The notes below the pieces were generated by a model that saw nothing but the letters and a program-made list of their open reading frames with translations, was not told the DNA's origin and made no database searches. A stretch of 64,000 nt of DNA from Octopus vulgaris (lineage: Eukaryota). Shown here one piece after another: positions 1 through 64,000 of the stretch (position 1 is its first letter; every line of letters begins with the position of its first letter). Position numbers and translations under genes: made by a program. The DNA lies in the NCBI GenBank assembly GCA_951406725.2, contig OX597826.1:43028001-43092000 (forward strand), written 5' to 3'.

Positions 1-139
1 AACCTGAAAGCATGTAGTTGCAAGGCAAACTTCTTAACCACACAACCATACCTATGCCTATGTACACACATAATTTATTGTGAATTTCTGATCAAATATA
101 TTTTAACATAACTGATTTTATTATTTGAAAAAGCCAAAG

Positions 140-600
140 GTTGATGGATTTGGAAAACTGTTAGAACATTGGACAAAAGCTTTGAGGAATTTAGTTATGT
201 ATCTTTTTATTCTGAATTCAGATTCTGTTGAGGTTAACTTTGTCTTTTAATCTACAGGGGTCGATAAAGTATAACCAAGTACAAATGGTTGATTTAACCA
301 ATGAACATCTTCCCCTTCAAAGTTGTTTGTCTTATTCCTCAGTTAGAAACCATTATTTTAAAAAGACAAAGGGTAGTGAATTGATATAGAATCGTTAGAA
401 CATTGAACGAAATACTTTGTGGTATTATTCAGTTACGGCTCTTCACATTATGAGTTCAAATTTTGCCCAGGTCAATATTGCCTTTCATCCTACCAAAGGA
501 TTGAATCTCTATGCCAACCAAGTGTTGAGGATTGATTTTAATTAACTAATTGTCTTAACCCTTCAAAGTGCTGTCCTTGTGTCAGAAATTATTATTTTAA
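140..600 (+). mobile_element. Two adjacent diverged copies of SINE family B (older tail variant)
   Basis: Both carry degenerate versions of 'gagttcaaattccgccgaggtcgactttgcctttcatcctttcggggtcgataaa' followed by the 'cttcaaagtgctggccttgtg' tail seen in other copies. Confidence 0.65.
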
Positions 601-1014
601 AAAGTCATAAGAAAATATCTAATTTAAACAAGCAATGTTTTGATGTGGATTAATAAACTGAGATAAAATATCAAAGAGACAGGGGATGGAGATCACAAAA
701 GGATGCTCAGTCAAACGGTGTAGTTTTATCAGACAAACTTTTAAAGAAGCCTCTTGTGTTTGTTTTTCCTCCTGGAAAGATATAATATACTTTGTACAGT
801 TGGTGGTGGTTACTAATTAAATCAGACCCAATTTAAATCAACAGACAGAATTGATATTATCAAACAGTGTACTGTTTAAACAACATCTATTTATATACTG
901 TTTAGGTATTGCCTTACATACAACAATGGACATATAAAAGTATTATTAGCATGTCTTTCTTTACTCTCTCTCTCTCCCTCCCTCCCTCCACACACACACA
1001 CACACACACATATA

Positions 1015-1211
1015 GGTGTAGGAGTGGCTGTGTGGTAAGTAGCTTGCTTACAAACCACATGGTTCCAGGTTCAGTCCCACTGCGTGGCACCTTGGGCAAG
1101 TGTCTTCTACTATAGCCTTGGGCTGACCAAAGCCTTGTGAGTGGATTTGGAAGACGGAAACTGAAAGAAGCCCGTTGTATATATGTGTGTGTGTGTGTAT
1201 ATATATGTATA

Positions 1212-1254
<43 letters not shown>

Positions 1255-1407
1255 ATATGTGTGTGTGTGTGTATATATATATGTTTGTGTGTCTGTGTTT
1301 GTCCCCCCAACATCGCTTGACAACTGATGCTGGTGTATTTACGTCCCCGTAATGTAGCGGTTTGGCAAAGAGACCGGTAGTATAAGTACTAGGCTTACAA
1401 AGAATAA
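1015..1407 (+). mobile_element. tRNA-derived SINE family A, 3'-truncated
   Basis: Head 'ggagtggctgtgtggtaag...ggttcagtccc' has A/B-box-like motifs. Central 'gccttgtgagtggatttgg..ggaaactgaaagaagccc' and internal (TA)/(TG) tract are shared with many copies in the window. Confidence 0.9.
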
Positions 1408-1409
1408 AT

Positions 1410-1703
1410 CAGAAATCATTTTTAAAATGAGAATATCTGAAATAAACTTAACTGCTCTCACAAACGAGAATACTAAAAATGAACCCGAACGCTCTCAAAA
1501 ATTAAGTAAAAAAACAGGAAAAATAATTCAGAATTTTTGTCCAGTACCAGATCGATCCCAATATTTAATCAGTGTGTGCCAGTCACGTGGCCAAACATCC
1601 CTGAAAGTTTCATCCAGTGATTCTTGAGATATCTTGTCCATGGACAAAAAAACAAACACAACTGGAAACAATACCTCCACCTTCGCTAAGGCGGAGGTAA
1701 TAA
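1410..1703 (+). mobile_element. Helitron/Helentron-associated (HINE-like) non-autonomous element
   Basis: Ends in GC-rich hairpin TACCTCCACCTT-cgct-AAGGCGGAGGTA (1672-1699), preceded by 'aagtttcatcc...ttcttgagatatc...acaaacaca', an arrangement typical of HINE-like 3' ends. Confidence 0.55.
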
Positions 1704-1779
1704 ATAAGCATCACATTTGACAGAATAATCTAAATGCTAAATGGTTAAAGCAATAATGATGATGATGTTGATGACAACT

Positions 1780-2157
1780 TGCTGAGTCTAGAGGGTGAGG
1801 CAGTGTCCAATGACCATTGTAGGATTACCTCCAAGGATGGTAAGCATGATGTAATTGATGTGTTTAAACTATTGCAGGAAAGCCATGAGCACAGAGGAAA
1901 TTGCAGAAGGCCAGTGCTCTGGAGAGTGCAGCATGATTTTTGCAAGCCCCATGAGATTGGTGAGATTGATGTTCTATTTAAACTGTTGCAGGGAGAAGAT
2001 TCCAGAAGGTCAATGTTCTGGGCAGGAAGGATTGGGTGCAGTAGCTAGTGTAGGATTGGGAAGGTTGGATGCAACAAGGGTGATGAGAAGTAGAGTGGAA
2101 GAGCCTGAGGGAAGGAGGTATCAGACTCAACAGTTTTGAGGAACAGAGGCCATTATA
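1780..2157 (-). pseudogene. Decayed CR1-group LINE ORF2 C-terminus / 3' end
   Basis: Minus frame reads YNGLCSSKLLSLIPP...QSFLPRTLTFWNLLPATV*, matching the SFFPRT..WN.LP motif at the end of CR1/L2/Jockey-type ORF2. Confidence 0.7.
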
Positions 2158-2764
2158 TTAATGATAACAGAGAGAGAGAGAGAGAGAGAGGAGACAGTAT
2201 GCCTGTGGTTCAGAGGCTGGAACATGTTTTAGTTATATAATTATAAAGAAAAAATATTAGGTTAACGAATTATTTTTTGTTGTTCTAAAAGTAATTAGAA
2301 TATTTTCATTATTGTTTTTTAAAGAATTAATTGGAGAAGTAGGTGGAGAGGGACAGTGGCCATGACATTTGCAGATTCTCCAAGACTGACTGGCGAGATC
2401 AATACAGTTAATGCTGATAAATATTGATATTAATGTAATATAAGAAATATTAGATTATCAATACTAATGAGAAGCCAAGAAATTTTTAAAATTTCATGAG
2501 AAGCATTATAAAAAAAAAACAAAAACAAAGCAAAAAAACAAACAAAAAAACAAACAAACAAAACAAGAAGCTATGGTAATTGATTGAAATAAAAATGAAA
2601 ATGAACTTATTTCCAAATGAAATTAAAATGTGCTTCTTGTATGTTTCACCAAAATATCTGACACCAGACCAGTGTTTCTCAAACTATTTTTTACCTATGA
2701 ATCCCTTTGATTCTTATTTTACTCAGGTGGACCCTCATAGCCATTTGATGTTTAAAAGATCCTA

Positions 2765-3133
2765 GTGGCCCTGTGGTAAGAAGCTTGTTTCCCAACCACA
2801 AGATTCTGGGTTCAGTCCTATTGTGTGGCACCTTGGGCAAGTGTCTTCTACTATAGCCTCGGGTCGACCAAAGCCTTGTGAGTGGATTTGGTAAATGGAA
2901 ACTGAAAGAACTCCATCGTATATGTATGTATGTGTGTGTTTGTTTGTCCTCCTAATATTGCTTGACAACTGATGTTGGTGTGTCTATGTCCCCGTAACTT
3001 AGTGGTCCGGTAAAAGAGACTGATAGAATAAGTACTAGGCTTACAAAGAATAAGTCTTGGGGGTCGATTTGCTTGACTTAAAGGCAGTGCTCCAGCATAG
3101 CCACAGTCAAATGATTGAAACAAATAAAAAGAA
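2765..3133 (+). mobile_element. SINE family A
   Basis: Near full-length match to other family A copies, ending '...gtcaaatgattgaaacaaataaaaaga'. Confidence 0.9.
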
Positions 3134-3228
3134 TATTTTTATAATTAAATATTATAAGAAATTTTATAAAAAAAAAAAAGCAATTATTAAAATATGAAGT
3201 AGGAGCATTAAGCAGTAATATGTATAAA

Positions 3229-3339
3229 TGCAATGTTACTACCAGTTTAAATATGCTGGTGGCATGTTTGGGCTAATAAATGACTTGTTTATTAGTTCAA
3301 AAGTGCCACAAACTTATTTGAACTGGCAGTAACACTGCA
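3229..3339. repeat. ~110-nt imperfect palindrome (miniature MITE-like hairpin)
   Basis: Arms pair: TGTTACT/AGTAACA, CCAGTTTAAATA/TATTTGAACTGG, GTGGCA/TGCCAC, TTTGGGCTAATAAA/TTTATTAGTTCAAA, around a 7-nt loop. Confidence 0.75.
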
Positions 3340-3915
3340 ATTGTTAAAATATTTTCTGTATTGTAGAAGCAGGGTCAATTTGAAAGTTCTGAATAAAAAT
3401 CTTCCACCAAACCTTAGTCCCAATTTATGTTCCTAACACCAGCTTAATGATAACTAAGTTATTTTACTAAATTATTTGTTATTTTAAAAATCAATTGAAA
3501 GAAACACAGAGCATCTCAACAGAAATATGGCAACAAAGGGGTTAAGTCTGTGTAAAAAGAGCAGTACTCATATTGGTGGAAGAAAAAGGAGTTAGTCATA
3601 AACCAGAGATATGGCCTTCGGCTTAGCAATAGAATGAACTTTTATTAAGTGTCACTCAAGTGCCAGATGGAGGTGTTAAACTGGGTAGTGGGTTGTCATC
3701 TACATAAGAACTGATATGGTCAATCCACCAAATACTCCACAACCTTTCTCTCTTCCATGATATCACTCAAAAAATAGTTAGGGGTAATCTGCAGATATGG
3801 ATAAAAAAACTTGCCCAAGGTTGTATAAAATCTAGAAAGATGTGGTTGCGAGGTAAGCTACTGTGCCATGCTTTTTAACTCTTTCCATCTATTATGAAAC
3901 TTTTTTTTTTTTAAA

Positions 3916-4296
3916 GGTACAGGAGTGGCTGTGTGGTAGGTAGCTTGCTTACCAACCACATGGTTATGGGTTCAGTCCCACTTCGTGGCACCTTGGGCAA
4001 GTGTCTTCTACTATAGCCTTGGGCTGACCAAAGCCTTGTGAGTGGATTTGGTAGATGGAAACTCAAAGAAGCCCGTCGTATATATGTATATGTGTGTGTG
4101 TATGTCACCCCAATATCGCTTGACAACCGATGCTGGTGTGTTTACGTCTCTGTAACTTAGCGGTTCGGCAAAAGAGACTAATAGAATAAGTACTAGGCTT
4201 ACAAAGAATAACTCCCAGGGTCCATTTACTTGACTAAAGGCAGTGCCCCAGCATGGCCGCAGTCAAATGACTAAAACAAGTAAAAGAGTAAAGAGT
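3916..4296 (+). mobile_element. SINE family A, full length
   Basis: Complete head, centre and tail ending in 'gtaaaagagtaaagag'. Confidence 0.92.
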
Positions 4297-5326
4297 GAGA
4301 CATGGTTGTGTTGTTAATAAGTTTGCCTTGTAGCCATGTTGTTTTGTGTTCTGTGGAACTGACCAACACCTTGGTCAAGTGTCTTCTACTATAGCCCTAG
4401 GCCAACTATTGTCTTGTAAGCAAATTTGGTACAGTACAAAATCCATTTTATGCACATGTGTGCCATCACATATGAGAATATTTACATTCTGTGATGTCAC
4501 TGAACTATAAGATGGAGCTGTCTGTTGCCATTGTCCTATCAAAACATTTTTAGATAGCTCAGCAAGTTAAGCTTAGTGGAATGAATACTACTTGAAAAAA
4601 TAAGGTTTGAAACAGGAAGGGAATCCAGCTGTAAAAATAACCTCCACTAAAAAAAAAAAAAATGCATATTCATCTAACCCATGCTATCTCGATAAAAAAA
4701 AGTGAATAAACAAATAAATTTACTGATAAGAGGAGTTTTGTCCCTGTACATTTGGTAGGATATTAATCAAGAATTATGATTTTCTGAACAAGAAAACAAT
4801 TTGGCTCAAAATTAAACCAGGATTTTAAACAATTGTTCTGTAATTGCTATTTTGGTGATTTGCCAATAAATTAAATAGAAGATTTATAAAATTAACGTCT
4901 CATTCGAAGAGAACCAAAATAGGGATTGGCTTCCAGAAGCTTAATTTACTATTTTATAATTATCAAATATGTTTATTGTTTGGCAATTTTCTTTTCTTGC
5001 AGCTGACAAAATTTGTTACAGATGAAATTTTAGCTCCTTGACCGTTTTGTAACCATATATTTGTTGAAATACATTGTCTTTTGCTTAAATTAATTTTGAA
5101 AATAATGAAGGATTTAGTGAAATTATCTTGTCATTTGCTGGTGTTTGGAACATAAGTGAACATAAAATTTTGAGGGAAAATGTTAATTTGGATCATTTTA
5201 AGCAGGGAGTCTATGCAATGTATCAGGGGTTGTTATAGGCGATTTCATATCAGAGGGGATTAAATTTTGACACTGGTTCCTGAAGGATATGGAGCTAAAT
5301 CCTCCTCTGCCTCATCATGTCCACTA

Positions 5327-5515
5327 GGCGTAGGAGTGGCTGTGTGGTAAGTAGCTTGCTTACCAGCCACATGGTTCCGGATTCATTACCACTGCGTGGC
5401 ACCGTGGGCAAGTGTCTTCTACTATAGCCTCGGGCCGACCAAAGCCTTGTGAGTGGAATTGGTAGATGGAAACTGAAAGAAGCCCATCGTATATATGTAT
5501 ATATATATATATATG

Positions 5516-5598
<83 letters not shown>

Positions 5599-5823
5599 GT
5601 GTGGTGTGTGTGTGTGTGTGTTAGTCCCCCCCCAACATCACTTGACAACCGATGGTGGTGTGTTTACGTCCCTGTAACTTAGCGGTTCGGCAAAAACAGA
5701 CTGATAGAATAAGTACTAGGCTTCCAAAGAATAAGTCCTGGGGTCACATTGCTCGACTAAAGGCAGTGCTCCAGCATGGCCACAGTCAAATGACTGAAAC
5801 AAGTAAAAGAGAGTAAAGAGAGT
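5327..5823 (+). mobile_element. SINE family A, full length, expanded internal (TA)n/(TG)n
   Basis: Starts 'ggcgtaggagtggctgtgtggtaag', ends 'aagtaaaagagagtaaagag'. Confidence 0.92.
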
Positions 5824-7942
5824 ATTCCTAGAGGGAATTTTTTAAAAACAGATTTTCTAAGGGCCAGGTGCCCTTTCTATCAGTGACTTATACCTGTTTC
5901 CACATAAGATAACATTTATCCATATTTGTACATGCTTCCATGAGAGATTGGAAATGATGAGAACCACTTGTATGATGATGATGATGATGCTGTATGACGG
6001 TCAAGCCAAGGAGACACACACACCTCCATGCATGCATGTACATACACACACACAGGTTTCTTTCAATTTCCACCAACCAGATCAATGCACAAGGCTGTAG
6101 GTTGGCCCAGGGCTACAGCAGAAGACAATTGCCCAAGGCACCATGCAATGGAACCAAACTTGGAATCATGTGGTTGGGAAAGAAACTTATTGATCACAGC
6201 CATGCCTGCTCCTTACAAACTTCTTAACCTCATAGCCATGCCTGGGCTAAATATCTAAGAGAACTTCCATTTTAGTCTTTATAATAGAAGTGGTAAAACA
6301 AGGAATCGCCAATGAATGTTTAACTAGAGCCAACTGCTTTCCATTAAGCTGTTTAGTGATTGTAAACATTTGGCAAAGAACATCAGAGCATTACACACAT
6401 TTAACCAACTGTTGTGTTATACTATGAAATGCAATTTCTATGCCAGAGTTTTCTGTTTATAAAAGCAAACAAAACAGAAATATATATGATTAAATGCACA
6501 TTAAAAATATCACCACATTTTGTCATTTTATGAACTGGCTTTATACAGTAACAAATTTTCTATTTGAACTTTAACAAATTCACACAATAAACATGAAATT
6601 TACTCCTACATTTTGTGCATGAATAAAATAACATGCTTATTAGTGCAGGTAAATATACAAAACTATTACATCAAGTTTTTTTTATTTTTTATGAGGGATT
6701 GTGTGTGTATGTGTGTGTGTGTGGGAAAAAATGTAAAAGTTCAAACAAATCAGAATACTTTTATACACAGGTCATGACTGAAAACAGCAAACGAATAAAG
6801 TAATCCTACCAAAACAACTGTGAGAACATTATACAAGCAATAAATACAGGAGAGACCAAACAAATAAAAAAATGTCTAATGTAAGAAATTCAATTCCTGT
6901 ATCTCACGAGGGTCACTGATTGGCTGAACTACTAATCAAGCAATCAATTAGTTAATTGGTTAAATAGTTAACCTACTGACAAATAAAACAATAAAGAAGT
7001 GACATATAATCCATGTGTAAGTTAATTATTGGTGCAATGATCCTCCCAAGATACAGCAAAATATGTTTCAAGACATTAGTTTACATCAAGAATCTCACAA
7101 ACCAAATATAAAAAAAAAACAAAAACGAAAAAAGAAAATATTAATTCCTGTAGTTTTATGTAAAATACCAGGTGGCTATTATTCGGTACCTCCGATAGTA
7201 ATTACTAGAAAAATTGATGGAATGTGTCTATAAATTCATGGCAAAATACACATTTTATATGCTAGAAAATAAACATGGTATGGAAATAGCCAATAACCAT
7301 TTGATTCAAAGTAAGCTGCCACAGTTTACAGTTCTCATTTCTGAGTTTGTGTGTGTGAGTGTGTGTGTATGTGTGTGTCAGCTGATGAAATGGTGTGTAA
7401 CAATTCGAATTAACATAATGCTACCTAATAAATTATGTAATGGACTCACATTTGAATTAAACCATTGCTACTGAAATGCGTGTAGTGATGTTTTAAACTA
7501 TCCATTTGCTTTTGTTTACTGTGTGTGTGTGTGTGTGTATTAAGTCATAACCGACAGAAATAGTTTGATGAAATTTTATTTAACAATAAGAAAATTCTAA
7601 TATCATGACAAATTGTTTTGTAACCGAAAAACATGTAAATAATTTACATTGTTATATTTAATAATAAATAAATTACTTCATTTGTCTGCAATAATGCAAA
7701 ATTCAAAAAATCCTTCAAAATAATGCAGAATTTAAGCTACGATTACAGGTGAAGGAAAGTCTTTGTTAAATATGATTCTCTTTAACTAGTATCAGCTTGA
7801 GAACTGCGGTTATGCTGGAGCATATAAAATTACAGGCATGGCTGCGTGGTTGAGGAACTTGTTTCCCAATCATGTGTTCTCAAGTTCATTTCCATTGTGC
7901 TGCAGTTTGGGTAAGTCTTTTCCTATATTTCCAGGTCAAATA

Positions 7943-8172
7943 GGCGGCGAGCTGGCAGAAACGTTAGTGCAACGGTCGAAATGCTTAGCGGTATTTCGTC
8001 TGTCGTTACGTTCTGAGTTCAAATTCCGCTGAGGTCGACTTTGCCTTTCATCCTTTCGGGGTCGATAAATAAAGTACCAGTTTCGCACTGGGGTCGATGC
8101 AATCAACTTAATCCCTTTGTCTGTCCTTGTTTGTCCCCTCTATGTTTAGCCCCTTGTGGGTAGTAAAGGAAT
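7943..8172 (+). mobile_element. SINE family B (MetaSINE-like core), full length
   Basis: 'ggcggcgagctggcagaaacgttag...gagttcaaattcc' head, then 'gtcgactttgcctttcatcctttcggggtcgataaataaagtaccag', which resembles the Meta/Sauria-SINE core as I recall it. Confidence 0.85.
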
Positions 8173-9677
8173 ATATATTTTCTGGCCAACAAAAGCTTTG
8201 TGAGTAGATTTGGTAGACAGAATCTGAGAGAAAACTGTTGTATGTGTGTATGTTTGCATATATACACAGAAAGATAGACACATACATATGTGAAGATTTA
8301 CTAAAACAGTAGCTCTCAAACTGATAGATACAAGGCCACTTCTACAAAAAAATATCAATGGAAAATCTCCTCTACTTTATCAATGAGAAGACAGAAGAGA
8401 GATTACATCCACACAATTCCTCCGAGTTTGCCACAGAACTGGATAAGTTAAAAAAATTTTTAAACCTTTTCTCTTCATTAGAGACATAATTTATCAAGGC
8501 AGAAAGACACCAGTTATTTGTTGTCCACAAGAAATCACACCATCCTCATTGTTTAATGGTCATGCTCCATGTTGGCATGGGTTGGATGGTTTGACAAGAT
8601 CTGATGGCTCCAAGGACCGTATTGTACTTCCATGTCTGTCTGCTTTGCCATGGTATCTATGGTGAGATGCCCTACTTAATACCAACCACCTCATGTATAT
8701 CTGGCACATGTGTCCTGGGCTCTTTTTTTTTGTACCACCAGTACTAGGCAAGTCACCATACAATTTGCAAAACTACATCTCCAACTTCTTTAACCAGAAT
8801 AAATATACAATAAGACTAAAACTAATGAAGTTAACCACATTCTATCTTTCTCACATATAGATGCACACACACACACATTCTGATATTGGTAACAACAAGA
8901 GAAAGCAAAATAAGGAATGAATAAATAAATATGTTATCAGCTCACACGCTTGCTGTAGAGATGTAACACAACAAAAGAAATTGGGTTAGAAAATCTAATC
9001 CACCATTTTGGAAAAATCTATATCCATTGAAAAGGTCACAATGGTGATGTGTGTAAAAAAATTTTGAGGAGAAAAAGAAAATTCAGCAAGAAAAACCAAA
9101 AAATACAGACAAACAAACAACTACGGAGTGTATTTGTAAGTTTTGATAATATGGCCCTTCCAAAATATAGAATAATCATCCATTTTCCATTTCCTCTTCT
9201 TCAAAATTAGACTCTATGTCTACAGATTTGACAAGATGCAGTAGCTTGGAAAAGGATCTGCTGCACAGTCAGACATATTTGTGTCAGAAAGGATAAAGAG
9301 TAAAGATTCAATAAGTTGTAGGGTAGAGGATAATAGCTTAGAAGACGTAACTGATTGATCTTACTGTTTTATTTATATGTTGTAAGGATTCAAGTTAACT
9401 CAGTCGAATGTAATGCTTATTAATTCATATTGTTTTGAATTACTCATGCATTATCTTATAGCTTTGAGATTTTGATGATGATGCAAATGTTATTCTTTGA
9501 ATGTCATTGTTAAATAGGTGTGAGAGGCAGGATTTGGTTGGCTTTTAATATAAAACAGGTAGAATATATTTTGGCTGGATATGGCCAGTTTACATGCTAA
9601 ATAGTTAAATGCTGTAGGGATTCTGGTTAATGCTTTGATTATTACCTCTAAGGCAGAAAGACATTTCCAGTAGATCA

Positions 9678-9679
<2 letters not shown>

Positions 9680-9756
<77 letters not shown>
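9680..9756. repeat. (AG)n microsatellite
   Basis: Pure AG dinucleotide run. Confidence 0.97.
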
Positions 9757-9758
<2 letters not shown>

Positions 9759-11204
9759 AAAACATGGAGAGATGAGAAAGATTCTTGTAATAATTTTACA
9801 CAGATCTACATGTCTATCTGTTAATTCAAGAATGAAAAGAGTAGAAGGTTAGAGCTGGATTTTCCTTCTATGACACAGAAGAACTTTCAAGATGAAGCTC
9901 TTGAGTTCTTGCAATAAATGGTTGTACATAATCATATCATGCTGTTAGCCATAGGTCAGCTATGACAGAGCAGACTTATGAGCAAAACCAATCCAGCCAT
10001 GGCAATTCATTCTTTTTGTTATCTTCAGATATTGCATACCTAAAATTACTTTATCCAACGTGACTTTTATATTTTTTTCCCTCTAAATGAGAGGCTGTGA
10101 TTCGAAGATTTGGTTGATATTTCTAGCAGACTGAGCAATAATGTAGATACTCCCTTGATGGTTTATATAGTGTATGATACTGCATATTGAAGGAGAGAAA
10201 ATGAAGAATACAGAAGTGGGTAGATGAAGTAATAGTTGTGAATTGAGTGGCATACAGCCATACAAGTGTGGGAAGCATGAGTAGACAAAAAAAAAAAAAA
10301 AAATAATAAATAAATAAATAAAAAGCGAGAAGACAACATAATGATGAACCAAACTAAATATTGTGGATCGATTAGACAAACAGAGTATAAAAGCATCTTC
10401 ATTCTTCTTTCCCCCTAAGTGCAATTTAGAATAAACTATGTATATCTAATAATTTTACCTCATATAATTGGGGAAAACATAATTTCTAGCTAGCTCTGGA
10501 ATTGATATAGCATCCTAAACTGCTGCTGCAGCATACAGCACTCAATCAAGTTTATGCACATTCCTGTATAAGTCTAGAAAATATTAAAACAGAAAGCACA
10601 CAAAGAAAAAAAAAAAAATACCGAAGAGAGAAAGAAAAGAAAATTATCTGCATACATAGAAAATTACTTTACACTTATTTATCTAGTGGAAAATAAAATA
10701 AAAACAAGTAAACAAACAAATAAAAAAGTTTCCCCCTTGGGCAAAAGTCTGACAGATTTTCTGAATACTATTTATCAAAATCCATTTACATATTTGCATT
10801 GACTTCTGAACTGAATAAAATACTTTATTAACCATAACTTAATCTTCTCGATCTTCCAAACTAATTATTCTAGAGGTAGATTTTCAGAACGATTCTATAA
10901 AGCAGCATATCAGGTATTTTGACATCTAAATCTGAAATGGATTCCATTAAAAGAAAATAATAATAATAATAATAATTTATAATAAACTATCTGCTGTACA
11001 AGATTTTCATCTGCCATAACTAAGACAGACAGAAATAGTTTTTGTAAACTATCTCACTTAATTGTATTAGAGGAAGCAGAAACTTCAACTGGAGTTTAGT
11101 AAAACATAGATCAGCTGAATTTTTCAAGAGATTGCAATTACAGAGTGGAATTGGTAAAATTTCATTTTCAAAACTTCTCAGTCACACTGCATGCAATCTT
11201 GATG

Positions 11205-12005
11205 TAGCTGTGTGCTAAGAACTTTGCTTCCAAAACCATGGTTCTGGGTTCAATCCTACTGTGTGATACCTTCGGGGCAGCTGTCTTCTATTACAACTGC
11301 AGGTTGGACCAAAGCCCTGTGAGTGGATTTGGTAGCTAGAAACTGAAAGAAGCAAGCTGGCAGAGACTTTAGCACATTGGGCGAAATGCTTAGCAGTAGT
11401 TTGTCTGCTGCTTTGTTCTGAGTTCAAATTTTGCCGAGGTCGACTTTGCTTTACATCCTTTCGGGGTCGATAAATTAAGTACCAGTTACGCACTGGGGGT
11501 TGATGTAATCGACTTAATCCATTTGTCTGTCCTTGTTTGTCCCCTCTGTGTTTAGCCCCTTGTGGGTAGTAAAGAAATAGGTATTTCTTCTGCCGTTACG
11601 TTCTGAGTTCAAATTCTGCCAAGGTTGACTTAGCCTTTCATCCTTTTGGGGTCGATTAAATAAGTACCAGTTACGCACTGGGGTTGATGTAATTGACTTA
11701 ATCCCTTCGTCTGTCCTTGTTTGTCCCCTTTATGTTTAGCCCCTTGTGGGCAATAAAGACATAAGAAACTGAAAGAAGCCTATCAAGTATGTGTGTATGA
11801 GTTACTGTCTCATTGCTTTGATATTGTGTGATAGCTGTAAGCGAGTGTCATAATGTTAGCAATGTCCTTTGTTTCCAATATTCTGTGATAAACACGACTG
11901 GTCTTGGAGTAACAAGTGAGGGTTGGCAACAGGAAGGGTGTCTTTCCATACAAAATCTGCCTTAACAAAATCAAGTATAGAAAAGTTGACGTTAAAATGA
12001 TCTAT
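11205..12005 (+). mobile_element. SINE with family-A head and RTE-like tail (family G), interrupted by a family B dimer
   Basis: A-type head at 11205-11353 resumes at 11764 and ends 'gggttggcaacaggaagggtg...gttgacgttaaaatgat'. Confidence 0.75.
11354..11763 (+). mobile_element. SINE family B tandem dimer with 16-bp target-site duplication
   Basis: Two body units joined at 'aaagaaatag|gtatttc' (11580/11581). Flanked by AGAAACTGAAAGAAGC at 11338-11353 and 11764-11779. Confidence 0.9.
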
Positions 12006-13216
12006 CTATACCCTTCTCTCTCTCTGTGTGTATATATATATATTCAGGTTTGGTCATGTATGGAGTTATTACTGTCCTTATACATTGCATGTTCTACTTG
12101 AAAGAAGGCACTTTGTTTCATGCCATTTGTCTTGAGAAATGGCAGCCATGTTATGTAATCGGAATCGATGCTGTTGCACAAAGAAGAGATGTTAAAAGAC
12201 ATTCTTTGAACAGAATTATTTTAAAATTTTATTTGTAAATAATTTATTATCAGTGATAACTTTTCTAAACGTCTAACATCCATGAGGATTTGATATATAC
12301 AGTAGCACTGTTAGGTGAGAACATCTTTTTCTACATTTAGCACACAAGTCAGCTGCTATTTCCAGCATGATGAACATCTGCATAAAGGCTCCTTTATTGG
12401 CTTGTTGTTACATCCAGGTTATAGCTTAGAAGACAAATGTGGGTTCTCCACAAAACATTATAAATTATGGATGGTATCGGTGATATACATCATTTTATAT
12501 TTGCTTTCCATGATGGTACAAGCTGGATGGCTTGAGAGGGTCTAAGTTGGACAGCTGCATAGTGTGCCAGTGCTGATGAGGACAGGATAAGGCAGGCATG
12601 TCTAGAGTTCACTCCATGTTTTTTTTTTAGAAGAACGATTTTCTATTTACACACAAGGCTGGCAATTTTTTTCAGGGTAAGAGTTAGTCAATACCATCAG
12701 CACTAGTAATTGACTGGTAATTTATTTTATTAACCCAGACTAGAAGAAAGGTGAAATTGACTTTGGTGATATTTTAATTAAGAATTTAAAGAACAGCAAC
12801 AAATATTTCATTGCATTCTTTTCGACACTCCAATATTGATTCTGCTAATCTGTCACCCTAATTAAAATACTCAAATTAAGTCATTAGTTAATATTGGTTT
12901 CAAATTTTGGCACAAGGCCAGTAAGTTCTGTGGTGGAAGAAGGGGGCTAGTCATTTACATCAACCCCAGTACTCAACTGGTACGTACTTTATCAACCCTG
13001 AAAGGATGAAAAGTAAAGTTGATTTTGGTGGAATTTGAACTCAGAATGTAAATACAGATGAAATGCTATAAAACATTTTGCCAGCATGCTAATAATTCGG
13101 CTAGCTTGCTGCCACCCCTTTGATACCACCAACCAGCCTGAAATTGCCCCAAGTTCTACGAAATAAACTTACTGTTTTGAAGTGGTCTAAATTATAATCT
13201 TCTCTTTTTTTATTCC

Positions 13217-13606
13217 TTTACTCTCTTTACTTGTTTCAGTCATTTGACAGCATCCATGCTGGAGCACCGCGTTTAGTTGAGAAAATCGACCCCAGGACTT
13301 ATTCTTTGTGAGTCTAGTACTTATTCTATCGGTCTCTTTTGCCGAACCACTAAGTTACGGGGACATAGACACACCAGTAACAGTTGTCAAGCGATGTTGG
13401 GCGGACAAACACAGACACACACACACATATATATACATATATACGACGGGCTTCTTTCAGTTTCCGTCTTCTAAATCCACTCACAAGGCTTTGGTTGGCC
13501 TGAGGCTATAGTAGAAGACACTTGTCCAAGGTGCAACGCAGTGGGACTGAACCCGGAACGATGTGGTTGGTAAGCAAGCTACCTACCACACAGCCACTCC
13601 TGCGCC
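13217..13606 (-). mobile_element. SINE family A, full length
   Basis: Reverse complement of family A consensus, head ending 'cagccactcctgcgcc'. Confidence 0.92.
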
Positions 13607-13842
13607 TTCCAACAAAACTTTTATGCTAATTTGTTCCAGATCCCACCTTAATAATGAGAAATTTAATTTTTAAAATTCTTCGTTATTTTTAAAATTAATG
13701 GAAGCAAAAGCAACATGTGTTAACAGAAATATGATAACAAAAGGGCAGAGTCATTACTCTCTATACAATTATTTCTAGCCTTCTTTTAGTGGGGATGGCA
13801 GGGGTAGTAAGAAGGGCATTCAACTGAAGAAACCATATTTAA

Positions 13843-14061
13843 CCCTTTAGTGTTCAGATTATTCTATCAAACATAATGCTTATTGATTCCCATTGATTTG
13901 AATTAATCATGCATTATCTGATATCTTCAAGATCTTGATGGTGTAATTACTTAATGTAGAATAACATTGTAGGGTAGGTGTGAGAGCCTGGATCTGGTCA
14001 GTTTGAACATAAAACAGATTAAATATTTTGGCCGGATATGGCCGGTTTAAATACTAAAGGG
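13843..14061. mobile_element. piggyBac-like MITE family D
   Basis: TTAA|CCCTTTAGTGTT ... AATACTAAAGGG|TTAA terminal inverted repeats with TTAA duplication. It interrupts an RTE-tail element. Confidence 0.85.
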
Positions 14062-14344
14062 TTAAGCAGACACTGGAGTACAATACAATCCTCCGACACA
14101 TTGTATCTGGTCATACAGTCCAACCCATGCTTGCATGGAACATTGACATTAACAGATGATGATGATGATACACCATACATTGTGTATGTTACGCTAAGTT
14201 GCCTTAATGTTTTATTATATAATCAAATATAAGTGAACAGTATGTCTGAATTATTTCATTTCTAAATCATTCCATGGGAGACTTGTCAATCTCTTTAGTG
14301 GTATTTGGTTAAATAACTTCCTCAGTATTACTTCCCAACCTATA

Positions 14345-14652
14345 TTTATGTGTGTGCGTGTATGTGTACATAGTCATACAAATGTACAGATTTATGAGTG
14401 CATATGTGTGGGTGTGCGTGTATGTGTATGTATATATATACACACAAACGTATGTGTTTATATATATATATGTGTGTCTATATATATATATATATACACA
14501 TACACGTATGTGTATGTGTTTATATATATATGTGTGTGTATATATATATATATACACACACACACGTATGTGTATGTGTTTATATATATATATGTGTATA
14601 TATATATATATATATACACGTGTATGTGTGTATGTATATGTGTTTATATTTA

Positions 14653-14706
<54 letters not shown>

Positions 14707-14745
14707 CATACATATATACACACACACACTATACATATATTTATA
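14345..14745. repeat. Compound (TA)/(TG)/(CA) array with higher-order unit 'cacacgtatgtgtatgtgttta(ta)n'
   Basis: Unit visible about four times. Confidence 0.9.
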
Positions 14746-15034
14746 TGTGACATGTGGGTTTCTAATTCTCTAACAACAACAAGGTTCCGACAAAAGAGTC
14801 AAAGAGTTAAGTTAGTTTAAGTGTCAAAACTCTCACGGTATAGTTCTTTTTCTTTCTTTTCTTTTTTTTTTCTTCTTCTTCTTTGCTTTGAATTTATTTC
14901 ATATAATTAAGTCACAGGTTGACAAACAAGTACAGACCTTTCAAAAAGGAAATATTCATAACCATTTTTAAAGAAAATGTGAGAAACTGATATTGAATAG
15001 GAACTAAAAATAAATAAAATCACAAAATAGAATA

Positions 15035-15103
<69 letters not shown>

Positions 15104-15212
15104 TGTTTGGATTGCAGCTTATTGCTCTCAATTATGGCACACCAGCTGACAAGAAAAAATACAATAAATAAACACACACACGTTTATGTGTGAGTGCATG
15201 TAGGCATGTGTA

Positions 15213-15244
<32 letters not shown>

Positions 15245-16330
15245 AGTCAATACTTAAATGCAAAGACTTCAGTCGCAACCAGAAGGTGGGAAAGAGTGTG
15301 TGCAATACTGACAATTGATGTCAAAATAAATACTTATGGAGTTGAAACTTTCAATATTGTGACTCTCAGTTTTGTGTGTGAGCATGCATCAGTGTTTGTG
15401 TGTATTTATATGTATGTATGTATGTATACTAATGCCTGTATTACAACTAGTGCCGTCTATGTTTGTATATAGATCACAAATATAGTCAATTTTAACCTAA
15501 TGCTGTTTCAAGAGCAAATATTGATTTAATTTTAGCTTGGTCACCTTTCGTATACACCAGTGAGCAGTTTGTGTAACAATTTATATATGAGAAGGAATAG
15601 TTTTCAATTAAGCTTAGAATATCTGGGATTGTCTGCCACTGAGGAGACCAAATTAGGTCAAAACACTAGTGTCTGATGATAATCCACCATCATCATGAGC
15701 AAGCTCTGCCCTTCCAAACACACAACCACTTTTGAGAAATTTTTTCCGATACATAAGATTACAGCTGGTTAATAGAAACTATCTTGGATACTTCTCAGTT
15801 TGTGTAGCATTGAGAATTTCTAAAAATTCTTCTATCATAGTTTGTTGTCACGATTGGATATATTATATCAATGCCTAGTTGTAGAAATAATGGTTGAAGT
15901 ATCAGATTAAACGCATGACATCATTGAGTTATGTCACTTCTTATATTTCATGTACACATCCTGTTGAAGCTGACATTGTTTGTCATGTTTTTAGGATTGA
16001 TAAAATAATGAGATGATTCAGTGCTGGGGGGATGGATTAAGTTCAAAACCAACTACACTTCCTCTCAAAATGTGTGGCTTTATGCAAATACTGAAAATTT
16101 TCCTCCTCCTCTTTGCTGCTGTCACTATCACAATCATCATCATCATTATTATTATTATAAATATTAGGTATGGCTGTGTGGTCTCTGGTTCAGTCCCATG
16201 TGACACCTTGGAGAAGTGTCATCTAATATAGTCCCAGGTCAACCAAAGCTTTGTAAGTGGATTTGGTAGACAGAAACTGAAGGAAGACCATCATATATGT
16301 GTGTGTGTGTGTTCCCTTGTCTTGATATCA

Positions 16331-16485
16331 CATTGACATTAACAGATGATGATGATGATACACCATATATTATGTATGTTACGCTAAGTTGCCTTAATGT
16401 TTTATGTCTCCCATGGAATGATTTAGAAATGAAATAATTCAGACATACTGTTCACTTATATTTGATTATATAATAAAACATTAAG
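16331..16485. repeat. Templated copy of 14141-14282 (direct half plus inverted half)
   Basis: 16331-16405 matches 14141-14215 with 2 mismatches. 16406-16485 is the reverse complement of about 14203-14282. Confidence 0.92.
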
Positions 16486-18033
16486 CAAGCTTCCCTTTCA
16501 TACAAGTGATGATGTTTGTTTCTAGTCCTCCACTGGAAATGCATCTAATTATGGGGGACATATTACCTTACTTGGGAAAGAGGATAGAGAGAGAGAAAGA
16601 GAAAGACAGAGATATAAAGTTACAAGGATGAAATACAAAACTGACCGTGGCAGGATTTGAACTCAGATCATAGAGGCTTGCAAAAAATGCTGCAAGGAAT
16701 TCTTCTTACACTCTAAACTCTAATGACTCTACCACCTTAATCTCATATTTATAATATTTCAGGCATAATTAAAAAAAAAAAAAAAAAAAAAAAATTTAAA
16801 TACATAAATAAAAATTTCTCAAAAACCCTAAAATAATAATAAAAAAAGCTTTGCTAACTTTGAGCATTTAACAAATGAATGTCTGTTTGACAAAAATCTT
16901 CAAAAGATTTTTGGTATGCTGTGTGTTAGAGTGAAATTTGTCACCATACTTTTAACGAAGTATCCTCACTGGGTTAATTTACTCTGGTCCTGCTTTTAAT
17001 TGGTTTGTGACAGTGACAATTTGATTATTAAGTCAGTACCTGATACTCTTTCACTAATTAAATTGGAATCCTTGTCAATAAAATAATACTACTGACGATG
17101 ATGATGAAAAATATTAAAAATAATTACAATAGTGCTATGATAGGGGGAAAGCAGTAGATACTGTTATTATTATTACTATTATTATCACTACTACTACTAT
17201 CAAAAATAAAAATATCAAATGTACAAAATTGATTGTTTTTCTTAAATACTTATTTTTTTATGAAGTTGATAGAAGTTTTAATTTAAGATAAATTAAGCTC
17301 TCATTATATAATTTTTTTTTAAAGTGGTAGTCCCAAGTGTATGGTTGTGTCTTAAAGCAAGGAGAACAATTCAGAAATGAGGAAAAAATACAAACAAAAC
17401 AAAATGCATAAAAAAAAAAATTACTGAATAAAATTCAACATATTTGAGATATTTTCTGAATTTTTAAGTTGAGAAAAAAAAAAAACAAACAAAAAAAAAG
17501 TAAAAGTCAAATATAATTCAAAGGAGTAAAATGTTGGAAGAGCTTCAAGTTTGTTAGAATTGATAAAAGGAGTTATAATAGAGATAGGCAGCTTAAGAAC
17601 TAATAATGATGATTATTAAAACAGGCTGAAGTCCACAAATAATTTTAGGAGAAGTGACCCTTTAATTAAATCAGCCCTACTATTTGAGTTTGGTGAGCTG
17701 GCAGAATTGTTAGCATGTTGGACAAAATATTCAGTAGCATTTCTTTAAGCTCTTTACATTCGGAGTTCAAATCCCTATGTGATCGATAAAATAAAGTACC
17801 AGTTAGGTACTGGGATCCTTGTAGTCAACTTGTTTGCTTCCTTCAAAATAGCTGGACTTGTTGAACCTTGCAATGACTGGAATCCCATTCAGAGGGATTG
17901 TTGTGATCTTGATCACTTAATCACCATAAAAGCCAGGTAACGTATTTTGTGAACACCAGAACAATAAAATGTGAAGCCAACTCTAATAGGAATTGAACTC
18001 AGAATGCAAAGGGAATGAATTTATGAACCTTTA

Positions 18034-18461
18034 TTAAGGTGAGACAGTGTCACGTGACAACTTGCTGGGACTGCCTGTGAGGTGACGGTCGTTTAGAAAA
18101 AGCGCGGGCTAAAACTACGCACCTTCACTAGTCAGTTAAGGTGAGACAGTGTCATGTGACAACTTTCTGGGGCTGCCTGCTGGAGCCTATGCGGCAGGTA
18201 TTTAAAGGGAAAAATTTGACAAGACAGTCAGTCACCGGCTGACACTCACTGACGATACATCGAAGAGGCCAGGGAACAGAAGAAAGAAGACATGCACCCA
18301 ACACCAGAGCTGAAGACACCTCCGAAAGTGGGGGCCCTGCCACGTCAAAACAGTAGAGGAGTAGGGGCCAAAACCGGACGTGGTTCCTCCTGATGATGTC
18401 TTGAGCTAACTGGATCCTATAAAGGAGCTGTTGTGGTAGCAGACCACGAAACACAGTTGTA
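18034..18461 (+). mobile_element. Penelope-like retroelement terminal-repeat remnant
   Basis: GC-rich island with a 44-bp direct repeat (18034-18077, 18136-18179), a TATA-like 'ggtatttaaa', and CTGAnGA...GAAAC hammerhead-type motifs. Confidence 0.6.
18353..18461 (+). ncRNA. Hammerhead ribozyme-like motif
   Basis: GTA (18353-55), stem I GAGGAGT/GTTCCTC (18356-62/18383-89), CTGATGA (18390-96), long stem II (GTCT/AGAC, GCTA/TAGC, TCCT-ataa-AGGA), CGAAAC (18447-52). Stem III and the base of stem II are imperfect. Confidence 0.55.
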
Positions 18462-18661
18462 ATTCCAATGAATTTTGGTATTAGCCTGGAGCTCTATTTT
18501 TTTCTGTATATCTACTGATTCTTGCTAAAGTAGGAATAATGGTAACATAAAGGTGTGAAATATAATAAGGTGCAGGGAATGGCCAACAGCAAATGACAAA
18601 TAAGAATATAGATTTGAATTAACTCTTTTGGTACAGAAAAAAAAAGCAAAAAACAAAAAAA

Positions 18662-19210
18662 AACTGGCATTCTGTCAGTTATGACAATGAGTATTCTAGT
18701 CGATACAGTCAATGGAAGACCTTGCTTATGAAATTAAAATGCAAGTGGTTGAGCACTTCAAAGACACATGTACCCTTAACCCTTTTGTTACTGTATTTAT
18801 TTTGAGATGATCTGTATTTCTTTCAATTACTTGAAATATAACAAAGAATTTAGTAAAATAACTTGGTTATCATTCAGCTAGTTTTAGGAGCATAAATTGT
18901 GACTAAGGTTTGGTGAAAGATTTTAATTCAAAACTTATGAAAACAAGACATTTTATTCAGAGCCAGGGCCAGTTTCAGCCGGGCTGGTAATGAAAGGGTT
19001 AAAGTTGTTCTCAGGGAGATTCAGCATGACACAGAAATGTGACAAGGCTGGCACTTCGGGTTACATGTAGAATTCATTTTTGCTAGCTAAGTGGGCTGGA
19101 GCAATGTGAAATAAAGTGTCTTACTCAAAGACACAATGCACTGTCAGGAATTGAGCTCATGACGTTATGACTGAGTTGAATACCTTAAGCATTAAGCCAT
19201 GCGCCTTCAC
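18662..19210 (-). mobile_element. tRNA-derived SINE family F, interrupted by a MITE
   Basis: Minus head 'gtgaaggcgcatggctta...gagctcaattcc...gtgtctttgagtaagacactttatttcac'. The sequence rejoins across the TTAA at 18776/18999. Confidence 0.75.
18780..18998. mobile_element. piggyBac-like MITE family E
   Basis: TTAA|CCCTTTTGTTAC ... GTAATGAAAGGG|TTAA. Close match to 29705-29924. Confidence 0.88.
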
Positions 19211-19939
19211 TCTTTTGGTACTAACTTTCTTGAGACTGCCCTTGGTCCTATGCTATAAACTTTGTTTCAAAGGGGTCTGTATTAAACATTTCCCACAAAA
19301 TTTCATGTTAATTTATGCTTCCAGCTTCATAACGACAATTATTTTACTAAAATCCTCATTTTTATAATTAATAAAAGAAAAAAAAAAATTTTTTTACTGA
19401 AATATAGGAATGAAAGTGTTAAAGTGGCCTAAATTAAAAACTCCTATAAAAAATTTCCTGTTATTTTATGTTCCAAACATCAACTTAATAATAACAAAAT
19501 TATTTTACTGAATTCTTTGTTATTTCCAAAATCAATTGAAACCAAGGCAGTGTATTTCTACAGAAATATGGTAGCAAAAGGGATAAAAAACAGTAAATTC
19601 ATATGAAGGTTTAGTTAGAGAGAATCTGTGAATATACATATGGAAAACTTAACCAATTATGTTAATGGAATCAAAAATTTTGTTGCAACTTTCTCAATCT
19701 TTAATGATGAATGATTTATGAGTAATTCAGTGAAGCATCTGCAAGTCTTTCTTCATACTCGCTAGAATTTGTAATAATTATTTTCTCCTATCTTTTATCT
19801 TTAGATCAATATCCCTTTGGGGAGTTTTTAAAAATTATTTTTCTATTTCCACACATTTTCCTACTAATTCTCAACATGCCACAGTTAAGACTGAACCTTA
19901 ATTACACTAACAAGACTCAACCATCCTTTCTACCATTCC

Positions 19940-20240
19940 AGTGCTTCTCAACTTTTTCCTTCCCATGATCCCCTTTTATTTAAGTAAATTTTTCCCCATG
20001 GACCCAGGATGTGGAAAGGTCTGTCAACTCAATAAGGTAATTCATTAACTAACAACAAACTCGTTTTCCCAGCTTCATCTCTCATTTATGCAAGAGAATA
20101 ATTAATTGGCTAATTATACATTTTACACTACAGCCTTTTGATATTTTAAACACCATTCACAACCCCTCCCCCTCCAGTACCGTCTTTATGAATCCCTTCT
20201 CCCACCTCAGGGGTTCATGAACCATAGGCTTGAAACCTAC
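19940..20240. mobile_element. Diverged hAT-like MITE
   Basis: Starts 'cagtgcttctcaactttttcc', similar to the elements at 2670 and 56545. Confidence 0.5.
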
Positions 20241-20424
20241 AGCTTAGAAAGTCATGGCGACAGTCTGTCTTCTTGGATCTAACAGAAATAATAGAAGAAT
20301 TCTGTCCATATTTGCTGTTGTTATTGAGCAGTTCTGTTTATTATGCGATAACTTATTGAACACTTTGAAACAATCCACATGCCCAGTCTCTTGATAAACA
20401 GACAATATAAAATATTGAACGTTT

Positions 20425-21324
20425 TGACCCTTTCGTTAACACATTTCTATTAAGCTACACAAGCTTTGTTTTAATTCATCTTGAAAATAATGAAGTATTT
20501 AGTAAAATAACTTTGTCATAATTAAGCTGGTGTTTAAGGCAGTGAGCTGGCAGAATCATTAGCATGTTTGACAAAAGGCAAGCTGTTCAGGGGAAATGTT
20601 GTGATCTTGGTCACTTATGCACCATGGAAACCTGGTAACTAGCCTTATTAGTTTCAGAGCTCAAGGTGAAAAAAGCAGACCAAAAAAAAAAAAAAAATCC
20701 TTGGTGTTTGGAACATAAATTAACATGTAATTCTGATGTAAGGTTTCTAATGTGGATCACTTTAACCCTTATTTATTCACATTCTTCTTCTTCTTATTCG
20801 TTTAACATCCATATTCCATGCTAGCATGGGTTGGACGGTTCAACCGGGCTCTGGGAAGCCAGGAGGCTGCGCCAGGCTCCAGTCTAATCCAGCAGTATTT
20901 CTACAGCTGGATGCCCTTCCTAACGCCAACCACTCCATGAGCATAGTGGATGCTTTTTACGTGCCACCAGCACAGGGGCCAGAGGAGGCTGGCAAATGGC
21001 CACGATCGGCTGGTGATTTTTATGTGTCACTAGCATGAGTATCATAACTACAATTTTCATTTGATTTTTATTTTGATGTTGATGTACTTGACTCAATAGG
21101 TCTCCTCAACCACAGCGGGGTCACCCTACAATCCAAGGTTAGCACAGCAGGCTGTCCAACATTGTAGGGTAGATTTAAGAAGCTAGATCTGGCCAGTTTC
21201 AACATGAAGGTAGAATATTTAGGCTGGACATAGCCAGTTTTAATGCTAAAGGGTTAAAACAGGAAGTTTGTAACACAGTGACAGGGGCCAGTCTCAGGAG
21301 GGTCAATATCAAAAAATGACTAAG
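20425..21324. mobile_element. Nested cluster: MITE E containing a SINE fragment and MITE D, which contains an RTE 3' tail
   Basis: SINE fragment 20536-20701 is flanked by TGGTGTTT repeats. MITE D lies between TTAA at about 20762 and 21254. Minus-strand RTE tail starts at about 20795. Confidence 0.7.
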
Positions 21325-22454
21325 ACATACTCCATCATTATGAAGTTGTGGCTATATCCATTTTCATAATGATAATGCATTATTAAGGAGGTGAGCTGGA
21401 AGAATAGTGAGAGTGTCAGAAAAGAACACCATGTGGTATTGTGGTTCTTTATGTTCTGAGTTCAAATCCCACTAGAGACAACTACGTCTTTCGTCCTTTT
21501 GAGATAGATAAAAATAAAGTACCAGTCATGTACAAGTTCAATGGTATTGATTAACACTCTCCCCTCAAAACTTTTGGTTCTGTGCCTAAATCAGAGACAC
21601 TGTTGTTTTATCATTCCTAAAAGTATGATAAGTGTGATAGGCAAAGTCAACTCTTAAAGGTTATGCACACAAAATGTAGTAAGACTCTGTTTGTTGAACT
21701 GCTAGGTCATGGAACATAACACACAGAGAACTGGTATCAATGTAAAGGCAAACATAGAGCAGACATACATAAACAGAAATTTCAGTAGAACTGGTACATG
21801 GAAACTGAGAAGATGGCAGTTATACACACACACATGCATACACATAAATACACATGCATATACATAAGTATATACACACATACACACACACACACACAGC
21901 TATATATATGGTATATGACAATTTATATCAATATATGATTTACATCATCACAGAAAGGTTAATGTCATTATATTCAAAACGTTAAGGTTTCTTTTCTTTT
22001 TAATGTTTTCAACAATTTCCATGAAATCTATCGATATTAGTATTAAGACAAGAATTGAAAATATTTGTGAATATAAAAGACAAAGAAAGAAAAACACATA
22101 CACACACACTAAAAAAAAAATAGTTACCTAAATATAAAATTTAATTATACTCCTAAACTTACTGACATTTCATAGATAATACAATTGGAAATATGTATTT
22201 ATCCAAATTTTTATAGTTAAATAGCTTTAAGCTGTATGTTAAATCATTATCTGAAAGATTTACCACATTTTCAAGAGAGAAAGAGTGTTTGTTTCAGACT
22301 TGTTTGTTTATTTTGAAAGAATGAAAATTGTTAATGTAGTTTTTTTTTTATTCAAGTTGTCACAAATTCCTTTAGGTTACTAATTTATATAGCATCAATA
22401 TAGATTGTCTATTTTGAAAAGCACCACAAAGATTAATGGCAAAAAAAAAAACCG

Positions 22455-22493
<39 letters not shown>

Positions 22494-22522
22494 GTAATAA
22501 TAATAATAATAACGATGATGAT
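22455..22522. repeat. (AAT)n microsatellite
   Basis: Trinucleotide run; source of the poly-Y ORF. Confidence 0.95.
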
Positions 22523-23702
22523 GAATCGTAAGATTATAATCATAGGTAAATAATTCTCGGTGAGTTTTTGAAAACTGAAACTCCTCGACAAATGTATTTG
22601 AAATAAATACGTTTGACAAAAATCATTGAAAAGTAGACAGTGATGATGATAGGAAAATGTGAATTTGGTAGCATTAACAACAGATCACAGGTTGCTAAAA
22701 CTTTACAATTTATTAGTCTTTTGAAGTAATAATTACAGAGTTTGAATTCAATTTAAACTTCTATCAAACAAACTTAAATTAAAGTGCAGTTTAACCAAAT
22801 ACTCTCACATATAAGACACACAACTAATGTTTTATATATATATATATTGACTTAAATGATATTGGAGAAGTCGCATAACACTATGTAAGTTACTTTTCGA
22901 TTATTTATTGACATAGAGGAGTGGTACACACCCTTAACTTTCGTGGGCCACCATGGTAGAGTTTGGGGTTTGATGTTTAGCAGAGAGGGTTTAAGAGATA
23001 AAACATTGTGTGAATGATGAAAAGATGAAAGGCAGGTAATTTCATTTACTGTTTATTCATGAATAAGTCACAATATTACGTATTTGATTTTAACTGAAAA
23101 AAAAAACAAACAAAAAAAAAACTGGTGTACAACATACACATGGGGCAATGCTAAAAGTGTGAAGGGAAAAAAATTTGAACCAAGATTCAACCCTAAATTT
23201 AAGGTGCCCAAGGATCAGCAGGTGATGCTGAATAGGGCAATAAAATTAAGTCTACCATCCATGTAGGCGTCAGCATGATTTGAACTCAATTATAAGGTAT
23301 ATTACCTGATACTCTAAGCTGGCCATTGCCACTGGTCTGCTGTCTTCTAGAGCTACCATCAACCAAATTCACTCACAAAGCATTGGTTGATGTTAGCCTG
23401 TTGTAGACTACACTTGCTCAGGGTGTTGTACAGTGGAACTGAACCCTAAATCACATGGTTATGAAGTAAATTACTTACCACAGCTGCACTACTTACTTAC
23501 TTACTTATTATTATGCTTAGTGGCATTTCGGTTCTGTATTTATGCTCTGAGTTCAAATTCCACCAAGGGCAGCTTTGCCTTTCATCCTTTTGGGGTTGAT
23601 AAAATAAGCACCAGTTGAAACTGGGGTCAATGTAATTGACTGAACACCTCCATGAAAGTGCTGGCCTTGGGCCAAAATTTGAAATCATATTCATCATTAT
23701 TG

Positions 23703-23751
<49 letters not shown>

Positions 23752-24075
23752 GGCAGTGTTTTGGCAGATTTGTTAGCATACCAGATAAAATGCTTAGTGG
23801 CATTTTGTCCATCCATGTTCTGAGTTGAAATTCCTTCAATGTTGACTGTCTTTCATCCTTTCAGGGTTGATGAAATAAGTACCAGTCAAGTACTGGGGTA
23901 GATGTTATCAATTAAACCCATCAAGTAGAGAGGATTATTATCATTACTATTGAAAACGAAATATTTTATGGTTTTGAAGGGGAAAGCAGCGTCTACAAAC
24001 CACTTTTTCAGGACAGCTAAAACTGGTAAGAGGGATGGTGGGAGTTATTCCCAGACTGAGGAATTAAGACAAATT

Positions 24076-24677
24076 CTTATGTTTTTTATCGCGCACAAAG
24101 GGCTAAACACAGAGGGGACAAACAAGGACAGACAAAGGGATTAAGTCGATTACATCGATCCCAGTGCATAACTGGTACTTTATTTATCGACCCTGAAAGG
24201 ATGAAAGGCAAAGTCGACTTCGTCAGAATTTGAACTCAAAACGTAACAGCAGATGAAATACCTATTTCTTTATTACCCACAAGGGGCTAAACACAGAAGG
24301 GACAAACAAGGACAGACATAGGTATTAAGTCGATTACATCGACCCCAGTGCGTAACTGGTACTTAATTTATCGACCCCAAAAGGATGAAAGGCAAAGTCG
24401 ACCTCGGCAGAATTTGAACTCACAACGTAACGCAGACGAAATAATATATTTCTTTACTACCCACAAGGGGCTAAACACAGAGGGGACAAACAAGGACAGA
24501 CGAATGGATTAAGTCGATTATATCGACCCCAGTGCGTAACTGGTACTTAATTTATCGACCCCGAAAGGATGAAAGGCAAAGTCGACCTTGGCGGAATTTG
24601 AACTCAGAACGTAACAGCAGACGAAATACCGCTAAGCATTTCACCCTGCGTGCTAACGTTTCTGCCAGCTCGCTGCC
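24076..24677 (-). mobile_element. SINE family B tandem trimer
   Basis: One head (ends 24677) followed by three ~180-bp body units, with junctions near 24445 and 24262. Confidence 0.92.
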
Positions 24678-25449
24678 TGAAGCCACATTCTTGCAGTACG
24701 GCTGACTCTGCAAAAGGCACCCAAATATCCTTCTTGTTGCCAACTCATTATCCGTTTCCAAACCAGACATGTTTTTCATGAAAGAGTGGAAACAAACAAC
24801 TTTGCTTGTATGATGACAACTATCATACACAGAGTACAGACACAGAGACCAGACTATCAAATCCATTCACAAGACTTGGATTAGGCTGGAGCTATAGTAG
24901 AAGACACTTACCCAAAGTAGTGTGTGGTGGGACTGAACTCAGGATCACATAGTTAGGAAGCAAGCTTCATAATTATACAGTCATACCTATACCAACACAC
25001 CAACACACACACACACACACATAGCATTTTCTTCTGAGCCATCACGAGATATTCTTATCTCTGGACCAGTATTATTAATTTTAATTTAAAAGAACATTTG
25101 ATATATTACCTCTAAGGATTATTACAAGAAACCAAATCTCATTTAATCCTGTTATTCTTTAACCTAATTTTCTTCCTAAGGTAGATGAGAGAAGGTAAAA
25201 TTAGCAGCTTAAACTGATAATACTGCTACAATAAATCCCTGTGTATACATTCACAGTTCCACTGCACCTTCTTGAGTTAATTCATTTCTTAACTACCCCT
25301 CCAAAGATGCCCAACCCTCCTGCTATACTTCTTATAGATTAAATCTGCTTCATCAGTTTCTCATATATATACCTGGAAAAACATTATAAACACATATATA
25401 TATTTACACACACCTATACAAATGCACATACACCTACACACATATATAA

Positions 25450-25507
<58 letters not shown>

Positions 25508-26075
25508 GCACACACAGTCACACATTATAAATATATGTAAATATATATATTAGTGTTATTAAGTTTGACATAATCTGGGCTAATACTAAGTTCATATGTG
25601 TGTGTCCACGTGATATATCTATCTATCTATCTATATATATATATGTATGTGTATATGTATATATATACATGTATGCACATACAATCACAGCTTTTCACAT
25701 ATATCTTATGCTAAGATTTGCAATTACACACTCTATTATGTGAATTGAAAGTGCCTTGCCAATGATCTTTTCTCCAAATGTAAAAATGACACAGCTTTCA
25801 ACAATATGTTGCATAGTATTAAATATGCAGAAAAAAAAAATCAAAAAGAATACATTAAAAAAAAAAAAATGATATATGAAGAAGCTATCAATATAGTATT
25901 GTCAGTCAGTTTAAACGATTTTTAGAAAATAGTAGTTGTGTCATTATTTTCTTCTCCTTTCACAGAACAGTTTCTCCTCTTTTGTAACAAAGAAAATAAC
26001 TAAATAATCTAGTGTGATATAGCTATAGAATAAGAGAGTTTATAGAAGGTTTTTGTTATTTTTGAAAATGTGAGC

Positions 26076-27719
<1,644 letters not shown>

Positions 27720-28071
27720 AAGAAGCTTCAAACTTTTGGTTAGCAACAATAAATAGAACAAAGATGATGCCAGAATAAACAAAATTATGATTGGAAAGAA
27801 CAAGAGGGGAAAAGAAACGCATCTTCCAATAAAATGAATCCAAACAGAAGAATATATAATAATTCTCCTGGTAATTATTATTTGTCACTAAGAATTATAC
27901 TATTAATAAGTCGTAAAAATAATACTTGTACGTTTCTAATTTTATTTTTTTTAGCACCATTTCAACAAGTTAATATGTGTATTATCTTTCTAGAGAGCAA
28001 ACTAATCGTCTGGAACACTATTTTAGACAGTCCATCAATTTTCTAGCTCACATAAAACTGAACTTTGTTGC

Positions 28072-29020
28072 TTAACCCTTTCGTAACAATATTTCTATTG
28101 AAATGCATTTTTTTTTTTCCATTCCAGCTAACTTTTGAAAATAATGAACAATTTCATAAAATAAATTTGTTTGTATTATGATGGTGTTTGGAACATAAAT
28201 TAACAAGAAATTTTGATTGGATATTTTAATTTAGGTCACTTTAATCCTTTTGCTATCATAATTCTGTTGACACACACTGAGCTTGTTTTAATTAATACTG
28301 AATATAATGAAGAATTTAGTAAAATAGCTTTGTAATTATTGGAGAGGCTGTGTGGTAAGTAGCTTGCTTATGAACAGGTTCATTCTCACTGGGTGGCATC
28401 TTGGGCAAGTGTCTTCTACTATAGCCTAGGGCCGAACAAAGCCTTGTGAGTGGATTTGGTAGATTGAAACTGAAAGAAGCATGTTGTATATATGTGTGTG
28501 TGTGTGTGTATATGTTTGTGTGTCTGTGTTTGTCCCCCCAACATTGCTTGACAACCGATGGTGGTGTGTTTACGTCCCTGTAACTTAGCGATTCGGCAAA
28601 AGAGACTGATACAATAAGTACTAGGCTTCCAAAGAGTAAGTCCTGAGGTCGATTTGCTCAACTAAAGTCGGTGCTCCAGCATGGCCGCAGTCAAATGACT
28701 GAAACAAGTAAAAAGAAAAGGAAAAGGAAACATAAAATAACAAGCAATTTTGAAGGAAGGTTTTAATTTAGACCACTTTAAAGGAGGTTTGTATCAAAGA
28801 ATCAGGGGTGGTCTCAGGTGGGTTGGTATCAAAAAGATTTAGATAAAAAATAATGAAGAATTTAGTAATCTAACTTTGTTATTATGAAGCTGATGTTTGG
28901 GCAAACATTAAAATGAAAACTTTCATGAGAAGTTTTAATTCAGATTACTTTGAAAACAGGAAGTTTGCATCAGAGAATCAAGGACAGTATCAGGTGTGCT
29001 GATATGAAAAGGGTTTAAAG
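28072..29020. mobile_element. Pile of nested, diverged MITE E copies
   Basis: Repeated 'ttaaccctt', 'gaagaatttagtaaaataactttg', 'ggtgtttggaacataaat' and 'aaaagggtt' segments. Confidence 0.65.
28341..28730 (+). mobile_element. SINE family A inserted in MITE E
   Basis: Family A body and tail between two halves of a MITE E copy. Confidence 0.88.
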
Positions 29021-29476
29021 AGCTGTGAATAACAGGGAATATCTAGGTGAAGGTGAGAAAGGTTTCCTGTAGATATTAGTTTCAAATTTTTGCACAAGGC
29101 CAACAATTTCGAGGAAGGAGCTAAGTTGATTAAATTGACCCCAATATCCAACTGGTACTTATTTTATTGACCCTGAAATGATGAAATGTAAAGTCAATCA
29201 TGGTGGCATTTGAACTCAGGAAGTTTGCATCAGAGAATCAAGGACAGTATCAGGTGTGCTGATATGAAAAGGGTTTAAAGAGTTGTGAATAACAGGGAAT
29301 ATCTAGGTGAAGGTGAGAAAGGTTTCCTGTAGATATTAGTTTCAAATTTTTGCACAAGGCCAACAATTTCGAGGAAGGAGCTAAATTGATTAAATTGACC
29401 TCAATATCCAACTGGTACTTATTTTATTGACCATGAAAGGATGAAATGTAAAGTCAATCATGGTGGCATTTGAACT
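28957..29476. repeat. 260-bp tandem duplication
   Basis: 28957-29216 and 29217-29476 differ at about 5 positions; CAG microhomology at the junction. Confidence 0.93.
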
Positions 29477-29704
29477 CAGAACATAAAGACAGACAAAATG
29501 TTGCTATGCATTTCGCCCAGCATGCTAACGATTCTGTCAGCTTGCTGCCTTTAGCATGTATAAAATTAAACAGTAATATTATTACAAATGTTAGAGTGGC
29601 AAGGCAGTGGTCTTTAACACTTTTATTATCATATTTCTGACCAAATTTAGTCTTTGTTTCAACTAATTTTAAAACAACAAAGTATTTAATAAAATTATTG
29701 TTGA

Positions 29705-29924
29705 CCCTTTCGTTACTGTATTTATTTTGAAATGCTCTGTGTTTCTTTCAATTACTTTAAATATAACAAAGAATTTAGTAAAATAACTTAGTTATCATTA
29801 AGCTAGTGTTTGGAACATAAATTGTGACAAAGGTTTGATGGAAGATTTTAATTCAAAACTTATGAAAACAAGACATTTGTACTCAGAGCCAGAGCCGGTT
29901 TCAGCTGGGTTGGTAACGAAAGGG
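29705..29924. mobile_element. piggyBac-like MITE family E nested in an older relative (~29614-30055)
   Basis: TTGA|CCCTTTCGTTAC ... GTAACGAAAGGG|TTAA, a perfect 12-bp TIR. Confidence 0.88.
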
Positions 29925-30421
29925 TTAAAGTGATGTTTGGGACATAACTTAAAATGAAATTTTGAAGGGAGACTTTGATTTAGATTTCTTTAAAACAAGA
30001 AGTTTTTGTTATAGATATAGGATGTTCATAAGCAGCTTAGTATTAAAAGGGTTAAGAGTGGATTAGAGAACAAAACTTAAAATATTTAAAATCGCTGACA
30101 AAAGCAGTTTATAAATAATATCCAATAATCATCTATAATATTATTCTGCTACAGTCTAAATATGTAACATTTTAAAAATAGAATGAAATTGAAGACGATT
30201 TTTAAAAAATGTTTGTTATTTCTAAGATGAATGACTATAATTATTTTACATTGTGATCATCATCATCATAATCAAAATCATCATCAATGCCCACTTTTTC
30301 ATGCTTACATGAATGGGATGGAGTTTATTGAGGTGGAGTTTATTGAGGTAGATTTTCCATAGCCCTTGCCCTCCCTAACACCAATCCTCAACTGTTTCCA
30401 AGCAAGATAATATTTCTTTGA

Positions 30422-30648
30422 TGGTGGGTTGGTAGAAATGTTGGCATGCTGGTCGAAATACTTAGCAGTATTTCCTCTGCTGCTACGTTCTGAGTTCAAA
30501 TTCCGCCAAGGTCGACTTTGCCCTTCATCCTTTCTGAGTCGATTAAATAAGTACCAGTTACGTGCGGTTGATGTAATTAACTTAATCCCTTTGTATGTCT
30601 TTGTTTGTCCCCTCTATGTTTAGCCCCTTGTGGGCAATAAAGAAATAG
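30422..30648 (+). mobile_element. SINE family B inserted in a minus-strand family G copy (~30275-30915)
   Basis: Flanked by GATAATATTTC repeats (30406-30416, 30649-30659). Confidence 0.85.
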
Positions 30649-30956
30649 GATAATATTTCCTCTGACCAAACATTCTTGCAGAATATGGAAGTGAATGACA
30701 CTGCTTGTATGATAGTGACAATCATTTTACAACTATCATGTGGCATAAAGACAAGGAGATGCAAACATACAGATACACACACACATATGCACAATGGGCT
30801 TTTCTTAGTTTCTGCCTCATGAGGCTTTGGTTAGCTCAGGGTTAAAACAGAAGACATGCCCAAAGTGTAATACAGTGGGACTGAATTTAGAACCATAAGT
30901 TGCGAAGCAAACTGCACAAAGTCAAACCTGTCCCTATAAGATATCTATCTGTCTGT

Positions 30957-30998
30957 CTGTGAGCGTATTTGGTAGATGGAAACTGAAAGAAGCCCGTC

Positions 30999-31062
<64 letters not shown>

Positions 31063-31245
31063 TTGTGTATCTGTGTTTGTCCCCACCACCATTGCTTGGC
31101 AACTGATGCTGGTGCGTTTATGTCCCCATAACTTAGTGGTTCGGCAAAAGAACTAGACTTACAAAGAATAAGTCATAGGGTCAATATGCTCGACTAAAGT
31201 GCTCCAGTATGGCCACAGACTGAAAAAAGTAAAAAAGATAAAAGA
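30957..31245 (+). mobile_element. SINE family A, 5'-truncated
   Basis: Central domain, (TG)n and tail of family A. Confidence 0.8.
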
Positions 31246-31929
31246 ATCTATCAATTGGTCTGCTCACCTAGCCAGTGGGGTGGCATCATTCAATGGCTAT
31301 TGTGACCAGCACTGTATCACATCATTTGATAGTCTGGTTGGTCATGTGATATGTATACACACACACTCATATACATATCATCATCATAACAGCACTGTTT
31401 AAACATTCATTTTTTTTCCATGCTTACATGAGTCAAATTGAATTTGTTGAAGCAGATTTTCTATGGCAGGATACCCTTCTTGTAGCCAATCCTTAACTGT
31501 TGTCAAACAAGATAATATTTTCCCATAGCTAGATATGAAGGACACTATTCCCCACTTCAATTAGGAAAATACTTGTTCCTAATCATCATAAGATGTCAAG
31601 ATGACACACACACACACACACATCTCATATGGTATAAACCAAAGTATAATGAGCATATAGTTAATTGTTATAATGGGCTATCACCAGCAAACTGCAGTAA
31701 TAGACAACTAATCTCTCTCGAAATCAGTGTAATCTGCAGCTAGAAGCTATTAAAAAATAAAATGAAATTATTAATTTTTTTCCTTCTGAAACATGGTACT
31801 CAATAAACTTTCAACAATTTCCATGTGTAAGAGCTAGTTAACATTTATGAAGTAAACCTTGCAAGCAGGTGAAAATTCTTTTAAATTTAACACAAGCCAG
31901 TTTCTATATTATGAAATAATAAAACATTT

Positions 31930-32160
31930 GAGCGACGTCATTGCCAGTGCCACTGGATTGGCTCCTGTGCAGCATAGCTGTTGCCAGTACCACCAAACTG
32001 GACCTTGTGCCTGTGGCACGTAAAAGCACCCACTACACTCTCGGAGTGGTTGGCATTAGGAAGGGCATCCAGCTGTAGAAACTCTGCCAGACCTCAGTCA
32101 AATTGTCCAACCCATGCTAGCATGGAAAGCAGACGTTAAACGATGATGATGATGATGATA
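31930..32160 (+). mobile_element. RTE-type LINE 3' UTR / tail
   Basis: 'ggcacgtaaaagcacccactacactctcggagtggttggcattaggaagggcatccagctgtagaaac...catgctagcatggaaagcagacgttaaac(gat)n'. Relatives at 20795, 34170, 40331, 58165 and 62690. Confidence 0.75.
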
Positions 32161-32430
32161 AGGAAGTAAGTGACAGAATTGTTAGCAGACAACAAAAAAT
32201 GCTTAGCAACATTCCATCTGGCTTCATGCTCTGAATTGAGATACCGTCAAGGTTGGTTTTGATTGTTATCCTTTCAGGGTCAATAAAACAAGTACCAGCC
32301 GAGAACTGGAGGCAATGCAATCGACTAGTCCCACCACCCAACTAAAATTTCAGGCCTTGTGCCTATAACAGAAAGACTAAAAAACAAAACAAAAAAAACA
32401 ACAAAGCTTTATGCAGTATTGTCATTAATT

Positions 32431-32735
32431 TGTGCAGTTATTGATCTTTCTTAGCAGCAACACTCTACAAAGCAGTGACAGTATGGCAATCTTTCAATCA
32501 TCGCTTCAGCAATCTGAGAAAAAAGAACACATTATACAGGACACAACTGGAGAGGCAAGGATGGAATATCCAGCAATCTCCTTCTCTGGAAACCTACACA
32601 TGGATATACAGATACCAGCAGACCATGAAGGGCATATATTGATCAAGTTGTGAAAGACACTGGACATCAAGTTAAGGATATGAAAAACTTATGGAAGAGT
32701 TGCACTGACCTGGGCAAGTCCCCTGACCGGATAGG
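32431..32735 (+). pseudogene. Decayed RTE/RTE-X LINE ORF2 C-terminus
   Basis: Frame reads CAVIDLS*QQHSTKQ*QYGNL...TGHNWRGKDGISSNLLLWKPTHG...RP*RAYIDQVVKDTG, matching the GH.WR....LLLW.P.HG...GRP..YIDQL..DTG motif, with in-frame stops. Confidence 0.85.
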
Positions 32736-33294
32736 TGTATGAATCATTAACTTGTTAAATTAGTAAAGATAAGAACAAAGGTATATTTGTATAATATTAA
32801 TAAAATATTGCTGTTTGGTTTTACGATCAATTGGAAATCTTTCTGTAACCTTAGTTAGGTCAAGTAGTTTTAAAGTAAAAAAAATAAAAAAAAATCCTTC
32901 ACTGGAATGAAGATTTAAGTGAATAAATGAATATTTGTAAAGAAGAAAAATGAATGAATGAAATAAAAATTGCATGGGAAATTATAACAAAAAAAAAAAA
33001 TAAGAAGGAAACGAGAAAAAGAAATCATTGCTTAGTCGATAAATTCTCATCAGGTGGGAATAAAAAATATAGGAAGTAAAATAATTAGTTTCAGCACTAA
33101 TTTAGTTTGAGAAGATGAGAAAAAAAAATAATTTCATTTCATTTTCTAATAGCTTATAGAAAGAGATACATTGATTCTAAGAGAGATTAGCTGTCTATTG
33201 GCGAGGCAGTTCGTAGGTGACAGTTCATCAGAACAAATAACAATATACAGTGTATTATGCTTGCTTCAGTGATTACACTCAGTGTGTGTGTATA

Positions 33295-33404
33295 AATGTA
33301 TATATATATACACACACACATACATACATACATGCAAAGCAAGAAAGAGATGCATATATAGACCAGCATGAGATATATGTGTGCTTTGTATCTGTCTGTT
33401 TATG

Positions 33405-33446
<42 letters not shown>

Positions 33447-33655
33447 CATACATACATACACACATACATACATGGTTTGAATCTGCCTGGTTATGCATGC
33501 ATGCATATATATATATATATATAAAACGGACGTTAAACGATGATGATGATATATATATATATATATGCTTTGTATCTGTCTGTTTATGCATGCACACATA
33601 TATATATATATATATATATACATACATACATGGTTTGTATCTGTCTGTTTATGCA

Positions 33656-33692
<37 letters not shown>

Positions 33693-33720
33693 ATATGCAA
33701 GTATACAAGTGCACACATAC
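33295..33720. repeat. Compound microsatellite with unit 'tttgtatctgtctgtttatgca(ta)n'
   Basis: Unit repeated four times. Contains a 28-bp RTE tail at 33523-33550. Confidence 0.9.
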
Positions 33721-34344
33721 AAACTCACACAGACAGGTAGTATATATATTTATCCACTGGCTAAACATTCTATTTTTTTCTTCACTAATTTGATTAATTT
33801 GACATGTTACTACTTTAAAATAACTAAAAGCTAATCACAGCTGCTTTTATTTAAAAAAATAATTTTTTTTTTTTTTAGCAAATCTTTATACATAAAACTA
33901 ATGTTGGTGCAAATTACATCTTGACTAGTTTAATGAATAATTTAAATGTTAAATACTTCTGGTAAATAGAAATTAGCAGATATACTGATTGCTGACTGAG
34001 TGGTACAATATTATTATTAGGTGATGAACTAGTAGGAATCACTAGCATGCTGGACAAAATGTTTGGCAGCATTTGTTGCAGTTCTTTAGATTCTGAGTTC
34101 AAATTCTGTCTTTCATCCTTTCAGGGTTGATGTAACTGACTAGACCCTTCCCATAAAATTTCAGGCTCTGTCTGGTGCTACATAAAAGGCACCCAGTATA
34201 CTTTGTAAAGTATAAGTGTTAGGATGGACATCCAGCTGTAGAAACCATGCCGAAGTAGACAACGGAGCCTGCTGCAGTTCTTTGGCATGTCAGCTCCTGT
34301 CAAACCATGGTGATGGGCAAAAAAACACACATCTCAAAAATGAG

Positions 34345-34606
34345 GAATATATATATAAATAAATGCGCTCTTTTAAAGCCAGGCTCATGGGCCCTGTTTC
34401 CCGGTTTCAATGGTGTATGTGTTCTCCAGCTGGATGAGATGCCAGTCCATCACAGCGTTACTCATTTTTGCCAGCTGAGTGGACTGGAGCAACAGGAAAT
34501 GAAGTGTTTTGCTCAAGAATACAATGCGTCGCCTGGTCCAGGAATCGAAACCACAATCTTACGACCGTGATGCTGACACCCTAACCACTAAGCCACGTGC
34601 CTCCAC
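34345..34606 (-). mobile_element. SINE family F head with a different 3' region
   Basis: Shares 'ctcatttttgccagctgagtggactggagcaa...gtgttttgctcaagaa...accctaaccactaagccacgtgcctccac' with copies near 19070, 42230 and 56050. Confidence 0.75.
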
Positions 34607-36521
34607 ACACACACATATATATGGCATGTAAAAAACACCTAGCACACAAAGCGGTTGACATTAGGAAGAGCACCCTCCCAGGCTGGCCAACTCCTGCCAG
34701 CAAGGGAAACGGATGCTAAACAATGATGATGACGATAAAGATATAGAAGTGGAATACACATTAGTGGTGCCTTGCTCCACACACAAACTGCTAAGTATCG
34801 AAAGCAGTCAAGACAGCTATTTCAAGGCTTCTTGCAGTGTCTGGGGAACCTCTAGCAATCCTGCTAATCCACTTACTCTGGATTTGTACATATTTTATCA
34901 ACCCTAAAAGGATTAAACGCAATATAGACTTAAGCAGGATTTGAACACAGAGAATAGATGGTCAGAACTGATACTGCAAGGCATCTTATTCTATTCCATG
35001 ATCTAACAACTCTGCCAATTTGCAGCCTTTGCAGTTAATGGCAGGAGTTGATTCTTTGAAACTCTGCCAAAATCATTAAAGTCATCATTGGAAGTTCCTG
35101 TTAATGAATGCGGGTGCTGAAGAAGATTTCTAAGTATATAAACCAGTCATCAAATCTAATAACCTATCTGGAATATAGTTAACTATATTAATCTAAATTT
35201 CATGCTAAAACATTTTCATGAGGAATCTCCATGACAACCGAACACCATAAACCAACAAACTAAGAGTCAATAAAGGGGAGCAACTATGTGGATGGACACT
35301 CGGTCTGCTAAAAATAGCAGCCAAATTTCCTTGAAATCACATTCTACTGTCTTTGAAAAGAAAAAAAAAAGGATACATTAGACAATGTAGTCCTAGTTAT
35401 ATATATATGTATCTCAAAAAAAAGAAGTTATGGTCATGGGTAGGATGTAGAATGTCTGTGATCAAAGGTCACTCCAGTAGGGGAAATAAAATATCTACTA
35501 TAGTCAATCATAATCATGGGTGGCATACTGTGTTTTGGTTTCAAACAGTCTTAAAGAGATATTTACATCTACCCGGTGGAGTAGTGGATAAAGAGCTTTG
35601 AAATCTGTATAATAAAAAATATGATAGTAAGTTCAATCTTAATCCTAATTGTCTATCTATCTATCTTTGTGTTAATGACTATTTTTCCATGTTTCTATAT
35701 GCCAGATGGAATTCATTGAATTAGATTTTATATGGCTGGATGCTCTTCCTGTTGCTCACCCTCACCTATATTCAAGGAAGGCAACATTTTCCCCATGGCC
35801 AGGCATGTTTTTCACAGAAGGCTGGACATGAAGGACACTGCTTCCATGATGGTGATGATGTTCATTTACAATTATCATATGATGTTAAGAGAAGGGAAGA
35901 TAGACACACACACATACAAAATGCGTGTATGTGTGTGTGTGATGGGCTTCTTTTAGTTTCCATTCACAAAAATAAGCTCGTAAGGCTTTGGTCAGTCCAA
36001 TTACTGAAACAGGTAAAAGGTAAATGGTAATACCAAATTATATATCAGAGACAGAAGAGAAAGAGAAAGAAATGGAGATGGAGTGATGAGAAAGCGAGGT
36101 GGGGGAGGAGGAGGAGGGGAAAGATAAATATTTTAAATTCAAAGCTGTAGATTATTTGCTTTCTTCAGAAAGTAATAGGTTTATCCTTCCAAGAAAATTT
36201 CCAGAAGAAAACAAAAGCAATAATAATGCACCAGTGTTCCAAATCAGTGATAATAATTGAAATAACTTGGTTAATATGATTAGATTATAACTAACTTCAG
36301 AAGTACTGTATATTGCCTTTCAAGTTACTTCCACACGAAAGGGCCAAACTATGTACTGAAGCCAGAAAGTAGAAAGTCAATAATTGACAGATGACCTACT
36401 CTAGAAGATGGCTAGTACTTTATTAAACTACTAATGCACTGACACTAATGGTATGTTTTGAAATGAACAACACTGGGAACAATTTCGAAATGGATCTTGT
36501 GATGTGTTTAAAGTCTGCTTG

Positions 36522-36577
<56 letters not shown>

Positions 36578-37149
36578 TAACAATAATAATAATCTGAGTG
36601 GAAATGAACAAACATTGACAAGCAAAGCATTATATTAATTTGACAATGAAAGTGATCAAATCTTAGTTGTGACCTTACAACAGCAATATAGCACCTGGTG
36701 AGAGAACAGCAGAACTTTAATTAACAATCTAGTCCAATTTGTTGAAGGAATGGAATGGAAAGGACAAAATGAAATGAAATTTAAATTACTTTTTATTCAT
36801 GCTTCGAAACTTAAAATCTGTAAAGTGTATGGTTTAGGGTAAGGGTTGGTATTTTTGAAATATTAAGAACAAAACAAAATATCTCAAAAATTATACAATT
36901 AAGTTTTTATTGTATCTTGGAAGGTTCATCATGCTTATCATAAACACACACACACACACACTGGTTCGCTTTTGTTTCTTTATTATTTGTTAATTGGTTA
37001 AATAATTAACTAATAAATGAATAATAAAGAAACAGAACAGCTGAGTGTATGCTTATTATTGGCATAATGAGATACAAGAAAATCTATTTTAACACATGGA
37101 TTCACATCAAGAACCATGCAGACCAAATATAAGAGTGAAATATAGAATA

Positions 37150-37547
37150 CTCTTTCTCTTTTACTTGTTTCAGTCATTTGACTGCGGCCATGCTGGAGCA
37201 CCGCCTTTAGTCGAGCAAATCGACCCCGGGACTTATTCTTTGTAAGCCCAGTACTTATTCTATTGGTCTCTTTTGCTGAACCACTAAGTGACGGGGACGT
37301 AAACACACCAGCATCGGTCGTCAAGCAATGCTAGGGGTCAAACACAGACACACAAACACACACACACATATATATACATATATATGACAGGCTTCTTTCA
37401 GTTTCCGTCTACCAAATCCACTCACAAGGCATTGGTCGGCCCGGGGCTATAGCAGAAGACACTTGCCCAAGATGCCACGCAGTAGGACTGAACCCAGAAC
37501 CATGTGGTTGGTTAGCAAGCTACTTACCACACAGCCACTCCTGCACC
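37150..37547 (-). mobile_element. SINE family A, full length
   Basis: Reverse complement of family A consensus. Confidence 0.92.
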
Positions 37548-38974
37548 TATTTAAGTCATTTTCAGAAAAAAAAAAAGCATCAGTGAAATACTTTGAAAGT
37601 TTAATATTATTTAAATCATACTTTATTTGTAAGATAGAAATTCAAGTGTATAACTCCTTCTGTTACTGTCTCTGAGATAGAAGCTCTGTCTGTTGGTTAT
37701 GATGATGAGCTTTTGGTTGTTTGATCAATGGAACTACTCATTAAATTAACGTGGAAATGGCTGAGGATTCCACAGATACCATGAGATAATTCTTAAATTG
37801 AATTAGTGAAATGTAATATAAAACAAAATTGGCTCTTTGAGTTTTAGGTACAATGAATTAGAAGGGCTTCCACACAGTTTCCATCTACTAAATTTCAGAC
37901 TCACAAGGCTCAGGTCACTTTAATGGTTTGGTTAAAAAAAAACCCTAAAAAGACAACAAAAAAACCCAGCAACAACAAAACATCAAAGCTGCCAGACAGT
38001 AAGATTGAACCTAGGGCCTCATGACTGTGAAGTGAGTTTCTTAACTACTTGGCCAAGCATCTGTCTGACCTGTTTCTGAGGCTGATATATCTTGATGAAG
38101 AAGCAGACATAGTTGACAGTTCATTCATTTCACCTAAGATTTATCTGTTTTGCAAGGAAATATTGAATAATGAAGTATGCAAACAGTTCATCATAACGAG
38201 AAATAATTAATTAAAATCTAACAATATTTTGTTTTAGTTGCAAGATTACGGATGAGTTGAGTATGAATTCAACAAAAAAAACAACATTCCACCACATTGC
38301 ACATTAAAACAAAGAAAAACAGAAAGAGGCTAGAAGCAAGAGTACAGAGAATATATCAATTAGCTGTAATTCCATGTCCATGGAATATTCCATGTTATGC
38401 CAGGATCAGTGACAAGTCAGGAGACATCGATTATTTCTGTAAAAATTAAGCTAGGAAACAGTCATGCTATAACATTAGAAGCTTAGGACCGAAAGTTGTC
38501 TTGCTGTTTCTCCTGCCAGCTGGCACATAGCCAAGGTAAATAATAAGCTGAATTACTTCAGTAATTAATTGATTAGGAACTTCCGAAGTTATGAAACTTC
38601 CCAAGTTTGTCACCATTTTACTGGGTCATGAAGGGTCTGTTTTTTTTTTTCTTTTTTGTTGCTGGTGTCAAGTGGTGGAATTTGAACTCAAAAATGTAGA
38701 GTGCTTGCTGCTGCAGATATTATAAGGTATCCCTCTTATGGCTCTAATAATTCACTCAGTCAACCCCTCCCACCCTGGCGTGGTACTTATATTTACTGAC
38801 CCTCAAAGGATGATGAAAGGCCAAGCCAACATCAGCACAATTTGAACTCAATGCACAGGGAGTTGGAACAAATACCTCAAAGGTATTTTATGCTCTAACA
38901 ATTCTGCCAATTTAGAAACATCAATGAGTGTCCATTAACAAATATTTCCCTTGAACTAAATAGCACAAGGAATG

Positions 38975-39240
38975 TGTATATAGAGCTGGTGTGTGTGTCA
39001 CAACTACAAATATATAAAGCTAATGTGTGTGTGTGCATTACAGCTCTAATGAGCAAGATGTCAACGTAAAGCTAAAGTGTGTGTGTGTGTATGTGCATAT
39101 ATGTTGTATTAACAACTACATAAAACCAGCGTGTGTGTGTGTGTGCGTGCATGTGTTATAGGTACACTATATAAAGCTCGTGTATGTGTGTTATAGGTCC
39201 AGCTATATAAAGTTTGTGTGTGTGTGTATTACAGTTACAA
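38975..39240. repeat. Degenerate minisatellite 'tataaagct(n)(gt)n attacaactaca'
   Basis: About six units of 35-50 bp, each with 'aaagct' followed by a (GT)n run. Confidence 0.7.
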
Positions 39241-40330
39241 TCAGCAAAATAGCACTGCAAAAATTTAATTAAGAGATAGTATGTTTGTTCATTTAACACA
39301 CATTTTTCTAGCAAAGCTAAAAGTTTTTGATGTGAGATTTTATTAGAGGCAGGATTTTAAAGTCAGATGCTCTTCCTGTCACCAACTCTTATTTGTTTTT
39401 CAGTTAAAAAAAGAGATCTCATTATTCCGCAGGTCTTTGAGAATAGAGAGCATCCAGTTGTAATGTCAACATTTAGTGTTGGTTCACTCAAGTGGTGATA
39501 AGTAACTGATGCAAATATGATCTGACAATTGAAAACACGAAGAATTAATGGGATAGTTTCTTCAAATCTTCACACCAACAGAAGATATTTTTGATACTGG
39601 AAAATTCGAGTTCAGCTAAGAATAATGCGACTAAAAGAAGCCCATATGTGGATAAATTGAAGTTACTTTACATTGATGAAGCCGAAAAATGGACTTTAAA
39701 GAAAGAGCTTCAGGATCACTCTGAGGGCTGGAAACATATTTTAGAGACTTCAGAGAATGGAAGTCACTAACAGAGGATAAAAATGTCACAAGTATATGTT
39801 ATTGGTAGAGATGACAACAATAGCATCATCATCATCATCACTACCACCATCAAATGTGTGTCTTCTATGCTGGCATGGGTTGGACAATTTGACAGGATAT
39901 CACGAGTTGGAAGACTTGTTATGTACCAATATCTGCTTTGGTAAACGGAGGCTAAGGGAAGGAAGGTATCCTCAAACTAGAATCATGGTCTGAATGCTTG
40001 TATCAAAGTGGATTCTGTTACAGGCACTTAAGATGCCAAATAGTGTTAAACTGGCCAATGGGCTATGTCTACCTCCGAGGTGAACCTAGATGGGATTTGA
40101 ACACAGAATGCAAAGAGTCTAAACAAATACAATAAGTTATCTGGTCCAATGTTTTTACTGTTCTGCCAATCCACCCTCTTAAGTTGGTAACTGTAAATGG
40201 TGATCAAGTGTATGTAATTTTTGGTTTTTAGCACCAAATCAACCATGATTGTACAGGCCTATGAGCAAAGCTATTCTCACCATGACTACTCCATTGACAT
40301 TTAGAAGTACGTAGGATATATATATATATA

Positions 40331-40450
40331 TCATCATCATCATCTTTTAATGTCCGCTTTCCATGCTAGCATGGGTTGGACGATTTTGACTGAGGGCTGG
40401 TGAACCAGATGGCTGCACCAGGCTCCAATCTTGATTTGGCAGAGTTTCTA
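40331..40450 (-). mobile_element. RTE-type 3' tail inserted in (TA)n
   Basis: '(tca)n ttttaatgtccgctttccatgctagcatgggttggacg' with TA runs on both sides. Confidence 0.8.
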
Positions 40451-40456
40451 CTGCTT

Positions 40457-40518
<62 letters not shown>

Positions 40519-41519
40519 ATGAGTTATATATCATATGAGTCAATTTTTTATTTAAGACATTTGGGTGTGATGTGAGAAACATAGCTGTTACTTTTAGCAG
40601 GTCAAGTGAGAACACAGAGGCTTGTTTGTTGTTTCACAGCAAGAAGTACATACTGTCAGTGATTGTGAGCATGAGCAATCTTCCACTATAACCACAGTGA
40701 ACCAAAGATCAATATGTACAAGCATCCTCTTATAATCATGTTGCTATTGTTTCTTTATGCTACTCCAACCCCTCTGCTATTTGAAGTGACGGAAGTAGTC
40801 ATGTTGATTGAAATAATTAGATATGTTACCAGCAATAAATGAATGAATATTTTAACAAATGTTATTCAAATTAGTGTATGTTTTCACAAGTTACATTCTC
40901 CTCTTGGCATATTGACCATAACCAACACTCACTCACAGGCAAGTGTGACCTCGGAGAATGTTCCATGCTTTTGTTAATTATTTTAGGTGCTTCTATACTT
41001 GCAAGCTGACATAGATATCGTCTCAGCACCCCCTCTTATCCATGATCCAACAGAAAATCCAAAATGTGAGAGCAGGAGGGAGAGTGGGGGACTGTACTAG
41101 TCATTGTGCTGATGCAGGCCTCTCTCAAATACTGCAAAGCATTCTGTTCAACACTCTGATGATTGCCAGTTTTACCACCTTATAAATTATTCTATTAATA
41201 TATGTGGCAACGATGTGAAACCTAAAGAGCTCAATATAACAAGAAATAAGAAAAGAATAAAGATTTCAAGTCTACATCATTGCCTTAATTTTTGCTTTTC
41301 CATGCTTGGATGGACCAGGATGAGGTAGAGTTTTCTTTATGGTTAGATATCTTTCAAGATGTCAATCTCCATCAGTCTCCAGGCAAAGTAATAATCTCAC
41401 AATCTATTTATTGAACAACAAACAGCCTTTACATGAATAACTGAAAACAAAACAACACTGTATGAACAAGCCTTTTGTTTACAAAGGCTGCATTATACTT
41501 TAAGAATCCCAGACATGTT

Positions 41520-41860
41520 TCTTATTTCTTTATTGCCCACAAGGAGCTAAACACAGAGAGAACAAACGAGGATGAAAGGCAAAGTCGACCTCGGCAGAAT
41601 TTGAACTCAGAATGTAACGGCAGACGAAATACCTATTTCTTTACTACTCACAAGGGGCTAAACACAGAGGGGACAAACAAGGACAGACAAAGGGATTAAG
41701 TCGATTATATCGACCCCAGTGCATAACTACTATTTATGTGATCGACCCTGAAAGGATGAAAGGCAAAGTCGATCTTGGCAGAATTTGAACTCAGAACATA
41801 ATGGTAGACGAAATGCCGCTAAGCATTTCGCCTGGCATGCTAACGTTTCTGCCAGCACCC
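41520..41860 (-). mobile_element. SINE family B dimer (one unit internally deleted)
   Basis: Junction 'gaaatacctatttcttt' near 41631. CAGACATGTTT repeated on both sides. Confidence 0.85.
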
Positions 41861-42378
41861 TCACCTTATACCCCAAGAAGCTCAGACATGTTTTTGTGAT
41901 GGACTGCAAGAAAATGACACAATTAGCAAAGCCATTGTTTACAATGAGAGAAATATGAGAGAAATATGAACTCATTCATGCAAACACAAACGTGTCTATC
42001 TATTGATATAATATATAGACTCTCCTGTCAATTAAACGATGGATGAGAATTTTGCAATTTCTTGCAGAACAACCACACAAATGTTTTGTCAATGGAACTA
42101 CCTACTCATTAATAATCAAATGCTTGTGTTTACATAAGTTCACTCCTGACATCAAACTGATATTGCTTGTAGTACAGGTGCACAAGTGTGCTATGTGTCA
42201 GATGTCAAAATGATCACAGATCAAAGTGAAATGAAGAGTTTTGCTTAAGAACACAATGCATTGTCTGGTCTGAGAACCAAACCTACGATCTAGTGATTAC
42301 GAGCACAGCACCCTAACCACTAGGTCATGTGCCTTCACAATATATCTACATATATGTACAACGGGCTTCTTTCAGTTT

Positions 42379-42612
42379 CTTATTTCTTTACTGCCCACAA
42401 GGGGCTACACACAGAGGGGACAAACAAGGACAGACAAATGGATTAAGTTGATTATGTTGACCCCAGTGCGTAACTGGTACTTATTTAATCCACCCCGAAA
42501 GGATGAAAGGCAAAGTCGACCTTGGCGGAATTTGAACTCAGAATGTAGTGGCAGACAAAATACCGTTAAGCATTTCGCCCTGCGTGCTAACATTTCTGCC
42601 AGCTCACCACCT
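42379..42612 (-). mobile_element. SINE family B inserted in an A-type head
   Basis: Flanked by repeated 'acgggcttctttcagtttct' (42361-42380, 42639-42658). Confidence 0.88.
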
Positions 42613-43494
42613 TCATACACAGAAGAAGGCTTTGGAAAACGGGCTTCTTTCAGTTTCTATTTAACAAATCCACTCACAAGGCTTTGATAGGCCTTGGGCT
42701 ATAGCATAAGACACTTACCCAAGGCACCATACAGTGGGACTGAACCAGAAACCAGATGGTTGGGAAGCAAACTTTTTAGCCATACAATCATGTCTGCACC
42801 TAATTCCAGATAATTAAAACCAATTAGTTCAAATTCCGTTCTGCCTAATTACTTCTGTTACTGCGTCTCCGATGGATCTTTAGATGTTACACAGGTGTCT
42901 ACAATATAATTTCATAACGCTGCATATTTCATAGCATCGAAGCCTTTTATATGATATAATACATAGAAGTATGAAAGCTATTGTTAATTATGCAGATGTT
43001 AAAGCCATGCAATGACATTGTTTAAAGAGTTAAAAGTAGGGCAGCATTTGATAATAAATAAGCATTTACATATCCCTGAAGGTCTATTAGAAGAATAGCC
43101 AATTTAATAGGTACTTTCAATATTGCTGAATTTTAAAGTGTACCAACATAACACTTCTGTGAAACTATTAAAATACCTCAGAATCTTATAGATATAAATA
43201 TATAAGTATGTGATGAACACTAAAATTAATGCAGACATGTTTAGCAATGGAAGTCCATTACCAGGAATTGTTATCTTTTCTGCCAATAATATCTCATCAG
43301 CGACTCACTATTTTTTTTCTTCCTCTTTTGTAGAAGAATATATTTAAGAAAAAATGACAAAAAAGAAAAAAAAATGAAAGAAAGCAAGTTGAATTCCAAT
43401 TCATTATTCAGTTGGATGAAAAGAAATAGTTAGTTGGTGCAATTGAAAGCTAAAGTAGGTATATATGTCATTTGCCCATTACTACTATGACAAG

Positions 43495-44018
<524 letters not shown>

Positions 44019-44399
44019 TGCCAAATGAAAAACAAAATATCAGTCTGGATTTTTTCTTCTTTCTCATTTACAATAGCATATCGAAGATACTGAGTAAAGA
44101 AATTCACCAATGGCTCTCTCTCATTTCCTGTTTAGGAAAACATCAATGGTTTTTAAGATTAGAAGAATGCAGCAGAAACGGGTATGTAAACAGTGGGGGT
44201 GATTGTTATAATAGATTGTCCCAGAATATGGAATATAGCAACTATGGGAATCTATATTCTTCCTATTGTATTGGTAAGCATTCATTACATTGATAGACTG
44301 TCAGAGAAAAATATAGGACTGTATATGAACTGAATATCTTATTCACATGTCTAATAGGTAACACTATATTTGTGTGTATGTGCATGTGTGTATGCAGGT

Positions 44400-44448
<49 letters not shown>

Positions 44449-44699
44449 CAAATGTATGCAGATATATATGTGTATATAAATACACACAGATGTAAGTGCA
44501 CATGTGTGTGTATGTATGTATCATATATATGTATGTGTATACATATACGTGTGTGCATGTGTACATATATACATACATACATATATGTGTGTGTGTGTGC
44601 ACTTATAGAAAATGGCACTGAGGAAATTGTCCTAACAAAAGATTAAAGAATCGGTGAGAGACATTCCAAAGAAGCCTGAAGATTTATGGTATTTGGCAC

Positions 44700-45076
44700 A
44701 AGCATTGTGGTTGGTTAAGAAGCTTGCTTTGCAATCACATGTTTTCAAGGAAGTGTCTGCTACTATAGGCACTAATTGACTAATGCCTAATGCCTTGTGA
44801 GTGAATTTGATAGATGGAAACTGTGTGGAAGCCTATTTTATGTATATATGCATCTTTAGTGTCTGTGTTTGTCATGCTACTTTCCTAACCAATTGACAAC
44901 TAGTGTTGGTTTATTTATGTCCTTATAACATAGCTGTTTACTGGAACAGTCTAATAGAATATGTAAAAGACTTTAAAACAGCGAAAGTACTGAGGTCAAT
45001 TTATTCAAATAAAACTTTTCAAGGTGGTGCTCCAGCATGACCAGAGTCAACTGGCTGAAACAAGTAAAAGATAAAA
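44700..45076 (+). mobile_element. Diverged SINE family A
   Basis: Degenerate head, centre 'gccttgtgagtgaatttgatagatggaaactg' and tail 'gctgaaacaagtaaaagataaaag'. Confidence 0.75.
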
Positions 45077-45309
45077 GCTTATATTCTGTGGTACAGTAGG
45101 TTCACTCATAATTGGAGCTTCAGATGATGAGGAGGAAACAAGCATGGGGGGAGGGGGGCCCAAAGGGAAGCAAAATATTCCACTAGAATATCAGACTTTA
45201 TCCAGAATAGATCCTACATATGATAGAAGCTTTATGGTTCAAAATGATCTCTTTTAACCCTCTTTAATAAGTTGCACAAACTCTGAAATAAGTGAGATTC
45301 ATCATCATC

Positions 45310-45669
45310 ATTTAATGTTTGCCTTCCATGTCACCATGAGTTGGACAGAGAGAGACAAATATCTGATAAGGCCAAGGGCAGTGTTGTGTTCCAGTCCACA
45401 TTGTATAATTTGTCAGTGGTGGATAAGACACTGTGATCTGTATAGTGCCTGCCAAGCTAGTGAGATCCGTTTAGCCTGATACCATCATCATCATTTAATG
45501 TCCACTTTTCTTTGCTTGTATGGGTTGGATGGAATTTGTCGAGGCAAATTTTCTTCAGCCGGATGCTCTTCCAGTCACCGACCCTCACCTATTTCCAAGC
45601 AAAGAAACATGTCTCATAGCCAGAAATGTTTCCCATGGAAGACTGGAAATGAACAATATCACTCATATG
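45310..45669. repeat. ~360-bp segment duplicated at 48052-48417
   Basis: High identity, including the same junction between two repeat fragments. Confidence 0.9.
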
Positions 45670-46106
45670 ATGATGTTCATTTGTAACCATCATGTGATGC
45701 CAAGACAAGGGTACACACACACATACACATTTCTGTCTACCAAATCCAATCACAAGATTTTAGTTGGCCTAGGGCTGTAGTAGAAGACATCTGCCCAATT
45801 TGTGGTATGGTGGGACTGAACCTAAAACTATATGGTTAGTAAGCAGACTTCTCAACCACACAGCCATGCCTGCACATATAAAGGGTATTTGAAACTTTTC
45901 TGATATCTAAAAATTCCTTCAACTACATTTTTATTCCACAAACTAAATTTGTCAGACAAAAGTCTGTTTTTTTTTTTTTACTGATACTGATAAGAATTTA
46001 AGTAACACAGTTTAAAAAGACCAACAATAAAAAACACCCTCCCAATTAAAACTTTATGTAATCATAGTCTCTCAAGAGAAACTGGTAGAAATGCAACAGA
46101 AACTAG

Positions 46107-46144
<38 letters not shown>

Positions 46145-46302
46145 GGTAACTTTGTCTCTAGGAGGAATTTTCATTGGTGTTAAATGAATTTTGTTGCTTA
46201 CTGAGGTCAACAAACAGCTAACAGATGACAGGGTGTGATTCTAAGACGTAAGTAATTGACAGATACTAACTTAGAATTTAAATGTTATATCATAACAGCC
46301 AG

Positions 46303-46343
<41 letters not shown>

Positions 46344-46686
46344 ATCTTTAGTAGCAGATGGAAGTGTGTTGTTTGGGCCAGTATGAGGCAGTGTGAACAG
46401 AGAAGAACAAAAATATGAAAAGAAGAAAGATTGGATGTAGGAGAGAGAGAGAGAGAATGACATCTGTATCAAAACAGTACAAATTGTTTACATACATAAA
46501 CTATAACAACATTTACCAGTCCTGGACTTCAATGACTAAGTACATAAAGCAGGAACCAGGAACAGTACTAAATGTTATGTGAAACTGGCTACTCCCAGCC
46601 ATACACACACATTGGTGTTGTTAACTTTTAAGGCTGACAAATGCCAATGAATCACAACTAATGAAGATTGTTGCTAATTATCTTTG

Positions 46687-46830
46687 GTCTAGTCTTTAAT
46701 CTACAGTCTTGTCTTCCATCATCAGTCTAGTCTTTGATCCATAGTTTCGTCTTTAATCCTCGGTCTTGTCATTAATCCAGTCTCATCTTTAATCCACAGT
46801 CCTGTCTTTAATCCACAAACTAGTCGTTAA
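46687..46830. repeat. 19-bp minisatellite, about 7.5 units (consensus GTCTAGTCTTTAATCCACA)
   Basis: Units: gtctagtctttaatctaca, gtcttgtcttccatcatca, gtctagtctttgatccata, gtttcgtctttaatcctcg, gtcttgtcattaatcca, gtctcatctttaatccaca, gtcctgtctttaatccaca. Confidence 0.88.
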
Positions 46831-46986
46831 GTTGACTGATACCACAGTATCTTTTCTAAGTGTTGCTTCACAATACAATTACTTACAACCATATTTACTT
46901 AACGCCCAGTAATGTGCCACCCATCATTAAGCCCCAAGGTTTGGCATCATACATGGTTTCCTGAAAAGCTAGCTTTATTTAATTCT

Positions 46987-47083
46987 TCTTACCTTTTATT
47001 CCAGCCAATAATGCTGTAAATTCAGAAGGAACAATGTTGAATCAAACTTACCTAAAAGAAAATAAAAAAAGATGTCATTTAGT
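46987..47083 (-). promoter_or_regulatory. Candidate recursive splice site with 59-nt RS-exon (47051-46993)
   Basis: Minus strand: actaaatgacatctttttttattttcttttAG|GTAAGTttg...aataaAAG|GTAAGAag. Confidence 0.55.
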
Positions 47084-47084
47084 T

Positions 47085-47375
47085 ATATTTTGGTTTTGGA
47101 TTTGGTTTACAAGGTTCTTTATGTGAACTTATATGTTCAAGCATAATTTTTCTTTTATCTCAGGAGGGTCATTATGCTAAGAATAAACACAAGCATTGAT
47201 TCTATTTCACTTCTTTCATTACTGACTGAACAATTAATCAAACAGTTAATTGGTTAATAGTTTACCAATTGACATAAAAATAATAACAAACTAAAATAGA
47301 ACCAGTGTGTGTGTGAATTTTATTATTAGCATAATGACCCTACCAAAATACCACAAAATTAAGCAAAACAGTTTA
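47085..47375. mobile_element. Diverged palindromic MITE-like element
   Basis: Internal inverted arms 'agggtcattatgctaa' / 'ttagcataatgaccct'. Related sequence near 6920-7110 and 36900-37140. Confidence 0.5.
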
Positions 47376-48755
47376 TAAAAAATTAGAATTAACTCTATAT
47401 CATATTTAACAAAAGTATCTCCAAAACAAACATTTTCCTTTTATATTTTGGTGTACTTTGTGAATAACGTCAACAAATTATATTAAGAGAGGCATTTATA
47501 TACTGCAAAAACCCATGTAATTTACGTACTTTTTTCACAAAAACAAAAATAATCAGAGCTTGAGACAAGAAGACACTTTCGACCAATCAGAATTTTGTTT
47601 ACATAATGAGTGATGGGTCACCTTCCTCAGTCAGTTGAGTAAAGTGACATCCAAGCTGATGTTTATTTTGCAACACTTGTGCATATTTATCAGCTTTGTT
47701 TTTGTTGGCAAGAATTATCAACAACTTTTCCTGTGATCGTGATTTGAGAAGACACAGAGAAGTATGCTAAAGATCGGACATAATCTCTTGTGGGCAAAAG
47801 TTTATTATAAACAACACAAACACTTTGTAATTTAATAGCTTTCAATGAGATACCTGTTAAATAGAAATTATTTTTATTTAGTGAAAATTTAATAAAATCT
47901 AATCATAAGCAAGTGAAATTATGCTAAATACAACTAAATTGAAAAACTTTTCCCCTGGCCATATCGGAAATTCTGAAAACTTTGGGGTGCAAATTTTACA
48001 CGAGCAGAAGCTTTTTTTCAACAATTTTTATCCTGAAAATCACCTGCGTAAATTTAATGTTTGCCTTCCATGTCACCATGAGTTGGACAGAGGGAGACAA
48101 ATATCTGATAAGGCCAAGAACAGTGTTGTGCTCCAGTCCACATTGTATAATTTGTCAGTGGTGGATAAGACACATTTGTGATCTGTATAGTGCCTGCCAA
48201 GCTAGTGAGACCCGTTTAACCTGATATCATCATCATCATCATTTAATGTCCACTTTTCTTTGCTTGTATGGGTTGGATGGAATTTGTCGAGGCAAATTTT
48301 CTTCAGCTGGATGCTCTTCCAGTCACTAACGCCCACCTATTTCCAAGCAAAGAAACATGTTTCATAGCCAGAAGTGTTTCCCATGGAAGACTGGAAATGA
48401 ACAATATCACTCATATGGGTTTTTCACATACGGTGTTTTAGTATCATTTACTAATTCACTTTTACATCCATTTTACCATGCGTGGGTTAGAAGATTACAT
48501 ATTATAGAGATTACATATTATAGAGATGTTTAACAGCCTGAAGTCTTTCCTGTTGCTTAAGAGAGCTCTCATCTCACTCTGATGATCTGTTGACCAGGAA
48601 ATGTCAACAAATGACATCAACAGTCAAGCTGCTTAGTGTGGAATGTAAATGCTTACTACACACACACATACACACACAAATATATACTATACAAATATAA
48701 ATATGCAAAAACATATATGCACACAGAAAAGCATATATATGGCATTTACCATATA

Positions 48756-49278
48756 CACTGAACCATAAAAGAAGCGCGATTTTTTTTCAAATGTCATTTT
48801 TATATGATAAATTCTGAAAAATTATTTCAAGGATGTAAGTGTAAATAAAGCTGGTTTATGGCTGAGACCCAAATTGCAGGTAATCTTTCAACTTTCCCTG
48901 AAACAAGATGCCTAAATGCAGCTGTGTTGAATACTGTGGGTGGCAGTCGCACACAATTGTCATGAAAACCGAAATGCATGTGCATCTTGTGAAGGTTATG
49001 GGTATAAAAATCGACTTGAACTGCATTCCTGGCATTTATGATTTGGACACATCAGGTAGGACCCGATTGTTAGCAGCATAAAGAGAACAAGCTATCAGTC
49101 AATTGCAAGCAGAGCAGCATGCCCTGCAATAGCAATACGACAATGTCAACATCACTGCAGACCATGCCCACAGTGGGTGCCCCCTGGGTGACCACGCCCT
49201 AGCAGGACCGCTTCATTCACCTGCAACACCTCCGTGATTGCTTCAGACCGGCCAGCGTGACAGCTCCAGGAACCCATC
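48756..49278 (+). mobile_element. Tc1-like DNA transposon 5' fragment with transposase pseudogene
   Basis: TA|CACTGAACCATAAAAGAAGCGC terminus. Frames read RLLAA*REQAISQLQA ... TADHAHSGCP / VTTP*QDRFIHLQHLRDCFRPASVTA, matching Tc1 N-terminal RPRSGRPRVTT..QDR.I...HLRDRF. Confidence 0.85.
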
Positions 49279-51872
49279 AGTAAATACAAATATGTACACA
49301 CACACATACATTTATGAACACACAACAGGCTTTGTACAACTTCCAATCTAACCATATTCATTCATACAGCATCGGTTATAGTATGGAGCTATAGTAGAAG
49401 GTGCTGTGAAGTGGAACTGAACCCCAAACCATTTGGTTCAATAACAAACTTCTTAATTTACAGCCAATACCTGCACCCTATAGTCTGTAACTGTAAATAA
49501 TTACTTTTTAATATAATAAACAATGCATAATTAGGAAGACTTTAGTTTTAGAATTTCATTTCATACATTCCACAGTTTTAGATATATAATTTTATTATTT
49601 CTATGGTGCATCATTTAGGAACCAAACTCTTATACTTTCAACACAGAGAACTAATTAATGCAATAACTAATACACTGGAACCATTGATGTATATTTTGTC
49701 AGAATATTTCATAAAAACAATTTAGACAAAACTTAAATCTATAGGAAGCGGATGATAATCTTAAACTGTAATAAAATTACTAAATAAATATATAAAAAAA
49801 AAAGATTTTTGTAACAAATATTGCTGTGTGTCTTTGGAGGGAAATAAAATGAAGAATGAGGAAAGAAGACATTTTATGTTGATGCCATTTAGCTGCAATA
49901 ATAATTAAATTAATATTGAGTGACTAAGATAGCATTTTAGGTGACAAACAACCAAGAATTAAATAACTTGGCACCATATGTCTATAGAGTAAGTGTTTGG
50001 AAAATTTTGTTGTGTACAAAGAAACTACAATATATATTTATTTAAGAAATTTCAAATAAATAAATAAATAAATGAAGGTAATGACAGATACTTTGGAAAG
50101 ATTCTTTACATGATTAGATTTTCAAGAATAAAGACAGACTCATGCTAACACGAAGTAATTAACTATAGTTTGAAGAATTTCCTGCAGATGTTATATAGTT
50201 GGAAAATGAAAATTAACATTAAACTAAAAGAAAAAAAAAACTTTCGTTCTTCAACTTTGTGGCACATATGTAGGAATATGTAGGAATATTAAAGACAAAA
50301 AGAAGAATCATATATGTAACTAATTAAAACTGAAAAAGAAAATATAAAAATAAAATACTATGGAAACGAAGAGAAAAAAAAAAAACCCTTGAAATTTACT
50401 CGAGGCATAAACGAAGAAGAGTTAAGGTTGAATATGATGAACAGCAGATAAATGAAATTTCAGGAAATAGATAAGACTAAAACAATAATAAATAAAAAAT
50501 AAAATAGAAACATGTTAAAATTAAATAGTGTGAGATTCTAAATAATACTACTAATGCAGATAATTAGTTACATTTTCAATAATTAACAAAAATAAAAGAA
50601 ATTCTCAAAAAAAAAAAAAAAAAAAAAACGAGGAAAAAAAAAAAAAGAAGAGAGATAATTCTGGAGCGCAGCAAGAAACCAGAGGAAAGGATATAGCAAA
50701 GATATATTTTTGTAAAAATTCATTAGTGACAAAAAGAAGTTAGCAGCATGTGACATCATATTGCTTCTGCTATTTGGTTAGCAGCTGAAATATGTCAGTT
50801 GTTTAAACACTACTTAACCAGTTCACTAGAAAAGATTTGTGCAAAAGCAAACAGGAATGGAATTTCCAAAGTCAGTTTTTTCCTAAATCCCACCCAGCAA
50901 CTTGCTAGAAGTTGCTAAACATTTTAATATCAACATTAACGTTGCTGCTGTGGACATGGCCAAACCAATGTACTTTCTTAATCTTATGGGGTTTTTTTTT
51001 TTTCTTCTTTTTAGTTTCTTCTTTGCATTTTACAGTAAACAATTCAAAAACACAAGAATTTAAGTAGAGCAAAGAAAACTAGTTGTGTGAATAGCCAGGG
51101 TTAATTAAAGAGGACCGAGCACAGAAGCAAGAAATGATTGCAGGTGTTTTAAATTCTTCTTGTGTAAGTGCATATGTTTTCATAGGTTATACAAGAGAAT
51201 GAAGAGCAGTATCTATGACTACTGTATGCTCTCAAAGACTGTGGATATTGGTGAGGTTAATACACAACACAAACAGCTCTAGCAAACATGTTAGTTTTGG
51301 AATGAATTCTTGCTAAAGGCACTCAAGAAAAAGAATGCGATGGTCTTAAATCACAGAGTGTTAAATCTACCACCTAACATGGGAGAGAAGAATCAAGAAT
51401 AAAAGGAAAAGGGGGTGAAAAATCTCAGGAATGGGAAAATCTAATTAAAAATTTTTTTTATTGTCCTATAATTTTTTCAAAATTATTTTTTTGTTTAAAA
51501 TTGCAAATTGGTAAAACTGATTGTTTTCATAAACTAACATCTAAGGTAAACTGCCAACTGAAATTAAAATTCAATTTCAAAAAAGAAAAACATTTTTTTT
51601 AGTTTTTAGTGATTAAAATTTGATTTTGCTTTGTATATTAAATTTTTAATTAGGGCTCAAATTTCAATGAGTATTTTGAAAATTTTTTTTGTTTTCTTCT
51701 TTAATATTTTTTTTAAAAACAATTTCATTCTTCCTATTTGATTTCAGTTAATGAAAAAAATACAAAACTATCGAGAAGCTGACAAATCATGAATTGAAAT
51801 TCCTATTGCTAAAAACAATAAACAAATAAATGAAAACGGTTTTGAGTAAAAACTACTTTAGAATCGTCTCAG

Positions 51873-51989
51873 TTTTTTAATATGTTTTATTATTAGCTTG
51901 TTAAAGGAAGAAGAACAGAAATTTGGTGAGTAATGAGTGGGGGAGTTTTTGCGGAGATTGTGATGTCTAAACAATTTCAAATAAACAGA
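51873..51989. repeat. 117-bp segment identical to 61443-61559
   Basis: No mismatch seen from 'ttttttaatatgttttattattagc' to 'caaataaacaga'. Confidence 0.93.
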
Positions 51990-52194
51990 TAAGTGGGTAT
52001 GGCTGTGTTGTAAGAAGCTTGCTTCCTAACCATATGGTCTTGGGTTCAATTCTTGGGTGTCTTCTACAATAATCTTAGACTGACTATAGCCTTGTGTCTG
52101 CATTTGGTAGATAGAAGAATTTTATTGTTTGTATGTGTAGGTACCGGTGTCTTGACATCACATGATTGTTGTAAATGACTAGCACTATAATAAT

Positions 52195-52608
52195 CTTTTC
52201 TACTCTAGGCACAAGGTCTTAAATTTTGGGGGAGGGGGCAGTCGATTAGATCAATCCCAGTATGCAACTGGTACTTAATTTATCCCCAAAAGGATGAAAG
52301 GCAAAGTTGACCGTGGCGGAATTTGAACTCAGAATGTAAAGACAGATGAAATACCGCTAAGCATTTTGCTTGGCATGCTAACGTTTCTTATTTCTTTATT
52401 ACCCACAAGGGGCTAAACATAGAGGGGACAAACAAGGACAAACGAATTAAGTTGATTATATCGACCCCAGTGCGTAACTGGTACTTATTTAATTGACCCC
52501 GAAAGAATGATGGCAAAGTCGACCTTGGCGGAATTTGAACTCAGAACGTAATGGCAGACTGCTAAGCATTTCGCCCGGTGTGCTAACATTTCTGCCAGTT
52601 TGCTGCCT
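52195..52608 (-). mobile_element. Two joined SINE family B copies (young and old tail) inside a family G copy (~51995-52810)
   Basis: 17-bp duplication ACTAGCACTATAATAAT at 52178-52194 and 52610-52626. Confidence 0.88.
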
Positions 52609-53749
52609 TACTAGCACTATAATAATACAAGTAATGTACAGTATTCTGTGAAAAACATGTCTGGCCATGGAGAAATATTATCTTGCTTGGAAATAGATGA
52701 GGGTTGGCAACAGGAAGGGCATCCGACTGTAGAAAATCTGGCTGCACAAATTGCATTCAACCCATGCAAGCATGAAGAAGTGAACATTAAATGAGGATAA
52801 TGATGAGAGGACATTGTAATAATGGTGACACACACAGACGATAAGATGTAACAAGGACAAGAGATTCAAAAAAGATTTTTTGATCAAAAAACAAGAAGCA
52901 GAAGGCCATAATTACTAGTTCTTCAAGTGAAGTGAATTATATGGTGTAATTTAAGACCAGTGATAATAATTTTTATAATATATTTGAAATTAAAGTCTTG
53001 CAGTCTTTCAGAGAAAATCCTTGTTTATTTTTGTCATTTTTATTATTATTATTATCATTTTTTTTTTTTTGGTGTCTTATCATTTTAACTTTGATTTCCT
53101 TCTTAAAATAGTTCTAACAAGCAATAACCACAAAACAGTACGGTGCTTGTATAATTTTAAAATTTAATTCTGTTTCGATTTTTTTTTGCTTTATTTGACT
53201 AGTTTCTTTTAACTATTGAAGTTTGTGAAACTATACACCAGAAACAAACATTTGGATTATTATTATTATCATTATTATTATTATTATTACCACTACTATT
53301 AGTTTTTTATTTGCTTTATATGACATTGTGTGGCAAGAAGGTTTATTCAGGCAAATAATAGTACATTTAAACAAGAATCTGTTAGAACTTGGAATAAATA
53401 ACTTGAGTTTAATATTACACAATGTTGGAACACTGGTTTATAGCCGAATACACTTTCATTATCAAAAGAGGCCAATGACGGTATTTTGTGCCATGCACAC
53501 AAGAAATTTTCACTTCTTGCAAGACAGCTCCATTTCAGCAGCACTCTTGTCTTAACACATGCTCTGTGTTTATTTTCTTTCCATTAGCATTCCTGAAAAT
53601 AAGGATAAGATAGACGGCCTGGTCTGTCTGAGCTTCAGTGAGCATACCAATGTTAATGAATAAGACGTTTTGTCGAGAAGGAAATAGATAGGAATCTTAT
53701 ACTATGTGTTGAAAATCTTATTTCAATATTGCTTCAATTTCACCATTAT

Positions 53750-53834
53750 ATAAATATATACATGTGCGTATATATATATATATATACACACACGAGTGTA
53801 TGTGGGTGTGTGCGTTTATATATATATGTGTGTG

Positions 53835-53884
<50 letters not shown>

Positions 53885-53966
53885 TACACACATGCATGTG
53901 TGCAACAGTATTTATATATATATATATATACATACACACATGCATGCGTGCAAGAGTATTTATATA

Positions 53967-54005
<39 letters not shown>

Positions 54006-54030
54006 TACACACATGCATGCGTGCAAGAGT

Positions 54031-54069
<39 letters not shown>

Positions 54070-54080
54070 TGTATAAGAGT

Positions 54081-54117
<37 letters not shown>
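53750..54117. repeat. Compound array with unit 'cacatgcatgcgtgcaagagtgttta(ta)n'
   Basis: Unit repeated three to four times. Confidence 0.9.
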
Positions 54118-54119
<2 letters not shown>

Positions 54120-54900
54120 ATGTTTGGAGTAGGATGGGCAGAAAATTGAGAATAAGAAGCAATGATGAAAATTAAACTATGAAAATAAATGATAAGATGG
54201 AAAAAAAGAATTAAAAAAAAACATTGAAAAATTTATTCTTTTTTTGTTTTATTTTTGCAAAAAAAATTTTTTGTTGTTGCGATTATTTTTATTTGAAAAG
54301 TTTATTGTATACAAATTGTATTAATTCTTAACAGTCATGGAAATATTGATTTAAATAATTCAGATAAATATCAATTGTTTAAAGAGAGCTGAGTTAAAGC
54401 AGAATTTAAGAGACTACTACAGAAAACATAAAAAAAAAAAGGATGAAGAGAAAAATTCAGAAAAAAATAGAAGAGAATGGGGAAAATTTTATAAGAACTA
54501 GGATTAAGAAACGTAAGTCAAGATACTTATTTACACTAAACTTAAAAGGAAAAAAGGTCAGTATGATCTCGGAAAACATTTAAGAGGAAAAGCTTTGTGA
54601 AATGGAAACTAGATATCGTGGTGTAGAGATAGTGTCATAGAACTCTGCAACAAAGTATCAATGATTGTAAACATGAAGATAAGAAATCTTTTGCCAGAAG
54701 GCAAGATTTTAAAAAGATCTTTGTTATACTGATTGTGGTCATAACCATAGAAGAATGGTAAACGAAGAACGTTTCTTCAACCTTTATTTTTATTCAATTC
54801 TTAACCACTGGGGCATGATATCGGTCATTGTATTTGCTAATCAAAATGCTAGAATATATTGTTCCGTTTCTATCACAGACTTGAGAAATATATATATATG

Positions 54901-54944
<44 letters not shown>

Positions 54945-56544
54945 CATACATAAGTATGTGTGAGTACATATGCACATATGAGTGTATGCAAGTAGGCATA
55001 TGGGCATATATATATTAATGTGTGTGAATGTGCACATTATATATATTATATATATATATATATATAAATATATATACCCTTTTTAGGAAAGTCTGTCCAT
55101 TAACTTAATGAAACTTAACTTATAGAATATAAAGGTGGTACTACTACCATCACCACCACCACCACCAACAACAACTGCTGTCACTACTACTACTACCAGC
55201 ACCACCACCACCACCACCATAATTGCTGCCATCATCTCCATCACCACCACCGTGTTTATCTTAATGATGATATGTCTCTAACACAATGAAAGGAAGATTT
55301 TATTACAAAATGAAGAACGGAGAATACGTGAACAAAATAAGGAAACAATATTAGAAGGATAAATATTTTCAAGAAAGTCTTTAATTTAATATGAATGAGA
55401 GAAACATATTTCAGAGAGAGGGGGGACGAGGGAGAGGAGAGAGAGAGAGAGAGAGAGAGAAAGAAAAAACTATTTGGGAGATATTCAAATTATATCTAAC
55501 ATATAGTTTGAAACATGGATGCAAGAACAATACGTTTCCTCATTCTTCCTTACTTTTTTTTTACCATTTTATTTCATCATTGAAGAATTATATGTTAAAC
55601 TGGAAGTTTATTATTTCCAAGCTAGTCAATAATAATAATAAAAATAATAATAATAATAACAGAACATTTACATGTAAGGTGACTCAGTACTGGCAGAGAG
55701 TAGATGTTTTACTTGTTTCAGTCACTGTACTGTGGTCGTGCTGGAGTAAAGCCCGGCAGAGTTTAGTCAAACAAACTGACCCCAGTATTTATCCAGGTTA
55801 AAGTCTGGTACATATTCTAATGCATTTCTTTTGCTGAACTAGAAGACACCCAAGCATTGAACCCAAGACCATATGGTTAGGAAGCAAGCTTCTTACAACA
55901 AACCAATGCCAGTTTTCAAGCGATGGTGGGGCACAAAACAAAATGATACCTACATACATACATTTCATACATGGGATTGCACCTAGAAAGTTGCCCTCTG
56001 AGGCACAAATCCAGGCAAAGGTTGATACAGCTTGTCACCAGTGTCATCCCAACTCATTTCTATAGCTGAGTGAACTGGAACAATGTGAAATAAAGTATCT
56101 TGCTCAAGAACACAACACGCGGCCCAGTCTGGGAATCAAACTCACTACCTCATGCAATCCCATGGTCATTCATAACTGAAGGGGGTCTTTACTCTTTTTA
56201 CCCTTTATATATATATATATATATATATATGAATGTGTGCGTGCACACACATGTATACATATATTATGGGCTTCCACAGTTTCTGTCAACCAAATTTACT
56301 CATAGGGCATTGATCAGCCTGGGGATACAGTAAGACACTTGCCTAAGGTGCTGTGTGGTAGGACTGAACTTGAAACCACATAACTGTAAAGTGCTCTTCT
56401 TAGCCAAACACCCACACTTGTGCCTAAAATCAAATTTTGTGTCAAGTTTTGCCTGACAGCTTATTCAATCAGCCAGCATGAAATTTAAAATAAATCATTG
56501 AAGAATTACTAATTTCTTATTGCTGTATTCCACATTATCTAAAT

Positions 56545-56805
56545 CGGTGGTTTCCAACCATTTTTTGCCTATGATCCTCTGTGATTTCTATTTTACTTGG
56601 ATGGTTCCTCAAAGCCAGTCAATGTTTAAAAAATCCTATTATATTTCTATAAGTAGTTATTATTAGAAATTATGTAATAAATTGCTGAAATATTTTTAGT
56701 GTATTGTGGAAATATAAGTAATTTATTGCACATAAATTTTAACAACAAAATCTTACATGAACCCCCACTCACCAGGGTCAGATGGACCCTAGTAGAGAAC
56801 CACTG
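56545..56805. mobile_element. hAT (Charlie-like) MITE
   Basis: Termini CGGTGGTTTCCAAC / GTAGAGAACCACTG with 8-bp flanks ATCTAAAT / TTCTAAAT. Confidence 0.75.
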
Positions 56806-58164
56806 TTCTAAATTTCAACATTTTCAAGGCAAGGTTTTGGAATAACTATCACTAGCTTATGGAGAAGATAAAGGGCAAGGAATTGAGAAGCTTTGGTTCT
56901 TTTTTGTCTTTAGCTTTCCTGTGTTTTGTACATTGAAAAATGGTTCTGAAAGAATTCTTTTGTCCCTCTAGAACTTAATTGTTTTTGTTTTTTAATATAT
57001 GTATCTTGCTTCTCCATTCTGTGTCCCTTTCCTTCCCCATGGTGTAGTCATAGTTATTCTAAACCTCTGCTGTTTGCAATTGCTGTCAATTGATCAATAA
57101 AATGGCAACACTCAGACTACTTTAGAGCAACGTTGGTTTAGTTTAAAAACTCTTTTACAGGAACAAACACAAGACGTAACATGCTGGATCAAAAGAATTC
57201 TCATTAAGTCTTGTATGGAAAATTAATCTATCTAAATACAGTCACTGGTAAAAGGAAGCAAAGGGTTTGAATTAACATTCTAGAATCGCAGCCCCATAGT
57301 CTTCAAGGCACTGAAAAGAGCAAACAAATACAAACAAAATGGTAATTAATGATAAAGAAGATAAAAAAATTGAATTCCACTTTATGACTAAGTAAGATAG
57401 GTGGAAGCATGACTGGCTGTGTGGGTAAGAGGTTCAATTCATCATAGTGCAGTTCAGGTTTGATTAGGTTTGATTCTGCTATTGAAAGGTTACATTGTTT
57501 GGTCTTTGTGCAGGCGTTCCTGTTTTGAAGTGACTATCCAATTTTTAAAAAAAATCTCTTGCTTTTTTTTTTTTTTTACTTTTACTTGCTTCAGTTATTG
57601 GAGTGTGGCCAAGCTGGGGCACTGCCTTAAAGGATTTAGTTGAATAATCAATCCCAGTTCTTTTTGTTTTTCTTTTGAAAGCCAAGTATTTTATCGGCCT
57701 CATTGCCAAGCAACTAAGGTAAAGGGACTTAAACATAAACATAACAAACAGGTTGTCAAGAGGTGTGCATGCAAGGCTGTACTGGTGGTGTTGGGGGTAA
57801 TACACAAACACACACACATGTATATATGATGGGCTTCACGAGTTTCCATCTACTAAATTCACTCAAGGCATAGGTTGGCAATAGAAGACACTTGCTCAAG
57901 GTGCTGTGCAGTTAAACTGAACCCGAAACCATGTAATTACAAAGTGAGCTTCTTAACCACATAGCCATGCCTGAGCTCATAGAAATGTTTTGGACATTTG
58001 ATAATTATTTTGTAGTTACTATCTCAAAGTTATATTTGCACTGTAGTTCTAGCAAAAAAGTAACTTTGTAACTCCACACAGATTAATAAAAAATATATTA
58101 TTTGACCCGTTTGTTACCATATTTCTGTTGAAATACACAATCTTTGTTTGAAATAATTTCTGAA

Positions 58165-58397
58165 CGTTGTCGATGCCAGCTCTGACTGGCTCCTGTGCTG
58201 GTAGCACTTAAAAAAGCACCATCCGAACGTGGCTGATGCCAGTGCCGCTTGACTGGCTCCCATGCTGGTGGCATGTAAAAAGCACCCACTACACTCTTGG
58301 AGTGGTTGGCATTAGGAAGGGCATCCAGCTGTAGAGACATTGCCAGATCAGATTGCAGCCTGGTGCGGCCTCCTGGCTTGCCAGTCCCTAGTCAAAC
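58165..58397 (+). mobile_element. RTE-type 3' UTR fragment
   Basis: Matches the 31930-32160 element. Confidence 0.75.
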
Positions 58398-58685
58398 AAC
58401 TTGACCTCTTGCTTTCCAAGATCCCAGATGAACTAATATCAAGGCAAGAAATTCAAAAGAGGGCTGTGTTATAGAACTCCCTCCTTTACCAAAAGCCAAC
58501 CTCATAGAATTGGCCAATTAAAAAGTGATTACACTGGCGGCGCCCTAGCATGGCCACAGCCTCACAAGTGAAACATATAAAAGAATACATACATGCATAC
58601 ACACACACAAATACATATATATATATACACACACACACTTATGTAAATATATATATATATATATACATACACACACACACTTATG

Positions 58686-58733
<48 letters not shown>

Positions 58734-60747
58734 CACACACACACACACACACACACAACAGGCTTCCTGTCTACAAAATTCATTCACAAGGCTTTGGTTG
58801 TTCTGGGCCTATAGCAGAAGACATTTACCAAAGTTACACACACTAGAACTGAACTCAGAATGACATGGCTATGAAGTGAACTTGAAGAAGAAACTATAAA
58901 GAAGAAAAAAAAAAAAACTTGAAGAAGTAACTATATATAATATAAAAAATTTTTTTTCTGTCTTTAAATCCAATAGAGACTTTATAGCAGTAAAATTCCC
59001 GCTTGAGGAGTTACGTCATGTTAGGTTGTTTTGTGTTCTTGGATTGAATCATTATTATTGTCGAAACCTCCAGGAATGAAAATAAATTACACTGTTGCTT
59101 AGAAAGAACATAACACGAGGTGGGGGTGGGATGGACAAAATTTAGAACCCAATTCATGTATTTTCAGGTTAGATAAACTTTAATACTCTATCCATTTAAC
59201 GATATGGAATTTTATCCCTACCCGCCCTTAACCTTCCCCATTTCTTACATCATTTCTAGTCAGAAAATTCCATTCTGATATTGAAAAGTTCATTAAAATA
59301 GCTGAATATTATTCAGCAATCCATAAAAAACACATTCATTCATACACACACATACATACTCTTACATACACACACATAACAAAAAAAAGATAAGGAAAAA
59401 ATGTGTAAATATTGACAGATTAGAGCTGGATTTGTGGCAGTGAATTATTCTAAAGAGAGGTAGAAAAAAAGAAGGGAGATAATTATTAAACAATAGGGTA
59501 TCTATCCTGAGTTATACACAGATGAGTTGTATATAATAAACTGAAATACATGACAAGCATATTAATGTATATTTTCCTGAGTAATCAATCATATATAGAG
59601 TGTATAATGATATAGGTATGTGTATGGAGATATACACACATAGATAGATGGATACACATACATACACTCACACACATATATGAATGAATGAATGTATGTA
59701 TGTATGATATGAATATACTATAAAGATGGTTATAGCATAAAAGGAAATGTATTTTCAAGCAGTAGTTTTCCAGAAGATTTAGTTAGCACTGAAGAATACA
59801 TTAGCTCCTTATCTACACTGAGAAAATAACCAACACGATATGTAGCTATAATGTAGTCCATGATGGAAAGAACTTCTTTCTCTCCCTGCTCATTACAGGC
59901 TCACTGCAACTATGAAACAGATAAGAGGGAATTTTACATCCCAGCAGTTATCTAAATGTGAGTTAAGTTGCTGGAACGGAGTAATATGAACACAAAGATA
60001 CTCGCTCAAATAATAAATATATTTTTATTAGGCTGAATGAAGTTACAAAGTTATTTTAATAGCTAGAATCACTATGCAAATATAACATTGAGGAAATAAC
60101 TGCAAAATAAGTATCAAATTTTCTACAATTGACAACGTTTATGAACATCTTGTGAAAGCAGTCGTAAAAAAACATTTCTTCTTTTTCCCAGAGAAACTTT
60201 CTATAAATGGATATTCTCTGCAAAATGGAAAAGCTTTGGCTAAAGACTGAACAAAACAACTTTTGAATAGATTATTTTAATGGTCAGAATAACACAGTTT
60301 GATCACATTTAGATTGTTAGTGGTAAAAGAATAACAGTCTGGAAAGAAGAATGGTAAAGGAGTTTATGTGAGAAGGTCTTGCAGATAATAACATTCCCTC
60401 TTGCAATGCATATTTATAAATGTTAATCGTATCCATCCTTTTAATGAACTGATTTTTGGTTAGCAGCAGATTCCAAAAATAAAAAAAAGGAATATCAAAA
60501 ATATTTGAAAAGATCTTTTATCACTGGAATTATTTCCGAAATTGTTGAGTTTAAGAGAGCAAACTTTGGCTGCCAATCATTCTTATAGAAACAGAGATAT
60601 ATTTCTACTTTCTTTGTTGCAGCGTACTGGAAAGTTAAAGCTGAACATATGCGTACATGAACAACACACACACACACACACACACATTCTGATGAATTTA
60701 ATTGCTGTTTTATGTGTAGTGATGTTGTCATGAAATTAAAGCTTTAA

Positions 60748-60928
60748 CCCTTTAGCATTTAAGCCGGTCAGATCAGGCTTCTCACACCCACCCTACAATG
60801 CACTTCTAAAAAATATGCATTTTCTTATAGCTTCAAAATTTTGATGATGTAAATGTTCGATTAATTTAAAACAATATGAATAAATAAATAGGCATTACAC
60901 TTGACAGAGTAACCTGAATGCTAAAAGG
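60748..60928. mobile_element. piggyBac-like MITE family D
   Basis: TTAA|CCCTTTAGCATT ... AATGCTAAAAGG|TTAA. Confidence 0.82.
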
Positions 60929-60932
60929 TTAA

Positions 60933-61362
60933 GGCGCAGGAGTGGATGTGTGGTAAGTAGCTTGTTTACCAACCACATGATTCCGGGTTCAGTCCCACTG
61001 CGTGGCACCTTGGGCAAGTGTCTTCTACTATAGCCTCGGGCCGACCAAAGCCTTGTGAGTGGATTTGGTAGACGGAAACTGAAAGAAGTCCATCGTATAT
61101 ATGTATATATATATATATGCGTGTGTGTGTTTGTGTGTCTGTGTTTGTCCCTCTAGCATTGCTTGACAACCGATGCTGGTGTGTTTATGTCCCCCGTTAC
61201 TTAGCGGTTCAGCAAAAGAAACCGATAGAATAAGTACTGGGCTTACAAAAGAATAAGTCCCGGGGTCGAGTTGCTCGATTAAAAAGGCGGTGCACCAGCA
61301 TGGCCACAGTCAAATGACTGAAACAAGTAAAAGAGTAAAAAGAGTAAAAAGAGTAAAGAGAG
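60933..61362 (+). mobile_element. SINE family A, full length
   Basis: 'ggcgcaggagtggatgtgtggtaag' through the repeated 'gtaaaaaga' tail. Confidence 0.92.
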
Positions 61363-61919
61363 GTCATCCTTTCAATGATGACCTAATGTATTTCAGGGTA
61401 GATTTAGCCATTTCAAAGCAGATTTAGTTGCTTGGAATATGTTTTTTTAATATGTTTTATTATTAGCTTGTTAAAGGAAGAAGAACAGAAATTTGGTGAG
61501 TAATGAGTGGGGGAGTTTTTGCGGAGATTGTGATGTCTAAACAATTTCAAATAAACAGACAAGAGTTCCTTTTCTATTTCAATAATTTTGTGATTCAATG
61601 TTTTGCTTGTATTAAGATACCAATCACCTACAATAATACATACCATATTTGATATGGTAGCCGTCATATTTTGTATTAGATCAGGCAGAAGCTATTGAAT
61701 TACAGACAGAAACATTATCAGGCGATACAGGAGCAAGTACAGCTTTGTGGTTAAGAAATTCATTTCACATCCATGAGGTTTTGTGTTCAGTCCCACTGTG
61801 CAGTACCTTGAGCAAGTGTCTTTTACTATTGCTTCAAGTCAATAACTTAATAAGTGAGTTTGGTAGATGGAAACTGCACATAGTCCAGTGTCTGTGTTTG
61901 TGCGTGTGCATGCGTTCAA

Positions 61920-62130
61920 ATGTGTGCAAGAAAGGAGATGGTGATTGCATGGACACATGATGCACATGGATGAAAAAACAGCTGTACGAAGAAGTGCCGA
62001 ATTGCTAAATGTGACCAGAACTTGTGGAAGAGGGAAACCCGGGAAGAGATGAGATGAAGTGGTTAAGCCTGATAGAGGAGACAACATAAATCTGAGATCC
62101 CTGGCAATATGAGGTTCTTGCAAAGACTGC
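61920..62130 (+). pseudogene. Decayed RTE (BovB-like) LINE ORF2 C-terminus
   Basis: Frame reads VQERRW*LHGHMMHMDEKTAVRRSAELLNVTRTCGRGKPGKR*DEVVKPD, matching RRLRW.GHV.RM....GRGRP.K.W..VV..D. Confidence 0.8.
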
Positions 62131-63419
62131 TTCCTTGTCAGCAAAACTGAGTTCTGGAAGTGCTGTTATAGTAACTCATCCCCCACCACTCCCATGCATT
62201 AGACCTGTGGCTTCTCATCCCCAGCACCAGTTCCCGGAGACTACCAACCATGTCATCCCTCTCCCTTGTCTTCCCCACCTGACAACTGTATCATCTTTAC
62301 AACTCTTGCTACCTGACCTCTCTCTCTTCTGCATCTCTTTATCCCCTCCCAACTTATGGCTCTTTGCTCATCCACCCTCAATCCACCCTACACCTGGCAA
62401 TCTGCCTACCCTTCCCATCCACTCAATCTCTTTCTCATACAAACTTGCAAACTGATACATCAGCCAACCTTGTGTCTTGTGGGGCCAATTAGGCACTGCA
62501 TTGCTGTTATCTATCTATCTCTCGCAGTTCCTACTGTTCATTTTCCCTTTCCTTTCCCTTCTCCTACTAGATGTGAGTAACCAAGCAGATCCTCTACAAG
62601 AACCAGCACTACACCCACTTCTCACACTTCAGTCCTCTCATCAACCAGCAAGAAGCCGACCTCCACCCCAACAAGGGTTTGTAGTTCTGTGAGCTGCATA
62701 GCAACCACAATAGTGCAGGTAGCATGAGAAAAGCACCCAGTCCACACTGTAAAGTGGTTGACATTAAGAAGAGCATCTGACAGTAGAAACCATGCCGAAA
62801 CAGACATTGGAACATGATGCAGTCCTTGGAGACATACGATCCTGTCAAATCGTCCAGTCCATGACAGCATAGAGGTTGGATGTTAAACAATGGTGATAAT
62901 ATACTTCATATAAAAAAACAAAAAAACTATTGCATTCCAAGCAGTGAAATTTTTTGTCATTTCTTTATCAACATGTGATTCACTGGCTTTGAATTGTCAA
63001 ACACATGTGAAGTAACAGATCTTTTACTTGAAAAGTGAAGAACGAGAGAAGGTTAGTGACAGGAAGGGCATTTGGCTATAAAACAATACTTCAATACATA
63101 TTCAGCTAACACATCCATGGAAAAACATAAGTAAAATCATTGAAGAATTTATGTGTGTGCATGTGTGTGTGTGTGTGCATTTATCTCTCACTGTTTGACA
63201 GACTGGTATTGGTTTATTTACATTCCTTTAAGTCAATGGTTTGGCAGACAAAAAGATGCCACTAGAATAAATACAAGACAGAAAATTAGCACTGGGATCA
63301 ATTAAACTGACTAAACTTTTCAAGGCAGAGCCCCAGCATGGCTGCTGTCCAATGACTGAAACAAGTGAAATAATAAAAGCATGTATTCTTGCTGTATGTT
63401 TGCTCAACCAATGAGAGTT

Positions 63420-63757
63420 GCTGGCTGGGTGCTGTTCCTGTTGCTAATCCTCACCTGCTTCAAAGCAAGCTAATTTTCCGAACAACTGGACTAATTTTAA
63501 TGGAAGATTGGGAATGAATGACATCCTTTGTATGATGCTGACACTCACCTACAGATGTCCCTTGATGTTAGGATACAGAAACACACAAACACACACAATG
63601 GGCTTCTCTCAGTTTCTGCCTCCTAAGTCCACTCACAAGGCTTTGATTAGCTTGGGGTCACAGTAGAAGACACTTGCCCAAGGTGCCACATAGTGGGACT
63701 GAACCTGAAACCACATGGTTGGGAAGCAAGCTTTTTAACCATACAACCATGTCTGTC
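63420..63757 (-). mobile_element. SINE family G (A head plus RTE-like tail)
   Basis: A-type head 'agaagacacttgcccaaggtgccac...gggactgaacc' with a G-type body. Confidence 0.75.
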
Positions 63758-64000
63758 TCTCAGAAACTGTGCCAGTCCACCTTCTTTAAAAATGTAACAG
63801 TAAATTAAATTAAATTGATTTTTTGCATAAACAAATGACCAAAAATTTTAGTGGGAGGGAACAAATAATTATATGAACCCCAGTATTGGTCCGATTCTTT
63901 ATTTCTATTGACCCTAGGAGAATTAGAGGCAAAGTTGATCATTGTGTGATTTGAACTCTTTAGCATTCAGATTATTCTGTTAAATGTAATGCTTATTTAT

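Follow-up and report, generated by a model that had tools for sequence, protein, structure and literature searches.

A candidate Drosophila-type ratchet point in a 250-kb Fat4/fat intron of Octopus vulgaris, and a genome-wide class of similar sites

Recursive splicing is established in flies, with hundreds of sites, and fully suppressed sites are rare in mammals. A minus-strand splice motif in the genome of Octopus vulgaris raises the question of whether a giant intron in a mollusc is removed in the same stepwise manner. The motif lies at position 47051 of a 64,000-nt stretch of contig OX597826.1 (positions 43,028,001 to 43,092,000; hereafter the window), where an acceptor AG runs directly into a GTAAGT donor. 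We consider it likely that this is an intronic ratchet point of the Drosophila type, which would have the 250-kb Fat4/fat intron removed in two successive segments, one of 115 kb and the other of 135 kb. The relevant features are as follows (a slash within a donor or acceptor marks the junction; RS, recursive splice).

1 to 64000, minus strand: the whole window, inside one phase-0 intron of the Fat4/fat protocadherin gene (C13:43190022-42939810; 250,213 nt)
47074 to 47085, minus strand: branch-point candidate TAAC/ACTAAA/TGAC, read from the sequence 23-34 nt upstream of the RS donor; candidate branch A
47054 to 47072, minus strand: polypyrimidine tract, 18 of 19 pyrimidines, TT at -6/-5
47052 to 47053, minus strand: acceptor AG of the proposed ratchet point, where contigs of runs X11 and X20 cease to match the genome, as in simulation
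47046 to 47051, minus strand: recursive donor GTAAGT, predicted to be rebuilt as GAG/GTAAGT after splicing to the upstream exon
46993 to 47051, minus strand: putative cryptic RS-exon, 59 nt in the source assembly, with a TGA at codon 10 in the phase-0 host frame
46987 to 46995, minus strand: second (RS-exon) donor AAG/GTAAGA, bridged by X9, X11 and X20 contigs with no joint listed
about 47081/47086 to 47362, no strand assigned: palindromic MITE-like repeat, context outside the splice signal, abutting the branch point upstream

Each element of the motif described in the first-pass annotation, namely the branch-point-like ACTAAA/TGAC (47083-47078 and 47077-47074, respectively), the 18 pyrimidines in 19, the AG/GTAAGT at 47051 and a second donor 59 nt further on, could be re-read in the minus-strand sequence, and the TTTTAG at the acceptor places a TT at -6/-5. 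The accompanying claim that no other site is of this quality was confirmed. There are 15 AG-GTRAG sites in the window, and only that at 47051 has 18 pyrimidines in 20, the next best having 13; across 464 kb on both strands, the sole other YAG/GTRAG with at least 14 of 20 pyrimidines is the normal donor of a cadherin exon. In the 250-kb intron, read in the sense direction, 0.036 sites with at least 16 of 20 pyrimidines and GTAAGT are expected and one is observed (antisense, none), the expectation in the same intron rising to 0.12 at a threshold of at least 14 of 20. Indeed, 47051 is the only acceptor-plus-GTRAG site in this intron on either strand, and relaxed rules (at least 15 of 20 pyrimidines and three of four donor positions) found no further RS site on the sense strand. 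The motif had also been placed outside repeats. This is true of the motif itself, as the 146 bases around it are single-copy in the genome, but not of its immediate surroundings, where the end of the palindromic MITE is no more than a few bases from the branch-point candidate. On a crude U1-match score the RS donor and the second donor are equal, each with 6 of 7 positions, and competition between them is therefore not predicted on that score to favour the RS donor. The RS-exon does contain stops in all three frames, one of them inside the GTAAGT donor itself, as had been emphasised previously. They carry no diagnostic weight, since 46% of random 59-mers built alike have the same property, and in the genome-wide class described below all-frame stops are again at chance level (19 of 45 vs 18.0 expected); we have accordingly discarded this feature as evidence.

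The host gene was sought in 200 kb fetched on either side of the window. The minus strand carries a giant cadherin gene with a 5.3-kb open frame at C13:43.190-43.195 Mb and, 88-175 kb left of the window, numerous exons for cadherin, EGF and laminin-G domains; named matches to its last exon are Fat4 or cadherin-related tumor suppressor, the best match being a bivalve protein at 37%. The window's intron is the one that separates the giant 5' coding exon from its successor, and two earlier predictions, that the window lies in a very long intron of a minus-strand gene and that an upstream exon would be found beyond position 64000, are thereby borne out: the intron that spans the window measures 250,213 nt, and the giant exon ends at C13:43190023. 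The site at 47051 divides the intron into 114,971 and 135,242 nt. The giant exon ends in SKTE before GTGAGT and the next begins with VTIELLDVND after TTTCAG, both in phase 0, such that SKTE joins directly to VTIELLDVND. An HMM search for a missing cadherin exon between them gave nothing credible (best minus-strand match in the intron, E 3.5), and three full-length relatives of 4934 aa, from Logan contigs of a related species, join the equivalent exons directly. Six relatives have the end of the giant exon (C13:43190023-43195341) at an identical residue, with predicted proteins that stop shortly beyond, which implies that the intron position is old. A protein search for a translated RS intermediate of the source species found none, and the truncated relatives end in differing V-S tails that are indistinguishable from intron read-through. 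Several vertebrate hosts of RS-exons are likewise adhesion genes.

Contig assemblies of sequencing runs provide a view of transcripts at the site. The 24 runs listed are all represented by contigs and none is on record as RNA, the RNA or DNA status given here being a guess. Four were aligned: X9 and X11 (guessed RNA, organism A, study P7), X20 (guessed RNA, organism E, study P10) and X17 (guessed DNA, organism E). Runs in which the word share was small (X13-X16, X18 and X19) are left out of the evidence. In two of the three probable-RNA runs, the match of contigs to the genome breaks off exactly at 47053, the acceptor, and on the other side the contigs continue past the second donor. X20 record 18 aligns over 46687-47053 (letters 1-359 of 383) and has 24 loose letters beyond 47053, while X11 record 1 starts exactly at 47053 with 0 loose letters; the two come from different studies and species labels, and each has a depth of about 5 that is flat within the contig. 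The guessed DNA contig, X17 record 10, crosses the site uninterrupted (46687-47552). The contig from the third RNA-type run, X9, stops at 47026 and is uninformative on the acceptor. Contigs of all three RNA-type runs pass over the second donor, where no joint is listed, although contigs drop rare forms. No RNA-type cover was seen in the aligned runs at 47403-47448, upstream of the MITE, an absence to which we give no weight.

PMC12424806 describes Logan contigs as built from 31-mers, and we simulated a k=31 graph in which the giant upstream exon is spliced to 47051. When the intermediate is mixed with normal mRNA, 26 exon letters enter the contig and, with the AG matching the window, 24 remain loose; with unspliced RNA, 47053 is where the contig begins and no letters are loose; with only the pre-mRNA donor, 26 are loose; and simulated DNA runs through the site. 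Both observed patterns (24 and 0 loose letters) are reproduced. Transcripts joined at 47051 had been predicted from the sequence, and the divergence of probable-RNA contigs at 47053 in two of three runs, as the simulated intermediate predicts, supports that expectation. From the number of loose letters, the giant upstream exon is the presumed partner of 47051, assuming that the next exon in organism E begins GTAAC.

The same contigs document variation between alleles and species. From offsets and gap counts, the RS-exon is about 70 nt long in organism E and probably 68 nt in another allele, and the weight formerly placed on a length of 59 nt is not supported. Organism E has an 11-nt insertion between 47014 and 47032 plus three listed substitutions inside the RS-exon, and in X11 the stretch from 46968 to 47032 is 9 nt longer. 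Organism E also carries a changed inner AG at 47014, in DNA and RNA-type contigs alike. The polypyrimidine tract has one listed difference in organism E DNA, at 47058, and the AG and both donors have no listed change in that organism, against a divergence of about 6% and with 13 of the 21 differences of the X20 contig listed. Conservation of the motif in organism E is thus weak evidence for a ratchet point.

Is the Fat4 site one of a kind? An enrichment of pyrimidine-tract AG/GT sites had been suggested as a genome-wide check, and the scan revealed a signature of the fly type. The strict pattern used, Y12-N-YAG-GTAAGT, is one that the Fat4 site itself misses by one purine. It has 154 matches, compared to 43 for the reversed pattern, 35 with GTAACT as the donor and 34-56 expected from local composition, an excess of 3-4.5-fold in a scan that is blind to strand and introns. 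A YAA control gave 236 matches and was unusable because it is dominated by repeats, 22 of the 30 fetched being repeat-family copies. The family that dominates it (L179-L204) contains a pyrimidine run followed by CAAGTAAGT and often occurs as one-strand pairs 0.3-0.8 kb apart.

We examined the first 100 of the 154 listed matches and dropped six members of repeat families to leave 94. A donor with at least 5 of 7 U1 positions lies at +30..+80 in 37 of the 94, vs a mean of 9.3 (maximum 16) in 50 equal windows further away. This interval was chosen after the first 30 loci, and the remaining 67 were therefore treated as held out; they gave 26 of 67 vs 6.6 (p 3e-10). The distances that define the putative RS-exons peak at 40-80 nt. 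For the GTAACT control, 30 of 35 matches were fetched and seven dropped, and the remaining 23 had downstream donors in four cases vs 2.2 at a threshold of at least 5 of 7, and in three vs 0.3 at at least 6 of 7 (p 0.002); these strong control donors probably belong to real exons. A TT at -6/-5 is present in 81 of 94 class sites vs nine of 23 controls, and branch-point-like YTRAY motifs around the 94 sites peak at -40..-31, with 29 vs 8.4 per 10 nt. Neighbouring matches less than 300 kb apart are on the same strand in 12 of 12 pairs, where 1.8 such pairs are expected, and in 14 of 15 at less than 500 kb. The class is not uniform: 51 of the 94 sites have no donor of at least 5 of 7 at +30..+100, and 15 end an open frame of at least 60 codons and might be normal exon donors or simple repeats. 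Taken as a proxy for strand, T>A skew did not separate the sites (0.044) from the controls (0.042).

As far as sequence can tell, these enrichment features are those of fly ratchet points, and the octopus genome probably carries at least 100 ratchet-type sites at the strict pattern alone. One group (G000:C13:4468665-4805401; L135-L139) has five strict plus-strand sites spaced 37-120 kb apart, four of them with a CAG/GT donor 45-55 nt downstream, and this cluster at C13:4.47-4.81 Mb probably represents one giant gene with putative serial ratchet points. Same-strand pairs and trios of strict sites, 118-390 kb apart, occur at C13:57416518-57801923, C9:104955602-105622522, C3:9636738-9754255 and C6:97123276-97256261, and also at C8:15104034-15244988, C8:50884187-51020681 and C5:10730463-11004273. 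The six strict matches set aside (L054, L056, L074, L089, L102 and L126) belong to repeat families whose copies come with a ready-made Yn-YAG/GTAAGT; such families could seed new ratchet points or act as decoys.

How, then, might the Fat4 site work? In the mechanism that we favour, the acceptor and the second donor would define a short cryptic exon, and the giant upstream exon, which ends in GAG, would be joined to 47051 before transcription of the intron is complete. The rebuilt GAG/GTAAGT would then be used instead of AAG/GTAAGA and be spliced to the next coding exon, after which the mRNA would keep no trace of the RS-exon. Any inclusion of this exon would add a premature stop, and the product would probably be removed by NMD. 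The intermediate of the first step would arise equally from inclusion of a poison exon or from use of a cryptic last exon.

A regulated poison cassette exon would be formed by splicing of the upstream exon to 47051 followed by use of the second donor, with the TGA at codon 10 consigning Fat4 mRNA to NMD. The strong acceptor, the strong second donor (6 of 7) and the in-frame stop in the phase-0 frame are what one would expect of such an exon, and the contig junctions fit its formation as well as they fit the first step of recursive splicing. We nevertheless think it unlikely. It has no need of a perfect GTAAGT at +1, for which the chance is about 2.5e-4 per position, and yet a genome-wide class shares that donor; moreover, neither the content nor the length of the exon is kept between alleles and species. 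The bridging of the second donor in all three RNA-type runs is a further, weak argument, given that contigs lose rare forms. A cryptic or alternative last exon, in which splicing to 47051 is followed by cleavage and polyadenylation to yield a truncated and possibly secreted Fat ectodomain, would require contigs to run past the second donor, as they do, and could draw on AATAAA hexamers at 47000-46995 and 46979-46974. This hexamer occurs at 1.2 per kb in the 250-kb intron, however, and the RNA-type contigs run 300-390 nt past both copies, reaching 46667-46687, with further pieces to 46357. This model also leaves the donor at +1 and the same-strand clusters unexplained; we judge it somewhat less probable still.

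It could also be argued that the motif is a product of chance or of functionless splicing noise, and that contigs end at 47053 through accidents of assembly or through polymorphisms. Chance would account for about a quarter to a third of the 154 strict matches, contig depth is low and the RNA status of the runs is guessed. Against this, 0.036 such sites are expected in the intron, and the contigs of two runs, labelled with different studies and species, end at one and the same base with exactly both simulated patterns where DNA runs through; a break caused by the repeat would fall at the MITE end, at least 30 nt further upstream. We regard this explanation as very improbable. Finally, the functional unit might be a 21-nt microexon from an inner acceptor (47015-47014) to the second donor, the inner acceptor being pyrimidine-rich and the length divisible by three. 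In a phase-0 intron, though, these 21 nt end in a stop, and the inner AG is altered in the DNA and RNA-type contigs of organism E. A neural microexon that preserves the frame would have an open host frame and a conserved acceptor, neither of which is found here, and we rejected this candidate as barely credible.

Recursive splicing through a ratchet point thus remains our preferred reading of 47051, and it invites comparison with known systems. Fly RS sites, such as those in Ubx, kuz, Bx and luna, are described in the fly literature as a juxtaposed acceptor and donor with cryptic RS-exons that are short and variable (about 50 nt), little conserved and mostly out of frame (10.1101/006163; PMC8605326), and fly ratchet points have a TT at -6/-5 (10.1101/006163). 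The Fat4 site resembles these Drosophila ratchet points in that its juxtaposed sites lie in a long intron with a strong tract, a TT at -6/-5, a donor downstream and an RS-exon that is short and variable, and the octopus class resembles them in having several sites on the same strand. The spacing differs, at least from that of the 108-kb fly luna intron with its five ratchet sites (10.1101/006163): the two Fat4 segments measure 115 and 135 kb, and the octopus class has same-strand neighbours 37-275 kb apart. Furthermore, fly sites have proven re-splicing, lariats and deep conservation, whereas the octopus Fat4 site is known from sequence and probable-RNA contigs.

For vertebrates, PMC8605326 reports, from Sibley 2015, nine fully suppressed sites and thousands of expressed RS-exons. 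In common with vertebrate RS-exons, the octopus site lies in a very long intron; its host is a cell-adhesion gene, and exon definition followed by re-splicing at a rebuilt donor is what we propose here. A sequence-only survey predicted enrichment of ratchet-point motifs in the large introns of insects and sea urchin and reports none in vertebrate large introns (ratio at most 1.5) (PMC2773006). The octopus genome, with its 3-4.5-fold motif excess, departs from those vertebrate figures and joins the insect and sea urchin predictions as an invertebrate with large introns and motif enrichment; it goes beyond such predictions in that the Fat4 site has support from RNA-type contigs and the class shows an RS-exon distance peak. 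No mollusc appears in that survey to judge from its main text, in which 'mollus' has 0 occurrences (PMC2773006). More generally, we found no report of recursive splicing in molluscs in the literature searched, which consisted of main texts mostly from outside subscription journals; recursive splicing and cephalopods co-occur in PMC8797185 only in its reference list.

The mechanism itself is already known; what is new is the lineage, in that we found no report for molluscs, and the RNA support is indirect. On balance we lean towards a broader interpretation, in which the ratchet points of the octopus, a hundred to several hundred of them and about 100 kb apart, would form a system like that of the fly and cut up giant introns inflated by transposons. 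With the Fat4 site, a mollusc would then have its first recursive splice site supported by RNA, and recursive splicing via cryptic exons would be an answer to giant introns that protostomes, possibly bilaterians, share and that scales with genome size. A mollusc with a large genome and the fly signature allows a test of two questions, namely whether ratchet points are an ancestral trait or came about in parallel during intron growth, and whether the distance between them, about 100 kb here, follows intron size. The list of octopus sites supplies coordinates and a concrete target for RT-PCR. There is also a practical aspect for annotation, as RS intermediates of giant genes, Fat4 among them, may be mistaken for truncated isoforms.

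Some local features deserve mention in their own right. The MITE-like element next to the branch-point candidate belongs to a high-copy family of about 280 bp, with 39 other scored matches at 76-83% identity, and its RNA could fold into a long hairpin just upstream of the branch point. It is also present at the same place in organism E, where a DNA contig spans it without a large gap. On the plus strand, A exceeds T over C13 about 42.89-43.17 Mb (window -140000 to +140000), which covers most of the Fat4 span and fades near the 5' exon, as expected of a strand bias linked to transcription. Lastly, a (TA)n array of 1.6 kb occupies positions 26076-27699 of the window.
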